Shown here in pieces: positions 1-32,870 of a stretch of DNA of 32,870 nucleotides. The notes beneath the pieces are model-generated. The model had not been told where the DNA came from and did no database searches. It was given only the letters and a program-made list of their open reading frames with translations. Source of the stretch: a virus (lineage: Duplodnaviria > Heunggongvirae > Uroviricota > Caudoviricetes); the IMG/VR virus record IMGVR_UViG_2737471818_000001, one strand, 5' to 3'. The first letter of the stretch is position 1. Each line of letters opens with the position of its first letter. A program made the translations under genes and the position numbers.

Positions 1-261
1 ATGTCTATCAGTGAAAATGATATTGCTGTTGGTGGAGTATACAAAACCCCTGGAAACCAAGAGCGCGTGGTTCTAGCAATGGAGGATGGAAAAGTTAAAT
101 ACGCTTCTCGTGGAGGAAACGTTCAGAATCAATTCGATCGCATGGATAAATGCGAACCGGCTAGATTTGCGAATGCTTGTTCTTCAAGGATTGCTGATTT
201 GCCTAAAGAAAAATTTGAAGAAATCCAAACTCTTTTTAAAAGTAGAGGATTAATTAGTTAG
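1..261 (+). CDS. hypothetical protein, 86 aa, low GC; lies outside the prophage on the ogr side
   Basis: Complete ORF in the track beginning at base 1; AT-rich codon usage unlike the phage backbone; no recognisable motif. Confidence 0.35.
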   Translation: MSISENDIAVGGVYKTPGNQERVVLAMEDGKVKYASRGGNVQNQFDRMDKCEPARFANACSSRIADLPKEKFEEIQTLFKSRGLIS

Positions 262-458
262 TTTTCTATGTATCCAACTTGACGGATATCAGGGTTTTAT
301 ACCTGTAATCTAATAAGTTAAAATTAATGATGAACAATTCAGTTTTTTTTAGTTCTGCTCTCCAAGCATTAAGACTCCGTGAATGATTGTGATGCTTGCC
401 TTGAATGCTTCAATGAAGTAAAAGCGCGAAGCTCAGCACCACAGTTAGAAATACGAAA

Positions 459-485
459 GCCTCGCAATTGCGGGGCTTTTCTTTT
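459..485. terminator. Hairpin (GCCTCGC AATT GCGGGGC) followed by a T-run, immediately downstream of ogr; also the candidate attL core
   Basis: Inverted repeat 459-476 then TTTTCTTTT at 477-485; the ogr stop codon is at 489-491 on the minus strand. Confidence 0.5.
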
Positions 486-488
486 GAC

Positions 489-710
489 TCACAGCCAGGG
501 CATTTGATGCTGACCGGACACTGTCGGGTGTGGTGGAGCCGGTACGACTTCCCCCGGCGAAACGATGAAACGCTCAACGGTTTCTGTCGTGACAAAAGTA
601 CAACTGCAGTTGATGTTTGTGCACTGATGATACCGCTCTTTTGTGGTATCAGAAAAATAGCGACTCGTGCGGGCATGGGCGGCGTAATGGCATTTCGGGC
701 AGTGAAACAT
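489..710 (-). CDS. ogr: Ogr late-gene activator, zinc-finger protein, 73 aa from the ATG at 708-710
   Basis: Translation MFHCPKCHYAAHARTSRYFSDTTKERYHQCTNINCSCTF has the Cys4 pattern and close similarity to P2 Ogr as recalled; located downstream of D as in P2. Confidence 0.85.
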   Translation of the reverse strand: MFHCPKCHYAAHARTSRYFSDTTKERYHQCTNINCSCTFVTTETVERFIVSPGEVVPAPPHPTVSGQHQMPWL

Positions 711-785
711 GATGAGCACCTCTGAGCGTTTTCAATACAGTAATATTAATCATTTTAACCTTATAAAACAAACACATATAGTAAA

Positions 786-1955
786 TTACTGCGCTATTTC
801 CTCGCTCTCATACTCCACATCAGAAACCTTAACCTCAAGCTCTAAGCCCGTCGTGAAGCCGCTCCCGTTAAGGCTGTGCACCACACGGCTGATTATCCAT
901 GCCTGCTCGTCTATCACGCGCTTAAAGCCTTTCACGGCCACCGGCGTTTCAGGAAATAAATCAGCCCGGCCAGTGGCAAGCGTAATGGAAAATTCCGCCA
1001 CGCCCCGCTGTATCTTGTCCCACTTTGCCTGAGCCGCACGCATGGCCTGCGCCTTTGTGGCATAGATGGTCGTGAGTTCAAGAACGTTGTCAGACTCTCC
1101 GGCCATGTACTCACCTTCCCGCGCTTCCTGCTCTTTTTTCTTCTTGGCCTTTACTGATGTTTTGGTGGCTTTCGGGTGCTGCAGCGCGCGCAGGTGCTGC
1201 TCTTTGGGTTTACGTTTGAGCTTCACCTTCTGCTTTTGTGGTTTCGGGTCTCTGGTATGCAACCATTTCGCCGTCACGCCGGTGTACGCCTCCCGGTCTG
1301 CAATGGCGAACTGATGGCGGTCGCCGTCCCCACGCTCGACGGTCATTTGGGGGATCGGCTTACCACTGGCCGTCATCGCACTACCGGCTTTCAGGAATAA
1401 TAACTTCCCGGCTTTCACCGACACGGATGCACCATTACGCTCAGCAAGTCGGGACAAAAACGCCGCGTCGGATTCCTGCGTCTGGTCGATATGGGGAATG
1501 GCGATAGCTTTCAGGGAGTCAGCAACACTGGCCGTCAGCTTATTACGCTGCGCGATGGTCTCCACAATCACCCCGAGCGTGGTGTCGTGCCATGACTGCT
1601 CGCGCCGCGAGTTTAGCGAGCCGCGAAAATCTGCACTACGTCCCCGGATGGTCAGCGTATCAGGCGCGCCCCGGTGCTCGATTTCATCAACCGTGAAACT
1701 CCCCTTGTTGACCAGTGCGGATCCCTGCCAGCCCAGCCACAGCGTCAGCGATGCCCCGCGCGGCGGCAACTCGACCAGCCCGTCGGTATCATCGAGCGCA
1801 ATATCGAGCTGGTCAGCCTCAAATCCGCGATTGTCGGTCATGGTCAGGCCGATGAGCCGGTCGCTGAAATTCTGCGTGATATCCGCCCCGTCCAGCGTGA
1901 GCATATACGCAGGAGCAACACGCGCCCCGGCCTGAATATTCATTCCCGTTATCAT
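786..1955 (-). CDS. D: Tail protein D (late control gene D), about 389 aa
   Basis: Similarity to P2 gpD as recalled; start taken at MITGMNIQAG (ATG 1953-1955), overlapping the U stop in an ATGA arrangement. Confidence 0.85.
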   Translation of the reverse strand: MITGMNIQAGARVAPAYMLTLDGADITQNFSDRLIGLTMTDNRGFEADQLDIALDDTDGLVELPPRGASLTLWLGWQGSALVNKGSFTVDEIEHRGAPDTLTIRGRSADFRGSLNSRREQSWHDTTLGVIVETIAQRNKLTASVADSLKAIAIPHIDQTQESDAAFLSRLAERNGASVSVKAGKLLFLKAGSAMTASGKPIPQMTVERGDGDRHQFAIADREAYTGVTAKWLHTRDPKPQKQKVKLKRKPKEQHLRALQHPKATKTSVKAKKKKEQEAREGEYMAGESDNVLELTTIYATKAQAMRAAQAKWDKIQRGVAEFSITLATGRADLFPETPVAVKGFKRVIDEQAWIISRVVHSLNGSGFTTGLELEVKVSDVEYESEEIAQ

Positions 1956-2416
1956 CCTGCCAGCCCTCCCGCCCATTCACCGGCAGACGTGACCAGATTA
2001 TCCGCCTGCGTTTTCAGGTCGCCATACATGGCCGCGAGCGACTCGTCGACGCGTTTCAGGGACAAAGTGAACTCGATTTTTCTCGCTGCGCCATCGCTGA
2101 AAAGCTCGGTGTGGTTATGAGTCACTTTATCGATAACGTACATCCCGTGGATCATGCCGGTTCCGTCAATCAGCGGCCACGCACGCCCCTCGTCGGCCAT
2201 CAGTTCGATGGCCTGCAACGACAGACGGCCGCCGGTGATTTCAGGGTAAAGCGTCCCCGACAGGGTGCGCGAGGTCTCCCCCTCCCCGAGAAACTGATAA
2301 GCCGGTCGTTTGCCGATACGGTCATTGGACACCCACCGGTAGTCCTTCGAATACTGCATTGACTGATGCGGCAGGGTGCGCCGTTCAAACACAAAAAATC
2401 CCAGCACCATTAACAT
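1952..2416 (-). CDS. U: Tail protein U, 154 aa
   Basis: N-terminus MLMVLGFFVF resembles P2 gpU as recalled; lies between T and D as in P2. Confidence 0.85.
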   Translation of the reverse strand: MLMVLGFFVFERRTLPHQSMQYSKDYRWVSNDRIGKRPAYQFLGEGETSRTLSGTLYPEITGGRLSLQAIELMADEGRAWPLIDGTGMIHGMYVIDKVTHNHTELFSDGAARKIEFTLSLKRVDESLAAMYGDLKTQADNLVTSAGEWAGGLAG

Positions 2417-2429
2417 TTTGCCCCCTCTC

Positions 2430-4871
2430 TCAGTCGAGTCTCATGTTGGATCGCTGACGCGCGCGCTTTTCACGGTCAAGTTTGTCAACGGCGTCGCGGA
2501 GCTGACGGTCAAGGTCGCCACCCGGCGCAACGCCACCCTGCAGAGTGATGTTGTATTCGCTTTTGCTCTGGTCGATATAAGAGCGACCTGCAGGCGCAGT
2601 GACCGGCTGATACGCCTGATACCCGCCATAACTCGCTGTCGCGGGGATATACCCGCCACCCGATGAAACCTTATCCGCTTTGGCTGCAGTCTGGTCGAGG
2701 TCGGTCGATTCTTTTTTGATAACGCCGAGTTTCTCCAGCAGCCAGTCAACCTTGCCGCTCAGGCTGTTAAACAGGTTGAGCGGCGTCAACAGCGCATCAG
2801 CCAGCGCCTGACCAAACGCCACGCCGACATTTTTGCAACTGTCGAGCGTGTCCTGCGTGGCTTTCACCGGTGCAAGCAGGTCTTTAAACCACTGGCAGAC
2901 AACGCCCAGCTTTTCCGCAATGGCATCAAACACCGGTGCAAGCGGGGAAAACATCGCCCCCACCGGGGCAAAGGCGGCTTTCAGTCCCTCCACCACACCC
3001 GAGAAAAATGCGCCAATCGGCTCCCAGTATTTACGGATAAGCAGCGCCCCGGCCACCACCGCCCCGGCAACCGCCAGCACCGGCAGGCTGATTGCACCAA
3101 TGGCCGTGACAATCGCGCCGCCGACCGTACTGAAAACCACCCCGAGCACGCCAGCCGCCGCAATGATGGCATTAATCCCCATCACCACCGGCCATGCGAT
3201 AAGGCCAATCCCGCCCATCACACCAATAAGCGCCAGCGCACCCCCGACCACCACGCCGAGGGTGGTCGCCAGCCCCTTATTTTTCTGGATCCAGCCGTCG
3301 AGTCTGAGCACATACTGCGTGGCCGTCTGCGTCAGCTTACGCAGTGAGCCCTCCTGCTGGTCAAACAGGTCAGTCCCGACCGCCTCATAGGCTGACTGAA
3401 ATTCTTTGAAGTCGCCGCCGAGGTTATCCTGCATAACCTTAACCAGTTCCTCAGTCTTGCCGTCCGAGGCTTTAAACGCGGCGGTGAGCTTATCGAGCTT
3501 GCCGGTTGAGGCCGCCGTCATCAGCACAGCGGCCGCCGAGCTGGCTTCCTCCCCGAAAATGGTTTTCATGTATTCCGCGCGCTGACCCGTCCCGAGATTA
3601 TTTTTCTCAAAACTGCGCTGCATTTCTTTCAGGATGGAAAATATCGGGCGCGTGTTACCTTTGCTGTCGGAGGTTTTCACCCCGAGCTCTTTGATGGCGT
3701 CATAGGCTTTGCCGGTCGGTGCCTGCAGGCGACTCATGACAGCACGGCTTCCCGTTCCCGCCATCGAGCCGGTGATTTTGGAGTCATGCAGCGCCCCCAC
3801 CATCGCGGCGGTTTCCTCGATACTTACCCCGGCATTTTTCGCCACCGGCGCGGCATAGGTCAGCGCATCGCTCATCCCGTCAAAATCGGCGGCGGTTTTG
3901 TTCATCGTCATCGAGAGAACATCACCAATATGCGCGACCTTGTCGTTTGAAAGCTGAAACGCTGATTTCATCCCGGTCAGCAGCGCGGCGTTCTCTTCCA
4001 TCGTGCGCCTGTTGGACAGCGCCATATTCAGCGTCACCGGCGTCGCCGCCTGAATGGCCGCCGCATCCCCGCCGCTTTTGGCGATAATAATCTGCGCCCC
4101 CGCCGCATCATCGGCAGAGGCCGCCGTATTGTCCCCGAGCTGGCGCGCCTGTTTGCGCAGCGCCTGCATTTCAGGTGACTGTTTGTCGACACCGAGTACC
4201 GCCTGCAGCTCTGAGTTCTTCTGCGCAAACGCATAGCCCGGCGTCAGCAGCTTAACCCCGGCCATCGTTCCCGCCGTCGCAATACCGACACCGGCAGCGC
4301 CCGCCGCCGCCGCGTTACCGGCCAGTGATTTACCGGCCTGATACCGTTCTTTCACCCGGCTTAACTTCGCCTGCTGTGCGCTGACTTTCGCCAGTGCCTC
4401 GCGCTGACAGTTAAGCTGCGCGGTGGTTTCAGCGATGCGGGATTTAAGCCCCCGCTCATCATTTGCCAGATTACGGGTATTAATTCCCACCGCACCGAGC
4501 TCGCGCTGCTGGCGCTTTATGGACTCCGTGAGGCTGTTGTATTTCGTCTGCAGCCCTTCGGCGGCACGCTTCGCGGATTCAAGCACCTGCGCCTGCGCAC
4601 GCGTCGGGCGCTCCGTATTTTTAAACTGCGTGGCGAGTGCTTCGGCTTCCTGTTTCGCTTTATCAAGTGCGTGGCCGGTCACGGCAAGCTGTGCGCTGGC
4701 TATTCGGAATCCGTCGATACGGGAAGCCTGCGCATTCAGCTCGCGGAGGCTTTTCTGCGAGGTGCGGATATCACCGGACAGGGATTTGCTGGCGTTCTGA
4801 ATGGCTTTGAGCGGTCGGCTTGCCCGGTCGACGGCATTCAGCAGCACCTCGATTCTGACGTTATTGCTCAT
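2430..4871 (-). CDS. T: Tail tape measure protein T, 813 aa
   Basis: Long protein with a coiled-coil N-terminal half, Gly/Ala-rich hydrophobic core segments and P2 gpT-like length and position. Confidence 0.9.
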   Translation of the reverse strand: MSNNVRIEVLLNAVDRASRPLKAIQNASKSLSGDIRTSQKSLRELNAQASRIDGFRIASAQLAVTGHALDKAKQEAEALATQFKNTERPTRAQAQVLESAKRAAEGLQTKYNSLTESIKRQQRELGAVGINTRNLANDERGLKSRIAETTAQLNCQREALAKVSAQQAKLSRVKERYQAGKSLAGNAAAAGAAGVGIATAGTMAGVKLLTPGYAFAQKNSELQAVLGVDKQSPEMQALRKQARQLGDNTAASADDAAGAQIIIAKSGGDAAAIQAATPVTLNMALSNRRTMEENAALLTGMKSAFQLSNDKVAHIGDVLSMTMNKTAADFDGMSDALTYAAPVAKNAGVSIEETAAMVGALHDSKITGSMAGTGSRAVMSRLQAPTGKAYDAIKELGVKTSDSKGNTRPIFSILKEMQRSFEKNNLGTGQRAEYMKTIFGEEASSAAAVLMTAASTGKLDKLTAAFKASDGKTEELVKVMQDNLGGDFKEFQSAYEAVGTDLFDQQEGSLRKLTQTATQYVLRLDGWIQKNKGLATTLGVVVGGALALIGVMGGIGLIAWPVVMGINAIIAAAGVLGVVFSTVGGAIVTAIGAISLPVLAVAGAVVAGALLIRKYWEPIGAFFSGVVEGLKAAFAPVGAMFSPLAPVFDAIAEKLGVVCQWFKDLLAPVKATQDTLDSCKNVGVAFGQALADALLTPLNLFNSLSGKVDWLLEKLGVIKKESTDLDQTAAKADKVSSGGGYIPATASYGGYQAYQPVTAPAGRSYIDQSKSEYNITLQGGVAPGGDLDRQLRDAVDKLDREKRARQRSNMRLD

Positions 4872-5342
4872 GATGGTTTCCGCTTCGTTGCAGCGCCTTG
4901 TCGCGCCATGTCAGGAGCTCGGTCACACTCAGGGAATGTAACTCTGATGGCGGCCAGTGGAAAATCACCGCGATATCCGCCATCAGGTCATCGACCGACA
5001 GGTTTTTCGGAAAGGTCAGCGACCCGAAGCAGGCGACAAAAAACCGACCACCTTCCCGGCCAGCGAAATCAGATCAGACGCATCGAGACGCGTGACCTCG
5101 TGCTCAGTCAGGGCGGGATACGTCATGCGCGGCAGCACTTTAATCAGCGCATCAACGTCAGAATTCGCCAGCGAGGCCAGCGACACCCCGCGCAGGGTTC
5201 CGGCATTCGGTTTGGTCAGCGTGACCTGTTCAATTTTCTGCTCACCGCGCATCAGTGGGGTGTCAAAAATCACCACATTCGGATTGACGGTTTCAGTGTC
5301 AGTAACGGCAGTTTCATTGATATTTTTCATGGGTATTCTCAT
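4861..5342 (-). CDS. E': E+E' fusion product made by a programmed -1 frameshift at TTTTTTG (5037-5043)
   Basis: Slippery heptamer lies in the E frame (GGT TTT TTG); the -1 frame continues ...FHWPPSELHSLSVTELLTWRDKALQRSGNHHEQ to a TAA at 4861-4863 overlapping the T start, the P2 E/E' arrangement. Confidence 0.65.
5016..5342 (-). CDS. E: Tail assembly chaperone E (zero-frame product); start at 5342 or the internal ATG at 5330
   Basis: MKNINETAVTDTETVNPNVVIFDTPLMRGEQKIEQVTL resembles P2 gpE as recalled; sits directly upstream of T. Confidence 0.8.
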   Translation of the reverse strand: MRIPMKNINETAVTDTETVNPNVVIFDTPLMRGEQKIEQVTLTKPNAGTLRGVSLASLANSDVDALIKVLPRMTYPALTEHEVTRLDASDLISLAGKVVGFLSPASGR

Positions 5343-5383
5343 CAGGAAAAGTGACCGGCCAGCCTCACTGACCGGGTAAGGGA

Positions 5384-5902
5384 TTACAGGCCAATCGCCC
5401 GGCGGTGCTCCGCCAGACGGTCGACGCCGTCGACTTTCAGCACCATGTTAACGACGTCAATCTCGATGACTTCGCGGCCATCAATCGTGAGCTGGTAATA
5501 GGCACACTCAGTCGACATTTTGGTCGTGCCGCTTTCGCCCTGCTTGTTCTCACCGCCGTCATACTCTTTGTGACGGCCACGCATCACCACCTCGACGGCA
5601 GAAATCGCGCCGGTGTCATCACGCTGGAAAGAGCCGGTAAAGCGCAGCGGCACGCTGTCAGCCCCCGGCGAGGCATACTGCGCCCACAGCTCAACGTCGG
5701 GCAGACCGCCGAGCGTCCACTCCAGCGACAGCGCATCGTCATCGAGGCCGAGGTCAATCGACACCGCGCCCGGCATTCCACCGCCGCGATATTTCTCCAG
5801 CTTGCGGGTCAGCTTTGGCAGGGTGACGGACTCAACGACGCCCATGTAGCTGAGGCCATCGTTGAACATATTCAGATATTTAAGTTTGCGGGGTAACGCC
5901 AT
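5384..5902 (-). CDS. FII: Tail tube protein FII, 172 aa
   Basis: Similarity to P2 gpFII as recalled; position between FI and E. Confidence 0.9.
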   Translation of the reverse strand: MALPRKLKYLNMFNDGLSYMGVVESVTLPKLTRKLEKYRGGGMPGAVSIDLGLDDDALSLEWTLGGLPDVELWAQYASPGADSVPLRFTGSFQRDDTGAISAVEVVMRGRHKEYDGGENKQGESGTTKMSTECAYYQLTIDGREVIEIDVVNMVLKVDGVDRLAEHRRAIGL

Positions 5903-5914
5903 GCTCTGAGCTCC

Positions 5915-7108
5915 TTAGCTGTTGACCGAGTCCGACAGGTTCGCCAGATAGGTGTCGGTGATGCGCTGGCGCAGGGTCAGGTTTTCCAGCGGCGGGACGG
6001 GGGTGTAGTCATAATCGATATACAGCTTCCCGACTTTCAGGGTCGCTGTCTCGTTTGACTCCGGGTCATACCAGCAGGAGCCGTCAACGATATACCCGTT
6101 ATTTTTCAGCTCGCGGAATTTGGCATTGATGCCCGATACAATGTCGCGAATCAGGGTCGGGGTGATGGGCTTATCCATCGCCCACGCATGCGCATCCGCC
6201 ATCGTGTCGGCCAGCACCTGCGCGGTGCGGGTGTAGTTCTCATACAGGAAAAGCGGGTCATCTGAGCAGGTGCGGTTTCCCCAAAACTTGAAACCGTCAT
6301 TGCGGATAAGCGTGGTAACACCGGCTTTGTTAAGCAGGTTGGCGTCGGTCGCGGGTTCCTGCAAATCCCACGACACCGAGGCACTGACGCCGGTGACGCC
6401 ATTCACGCCGACGTTTGACAGGGTTTTATGCCAGCCGACGGTCTGGTCAATTTTGGCACGCAGGCCGAGCGCGCGCGCCGTTGCCCAGGCTGTCGCAGTC
6501 TCATTCGCCGTGGTGTCCCATGCCAGAAAATCAGGGAAGATAACCATCAGCTCACGCTGGCTGAAATTCTCGCGGTAGTTGATGGCATCAGAAATGGTTT
6601 TACAGCCCCACGCACTGACATAGCCAAAGGCGCGCAGGCTCTGGCAGGTGGACGCGAGCGCCGTTGCCACTTCCTGCGGATCAAGACCCGGCACGCCGAG
6701 AATGCGCGGCTTCACGCCGGTGACGGTCTGCGCCGTCAGCAGCGCTTTCAGGCCGGTGTATTTGCCGTTTTCATCGGTCGTGCCGATGATGTTGGAAATA
6801 GTTTGTTTCTTCCCGGCCTCCGGGTCGTCCGGGTCTTCTGCGCCTTCGGCCACGCGCACGGCCACAATGACCGGTTTGCACTGGTCAGCGATGGCCTGCA
6901 GGGATATCGACAACGACCCCTTTTTGCCCGCCTTACCGATAGCACTTTGTACGTTAGTGATGAGCACTGGCTCATTGAGGGGAAATGTCTTTTCGTCAGC
7001 ATCGCTGGCCGTGCAGACCATGCCGATGATGGCCGTTGAGACGGTGGAAATGGTGCGCACGCCATCGTCAATTTCGATGACCTCTACGCCATGATGAAAA
7101 TCACTCAT
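5915..7108 (-). CDS. FI: Contractile tail sheath protein FI, 397 aa
   Basis: N-terminus MSDFHHGVEVIEIDDGVRTISTVSTAIIGMV and length match P2 gpFI as recalled. Confidence 0.9.
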   Translation of the reverse strand: MSDFHHGVEVIEIDDGVRTISTVSTAIIGMVCTASDADEKTFPLNEPVLITNVQSAIGKAGKKGSLSISLQAIADQCKPVIVAVRVAEGAEDPDDPEAGKKQTISNIIGTTDENGKYTGLKALLTAQTVTGVKPRILGVPGLDPQEVATALASTCQSLRAFGYVSAWGCKTISDAINYRENFSQRELMVIFPDFLAWDTTANETATAWATARALGLRAKIDQTVGWHKTLSNVGVNGVTGVSASVSWDLQEPATDANLLNKAGVTTLIRNDGFKFWGNRTCSDDPLFLYENYTRTAQVLADTMADAHAWAMDKPITPTLIRDIVSGINAKFRELKNNGYIVDGSCWYDPESNETATLKVGKLYIDYDYTPVPPLENLTLRQRITDTYLANLSDSVNS

Positions 7109-7169
7109 CCGTTTAACTCCGTGGTTAAGGGTGAGTGTATTTTCTGTTGTGTGGTGATGGCGGGCTATT

Positions 7170-7194
7170 TGTCAGGGTTGGATAAGGTCTGACA
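7170..7194 (-). promoter_or_regulatory. Candidate Ogr-dependent late promoter element (PF), dyad TGTCAG-N13-CTGACA
   Basis: Perfect 6-bp inverted repeat about 60-85 bp upstream of the FI start codon; P2 late promoters carry a TGT...ACA dyad near -55. Confidence 0.4.
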
Positions 7195-7244
7195 CAACCG
7201 GGGAGCAGGAAAGCGCGGGCAACCGCCCGCCTGAATTACACTGG

Positions 7245-7823
7245 TTATGCGGGCAGTTCCGGCCATGTGATATCGGGGGCATCTTCGGGTTTGACTCTGT
7301 TGAGCATGACCCGATATTTTTTCCATTCATTAAGCGCGGTCGCTTCGTCTTCCGTTGCCATATCCAGATCAACGGCATCCTGCAGGGGGGCAATAGCCGA
7401 TGTTGCAATCATCAGCAGGTTTGATTTTTCCTGCGCCGCCTGCCCCTGACGAAATGTTTTTTCCGCTTCGGCATCGTGGATCCACTTAGCGCCATCCCAT
7501 TTTACATACTCCCCGTCAGGAGCAACCGACACAACGTTATCAGGCAGAGCGCCAAGTTTTTCAATAACAGCGGGCTTACCGGTGCTGATGTCATAGACGG
7601 TTGTCCCGCGGTAGTCCTCCACCCGCGACCATTTATTAGCCTGAGCATCGAAAACAGCCACAAAACCTGCCGTCACTTTTGGGGGCGCGATATCGGTACT
7701 GTAAGCAGGCAAGCCCGTATTAGCAGGGATAAACCCATCAGATTTCCCAATAAATTCATTTGTATCTGAACGAAGGTTATAAAGAATAATTGTCCGGTTT
7801 TCTCCGGTCATTTCAAAAGCCAT
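7245..7823 (-). CDS. G: Tail fiber assembly protein (Tfa), 192 aa
   Basis: Immediately downstream of tail fiber H with a 1-nt start/stop overlap; size and position of P2 gpG. Confidence 0.8.
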   Translation of the reverse strand: MAFEMTGENRTIILYNLRSDTNEFIGKSDGFIPANTGLPAYSTDIAPPKVTAGFVAVFDAQANKWSRVEDYRGTTVYDISTGKPAVIEKLGALPDNVVSVAPDGEYVKWDGAKWIHDAEAEKTFRQGQAAQEKSNLLMIATSAIAPLQDAVDLDMATEDEATALNEWKKYRVMLNRVKPEDAPDITWPELPA

Positions 7824-9658
7824 TATGCAAGCCTCACAATGTAGTTAAACGCAATATTTTTAACGGTGTTTTCTGTATTCCCGGTTGCATGAACGGTCGC
7901 TGTATGTCCGTGATACCCCATAACCACATAATGGTTATGCTCACCGATACCAACCCAGTGATCATGGGGACCAATCCACGTAACATGTGCATGATTACCA
8001 CTCCCCTCAATGCGATCCCCGGCTGACCACGAAATATTCGACGAGTGCATCCCCAGCCCTGAGCCAGGAGTATCCCGGTATGCAGACGTAGCACAATAAC
8101 GAAAGTTATGTACGTGCCATCCCCCCTCAGTGGAGGACTTATTGCCGTAGTCAAAACTGGTTGTTGGTTTTGAACCATAATCAAAAGAGTTGGTATATTT
8201 CGTTCCCAAATCGGTATCGGAAATACTGGCTGTGTGAGCGTGCGATTTAATACCGTCCTGTTCATACGAGAGTACCGCTCGTCCGTCCGGCTTGCCCTTT
8301 ATCGTCTGACCACGCATATCCGGGATAACACCAGAGGGATACGCTACAGCAAGCAATGGATATGCAGATTTATCAAATGACTGCCCCTGCATTAAGGCGT
8401 GAGCGGGTGGAACGGTATCGGATGGCCACGGAATCGGCGCACCGACAGGAAAAGCATCATCGGGTGTCCACGTCGTCCACGGCTGCGTGGAATATTTGCT
8501 CCGCGAATAGCTTCGGGAACTGCTGTACACGCGATAAACCTGCGTTATCCCTGCGCCCTTTAACACCATCAGCGAACCGGCATTATTTTCCGGGTAATGC
8601 AGCGCAGCACTGGTATTGGCATTTGCAGGCTGAAAATACAGACCCGGCGTCTGGTAATTATCCAGATTCTGGTCAGCACCAAGCTCGATGCACTGACCGT
8701 CAAAAATATCCTGTGACGTGACGCTGATATCACCGGCCAGCGAATGTCCGTTAACTTTTCGCTCAGACGGGACGCGACCATTCGCATTATCATTCACCGC
8801 CTTAACCGCTTTCGGTGTCGCGGCGAGGGTCTCAGATGTGCTGTCGGTGGCGCTGCTCAGTTTCACCAGACCTTTCTGCGCCGTGCTCGCGTCCTGAGCC
8901 GTATATTTACCATTAGCAAGGTCATACGCCGTCTTAACCGCTTTCGGCGTCGCGGCGAGCGCCTCAGACGTGCTGTCGGTGGCGCTGCTGAGCTGCACCA
9001 GACCTTTCTGCGCCGTGCTCGCGTCCTGAGCCGTATATTTACCACTGGCAAGGTCATAGGCCGCCTTAACTGCCTTTGGCGTCGCTGCGAGGCTCTCAGA
9101 CGTGCTGTCGGTTGCGCTACTGAGTTGCACAAAGCCTTTTTCTTTCAGCGTGGCGTCAGGATGATTGCGGGACCGCTCATGCTCAGCCAGTTTATCGTCG
9201 ACATAATCCTGCGTGGCCATCACCGTTGTCGCATCAATGGACAGCTCCACCGAGGCGATACTGCTGACAATAATCACCATGCGACAGGTCTGCGCACGCC
9301 CCGAGCCCTCCGCCAGCTCCGGCTTGTAGCTCTCCGCCATATTGGCAACGGCAATCAGCGTGCCTGCGTCATCATACAGACCCAGCTCACGCATCCAGAA
9401 GCCGCCCACCTCAGGAGGAATGACCAGCTCTGCCACGATATAATTTTTATTTTTGTTATCCTGGCTGATTTTATTCAGCGCATGACGCCAGACTTCATTG
9501 ATGAGCTTTACCTGCCCGACGTTCGGCTCCGGCAGTGCGCCGCCGCCATCACCGACGGCCATCGCGGTAAGGTTCACTTTTTTACCACCCGGCACCGTCG
9601 CCGCCGCCAGTTTTGCAGCTCCGGCGGTGGTAATAATTGTTTTAAATTTCGTGCTCAT
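7823..9658 (-). CDS. H: Tail fiber protein H, 611 aa, with internal tandem repeats and a His-rich C-terminal tip
   Basis: N-terminus resembles the P2 gpH baseplate-attachment region; central [19 protein letters not shown] repeats; C-terminal HxH motifs. Confidence 0.85.
8795..9139. repeat. About 2.6 tandem copies of a 132-bp (44-aa) unit inside H
   Basis: Protein repeats [44 protein letters not shown] at residues 174-217, 218-261 and a partial third copy; the DNA repeat also generates the spurious plus-strand ORF 8744-9688. Confidence 0.8.
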
Positions 9659-9668
9659 TATTCCTCAC

Positions 9669-10199
9669 TCATCCGGGATAAACCGTAATAATGTCGCCGT
9701 CATACACCACACCACCGACATACATATGACCGGGAATGTCCTGGATAATATTCAGGCCAATCAGGTGACGGCTGGCAGGTTTCGCATCCGCAATCAGGCG
9801 CTCCATTTCAAAATACATTTCCTCAGAAATGCCGCTTTCCAGCACACCAATATCAAGCCGGAATGTGCCGGGCGGGTCGCTGGTCTCCCACCACTCCGTG
9901 ACGTTGATGACATAGCCGAGTGGCTCCACCACCCGACGAACAGCACCGATAGTGCCTTTGTGGCAGTGAATGAAGTACGCATCACGGATGACCGCGCGCT
10001 TCGTTTCTTCCGGCCAGTTCTCATCCCAGCGGTCGACAGAAAACGCCCACGCCAGCCACGGCAGCAAACTTGCCGGGCAGGTGTCAGGACTCCACAGACG
10101 ACGCAGCGGGACGGGGGTGTTTTCGATATCCGCGCAGGCACGCGCCGCCGCCACCTCAAGCGGTGACGAGCCCACCGGCAACAGACGGGTATCACTCAT
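9669..10199 (-). CDS. I: Baseplate assembly protein I, 176 aa
   Basis: Synteny between J and H; similarity to P2 gpI as recalled. Confidence 0.85.
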   Translation of the reverse strand: MSDTRLLPVGSSPLEVAAARACADIENTPVPLRRLWSPDTCPASLLPWLAWAFSVDRWDENWPEETKRAVIRDAYFIHCHKGTIGAVRRVVEPLGYVINVTEWWETSDPPGTFRLDIGVLESGISEEMYFEMERLIADAKPASRHLIGLNIIQDIPGHMYVGGVVYDGDIITVYPG

Positions 10200-11100
10200 C
10201 CGAGCCCCCGATCACAATGCTGTAATCAGTGCAAAATGACGCCTGCGCACTGCTGAGCACGAGGTCAGCCACCGGCGCGGCCAGCTCCACACGCTGGACA
10301 CCCTCGACATGCAGCGCGGCATAAATGGCAGACAGGCGAATGTCACGCCCGAGGCGGTGCTGTGCACTGATATAGCCCTCCAGCTTTTTCACGGCAGCGG
10401 CGCGAATGGGTTCACTCTCGGGACCGGGATAGAGATAAAGCGAGGCGGTTATCTGGTAGTTAACAATGTCGGCTGACTGCACCGTCACACGGTCTGCGAC
10501 CGGCCTGACATCTTCGGCGTTAAGTGCGTTACGTACCACGGCGAGCAGCTCATCAGAGGCGACGCCGTTGTTTTCACGCGACAGCACAGAAATCGTCACA
10601 CAGGCGGGGGACGGACTGGTTACTGAGATATCTGCGACCCGCCCGTCAGCGCTGCGGCCATGAAACTGATAAGCGCCGACAGACCCGGCCACGCTCATTC
10701 CTTCAAACGCCTGCTGAATGCGCAGACGGTAATCGGTGTCCGACTCCATAACGGCAGGTGTGGGCGGCAGTGTGGTCTCATCGGCAGGCGTGATAACAAG
10801 ACGCCCGACGCTGAAATTTGCACCGATATTATCGAGGTCATTACCGGCGGCATACGCCAGCATGACCGCGCGCGCCGATTCATTCACGCGCTGACGCCAG
10901 ATAACCTCCCGGTAAGCGTTCTCCTGCAGCAGCTTAACAACCGGCTCAGATTCAAGTGTCAGCGTGCGCGCGACCGCCTCCTGCTGTTCCTCGGGATACA
11001 GTGAGACAAGCGTCGCCTTTCGCTCTGCCAGAATGGTTTCATAATCCAGCTCATCCACCACATCAGGCGCAGCGAGCAGGCTCAGGTCAACAATAGCCAT
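10192..11100 (-). CDS. J: Baseplate protein J, 302 aa
   Basis: Similarity to P2 gpJ as recalled; overlaps the I start. Confidence 0.85.
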   Translation of the reverse strand: MAIVDLSLLAAPDVVDELDYETILAERKATLVSLYPEEQQEAVARTLTLESEPVVKLLQENAYREVIWRQRVNESARAVMLAYAAGNDLDNIGANFSVGRLVITPADETTLPPTPAVMESDTDYRLRIQQAFEGMSVAGSVGAYQFHGRSADGRVADISVTSPSPACVTISVLSRENNGVASDELLAVVRNALNAEDVRPVADRVTVQSADIVNYQITASLYLYPGPESEPIRAAAVKKLEGYISAQHRLGRDIRLSAIYAALHVEGVQRVELAAPVADLVLSSAQASFCTDYSIVIGGSDE

Positions 11101-11105
11101 AGTGT

Positions 11106-11456
11106 TTAACTCAGTGGAATGGTGATAGAAAAGGGCTGGCCTGACGTCGACCGCGTGCCGGTGATATCGACATACATCGCGCCGTCATTCTCCCCGCGTT
11201 CAAAGGTGATGGTCGTCAGGCTGACGCGTGGCTCCCACTTCTGGATCGCGGAATAGCACGCGGCCATAATCTGCAGGCGTAGCGCCGGGGTCTGCGGCTG
11301 ATCAATAAGCGCCGACAGCAGCGAGCCGTATTCACGACGCATCACACGCGAGCCAACCGGCGTGACCAGAATGTCGCGCACGCTCTGCCTGATATGCTCA
11401 ACCTCAGAAATACTGAGCCCGGTATGACTGTTCATGCCCAGATAGCTCGTTGTCAT
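11106..11456 (-). CDS. W: Baseplate wedge protein W, 116 aa
   Basis: gpW/gp25-like small baseplate protein; synteny V-W-J. Confidence 0.85.
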   Translation of the reverse strand: MTTSYLGMNSHTGLSISEVEHIRQSVRDILVTPVGSRVMRREYGSLLSALIDQPQTPALRLQIMAACYSAIQKWEPRVSLTTITFERGENDGAMYVDITGTRSTSGQPFSITIPLS

Positions 11457-12094
11457 TTTGTCCCCTGCGTCCAGCTATCCCCGCCTTTAACACCGCCGTG
11501 GCCGTGGTCATCCACCTGCACACCGTTTGATTTAAACGTGCCGCCGCCGTGCTCGATGTTGCCGCTCATCTTCCCGCCCTTTTGCACCTCAAGCGTGGCC
11601 GTGGTCAGTTTGTTGGTGCAGACCACCTCGGGGGTATCGAGTGTGATACGGGTGGACGCCTTGACCAGTACCAGCGGCACAGTTGCGGTAATGGCGTCTG
11701 ACGCGGTGACGTCAGCGGTTTTAATACCACTCACCGTGAGTGACCCGCTTTCAGGCTCATACTCGATAACCGCCCCGTCAGGAAAGGAAATGTGAAGGGC
11801 ATCAGGCGAGGCCGACGGCGCGGGATGGTCATCAGAGAAAATGCCGGGCAGCACAAAAGCGGTGTCGAGCTCGCCGCCAATGGCAAGAATCAGCACCTGC
11901 TCGCCAACCGAAGGAGCCCACCAGGCACGCGAGCGACCGGCGCGGCAGGTCAGCCAGTTTAGCCAGGTGGTTTGCATCCCGCCGGTCTGGACACGGCAGA
12001 GCCCCTCATCGGGATTGACTGCAGTCACAATGCCGGTGCGGATAAGATTACGGATAGCGCGGGCGATATCCTGAATGGAATTTAAAGTATTCAT
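11453..12094 (-). CDS. V: Baseplate spike protein V, about 213 aa from MNTLNSIQDIARAIRNLIR
   Basis: Similarity to P2 gpV as recalled; ATG at 12092-12094. The track ORF extends upstream only through a non-ATG start. Confidence 0.85.
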   Translation of the reverse strand: MNTLNSIQDIARAIRNLIRTGIVTAVNPDEGLCRVQTGGMQTTWLNWLTCRAGRSRAWWAPSVGEQVLILAIGGELDTAFVLPGIFSDDHPAPSASPDALHISFPDGAVIEYEPESGSLTVSGIKTADVTASDAITATVPLVLVKASTRITLDTPEVVCTNKLTTATLEVQKGGKMSGNIEHGGGTFKSNGVQVDDHGHGGVKGGDSWTQGTK

Positions 12095-12429
12095 GGGGAA
12101 AGGATGCCGCCGGGGAAGGCCAGCGGCAATCGGGCGGGGTTTTGTGGGGGTTGAAACAACAACCAACAACCCAGAAAAACTATTTCCTAATTGCTCAATG
12201 CTTATAAGTAATTATCCAAATCCTTCCATAAGCCCCACTTACAAGCCAACAATGAACATCGTTACCACAAGTAACTTTTTGTGACCCCCTATCCAGTTAA
12301 AATAGCGCAGAATAAAGCATAAAAATTGAAACTATGGATAACCACATTGGAAAGATTTATACTTGTTAATATGTTAACCATTTGAAACCACTGCAGTTCA
12401 AACTTCTGAAAAGGAGCAATTTTCAACCT

Positions 12430-13359
12430 ATGGAAGTAACATTAAGCTTGAAAGATATTACGTCAATTATTGCAATAATCATCTCTCTTATTGCATTATA
12501 TTTTGCCGTAAGTAATTATAGGCGAAAATCCGGCACTCATATAAGAGGTCAATTTTGTATAAGTGAAAGTATAAACGCTGAAGACAAATACATCAGCAGT
12601 ATTACTTTGGAAAATTTCAAAGACAAATCCGTTATAATTTTCAAGATCTTCCTAAGAGTTGGAAGTAACTATTACATAGAGATTGATGACTTCGAGCGAG
12701 CCCCAAAAATACTAAAACCGTATGAATCCTATACTAATAACTACGACCCCGTGGATTTTTACTGTTTAAACATGAATCGTATTAATCTTAACAAACTTTT
12801 GAATTCAAAAAAAACAAAGATTAATATTGTGCTATCCACCTCTCATGGTAAGTATGTGGTAAAAGAATGGATAAATCTGTGGGATCCCATATATGATTTT
12901 TTCAAAAACCATATGACAGCTTATATCATCCCAATGACACCCATTGAAAAGGTGGGGTATTTTGGCTATAATTTCAAATACTTAGTCAAATTAAAAACTG
13001 AGGATGGATATAAAGAAACCATTCCAATTTATTCTAGTGACATTAATTACCCCAGGTTTAATAAATTTAGACTAACAGTGGAGTCACTTTCATCACGTGA
13101 AAAACTTGAAGACTTCCTAATAAATCAGATGATAATCGGAAATCTTAAATGTACTGATATTGAAGTTATCGACGCTGAACAACTAAGAAAAAGAAGTTAT
13201 CACCACGAATTTAAAGAAGAATATGAAGCAAAGCACTATAGTCTATTTTTCTATTTAGTTATTGGGAGACTATTAACCGTCTTTAGCAACATCAGGCTTC
13301 ACTTCATCAACCTCAAAAACAAAAAAAAGAGAAAACAATCCAACAATACAGACAGATAA
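12430..13359 (+). CDS. Low-GC cargo protein, 309 aa, with an N-terminal transmembrane anchor; function unknown
   Basis: ATG at 12430 preceded by AAGGAG (12411-12416); hydrophobic helix ITSIIAIIISLIALYFAV; Lys/Asn-rich; strongly AT-rich relative to flanking V and S; opposite strand to the late operons. Confidence 0.7.
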   Translation: MEVTLSLKDITSIIAIIISLIALYFAVSNYRRKSGTHIRGQFCISESINAEDKYISSITLENFKDKSVIIFKIFLRVGSNYYIEIDDFERAPKILKPYESYTNNYDPVDFYCLNMNRINLNKLLNSKKTKINIVLSTSHGKYVVKEWINLWDPIYDFFKNHMTAYIIPMTPIEKVGYFGYNFKYLVKLKTEDGYKETIPIYSSDINYPRFNKFRLTVESLSSREKLEDFLINQMIIGNLKCTDIEVIDAEQLRKRSYHHEFKEEYEAKHYSLFFYLVIGRLLTVFSNIRLHFINLKNKKKRKQSNNTDR

Positions 13360-13378
13360 TTAATTTTTATAAATAGTA

Positions 13379-13425
13379 GTAAGATGTGAACAACCATTAA
13401 ATCGTATGAATTGCTCACATCTTAC
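13379..13425. terminator. Hairpin between the cargo gene and S, possible bidirectional terminator
   Basis: Inverted repeat GTAAGATGTGA(ACAA) ... (TTGC)TCACATCTTAC with a loop of about 17 nt, placed between two convergent genes. Confidence 0.4.
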
Positions 13426-13430
13426 CCTAA

Positions 13431-13877
13431 TCACCCCAAATGCTTTACAATCAACATATCTATGAGCTGTTTATCGTCTTGGTTAAATCCGAGTAACTGG
13501 CGTTCCGGGTATTGCACGTCCTGAGCGTGAGGGTTAGGCCTGTCTTTGAGTCCGAGCTGATGAATCTGTGCAATACGTTGCACTTTGCCGGTAAACTCCA
13601 CCACAGCAGCATCATTGCGGCCACTGGCTTTCATGTAGCGACTCGTTCGCAGCTTCTGAAACATCGCCCGTTTAATTCGCCCTTTTTTTGCCCTGAGCGG
13701 CTGACGCTTTCTCTCCTGATATGGTGTGCCGTCAGGCGCTTTTTGCTGTTTGATACGTTGCTGTTGCGATTTGCGCAGTTCCTTAGCTATTTCTGCAGCC
13801 AGCTTACGCCGCGACTCTGGTGACAATGCCCCGATAAGCCCCGCAAGTTTGTCGTCAAAAGGCTTTAATTCATTCAT
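13431..13877 (-). CDS. S: Tail completion protein S, 148 aa
   Basis: Similarity to P2 gpS as recalled; synteny R-S. Confidence 0.85.
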   Translation of the reverse strand: MNELKPFDDKLAGLIGALSPESRRKLAAEIAKELRKSQQQRIKQQKAPDGTPYQERKRQPLRAKKGRIKRAMFQKLRTSRYMKASGRNDAAVVEFTGKVQRIAQIHQLGLKDRPNPHAQDVQYPERQLLGFNQDDKQLIDMLIVKHLG

Positions 13878-14337
13878 CCCATTTACTCACCAGCTCACCA
13901 TTGATATAGAGTTCGGTCGGACGGGTGACAGGCTCCGGCAGGGGTGGCTCCGGGACATAGCTAACATGTAACGCGCCGTTTTCTTCCCGGACAAGGGTGC
14001 GCTCAGTCAGTTGCAGGCTGATACTGATATCAACATTATCCCCGTCATTTAAATCCATCTGGAATCGATAGCCCTTTTTGCGCCCCTCATCAAGCGTGCA
14101 GATATCCGGCTGGTTTTCTCGCAGCCACGCCGCCACCGGCACAAAAATCAGGTCGGGATCGCCAACAAAGTCACACACAATCACATTCAGCGTGTATTTC
14201 TTTTCATGGGACAACGAGGCCGCGAGACGCGCATCGATATTCCCCTCATCGGCAAAGATGCGCATCATCTCGGGGTTATTCAGGAGCTGCGGGACGGCGT
14301 CATTCAGCGCTTTGCGCAGGCTTTTCATTTTCTGCAT
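13870..14337 (-). CDS. R: Tail completion protein R, about 155 aa from the ATG at 14337 (or 14328)
   Basis: ...LNVIVCDFVGDPDLIFVPVAAWLRENQPDI...ELYINGELVSKWDE resembles P2 gpR as recalled; the longer track ORF begins at a non-ATG start. Confidence 0.8.
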   Translation of the reverse strand: MQKMKSLRKALNDAVPQLLNNPEMMRIFADEGNIDARLAASLSHEKKYTLNVIVCDFVGDPDLIFVPVAAWLRENQPDICTLDEGRKKGYRFQMDLNDGDNVDISISLQLTERTLVREENGALHVSYVPEPPLPEPVTRPTELYINGELVSKWDE

Positions 14338-14590
14338 CGATTCTATCCTGACAGTCTTTGATGGTTTCGACCTTAATCGCACAGGCGGTGAGCGCATGCT
14401 CAAGCCTGCGAATATCGACACTCAGATCACCGTTAGTGACGGGCTCGCTTCCCGGCATCGGGCAGAGGCTCACCTTCGGACAGGCGTTGTATACAACGGG
14501 CGGCGGAGGCGCAGCCTGTTCGGATGTGCAACCGGCGCACAGCATCAGGCAGCTTATCGCTGTACCAGCGGCGTAACGTCTCGTTTTCAT
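14300..14590 (-). CDS. lysC: LysC, Rz1-like outer-membrane spanin, 96 aa
   Basis: Cys-containing hydrophobic N-terminus followed by a proline-rich stretch (AAPPPPVVY); lies in the +1 frame overlapping lysB as in P2. Confidence 0.7.
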   Translation of the reverse strand: MKTRRYAAGTAISCLMLCAGCTSEQAAPPPPVVYNACPKVSLCPMPGSEPVTNGDLSVDIRRLEHALTACAIKVETIKDCQDRIDAENEKPAQSAE

Positions 14591-14858
14591 TCATCAGCCT
14601 CGTTATAGTTTCTTCCCGTCTTGCCGCCTGCTCACCGGCAACGGCCAGCTCATCTCCGAGTCTGACTTGCGCATCCTCATTCGCCCTGGCGATTCGCTGC
14701 GATACGGCAAGTTGATTTTTCAGCATGCCAATCGTTGTCTTTTGCGCACTGGCAACACGGTTCGCTTTCTCAAAGGAACGGGATAAACTCGCGTTATCGT
14801 GCCGTAGCCACAGCACCACGGCGAGCAACCCGGCCAGCAGAATCATCAGCACTTTCAT
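14433..14858 (-). CDS. lysB: LysB, Rz-like inner-membrane spanin, about 141 aa from MKVLMILLAGLLAVVLW
   Basis: N-terminal transmembrane helix then a coiled-coil-like region; ATG at 14856-14858 overlaps the K stop. Confidence 0.75.
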   Translation of the reverse strand: MKVLMILLAGLLAVVLWLRHDNASLSRSFEKANRVASAQKTTIGMLKNQLAVSQRIARANEDAQVRLGDELAVAGEQAARREETITRLMNENETLRRWYSDKLPDAVRRLHIRTGCASAARCIQRLSEGEPLPDAGKRARH

Positions 14859-15364
14859 GGCATCCCCTTTACGCAGTAAGCCCGTTCCCGCGCGCGGCGG
14901 TTCTCCAGCCCTTTGTTTTTTGTGCCGTTGACATACACCCAGCGGGTGAGCTGGTCGCACGCCTGCCACCACTGATGACGTTTGATATACGAGACCAGCG
15001 TCGACCTGCAGGCCGCACCGGTTCCGACGTTAAACGCAAAACTGACCAGCGAGTCATAGACGCGCGGTGGCATATCCACCGGCACACAGACCGCGAGCCG
15101 TTGCTCGACGTTGAGCACATCGGAAACGAGATTCTCCGCCGCCTGTTGCTCGGTGATATCCCCTTTCGGGACCACCCCGGCAGTGTGCCCGATGCCCGAC
15201 GTCCACACTCCCGCGCTGCACTGGTAAGGTGTCAGGCGACATCCTTCGAGGTCGGCAATCAGTGCCAGCCCCTCGGGCGAGGTGTTCAGCAGACGAAAGT
15301 CAGGCATCAGCGCGGCCAGCACCAGCACGGCGGCCACACTGCAGCGTTTAATGATTGAGCTCAC
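14855..15364 (-). CDS. K: Endolysin K, T4-lysozyme-like with a signal-anchor (SAR-type) N-terminus, 169 aa
   Basis: E...C...T catalytic-triad-like motif in LIADLEGCRLTPYQCSAGVWTSGIGHT; hydrophobic N-terminus SVAAVLVLAAL. The start at 15364 is GTG; an alternative ATG is at 15307. Confidence 0.75.
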   Translation of the reverse strand: MSSIIKRCSVAAVLVLAALMPDFRLLNTSPEGLALIADLEGCRLTPYQCSAGVWTSGIGHTAGVVPKGDITEQQAAENLVSDVLNVEQRLAVCVPVDMPPRVYDSLVSFAFNVGTGAACRSTLVSYIKRHQWWQACDQLTRWVYVNGTKNKGLENRRARERAYCVKGMP

Positions 15365-15569
15365 GGGCAGCCTCCTTATCGAGTCCGAGTGAGGTCAGGT
15401 AGCGGTAGGTTTTGCGCTTAAACCAGTAATTCGTCAGCGCGGTAAAAATGGCGCAGGCACTCCCCACATAGAGCGCCAGCTTTTCGGGGGACATCGCCCC
15501 GAAATACGCCAGCCCCACGGCCAGCCAGTAAGCGATAAACGTCGTGATTTTTTCCACACTCAGTCCCAT
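15348..15569 (-). CDS. Y: Holin, 73 aa, two predicted transmembrane helices
   Basis: Small membrane protein located between X and the endolysin, the holin position in P2. Confidence 0.7.
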   Translation of the reverse strand: MGLSVEKITTFIAYWLAVGLAYFGAMSPEKLALYVGSACAIFTALTNYWFKRKTYRYLTSLGLDKEAARELNH

Positions 15570-15763
15570 AAATTCACCGTCTCGGTTTTCGGGGCGCTGT
15601 CGGTTTCGGGCAGTTCGATTGCAGTGCCTTGCGGCAGAATAACGCCCAGCTCCGACAGCCCCGGATTTGCCTGCAGCACCGCTTCAACGACGCCCTCAGT
15701 GCGCCCGTAATACCTGGCGCAAATCGCATCGAGGGTGTCACCCTGCATCGCCCTGACCTTCAT
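15560..15763 (-). CDS. X: Tail protein X, about 67 aa from MKVRAMQGDTLDAICARYYGRTEG
   Basis: Similarity to P2 gpX as recalled; ATG at 15761-15763 forms an ATGA overlap with the L stop. Confidence 0.8.
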   Translation of the reverse strand: MKVRAMQGDTLDAICARYYGRTEGVVEAVLQANPGLSELGVILPQGTAIELPETDSAPKTETVNLWD

Positions 15764-16269
15764 CAGATTTGACCGACAATACAGCGCGGCTTGTCCTGAA
15801 TACGCGCCACAGACCAGCGCATATCCCGCCACAGCTCATCGATAACCGCCTCGGTGCTTTCCGCCTTGCGGTCGCCTCTTGCCGTCGCATCGATGCCGCG
15901 ATAGCGCTCAAACAGCGTGGCACTGGTCATGGCGCAGACAGCGCGGAAATAGTGGAAACAGCGCACGCTTTCGCCATCGATATTATCGGCAGGCACATCG
16001 GCCAGCGTGTCATGCCCTGCGACCATCTGCTCAACCCGCCACAGGGCAAGCTCCGCATTGGTTTCAGCCATACCGGCTTTAATCGCATCATTCAGGCGCA
16101 GCGCGGAAACGGTCTGCTCCAGACGCATCAGCTCGCGCACACGCTTCGGATCCACATCAGGGAAAAAGAAGGTATTTTTTATTACCGGCTCGCTCACGCC
16201 CGGTGGTGGTATCACCACGCCCGGCACATCCTGCGACTCTTTTTTTGGCTCAATAATCACTGTCGTCAT
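15763..16269 (-). CDS. L: Head completion protein L, 168 aa
   Basis: Similarity to P2 gpL as recalled; synteny M-L-X. Confidence 0.85.
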   Translation of the reverse strand: MTTVIIEPKKESQDVPGVVIPPPGVSEPVIKNTFFFPDVDPKRVRELMRLEQTVSALRLNDAIKAGMAETNAELALWRVEQMVAGHDTLADVPADNIDGESVRCFHYFRAVCAMTSATLFERYRGIDATARGDRKAESTEAVIDELWRDMRWSVARIQDKPRCIVGQI

Positions 16270-16368
16270 GACAACCTCGGGTAATGGGTGGGCGGTGGAC
16301 GCCGGTCGCAGTCATGGCAATCAATACCCGCATTGACCGGCGTGCCGCCCGGCTCGGGGAGCGCTCTG

Positions 16369-17124
16369 TTAACCTGCGGCTTTTGCCGCTTTCGGGGGAC
16401 GCCCGCGCCGTGCCGCCGGTTTAGCGGCAGGTTTGCGCGTGCGCGGTTTATTCTGTTTTGGTGCAGGTTCTGCTTTTGGTTTCAGCGCACGCTCGAGCTG
16501 TTCAATATCCTTTTTCACACCGACAGTTCGCTCTAACTGGATCGCCCGCTGCAGGTGCGTCAGCGCGTCAGTCAGGCGGACATCCTCACGCAGCACGTAG
16601 CCGGTAATTTTGTGCAGCTTCGCGCGCACGATATCCGGCATGTCTGCCCGTTCGGTCAGTGCAATGGTGTCGAGCAGGAGCTGCAGCCCGACAGGCTGTT
16701 TCGCATCGAGCAGGCGCTGCGCTGACAGGGCGACCTCTTCGGCCAGCAGATACGGCGTGGTGCGCCGGTGGCCGCCGGTCGGCATGGTCAGGCCATAGGT
16801 CATCGCATAGCGGGCAATCTCCAGCGCACCGGCGATATCATCCGCATCGAGACGCCACAGCATGACGGTCATCACAATGTCATCCTGCGCCCCTTTTCCG
16901 GCGCTGAGGACACCCGACACCCACGGCAGATAGAACGGCAGCAGCTCACGCTTTTTGTCTGCCTTGCGTTCATTGGAGCGGATTTGTTTTAACGTGCGAC
17001 AGTCTGCGGCCAGCTTGACGAGCATCTGCTCATAGGCAGTTGCATTGCGCAGCGGAGCAGCAGCCCGCCGCGCAGTTTCAGAGGCCGAGACCCGCATCAT
17101 GTGACGCGCTGCGGGACTCGTCAT
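16369..17124 (-). CDS. M: Terminase small (endonuclease) subunit M, 251 aa
   Basis: Similarity to P2 gpM as recalled; synteny N-M-L. Confidence 0.85.
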   Translation of the reverse strand: MTSPAARHMMRVSASETARRAAAPLRNATAYEQMLVKLAADCRTLKQIRSNERKADKKRELLPFYLPWVSGVLSAGKGAQDDIVMTVMLWRLDADDIAGALEIARYAMTYGLTMPTGGHRRTTPYLLAEEVALSAQRLLDAKQPVGLQLLLDTIALTERADMPDIVRAKLHKITGYVLREDVRLTDALTHLQRAIQLERTVGVKKDIEQLERALKPKAEPAPKQNKPRTRKPAAKPAARRGRPPKAAKAAG

Positions 17125-17127
17125 GGC

Positions 17128-18195
17128 TTATTCCCCGCTTTCCGGTGCGGCAGGTGCAGTGAAGTCACCGAGGTTGATGTTTTCAATCAGGCAACCGGCG
17201 GCGTAAGCCTCGACCACATAGTCAATACTCATCGACTCGTAGTTTTCGACGCGGTCTTTCTTCGGCTCCTCAATGATGGCGCGGCGGTGCGCATCATCCA
17301 TGAAGTAAATCGACAGGTTATCGAGGCGCGTCACCATCAGGGCATTCGCCGGGAAGTACGGCACGCGCACAGCAGGCAGGTTGCCGATACGCTTCTGGCT
17401 GATGATGATGTCAGCAGCCAGCGTTTCGCTGTTTTCCTGCGCCTTGTTGACCAGCGGGAAATACTTATCCGCCATCAGCTTACGCCCAGTGATAACGACG
17501 AGCTCCGGGTCATCCTGATAAATCTCATCAATCAGGTTGGTGGTCGCATCCATCACCAGCGCATCGAGGTTTTCATAGTCGCCGTTTTTACCCACGCGGA
17601 TCACATCGGAAATGACCTTGCCGTCATCATCGGTGACGTTGGACATCACGCGCGCGGCAGCTTCATTGCGGTACTTCTGCAGCCAGCCCACCGCGACATC
17701 CTGCAGCATCGGGTTCGTTTTGCGGTTGGAAGTCTCCGCGCGGGTGATACCGTTGAAACCAGCCATGATGAAATCGAGCGACTGACGCTTGATAATCGCG
17801 TCGCGGATACGGGTCTGAAAGTCCTGAAAACGCGCCCACAGGTCGAGCTGTTTGTAACGGATATGGAAATCAAAGTTGATTTGCGCGCACTCGTATTTGT
17901 TGGATTCGAGCGCAGTGAAATCAGCGGTCTTACGCTCGTCATCGGCGGCGGTGTCCGTGGTGCTCGCAATCGTACCGTTGACGCCGACCCCGACTTTTTC
18001 GCCTTTCAGCTCGTCGACCGGCACGATATTGATTTTGGTCAGAAACGCGGATGACGCCTGCAGGGTGGTCATCAAGGTCTGCGTCACGGACGGCTCAACG
18101 GTGAATTTTTTCGCCACGTCATCGGTGTCGACGCCGTTCAGCTCCGCCACGCGGGACAGGTAAGCATTGAATTTAAAGCGGGTATCTTTACGCAT
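17128..18195 (-). CDS. N: Major capsid protein N, about 355 aa from MRKDTRFKFNAYLSRVAELNG
   Basis: Strong similarity to P2 gpN as recalled; ATG at 18193-18195 is preceded by AGGA. Confidence 0.9.
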   Translation of the reverse strand: MRKDTRFKFNAYLSRVAELNGVDTDDVAKKFTVEPSVTQTLMTTLQASSAFLTKINIVPVDELKGEKVGVGVNGTIASTTDTAADDERKTADFTALESNKYECAQINFDFHIRYKQLDLWARFQDFQTRIRDAIIKRQSLDFIMAGFNGITRAETSNRKTNPMLQDVAVGWLQKYRNEAAARVMSNVTDDDGKVISDVIRVGKNGDYENLDALVMDATTNLIDEIYQDDPELVVITGRKLMADKYFPLVNKAQENSETLAADIIISQKRIGNLPAVRVPYFPANALMVTRLDNLSIYFMDDAHRRAIIEEPKKDRVENYESMSIDYVVEAYAAGCLIENINLGDFTAPAAPESGE

Positions 18196-18256
18196 TGTTA
18201 TTCCTGTTTTTCTACAAAGGGGCATCAGGCCGGGTGACGCGCACCCGGCAGGTCTG

Positions 18257-19111
18257 TCAGCAGTTGGTCAGCAGCTCGTCGCCCGTTCCGCCTTTCGACT
18301 TCTCGCGGCGCGGCTGGCGATAGCTTTCGGTGTTATCGAGGGAGCTTTTCAGGGCGTTAAGCGCCTGCGCGCTCTGCGTGGTCTGGCTGGTCACGTCCTG
18401 CTTTAGCTGTGCAAAGGCGGTTTCCAGCTCAGTGACGCGCGTTTCGGTGGCGGTCAGGTTGGTCTGTACCTGCTCAGAGACGGCGGTCACCGCCTCATGC
18501 ACATCAGCAAGACGGGCGTCATCGCTGACCTGTTTGCGGCTGAAAATCGATTTGACCTTGTCGGTCAGGCTGTTGAGCATGGTCTCGGGAACATCCTCGA
18601 ATTCCAGCTCAGCAAGGGAGGCCACAGAGAAGAGGTCGCCCGGCTGGTCTTTTTTACCGGCGAGCGGGTTCTGCACCGCACGGCTGCAGAATTCGAGGTA
18701 TTCCGTGCCGAGGCTTGCCGGGTCATCGGTCACGGCGAGACCAATCAGATAGCATTTACCGGTATTTGAGAAATTCGGGCGAATTTCCATGGAGGTGTAA
18801 ACCTTCTGACCGGCACGCACCATGCTCACCAGTTCATCGAGCGGTGCAATCTTGCCGAACAGCGCTTTTTTGCCGTTCAGCGCAGAGTCATCACTGATGA
18901 TTTCCGCTTTCACTTCGGTCACGTCGCCATAGCGTTTAAACGGACTGTCAGGCCAGAGGCTTTTGATGTGTTCGAGGTTAATGCGGCAACCGTAGACGCG
19001 CGGGTCAAAGGTATCCGCCATGTCCTGAATGTCATCCCCGTTGATGACACGGCCATCGCAGGTGTCACCCTCGACGCCGATGCGAAACCATTTAGAAACT
19101 TTCTTTGCCAT
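18257..19111 (-). CDS. O: Capsid scaffolding protein O, 284 aa
   Basis: Similarity to P2 gpO as recalled; first gene of the O-N-M-L operon, divergent from P. Confidence 0.9.
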   Translation of the reverse strand: MAKKVSKWFRIGVEGDTCDGRVINGDDIQDMADTFDPRVYGCRINLEHIKSLWPDSPFKRYGDVTEVKAEIISDDSALNGKKALFGKIAPLDELVSMVRAGQKVYTSMEIRPNFSNTGKCYLIGLAVTDDPASLGTEYLEFCSRAVQNPLAGKKDQPGDLFSVASLAELEFEDVPETMLNSLTDKVKSIFSRKQVSDDARLADVHEAVTAVSEQVQTNLTATETRVTELETAFAQLKQDVTSQTTQSAQALNALKSSLDNTESYRQPRREKSKGGTGDELLTNC

Positions 19112-19277
19112 TGTTCAGGTGTCCTGATGTTGGGTTTTAGGTTCGGGTGTAGTTTCCCGACTCCGCCCCGCATCAGCCACCGCTTGCAGACGTGTCCCCC
19201 CTGACACAACAGGGGGTTAGCGATAATGCCCCGCTATTTCCTTAGCCTTGCCCCGTATTCACTGACACGAGGCAACC
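19112..19277. promoter_or_regulatory. Divergent late promoter region between O and P, with a GC-rich dyad CCCCCTG-N6-CAGGGGG at ~19197-19216
   Basis: 166-bp gap between divergently transcribed late operons; the dyad begins with TGT and spans an ACA; P2 has Ogr-dependent promoters here. Confidence 0.4.
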
Positions 19278-21047
19278 ATGACCATTTCAACTGACCTCTC
19301 CCTTTTGCACGACCCGCGACGACAGGCGCGCCTGCTGTTCTGGCAGGGGTTTTCCGTGCCACAAATCGCCGACACGCTGCAGGTCAAGCGCCCGACCGTG
19401 CAGAGCTGGAAACAACGTGACGGCTGGGAGGAAACCGCCCCGCTTAACCGCGTGGAATCCACGCTCGAGGCGCGCCTGATTCAGCTTTATGCAAAGCCTG
19501 ACCTGACGCCGCATGATTTCAAGGTCGCTGATTTTCTGTCACGCCAGATGGAACGGCTCGCGCGTGTCAGCCGCTACGGCCAGACCGGAAACGAGGCAGA
19601 TTTAAATCCCAACATTGCCAGCCGCAACAAAGGCGACCGCCGCAAGCCAAAACGTAATTTTTTCAGCGATGAGGCTATCGAAAAGCTCGAAGAGATTTTC
19701 TTCGATCAGTCCTTTGAGTATCAGCTCAACTGGCACAAGGCCGGTATCGCGCACCGTATTCGCCACATCCTCAAATCGCGCCAGATTGGCGCAACATTCT
19801 ACTTTGCCCGCGAGTCACTGCTGCGCGCCCTGAAAACCGGGCAAAACCAGATATTTTTGTCGGCCAGTAAGACGCAGGCTTACGTGTTCCGAAAGTACAT
19901 CATCGCCTTTGCGCGCATGGTCGAGGTTGACCTGTCAGGCGACCCGATTGTCATCGGCAACAACGGCGCAGAGCTGATTTTTCTCGGGACAAATTCCAAC
20001 ACAGCGCAGAGTCATAACGGCGACCTGTATGTCGATGAAATCTTCTGGATCCCTAACTTTCAGAAACTGCGCAAAGTCGCCTCGGGGATGGCGTCACAGT
20101 CGCACCTGCGCACCACCTACTTTTCAACCCCCTCGACGCTGGCACATGGCGCCTATCCGTTCTGGTCAGGCGAGCTGTTTAACCGGGGACGCAGCAGCGC
20201 CGCCGAGCGTGTCGACATCGATATCAGTCATAAGGCGCTGGCCGGGGGCGTGCTGTGCTCGGACGGACAGTGGCGGCAGATTGTCACCATCGAGGATGCG
20301 CTCGCCGGGGGATGCACGCTGTTTAATCTGGATCAACTGAAACAGGAAAACAGCGCCGATGATTTCCGCAACCTCTTCATGTGCGAGTTTGTCGACGACA
20401 AGGCGTCGGTATTCCCGTTCGAGGAGCTGCAGCGCTGCATGGTCGATGCGATGGAAGAATGGGAGGACTTCGAGCCGTTTTCTGACCGTCCGTTTAACTG
20501 GCGTCCGGTCTGGATTGGCTATGACCCGTCACATACCGGCGACAGCGCAGGCTGCGCGGTACTGGCTCCGCCACTGGTTGCCGGTGGCAAGTTCCGCATC
20601 CTTGAGCGTCACCAGTGGAAAGGCATGGATTTTGCGACGCAGGCCGAGGCCATCCGCGAGCTGACCGAAAAATACTGCGTCGAGTATATCGGCATCGATG
20701 CGACCGGCATAGGCCAGGGTGTTTACCAGCTCGTGCGCTCGTTCTTCCCGGCGGCGCGCGCCATTCGCTACACGCCGGAAATGAAAACCGCGATGGTGCT
20801 GAAAGCGAAAGACACCATCCGACGCGGGTGTCTGGAATACGACACCGGTGCAACCGACATCACACAGTCATTTATGGCTATCCGTAAAACCATGACCAGC
20901 AGCGGGCGAAGCTCCACCTATGAGGCCAGCCGCAGTGAAGAGGCCAGCCACGCGGATATTGCATGGGCAACCATGCACGCCCTGTTAAACGAGCCGCTTT
21001 CCGCCGGTAGCGGTATGCATTCAACGTCAATTCTGGATATTAACTGA
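19278..21047 (+). CDS. P: Terminase large (ATPase) subunit P, 589 aa
   Basis: Similarity to P2 gpP as recalled; GAGG ribosome-binding site upstream of the ATG. Confidence 0.9.
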   Translation: MTISTDLSLLHDPRRQARLLFWQGFSVPQIADTLQVKRPTVQSWKQRDGWEETAPLNRVESTLEARLIQLYAKPDLTPHDFKVADFLSRQMERLARVSRYGQTGNEADLNPNIASRNKGDRRKPKRNFFSDEAIEKLEEIFFDQSFEYQLNWHKAGIAHRIRHILKSRQIGATFYFARESLLRALKTGQNQIFLSASKTQAYVFRKYIIAFARMVEVDLSGDPIVIGNNGAELIFLGTNSNTAQSHNGDLYVDEIFWIPNFQKLRKVASGMASQSHLRTTYFSTPSTLAHGAYPFWSGELFNRGRSSAAERVDIDISHKALAGGVLCSDGQWRQIVTIEDALAGGCTLFNLDQLKQENSADDFRNLFMCEFVDDKASVFPFEELQRCMVDAMEEWEDFEPFSDRPFNWRPVWIGYDPSHTGDSAGCAVLAPPLVAGGKFRILERHQWKGMDFATQAEAIRELTEKYCVEYIGIDATGIGQGVYQLVRSFFPAARAIRYTPEMKTAMVLKAKDTIRRGCLEYDTGATDITQSFMAIRKTMTSSGRSSTYEASRSEEASHADIAWATMHALLNEPLSAGSGMHSTSILDIN

Positions 21048-21048
21048 C

Positions 21049-22056
21049 ATGAAAAAACAACAGAATAAACCCGCCACAACGACCGCCAGCGCGCCGCAAA
21101 AAATGGAGGCGTTCACCTTTGGCGAGCCCTCCGCCGTTCTGGATCGCCGCGATATCCTCGATTATGTCGAGTGCATCAATAACGGGAAGTGGTACGAGCC
21201 GCCGGTCAACTTCTCTGGTCTAGCAAAAAGCCTGCGAGCCGCCGTGCATCACAGCTCGCCGATTTACGTAAAACGAAATATTCTGACGAGCACCTACATC
21301 CCGCACCCGCTCCTATCGCGTCAGGATTTCAGCCGCCTCGTGCTGGATTATCTGGTCTTTGCCAACGGCTATCTTGAGAAACGCATGAGCGTTACCGGCC
21401 AGCTTTTAAAACTGGAAACATCACCGGCTAAATATACCCGTCGTGGCGTCGAGGATGGCGTTTACTGGTACATATCGAGCTTTAACAACCCCCACCAGTT
21501 CGCACCCGGCTCGGTGTTTCACCTGCTGGAGCCTGACATCAATCAGGAGCTGTACGGCATGCCGGAATATCTGAGCGCACTGAATTCGGCATGGCTAAAT
21601 GAATCCGCCACCCTGTTTCGTCGCAAGTATTACCAGAATGGCGCGCACGCGGGTTACATCTTGTACGTCACCGACGCTGCACAAAGCAGCACTGATGTTG
21701 AAGCACTACGCAAGGCAATGCGTGACTCAAAAGGACTCGGCAATTTCAAGAACCTATTTTTTTATGCACCGAATGGAAAAGCTGATGGGATCAAAATTGT
21801 GCCACTCAGCGAAGTAGCAACGAAAGATGATTTCTTTAACATCAAAAAGGTTAGTGCAGAAGATTTGTTGAGTGCTCATAGGGTACCTCCACAAATGATG
21901 GGAATTATGCCTAACAATGTTGGCGGTTTTGGTGATGTTGTAAAAGCTGCACAAGTTTTTGTCCGAAATGAGTTAACTCCTTTACAGGAACGGTTCAAAG
22001 AACTAAACAACTGGTTAGAAATGGACGTTATAAGATTTAAAAAATATTCACTTTGA
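21049..22056 (+). CDS. Q: Portal protein Q, 335 aa; the 3' ~350 bp has markedly lower GC than the rest
   Basis: Similarity to P2 gpQ along the whole protein; ATG 1 nt after the P stop; composition changes near ~21680. Confidence 0.9.
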   Translation: MKKQQNKPATTTASAPQKMEAFTFGEPSAVLDRRDILDYVECINNGKWYEPPVNFSGLAKSLRAAVHHSSPIYVKRNILTSTYIPHPLLSRQDFSRLVLDYLVFANGYLEKRMSVTGQLLKLETSPAKYTRRGVEDGVYWYISSFNNPHQFAPGSVFHLLEPDINQELYGMPEYLSALNSAWLNESATLFRRKYYQNGAHAGYILYVTDAAQSSTDVEALRKAMRDSKGLGNFKNLFFYAPNGKADGIKIVPLSEVATKDDFFNIKKVSAEDLLSAHRVPPQMMGIMPNNVGGFGDVVKAAQVFVRNELTPLQERFKELNNWLEMDVIRFKKYSL

Positions 22057-22120
22057 TTTTCGAAATAAACATCTCAACATTATATTCAGCCCTGTAACTC
22101 AAGAACCACATATAATAACG

Positions 22121-22147
22121 TCACAGCCCACTTTATCGGGGCTGTGA
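22121..22147. terminator. Hairpin TCACAGCCC-loop-GGGCTGTGA between the convergent Q and cargo operon
   Basis: 9-bp inverted repeat 5 nt downstream of the cargo partner stop, followed on the minus strand by a U-rich tract. Confidence 0.55.
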
Positions 22148-22151
22148 TAAT

Positions 22152-23264
22152 TTAACCAACCCTTGCTTTTTTATATGGACCACAACTCCAACTAAAGAAA
22201 TTCTTACCTAACTTATACCATTTATCAGAAAGCACTGGTGTTAGGTGAGGATTATATTTTTTTAAACTTCCCTTTTGTATATATTTCAATGTATTACTGA
22301 GCAAATTCTCTCCAAAACCATCATAACTTACACAAGCAGTGTTGCAGCTACAGCGTTTTGATTCGATATACTCACAATCATATTTTATATCAAGCTTCTT
22401 TAATATCGGACGCCAATATGCACCATGTTTTCGATCGAGTTCAAGGGCTGTTTTAAAATCAAAACCTTTTTTATGGTCAATGTAAAATTTTACTGATTCA
22501 TCTACGGAGCAAAGATGCTTAAAGAAAATGAGAGATTTTTCTTTTTGTTGAAATTGACTTTGACTTCTTAATACATCTTCAATTGTCGATAAAGGAACTA
22601 GAGATTCTATTTCATGTACATCTAAAATCTCAACGAAACCTGAGCGAGTGATTTGTGAGCCCAAAAAATGTGAGCAAGTACCCCCGAATGGGGCTCTAGG
22701 ATGTTTTTTGTCATTATCCACAATACAAAAAACTATCTCATTATTTTGAATTGCACGCTCGAATACATCCTTAGTACTGCCCCCACCGCCATTTAGAGCG
22801 ATAAAACCCATTTCGCAGCGAGATAAGTTAATACCTTCGGCATAATGAGCCGCTATAACTCTAAAAAAATCAGAATCCAAAGGATTTTCACATACTATTT
22901 TCGTTTTTTGCAATTGTGCCGAGTCATTAAAATACAATGGACCACAAACAAATTTAAAAGATTCACCGTTCTGAACCCATCTAAATGATTTATCACTAAT
23001 ATTAAAGTCGACAGATACATAAAATGAGACCTGGTTCAAGATAGCATAGTACTCTGTTAGACCCGACAAAGCCTCTTGCGCGTAACTTTTTGATGAAAGG
23101 CTATAAAGCCCGCTTTGATCATTGATAATAGTTTTAAAAAAAACCCTTGCCCCTATAACCAAGTGTTTTTGTTCAGCAAATGCCCGAAGTATATTCTCAA
23201 CCGCTATGGCAAATGAATTATTTAGCACCTTCTCAGGTGTCGCATTTTCGATATGAATCAACAT
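22152..23264 (-). CDS. Cargo protein, 370 aa, uncharacterized partner of the upstream ATPase; possible nuclease-like effector
   Basis: ATG 2 nt after the ATPase stop; low GC; hydrophobic strand followed by acidic motif IVFCIVDNDKK; glycine-rich LNGGGGST; C-terminal Cys cluster CSCNTAC...WSCGP. Confidence 0.75.
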   Translation of the reverse strand: MLIHIENATPEKVLNNSFAIAVENILRAFAEQKHLVIGARVFFKTIINDQSGLYSLSSKSYAQEALSGLTEYYAILNQVSFYVSVDFNISDKSFRWVQNGESFKFVCGPLYFNDSAQLQKTKIVCENPLDSDFFRVIAAHYAEGINLSRCEMGFIALNGGGGSTKDVFERAIQNNEIVFCIVDNDKKHPRAPFGGTCSHFLGSQITRSGFVEILDVHEIESLVPLSTIEDVLRSQSQFQQKEKSLIFFKHLCSVDESVKFYIDHKKGFDFKTALELDRKHGAYWRPILKKLDIKYDCEYIESKRCSCNTACVSYDGFGENLLSNTLKYIQKGSLKKYNPHLTPVLSDKWYKLGKNFFSWSCGPYKKARVG

Positions 23265-23266
23265 AA

Positions 23267-24823
23267 CTACTTACCAGAGAAAAAGCCAACCGGCCAATTT
23301 TGTAGGAAACCATTCTCGTCAAAATAAGATTTCTTAACTATGGTCTGCTGCTTTTCATCTTTTTCAAATACCAGTATTGAAATATCATCCTGTGAAAGAT
23401 TTTCATTTTCCTCAATATATTCACCAAGTGCTTCAATCATGGTCTGGCTATGTGTCTCAAAAATTATCTTCAAATCCACATTGTTTTCTTTTGCTTTAGT
23501 TACTACTTTTGCAAAAATACTTGCTAAATTATGTTGATATGACGGATGTAAATGCAATTCTGGCTGCTCAATGATAAATGTTATAGGTTTTCTAACCGTG
23601 GTAGCACGACGTTCTGTCTCAAGCCAAATGGCTGTAACTATCGGCAAAACCTGAGAGTAACCAAACCCCATATCACTAACATTATAGTTCTCACTATTTT
23701 CACCGGTATTTATTAAAATTGCAAAGTGAGAGCCACTTTGTTCAACCTTAATAATGAAATCAAAATTTAACTTTGTCCAATCTTCAAATTTTGATTTATC
23801 AGCCGGCCTTAATGAATTCAAAAGCATTGCAAGATTGGAACCAGTATGATCTATCTCATTAACCTGTAAATCTTGAAAGCGATAAAATCTTTCTGATGTA
23901 GCACGCAGTGGAGCTATGTACTTTACATTTCTGAATGAATCTGACAAGGATGTATTTATTATATCTATAAGATTATTAATATTCCATCCAATTATAAATG
24001 GATATAACTCATTCATTATTTCATCATGTTGAAGTTCAAAGTTTCTACTAAAAACTTTTTGTTCCTTGAATAGAAAAGCAACTAATTTACTAGCGTACGC
24101 TTTGGGTATAAAGCCAATTCTTTTGAATGCCTCTGTCACTTGATTTATATCAGATTTAGTATGGAAATATTTCTTTATATATTTCGCTGCTGAATCAATA
24201 AATGACAATTCTAATGCCCTGTCATGCCTAGAATGTCTCAAATAGAATGATGTGCTTGGAGGAGGACTATCTTCCTTACCCTTCAAAATTAGATTGGGTA
24301 TGAACTGCCCAAGATTTTTAGCTATTATCCCATCACGCTCTATTGTTTTATCATCTGATTCAATGAGTAACTTAACATTACTGTTCTCATCCATTGAAAT
24401 AAATATTGTTAAATCAGCCAATATAAGCTTAATCGTTTTTGTTTTTGTTTTTTTATCTTTAGAGTAAACAGTCAACTCTGCTTCAACATCTGTTGGTTGC
24501 TTTGCTAAATCAGTAAAACGATAATATGTATATCTTTGTGAAACCTCTGGCGGAATTGAGAGTGAAAAACTGAACGTAATTTCTTTTTTTTCAGAGTTTC
24601 GGGAAAGTACATCTGTAAAATCGCCAAAATCCACATATCGCCCATACCATAGTATTGGACCAGTAGTATTTTCTTCTACAGATTGACGAAGTAAAGGAAA
24701 TGTACGCAATAGGGAACTTTTACCACTGCTGTTCTTACCAACAAATACTGTAATTGGTTTTAAATCAATAAAAGTTTTGTTGACAAAGCTCCTGAAGTTT
24801 TGAAGACCTATACCCTTAATCAT
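23267..24823 (-). CDS. Cargo OLD/ABC-type ATPase (AAA_15/AAA_21-like), about 518 aa from the ATG at 24823
   Basis: Walker A VFVGKNSSGKSSLL; Walker B/D-loop FIIEQPELHLHPSYQ; H-loop ETHSQ; long insert between them. The track ORF extends to a TTG at 24895 that overlaps the cos-like site; the GGAG-preceded ATG at 24821-24823 is the likelier start. Confidence 0.8.
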   Translation of the reverse strand: MIKGIGLQNFRSFVNKTFIDLKPITVFVGKNSSGKSSLLRTFPLLRQSVEENTTGPILWYGRYVDFGDFTDVLSRNSEKKEITFSFSLSIPPEVSQRYTYYRFTDLAKQPTDVEAELTVYSKDKKTKTKTIKLILADLTIFISMDENSNVKLLIESDDKTIERDGIIAKNLGQFIPNLILKGKEDSPPPSTSFYLRHSRHDRALELSFIDSAAKYIKKYFHTKSDINQVTEAFKRIGFIPKAYASKLVAFLFKEQKVFSRNFELQHDEIMNELYPFIIGWNINNLIDIINTSLSDSFRNVKYIAPLRATSERFYRFQDLQVNEIDHTGSNLAMLLNSLRPADKSKFEDWTKLNFDFIIKVEQSGSHFAILINTGENSENYNVSDMGFGYSQVLPIVTAIWLETERRATTVRKPITFIIEQPELHLHPSYQHNLASIFAKVVTKAKENNVDLKIIFETHSQTMIEALGEYIEENENLSQDDISILVFEKDEKQQTIVKKSYFDENGFLQNWPVGFFSGK

Positions 24824-24894
24824 TCCTAGCTCCATTAGTTCAATAAAATCAATCGATTTTGAGACAATCTTAATATCTTTGACAGGCGCGCGCA

Positions 24895-24913
24895 ATGCTA
24901 TCCCCGCCTCGCC
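24895..24913. other. Candidate cos site (cohesive-end sequence)
   Basis: Minus-strand read GGCGAGGCGGGGATAGCAT matches the P2/186 19-nt cohesive end as recalled at about 17 of 19 positions and in the expected orientation between the A side and the Q side. Confidence 0.55.
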
Positions 24914-25195
24914 TGCACGCTTAACGGGTCGCTTTTAATGCAGTTGCATGACCACATAGGATCCGCGTCAGCTCTGGCGGCGCACGAACAGAACGGGCAT
25001 CCCCGACGCATGCAAAGCAATGCACCTGTTGCATGCACGGCTAAAAAACGGGAAATTCGCGGAAAAATGGCATAATAAAACCGGCTTTAATCGTGCCGGT
25101 TGGGGGCGGTCTCTACGGGACAGGCTAACGCCTCGCGGGGCTCGTTGTTCAACCCCGCTGGCACTGAAAACAAGTTTCAGCACCGGCTGCGTTTG

Positions 25196-25435
25196 CTAAG
25201 GTCGACGCGGTGGTGGCTTCGCCATATTTGGTCGCCGAAACGCCTCAATTTTCGGATTGCTGATATCGCTGTATTTGCGGTGATTATCCCGGACGACACC
25301 GGCACACCCGACCAGTTCGTCAGGTGTCAGATTCTCGTTAATCATAATTTGTTGCAGGCGATGCACGACGGCCATCAGCTTAATGTTTTGCGTTGAATGT
25401 ACCGGCGGCACTGGCATCATTCGCATATGACTCAT
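25196..25435 (-). CDS. Hypothetical small protein, about 79 aa from MSHMRMMPVPP
   Basis: ATG at 25433-25435 forms an ATGA overlap with the upstream gene; no recognisable motif. Confidence 0.5.
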   Translation of the reverse strand: MSHMRMMPVPPVHSTQNIKLMAVVHRLQQIMINENLTPDELVGCAGVVRDNHRKYSDISNPKIEAFRRPNMAKPPPRRP

Positions 25436-25896
25436 TTTAACCACCCATTTTTTTTAGCATATGCGACCATCTTATCGGAATATTGCCAGACACCATCATC
25501 AGCGACGTAAGCCCCACCCGAAACGCCGTTAAGCGTTTCATATCCAATAGCCAGCCCTAACGGGTGTAGAATTTCGTGATTAATTCTGAAAACAAGCCCT
25601 TTCTCGCTTAACTCTTTCCAGTTCATTAGGAACATACCGCACTGGACATCTGACATCATTAACTGAAAACTCAGCATCACATAATTTTCCACCCATTCAG
25701 CTAAATCAGTAACGTTTGTCACCCTCACTGATACACGTTTCCCGGTATATCCGTTTACCGGTTCCCATTCATGCAACCCGAGAATATCACCGCTAGAATA
25801 ATCGCGGTCATTGAGACGAAATTCAGCACGTTTTTCCCGAGATATCACCGCGTTAAAATGCTCAGGTGCAATTTTTAACTGATGGATTTTGCTCAT
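25432..25896 (-). CDS. ASCH/DUF3850-like domain protein, about 154 aa from MSKIHQLKIAPEHF, with an unassigned C-terminal extension
   Basis: N-terminal pattern H.LKI.PEHF.AV.S.EKR.EFRLNDRDY..GD recalled as typical of DUF3850; ATG at 25894-25896 overlaps the A stop by 1 nt; lower GC than A. Confidence 0.6.
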   Translation of the reverse strand: MSKIHQLKIAPEHFNAVISREKRAEFRLNDRDYSSGDILGLHEWEPVNGYTGKRVSVRVTNVTDLAEWVENYVMLSFQLMMSDVQCGMFLMNWKELSEKGLVFRINHEILHPLGLAIGYETLNGVSGGAYVADDGVWQYSDKMVAYAKKNGWLK

Positions 25897-28187
25897 TAAC
25901 TCCACTCCTTTTGCATTGAGAATCCCGGCCACTCATCAGCAGCCGCGTATTTGAATTTTTTATCGCCATAAATCACCGTTGCCCCACGCGCCAGCGCTTC
26001 AAGCTCCCACCGTTCCGGGGTAATGCCCTCCTGAGCCAAATCGAAACGAATTTTCGCTATGCGATCCCTTTCAGGTTTTGTCATCCTGGCTGATGGCGCT
26101 TGCTCGCCCGTTTTGAGTGGCTCATTGCTTCTTTGCTGGCGATTTTTGCGAGGGATGCCAGCTTTTAACGCGCCATTAAGCACCTTCATGACGTCTGGCT
26201 CATTCCAGCCGATAACCCCGCGCTCAATCAGATTTAACACCGCTGCGGCTTGCTCAGACGGTGTAGGTGTCATAACTGGAGTATCACCGCCGGTGAGCTT
26301 TCCACAGTTATTGACAGGACTCCGAGGCGCGGCAGAGCCGCTTTTTAAGGTCAAAGGCTCAACGGCCAAAATCTTTGGAACAATGCGCCATTCGGCTGTA
26401 CGGGTTACATGTATGCGGCTCGCCCCGAGGTGAGGGGCATAAATGCCGACCACTCTCTCAATATCTTCCTCATATTCGTTGACCTCATCCGTCACCTTAC
26501 GGGCGACCCTGACGGCCTGCGCATCACGCGGCATGTTTGCCCCACCCTGCGCGATGATATACAGGTCAAATTCACCTTCATCAGCAGCAGCCCGGACAGC
26601 CTCGACCCGGTCGTCAAACTCACTGGCGATACTCACGCCGCGCGGCAGCTTGCGCAGTTCGCGGTAAGCGCCCATTGTCGGCAGACCAATAGGTTTAAAC
26701 TGCGGGATGCGCCATGTAGACGCCCATGCGGTTACGGCTGCGGCGGTATCTTTCAGAGGCTTGCCGGTGTCGTGGTCGAGCTGGCCGTCGAGTGCGTAGC
26801 CGTCGATATTTTTGGCAATGTATTTAGCGATATAACCCGCCGCACCGCCCTGATTAAGATGACGTGACTCAAAGCGCTGTTTTGCCGCTCCCTTTTCGTG
26901 CCCGTCCTCTTTGAGAGCATAACGACGCATAATTTCGTTAATAGCTTTACGCTGACCGGGTTTGCAAAACATCATCATGTGCCAGTGTGGCGTCCCGTCG
27001 TGGTGCGGTTCGACAACACGCATCCCATAAACCTCTAAATCGTTATCTTTGAAAGCGGTGCGTATCAGGCTCCAGATTCGGCACAGATAGCGCTGGCCGT
27101 CTTTTGGGGTAAATGCGGTTTCATTCCAGCCATGATTGAGCTGCACAGTTTTGTTTTCACCTTTGCCGACCTGTCGGGTCGGGTGATACTTCGATGGCGT
27201 GGTCAGCGTGATAAACATCCCCACATCACCAACGCTGGCCGCGTAGCGTTCAATCCCGGCGATAGTGTTCATCAGTTCCATACGACGTATTTCAGGGTTA
27301 GAAATACTCCCCATTACCTTACTGATGAGGTCAATACGTTCACCGGTGACTTTGTTTTCCAGCTCGCAGGATTTCAGGTATTCGAGATTAGCCAAGCGGC
27401 GCGCGTGCACATCGCGGATCGCCATTTTGCTTGCGTAAGGTGAGCGGTCTTTGTTGACCTCACCAGCCGCAATAAGCAGCGCCTCGCGCCAGCGCATCCG
27501 CTGCGCCTTGAGCTGGCTGACCCACCACTCATCTTTTATCAGACGGGAAATAGCAGAAAATGCCATGCGGATCGTCATCTGACCCTTACGGTATTTTTTC
27601 CAGTACATCGGGGTGAAGTTAAAAGCGCGAGCAATACCTGCCACCTGACCGTATAAATGCGCCTGCGCCTCATCGGTGAATAAAGTTTCTTTCCCGCCGT
27701 GCGCCTCCTCCCATGCGTCGCTTAACTCCTCGTATTTGCTCCAGAGTTGTGACGCTATTCTGGCCGCAAATTTCTTAAGCTCTTTGTCATTCATATCAGG
27801 CAGGCGCGTATATTCATCACGCTCAGACAGAAAGCCGCGCGAGACAGAATCATTCATCCCGCACAGCTCGTTAACACGTTCAAGTCGGGGTAACAGTTTC
27901 CGCTCAAAAGTGTTTCTTAGGAAATACAGCCCATCGAGAGGGCTTTTGCTTCGTCTAATGAAGTTATAACGAGAGTTAAACAGTGTTTTCAGGAAAAAAG
28001 GGAGGCGGTCGATTCGATATAAAACACCTTGCACCTGACGGAATTCGGCACGTGTAAGGGGTCTGTCACGACCGATGGCCGCTTGAGGGGCATTCCATGA
28101 GTAAGCGCCGACGAACGTGTCGCCGGTGCGCTTAGATATTTTTGGCAGTAACGAAGAGGCAACTTGCCCCCGAGATTCAACGGCCAT
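25896..28187 (-). CDS. A: Replication initiation protein A (rolling-circle nickase), about 763 aa from MAVESRGQVA
   Basis: Strong similarity to P2 gpA as recalled, including ...VVEPHHDGTPHWHMMMFC... and ...LNQGGAAGYIAKYIAKNIDGY...; ATG at 28185-28187. Confidence 0.9.
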   Translation of the reverse strand: MAVESRGQVASSLLPKISKRTGDTFVGAYSWNAPQAAIGRDRPLTRAEFRQVQGVLYRIDRLPFFLKTLFNSRYNFIRRSKSPLDGLYFLRNTFERKLLPRLERVNELCGMNDSVSRGFLSERDEYTRLPDMNDKELKKFAARIASQLWSKYEELSDAWEEAHGGKETLFTDEAQAHLYGQVAGIARAFNFTPMYWKKYRKGQMTIRMAFSAISRLIKDEWWVSQLKAQRMRWREALLIAAGEVNKDRSPYASKMAIRDVHARRLANLEYLKSCELENKVTGERIDLISKVMGSISNPEIRRMELMNTIAGIERYAASVGDVGMFITLTTPSKYHPTRQVGKGENKTVQLNHGWNETAFTPKDGQRYLCRIWSLIRTAFKDNDLEVYGMRVVEPHHDGTPHWHMMMFCKPGQRKAINEIMRRYALKEDGHEKGAAKQRFESRHLNQGGAAGYIAKYIAKNIDGYALDGQLDHDTGKPLKDTAAAVTAWASTWRIPQFKPIGLPTMGAYRELRKLPRGVSIASEFDDRVEAVRAAADEGEFDLYIIAQGGANMPRDAQAVRVARKVTDEVNEYEEDIERVVGIYAPHLGASRIHVTRTAEWRIVPKILAVEPLTLKSGSAAPRSPVNNCGKLTGGDTPVMTPTPSEQAAAVLNLIERGVIGWNEPDVMKVLNGALKAGIPRKNRQQRSNEPLKTGEQAPSARMTKPERDRIAKIRFDLAQEGITPERWELEALARGATVIYGDKKFKYAAADEWPGFSMQKEWS

Positions 28188-28452
28188 TAGCAGAAAACGC
28201 GGTCTGACACTGCTGACCAATATGCTCGACCTGCTCGCCAATTTCCTCAAAACTGGCCGCCTCACCGGTCAGGATGCCGTGTAATATCAGACCAGATACG
28301 AGCCTGGAAATTGTTGGATAATAACCAACAACACCGAGCCACTCTTTACCGGCGTTCTTTCCTGATTTTGCGGTTTTCTTTTCCTTCAAAATAAATTGAA
28401 ACTGGTCACTAATGACGACGAAACGGTCGCCCACCTCAATATAAATTGACAT
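28177..28452 (-). CDS. Hypothetical protein, 91 aa, in the P2 orf80-83 position between B and A
   Basis: ATG-started ORF overlapping the A start by 11 nt; position only. Confidence 0.55.
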   Translation of the reverse strand: MSIYIEVGDRFVVISDQFQFILKEKKTAKSGKNAGKEWLGVVGYYPTISRLVSGLILHGILTGEAASFEEIGEQVEHIGQQCQTAFSANGR

Positions 28453-28751
28453 TATTCATCACCTTTACGATTTAATTTTTTCAGTTCACAGGCGCAACAT
28501 GTAGATTGTTCAGCCATGAATTTTATTAATTCATCCGCAGTGGTTATTTTTTTGAGATAAATAGCACGATTGACGAGCAAGCCGACAACATCAGAACAGA
28601 GATTTAATTCATTCGAATAAATGGCAATAACAGACTCAACCATAGCGCCGGTGTCTTTATCATGTTTAAGGTCAGACAGAGATAAATCACCATTTTTGAG
28701 AACTGCAACTTTTAACCAGCTATTAAGAATCACAGATTTCAGCACAGACAT
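28452..28751 (-). CDS. Hypothetical protein, 99 aa, low GC
   Basis: ATG-started ORF tightly coupled to its neighbours. Confidence 0.55.
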   Translation of the reverse strand: MSVLKSVILNSWLKVAVLKNGDLSLSDLKHDKDTGAMVESVIAIYSNELNLCSDVVGLLVNRAIYLKKITTADELIKFMAEQSTCCACELKKLNRKGDE

Positions 28752-28975
28752 TAAACAGTCTCCCTACGGACGAGACCTGCGTTATGAAGTACCGTTGATT
28801 CCTGACTGAGTAACTCGACAATCTCAACACGCCCCAACTCCTGCGTAACGATATGTTGAATCAGTTTATCTAGATGAGATGAGAATGTAGTCGCCGCATC
28901 GGCCTGCGCTTCTGCTCTGGCTTGTTGAAGCAATAAAGAAAAGTTGCTGCTTTGCTTTTCCATTCCTGTAAGCAT
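28751..28975 (-). CDS. Hypothetical protein, about 74 aa from MLTGMEKQ
   Basis: ATG at 28973-28975 preceded by GGAG; the longer track ORF starts at TTG. Confidence 0.5.
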
Positions 28976-29038
28976 GACTTTCTCCAGACAAAGAGAAGTC
29001 CCGCACAATCAAGTGCGTTTAAAATTTAGATTATTTAA

Positions 29039-29539
29039 TTAATGCAAATATTGCTCAGGCTTGACCGATGTTAATATCGTCGGCGCATACTCAAACAGGC
29101 TAAACAACTCACGTAAAGCACGAAATAAATTTTCACGCCAATAACATAATTCTTCATTAATACGCCAGTAAGGCTGATTAAATTCAACCTCACTTAACCC
29201 TGCATGTAAAAACAAAGACCGCCGTTGGCTAACCGTTAGAAAACTAATATATGCAGACTCACTTGAGCCAACCTGACGACGTTTAGAAAATGCAGCACGC
29301 AATTCATCGATAGCGCACACCAGACGCTCCCGGTCTACATCATTCATTTCTTCGAGACGCATCGTTGCGTGGCGCTGTTTTAACTGTGCGTGGAAGCAAA
29401 CAGTCAGCCGATCACGCTCCATCATTTGATTGTAAAAATCACAGCTATCCTGCCAGCGGGGCGCTGCAAGATATTTACCAATCAGGCTACGCAATCCTTC
29501 TGGCTGTTTGTCCACAATGGCAAGGGTCATAACCGTCAT
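29039..29539 (-). CDS. B: Replication protein B, 166 aa
   Basis: Similarity to P2 gpB as recalled (MTV.TLAIVDK.PEGLR.LIGKYLAAP); position between cox and A. Confidence 0.85.
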   Translation of the reverse strand: MTVMTLAIVDKQPEGLRSLIGKYLAAPRWQDSCDFYNQMMERDRLTVCFHAQLKQRHATMRLEEMNDVDRERLVCAIDELRAAFSKRRQVGSSESAYISFLTVSQRRSLFLHAGLSEVEFNQPYWRINEELCYWRENLFRALRELFSLFEYAPTILTSVKPEQYLH

Positions 29540-29706
29540 AACGATAGCCCTCTGGATTTTATGAAGCGTTTAGCCATGGCAAAAAATCCCGGCTTACGGG
29601 TGCGGATGATGATGCCTTTACGTCCCTTACCATGAGTAATATTGAACGCCATAGGCTGGGGACTTTCCTTACGAAGTAGCTGAGCAATACAACGTGGTTC
29701 TTGCAT
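29536..29706 (-). CDS. Small early protein, about 56 aa from MQEPRCIAQ
   Basis: ATG at 29704-29706 preceded by a strong GGAGG site; ATGA overlap with the B start. The longer track ORF begins at TTG. Confidence 0.55.
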   Translation of the reverse strand: MQEPRCIAQLLRKESPQPMAFNITHGKGRKGIIIRTRKPGFFAMAKRFIKSRGLSL

Positions 29707-29805
29707 AAATCCTCCATTAAGTAGCCGGGTTTTGTCCATGCCCGGCACATGGTCTTGTGGTAGGATTGAATCGCCAAAAACAACTCCACCACTAAGAGGT
29801 AAAAA

Positions 29806-29997
29806 GTGAACAATCAAAAACTTAATGAATTAATTACCACTCTTGAACAAGCCGTAGCATTAATTGAGTCTCTACCAACCCCAATGGGTGACGTGGAAAA
29901 ATCGAATCAAGTCGATGTATTGACAATTAAGTTAAGAGAATTAGCTCACTCAAAAAAACCAAATCATCTTCAAGGGTTTATTGATATAAACCACTAA
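29806..29997 (+). CDS. Small counter-oriented protein, 63 aa, GTG start, low GC
   Basis: AGAGG ribosome-binding site 7 nt upstream of the GTG; fits the gap between two minus-strand genes; predicted helical (NELITTLEQAVALIESL). Confidence 0.45.
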   Translation: MNNQKLNELITTLEQAVALIESLPTPMGDVEKSNQVDVLTIKLRELAHSKKPNHLQGFIDINH

Positions 29998-30413
29998 GCG
30001 TCTAATTCATGTGGTACGGCTTTTTGGGAACGATGCGGCCGTACCATCACATTAAAAATGTCATCCCAATCGTCCTTGCTCATTAGCGTAATTCCTAGCT
30101 CTCGCGCCTTTTCTCTCACACAGCGCGCCAGATATAAACGATTATCAATACTTATCCCTATAGCCCTTTCTTTCATGCGGCCGTAGTTATCAGAAAGAAG
30201 CTGTATCAAGTCAAGGCGTAGTATTTCCACTGAGCCATCAGTGCTGCGAAAAACTAAATCATCGCCATCAATAAACACTGGTTCACTTTTGATCTCTTCG
30301 CTATTCACCCACTTACGCAGACTTCGTGGAATAACAAGACTATTAGAAAGTGTCATTTCGTCTAATTCACCACGGAATAAAGCTACTTTTATGGTTTTCG
30401 ACTGATGTTCCAT
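29994..30413 (-). CDS. Early-operon accessory protein, 139 aa, downstream of cox; function unknown
   Basis: ATG preceded by a strong G-rich ribosome-binding site (AAGGGGGGGAG); GC lower than the backbone. Confidence 0.7.
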   Translation of the reverse strand: MEHQSKTIKVALFRGELDEMTLSNSLVIPRSLRKWVNSEEIKSEPVFIDGDDLVFRSTDGSVEILRLDLIQLLSDNYGRMKERAIGISIDNRLYLARCVREKARELGITLMSKDDWDDIFNVMVRPHRSQKAVPHELDA

Positions 30414-30477
30414 TTCTCCCCCCTTATGCCGACTGGTCAGCTAGCCATTCACCAACTGAGCGATGTATTTCAACCGG

Positions 30478-30747
30478 TTAAGACCCTAAGCCCAACCACA
30501 TTAGCCACCCTTCCCTAATCGCTTTCGGACGGCTTTCATATGCAAGTTTCATTCCGTTGTTCCAGGCAGGGAGATAGACCCAATACTCTCCAGCACGGCC
30601 AGACGCTGACTGAGGATCTGTCATTTCAATTACTGGCAATTTTCCCTTATCAATCATTCCCTTTACGGCACGCTCCGATTTGCCAATCAGTCTTGCAAAC
30701 TCCTGATATGGCACTGCCTCTGTTTGTAACGCGATTTGCTTCGCCAT
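30478..30747 (-). CDS. cox: Cox (excisionase and repressor of the lysogenic promoter), 89 aa
   Basis: Close similarity to P2 Cox as recalled (...PYQEFARLIGKSERAVKGMIDKGKLPVIEMTDPQSASGRAGEYWVYLPAWNNG...). Confidence 0.9.
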   Translation of the reverse strand: MAKQIALQTEAVPYQEFARLIGKSERAVKGMIDKGKLPVIEMTDPQSASGRAGEYWVYLPAWNNGMKLAYESRPKAIREGWLMWLGLGS

Positions 30748-30812
30748 GATAAAGACCCCTCAAACATTTAAGAATCGCTTCTAATGTCTTATAGTGACTA
30801 ATTGTGTGCATT

Positions 30813-30863
30813 TCTAAACACAAAACTATCTACATCTAAACTGAATGGTATTGAGATCTAAAC
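30813..30863. promoter_or_regulatory. Immunity switch: three direct repeats of TCTAAAC at 22-bp spacing between cox and C; candidate C-repressor operators
   Basis: TCTAAAC at 30813-30819, 30835-30841 and 30857-30863, inside the 119-bp divergent cox-C intergenic region. Confidence 0.55.
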
Positions 30864-30866
30864 ACT

Positions 30867-31166
30867 ATGTCAAACGCGTTAAATGAAAAACTTGTACTCA
30901 TACGCAAGTCTGAATATCTAAGCAGGCAGCAACTTGCTGATTTAACAGGAATTCCTTACGGAACCTTAAGCTATTACGAAAGTGGGCGTTCGACCCCCCC
31001 CACAGATGTGATGATGAAAATTTTGAAGATGCCTCAGTTCATGAAATACACACTTTGGTTCATGACTGACCAAATTTCTCCTGAATCCGGGCAGATTGCA
31101 CCGGCACTCGCACACTTTGGGCAAGAAACAACAAACTCGCAGCACTCAGACCAAAAGACTGGTTAA
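30867..31166 (+). CDS. C: Immunity repressor C, 99 aa
   Basis: Close similarity to P2 C as recalled (MSN...EK.VLMRKSEYLSRQQLADLTG.PYGTLSYYESGRSTPPTDVMM...). Confidence 0.9.
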   Translation: MSNALNEKLVLIRKSEYLSRQQLADLTGIPYGTLSYYESGRSTPPTDVMMKILKMPQFMKYTLWFMTDQISPESGQIAPALAHFGQETTNSQHSDQKTG

Positions 31167-31280
31167 CGCTTTACCGCAGATACATTTTTGAAAAGTGTTT
31201 ATTACTGGCTGAAAAATACTCATCTTGTAAAAACAAGCAGTTAACAACAAAAAGTAAACGCACCCTCGGAGGGTTTTCTT

Positions 31281-32288
31281 ATGACAATTAAGAAGCTCGA
31301 TGATGGTCGATACGAAGTGGACGTTAGACCTGCAGGGCGCAACGGAAAGCGCATCCGCAGGAAATTTGACAAGAAAAGTGAGGCTGTAGCTTTTGAGAAA
31401 CACACTCAATACAACCATCACGATAAAGAATGGCTGGCTAAACCGACAGATAAGCGGCATCTGTCTGAGTTAACAAAAGTCTGGTGGGATCTGAAAGGTA
31501 AGCATGAAGAACACGGAAAATCCAATTTGGGTAAGATTGAAATATTTACTCGGATCACTGATGACCCTTGCGCATTCCAGATAACCAAAGCGCTTATTAG
31601 CCAGTACAGCATGACTCGCAGAGGGCAAGGCATAAAACCGGCCAGTATAAACCGCGACCTTACCTGCCTGAGTGGCATGTTTACTGCACTAATTGATGCG
31701 GAGTTGTTTTTTGGTGAACATCCTTTCAGAGGTATGAAAAAGCTCAAGGAGCAGAAACCAGAAACCGGATATCTGACGCAGGAAGAAATAACATTGTTGC
31801 TTGCCAATCTTGACGGGGACAACAAGAAAATCGCGATTCTCTGTCTAAGTACCGGCGCTCGATGGGGTGAAGCTGCGAAACTGAAAGCTGAGAACGTAAT
31901 ACAGAATCGGGTGACGTTCGTTAAAACAAAGACAAACAAACCGCGCACTGTCCCTATCTCTGAGGAAGTAGCTGTAATGATTGCGGGTAAGGGTTATCTG
32001 TTCCCTGATGCCTCATACCCGAAGTTCAGGCGAACAATGAAAGATGTAAAACCGGATCTACCGGACGGGCAAGCAACTCACGCATTGCGTCACAGTTTTG
32101 CTACCCACTTTATGATTAACGGCGGGAGTATCATCACCTTGCAGAGAATACTGGGACATTCACGAATAGAGCAGACAATGGTCTATGCGCACTTTGCCCC
32201 GGAGTATCTTCAAGATGCTGTTTCCCTCAATCCGCTACGTGGTGGTGTTGACTCCCAGAGTGTCCACATAATGTCCACGCTGGAGTGA
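31281..32288 (+). CDS. int: Tyrosine integrase, 335 aa
   Basis: Close similarity to P2 Int as recalled, including C-terminal HALRHSFATHFM...LGHSRIEQTMVYAHF; GGAGG ribosome-binding site. Confidence 0.9.
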   Translation: MTIKKLDDGRYEVDVRPAGRNGKRIRRKFDKKSEAVAFEKHTQYNHHDKEWLAKPTDKRHLSELTKVWWDLKGKHEEHGKSNLGKIEIFTRITDDPCAFQITKALISQYSMTRRGQGIKPASINRDLTCLSGMFTALIDAELFFGEHPFRGMKKLKEQKPETGYLTQEEITLLLANLDGDNKKIAILCLSTGARWGEAAKLKAENVIQNRVTFVKTKTNKPRTVPISEEVAVMIAGKGYLFPDASYPKFRRTMKDVKPDLPDGQATHALRHSFATHFMINGGSIITLQRILGHSRIEQTMVYAHFAPEYLQDAVSLNPLRGGVDSQSVHIMSTLE

Positions 32289-32370
32289 TTTGTAGTGGCT
32301 TTCAGTGGTCTTGCGTGCCGCGCAAACCCGCATTGCACCGCTGAAAGCCCCTGTTGTAGGGGTATAAAAA

Positions 32371-32394
32371 CGCCCTTACACGGGCTTATTTTTT
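32371..32394. other. Candidate attR core, P2-type
   Basis: CGCCCTTACACGGGCTTATTTTTT is the reverse complement of AAAAAATAAGCCCGTGTAAGGGCG, matching the P2 attP core as recalled over about 22 nt; lies ~85 bp downstream of int. Confidence 0.55.
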
Positions 32395-32552
32395 ATGCAT
32401 AAGCCCTATCCCTGGTCACCGTCTTCCATTGACCACATCGATAGAATCTCCCTTCATAGCACGATGCCTTTCACGTAACGGCATCGTGCTCGCACAGGTT
32501 CCGGCTAAGCACAACCAGAACGCGCATGTTTGACGCTTACCAAAAAATATTC

Positions 32553-32870
32553 TCACTCTCCACATTTGAATGTCAGACGAGCGACGCCATGTAATCCTGC
32601 ACCTTCTGTCTTCAGGTCAACTATCTGCATTTTTTTGCCCTGAGTAACACAGAAATGGGCTGCATCATTTTTTACTATATTTTCTGCACCAGATATTCTG
32701 CCCCTGGCTAAAGAAGCTTCGGCTTCGGTGTAGTATTGGTTATCGAGTTTACGCTGAATATTACTTTTATATGCAAGACCAAATTTACCGATACTTGTCT
32801 CATCATTATGCACAGCACAACCAGACATAATAAAAATACTAATTAATGATATAGCAGCTATCTTTTTCAT
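32553..32870 (-). CDS. Putative lipoprotein, 105 aa, outside the prophage on the int side
   Basis: Signal peptide with a lipobox-like ...FIMSGC; low GC; start codon at the last three bases of the window. Confidence 0.5.
   Translation of the reverse strand: MKKIAAISLISIFIMSGCAVHNDETSIGKFGLAYKSNIQRKLDNQYYTEAEASLARGRISGAENIVKNDAAHFCVTQGKKMQIVDLKTEGAGLHGVARLTFKCGE

Follow-up and report, generated by a model that had tools for sequence, protein, structure and literature searches.

The 24-mer at positions 32371-32394 of the window (the whole 32,870-nt stretch of viral DNA that was analyzed here) was found in this study to be the attL, the host-prophage junction nearest to int, of a P2-family (Peduovirus-like) prophage of 32.8 kb that appears to be complete and is inserted at the 3′ end of the E. 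coli small-RNA gene cyaR, between yegQ and yegR, a reading to which we assign a probability of about 0.93. The interpretation as a P2-type junction is supported by the empty site of a related strain, the P2-type Int, the second core found in E. coli EC11, and the match to the attP of P2. The feature is therefore of an already known kind, at a known locus and with a known mechanism, and the understanding of P2 integration is unchanged by it. What is added is a set of refinements: a boundary narrowed to 7 bp, the identity of the core with the CyaR terminator, and a phage core of the Citrobacter type. The features discussed below are as follows.

30478-30747, minus strand: cox, an 89-aa ORF (Pfam Phage_Cox PF10743, E=1.2e-41), the excision directionality factor and repressor of the lysogenic promoter in P2-type phages.
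30867-31166, plus strand: gene for a C-type immunity repressor, first gene of the C-int operon; a 99-aa ORF with the position and size of P2 gpC, annotated in EC11 as a helix-turn-helix protein.
31281-32288, plus strand: int, P2-type tyrosine integrase of 335 aa, with 85% identity to P2 Int over the full length (computed over 335-337 aa).
32254-32280: P′ arm with putative arm-type Int-binding sites; two direct repeats TGTCCAC(A/G), 11 bp apart, that overlap the 3′ end of int.
32281-32351: interval from int to the core, homologous to the Cox-binding region of P2; colinear with P2 24399-24472, an annotated Cox binding site.
32350-32394, plus strand: predicted hairpin (phage arm plus core) followed by UUAUUUUUU, a candidate intrinsic terminator of the C-int transcript; MFE -19.5 kcal/mol and z = -4.6, computed for 32346-32396, with the same fold from a longer stretch.
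32368-32394: att core, homologue of the 27-nt P2 attP core (25/27 positions) and equivalent to the 3′ end of cyaR; 22 nt of it (32373-32394) are identical to the CyaR 3′ end of the empty site.
32373-32379: CCCTTAC, the segment to which strand exchange appears to be confined and the actual phage/host boundary, from the partition of variants in two lysogens (EC11 and UTAK-6).
32380-32552: host (E. coli) intergenic DNA from the cyaR terminator to yegR; the RM11911 allele is 100% identical over 32373-32870.
32412-32441: apparently fossil P-arm-like segment in the host flank (ctGGTCACCGTCTTCCATTGACCACATCGA); 22/28 positions shared, ungapped, with the P-arm Int-binding site of P2 at 24293-24320.
32553-32870, minus strand: yegR, a host lipoprotein gene and the first chromosomal gene past the prophage; 105-aa ORF.

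Read from the window, the plus strand at 32371-32394 is cgcccttacacgggcttatttttt, the reverse complement of AAAAAATAAGCCCGTGTAAGGGCG. It occurs as a single copy when up to three mismatches are permitted, so that the window holds no second core within that limit, and it was matched in none of 100 dinucleotide-preserving shuffles of the window, indicating that the 24-mer is not a chance expectation. As a reference we used the attP annotated in the P2 genome record (AF063097, 24356-24382), the core of which reads aatctcccttacacgggcttatttttt in the orientation of the window. The first-pass annotation had put the match to this core at about 22 nt and had proposed an alignment to the P2 attP as a check. 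In that alignment 25 of the 27 positions are shared by window 32368-32394 and the annotated core, and the contiguous stretch is 22 nt long (32373-32394), in agreement with that estimate; the 24-mer taken by itself shares 23 of its 24 positions. The sequence, its single copy, and its match to the P2 core are thereby confirmed.

The neighborhood of the core is that of a P2-type attachment site. The int gene, whose product carries the Pfam domains Int_N (2.6e-24) and Phage_integrase (7.3e-21), ends 84 nt before the CCCTTAC segment, so a P2-type integrase gene adjoins the att site. The repeats at 32254-32280 align with the annotated "Int P′ arm" site of P2 (24470-24496) and agree with the published P2-type arm consensus tgTGGaCa (PMC3448106). 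Arm repeats are also present on the ogr side in EC11 (gtccacacattgaccacatcga), and at the sequence level they thus lie on both sides of the core. Judged by their sequence, the repeats at 32254-32280 would be bound by Int. The cox gene is annotated in EC11 as a "regulatory phage cox family protein," and a Cox factor and a region colinear with the Cox-binding region of P2 are accordingly both present, an assignment that holds for the region (32281-32351) as a whole and not for individual cox boxes; by analogy with P2, Cox may bind there. The same region contains an inverted repeat just past the int stop codon, with 16-nt arms AGTGGCTTTCAGTGGT (32294-32309) and ACCGCTGAAAGCCCCT (32337-32352) that are 27 nt apart; it is kept in P2 (GGGCTTTCAGTGG...CCGTTGAAAGCCC) and forms the strongest stem of the predicted RNA fold.

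The position of the boundary was resolved by an allele of the locus without a prophage. E. coli RM11911 carries yegQ, cyaR, and yegR in this order and no prophage, and its empty site is 100% identical to the window over 32373-32870, while the sequences to the left of 32373 are unrelated. Since the identity begins at 32373, the junction lies within the 24-mer, where the first-pass annotation had placed the right prophage boundary, at an att core downstream of int. Comparison with an empty site had been named beforehand as the test by which this placement could be refuted, and the placement withstood it. In the empty site, Rfam detects a full-length CyaR (RF00112) with a score of 100.7 bits that ends at the T-run. 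The core thus corresponds to the final 22 nt of this RNA, which comprise the 3′ half of the 11-bp terminator stem and the U-tail. This is matched in P2 itself, whose annotated 27-nt core is identical to the end of E. coli cyaR.

Such an overlap raises the question of whether the flagged sequence is merely the terminator of the host CyaR and no phage feature at all. Positions 32373-32394 are indeed identical to the last 22 nt of the empty-site CyaR, and bases 32380-32394 bear the host-type variants. However, at the gathering score Rfam assigned neither CyaR nor any other family to this site of the window, and a search of 32200-32600 with E values up to 10 returned no CyaR and only two chance-level matches, both elsewhere. 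Full-length CyaR/RyeE (RF00112) is thus not contained in the window, where the last 22 nt alone are present; the rest of the RNA, including the 5′ half of its stem, is found at the far junction. Moreover, the bases immediately to the left (32289-32372) belong to the phage and are homologous to the int-core interval of P2. A host-only origin of the sequence, which we regard as very improbable and as largely refuted already, captures half of the truth, because the core is at once half of the attB site and half of the CyaR terminator.

The locus is a familiar one. The site at cyaR is presumably the classical locI of P2. It has been listed as the insertion site of P2 prophages in E. coli W (Wphi2), B (P2*B), and K-12 (ogr-D′ remnant) (PMC3032704), and the GenBank record "Phage TP" represents a remnant locus of the ogr-D′ kind at cyaR. 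With window 32300-32870 as the query, 5,418 of 5,426 complete E. coli genomes gave a match, with an annotation of yegR in every E. coli match listed, and a P2-type P arm adjoins cyaR in approximately 1,197 of the 5,426.

The other end of the prophage lies outside the window and was found in E. coli EC11, which is 100% identical to the window over the part that was searched (32300-32870) and carries a whole prophage with a complete P2-like gene set between yegQ/cyaR and yegR. The second core of this prophage is situated outside the window, 401 bp past its start, and shows two mismatches to the core of the window, and the distance from one CCCTTAC to the other is 32,774 bp. The far junction contains a complete CyaR (Rfam, 100.2 bits), the 3′ end of which is CCCTTACGCAGGCTTATTTTTTGCCTG, the host version being CCCTTACACGGGCTTATTTTTTATGCA. 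The core is therefore present at both ends of the prophage, and the single copy of RM11911 joins the yegQ-cyaR side to the yegR flank. The variant bases around CCCTTAC are distributed over the two junctions as follows.

Int-side junction (window): left of CCCTTAC, phage-type acg; right, host-type ACGGG.
Ogr-side junction (EC11, outside the window): left of CCCTTAC, host-type tct; right, phage-type GCAGG.

The same partition was found in UTAK-6, an independent lysogen with a different phage allele. Because the variant bases sort cleanly on each side, strand exchange appears to be confined to CCCTTAC (32373-32379), a limit that comes from two lysogens and that could be mimicked by chance, with a probability of about 1/16, if 32380 lay inside the overlap and heteroduplex segregation had followed. 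Seven base pairs is the customary size of a tyrosine-recombinase overlap. The placement of the exact boundary within CCCTTAC, with core bases 32380-32394 derived from the host, is supported by these sequence comparisons, and the cleavage points would then fall at the edges of this segment or inside it. Fixing the right boundary of the prophage at 32373-32379 is of use for annotation and for the design of junction and excision PCRs. The term "right boundary" used in the first-pass annotation is valid in the orientation of the window but does not carry over to the nomenclature of P2, in which the side with int and the Cox site is attL. Cox acts at attL in P2 (PMC3936717), and the junction is therefore attL in P2 terms even though it lies at the right end of the window. 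Inverted core-type Int sites around CCCTTAC (ATAAAAACG and ATAAGCCCG) were also considered and were rejected, as they agree at only 6/9 positions around an 8-bp spacer and the pattern is absent from the P2 attP.

We also considered that the core might be a relic that has ceased to delimit a mobile element, in which case the prophage would be fixed or defective and the true deletion or insertion boundary would lie elsewhere. Relics do exist at this locus, since K-12 and the "Phage TP" record carry just ogr-D′ remnants there and the host flank itself contains the fossil P-arm segment. The evidence from the complete prophage nevertheless makes this explanation scarcely credible: the core stands at both junctions with an identical CCCTTAC overlap, the empty site joins exactly at the core, and the genes for int, cox, C, replication, head, tail, and lysis follow the order of P2 and are annotated as intact except for the tail fibre, whose PGAP "pseudogene" is one open 611-aa ORF in the window.

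For the prophage as a junction-bounded, P2-type element, the following mechanism can be proposed by homology with P2. The tyrosine integrase would bind the arm-type sites, namely the TGTCCAC repeats at 32254-32280 and a further set located in the P arm of the far junction, and Int together with IHF would synapse the phage core with the CyaR terminator. Strands would be exchanged across a short overlap, here apparently confined to CCCTTAC. Integration duplicates the core. At the far junction CyaR is made whole again with final bases from the phage, and the window junction consists of phage DNA through CCCTTAC, followed by the 3′ half of the host terminator, the T-run, and the yegR flank. The prophage may be competent for excision, and the excised circle would then read ...aaaaacgCCCTTACgcaggcttattttttgcctgtaatc... 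across the core. By analogy with P2, integration and excision at these sites would both depend on Int and IHF, with Cox taking part.

The first-pass annotation had also described a hairpin plus T-run coinciding with the core. Each element named in this claim is present: GCCC at 32372-32375, GGGC at 32382-32385, six T at 32389-32394, and the perfect inverted repeat GGGCTTAT/ATAAGCCC at 32382-32389 and 32399-32406. The proposed 4-bp GCCC/GGGC stem, however, is too short and is not used in the predicted fold, which relies on a longer stem between the phage arm (approximately 32350-32363) and the core (approximately 32372-32384). The GGGCTTAT/ATAAGCCC repeat was rejected as a phage feature because it consists wholly of host DNA: the empty site contains it, whereas the attP of P2 and other phage attP sequences lack it. 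The scan for consensus promoters and terminators made no call at the core. Of 12 different left-arm variants found among relatives, including that of the window, nine are predicted to form a comparable hairpin; it is missing from P2, where it is weak, and from one sub-lineage, which argues that the hairpin is not a general requirement of the system. It is plausible, from the predicted fold, that this hairpin with UUAUUUUUU serves as a terminator of the C-int transcript, though not a universal one.

The T-run and half of the hairpin have a further explanation that the first-pass annotation had not recognized: they are the orphaned 3′ half of the CyaR terminator. The native CyaR terminator has a predicted free energy of -15.9 kcal/mol, and the hybrid formed in the lysogen with the 3′ half from the phage has one of -16.2 kcal/mol. 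Since the two changes swap a G-U pair and a Watson-Crick pair, the structure of CyaR is preserved, and the lysogen keeps CyaR intact through a 3′ end that the phage supplies.

The variant bases of the far junction also point to the origin of the phage. The sequence CGCCCTTACGCAGGCTTATTTTT is contained in 17 viral contigs; two of them (L011 and L012) have phage arms on both sides and thus show an uninterrupted attP, reading CG-CCCTTAC-GCAGG. When 185,579 species were searched, each represented by a single genome, the 30-nt cyaR end with GCAGG...GCCTG turned up in 10 Citrobacter species and nowhere else, and over 27 nt the core that the phage itself carries (CCCTTACGCAGGCTTATTTTTTGCCTG) agrees with the cyaR of Citrobacter. 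The prophage is therefore a Citrobacter-type relative of P2, and its insertion in E. coli was a slightly mismatched cross-genus event; the E. coli site that was used has two mismatches, both outside the overlap. A prophage of Citrobacter youngae (L026) has a nearly identical P arm. The stretch from int to yegR (31281-32870) has its best and only near-full-length match in the phage collection in the E. coli phage vB_EcoM-720R8, and the identity of just 81.6% at the DNA level fits an origin of the Citrobacter type. In E. coli T-HYM1 (L034, 40950-40990), a prophage whose Int is identical to that of the window (WP_041327834.1) has an ogr-side core of the E. coli type (ACGGG), followed by TGCGTG and not TGCCTG. 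As the ogr-side cores of T-HYM1 and L004 differ, the core type varies among close phages, through adaptation or recombination. The finding of a Citrobacter-adapted relative of P2 in a slightly different E. coli site is of modest value beyond what was known, as is the use of a natural core mismatch to map strand exchange in this integrase family to 7 bp.

We compared the junction with known integration systems. The closest is that of P2, with which it shares the gene order C, int, core, an Int with 85% identity, the Cox family, and TGTCCAC arm repeats that overlap the end of int; the reconstructed attP is colinear with the annotated P arm, IHF site, core, Cox sites, and P′ arm. It differs from P2 in the five core bases to the left of CCCTTAC (aaacg here and aatct in P2), in the GCAGG and GCCTG of the phage core, which correspond to the cyaR of Citrobacter and not of E. 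coli, in an att region with only approximately 76% DNA identity, and in the strong predicted arm-core hairpin, which is weak in P2. Wphi2 of strain W, P2*B of strain B, and the ogr-D′ remnant of K-12 occupy the same chromosomal site, yegQ/cyaR-yegR (PMC3032704). Compared with these three, the prophage studied here comes from a more divergent lineage. Phage lambda shares the recognition of arm-type and core-type sites, the dependence on IHF, and a separate directionality factor, and the 7-bp overlap of lambda is equal to the exchange region found here. In contrast to lambda, the role of Xis is taken by Cox, which is also a repressor, only one IHF site is annotated in the P2 record, and the core sequence and the host target are unrelated. 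Other phages also integrate at the 3′ ends of stable RNA genes: phage 186 in tRNA-Ile, and Fels-2 and SopE-phi in ssrA (PMC3448106). As in these phages, the target is the terminal stem of an RNA gene and the phage copy restores the RNA (CyaR scores of 100.2 versus 100.7 bits), but the target here is an Hfq-dependent small RNA instead of a tRNA or tmRNA, and only approximately 15-22 nt are replaced.

It is worth mentioning that the host flank contains what looks like a trace of P2-type DNA. The segment at 32412-32441, which starts 17 nt past the T-run, is likely to be phage-derived: 15 nt of it (CATTGACCACATCGA) are invariant across all of the aligned phage P arms, and the segment is present in the prophage-free E. 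coli allele and absent from nine Citrobacter empty sites. The "empty" cyaR-yegR site of E. coli might thus be a fossil attR with a degenerate P-arm segment, from which the region of the IHF site has been deleted, instead of a naive attB, with a relic that is possibly functional; we consider this combined proposal rather unlikely, and any function of the relic is speculative. If it were correct, the int-side junction of every P2-type prophage at this locus would resemble a nearly complete attP, with P′ arm, core, and relic P arm and without the IHF site, and the relic could aid the site preference of P2, tandem or secondary recombination, or the behavior during excision.

Away from the junction, the prophage has three cargo slots with uncharacterized genes. 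The first, situated between ogr and the P arm, comprises an 86-aa ORF at 1-261 (plus strand), for which Pfam and PADLOC gave no match, and approximately 400 bp past the start of the window (L004 34722-35360). The ORF forms part of approximately 750 bp of extra DNA, and P2 and the related UTAK-6 and T-HYM1 prophages do not have this DNA here; the ORF is probably a cargo (moron) gene. The second is a two-gene cassette at 22152-24823 (minus strand) between the replication genes and the portal gene, a position that we take to be the old/tin slot of P2. It encodes a 518-aa AAA_15/AAA_21/DUF3696 ATPase, which matches PADLOC NsnB (5.8e-55) as well as PDC-M55A, HEC-03B, and AriA, and a 370-aa partner that had no match in Pfam or PADLOC. 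The cassette is a candidate anti-phage defense system with an uncharacterized effector. The third slot, between the virion-morphogenesis gene and the baseplate gene V, is occupied by a 309-aa ORF at 12430-13359 (plus strand), likewise with no Pfam or PADLOC match. The slot holds either a DUF262 and HEPN pair (L035) or a 398-aa hypothetical protein (L033) in related prophages, and these different occupants mark it as a variable cargo hotspot.

The RefSeq/PGAP annotation of the identical EC11 prophage divides the tail-fibre gene into two incomplete pseudogene fragments, from which a defective prophage might be suspected. This suspicion was rejected, since the gene at 7823-9658 (minus strand) of the window is one uninterrupted ORF of 611 aa. 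The pseudogene call in EC11 looks like an annotation artefact, and the ORF of the window has the same length as the intact gene of T-HYM1.
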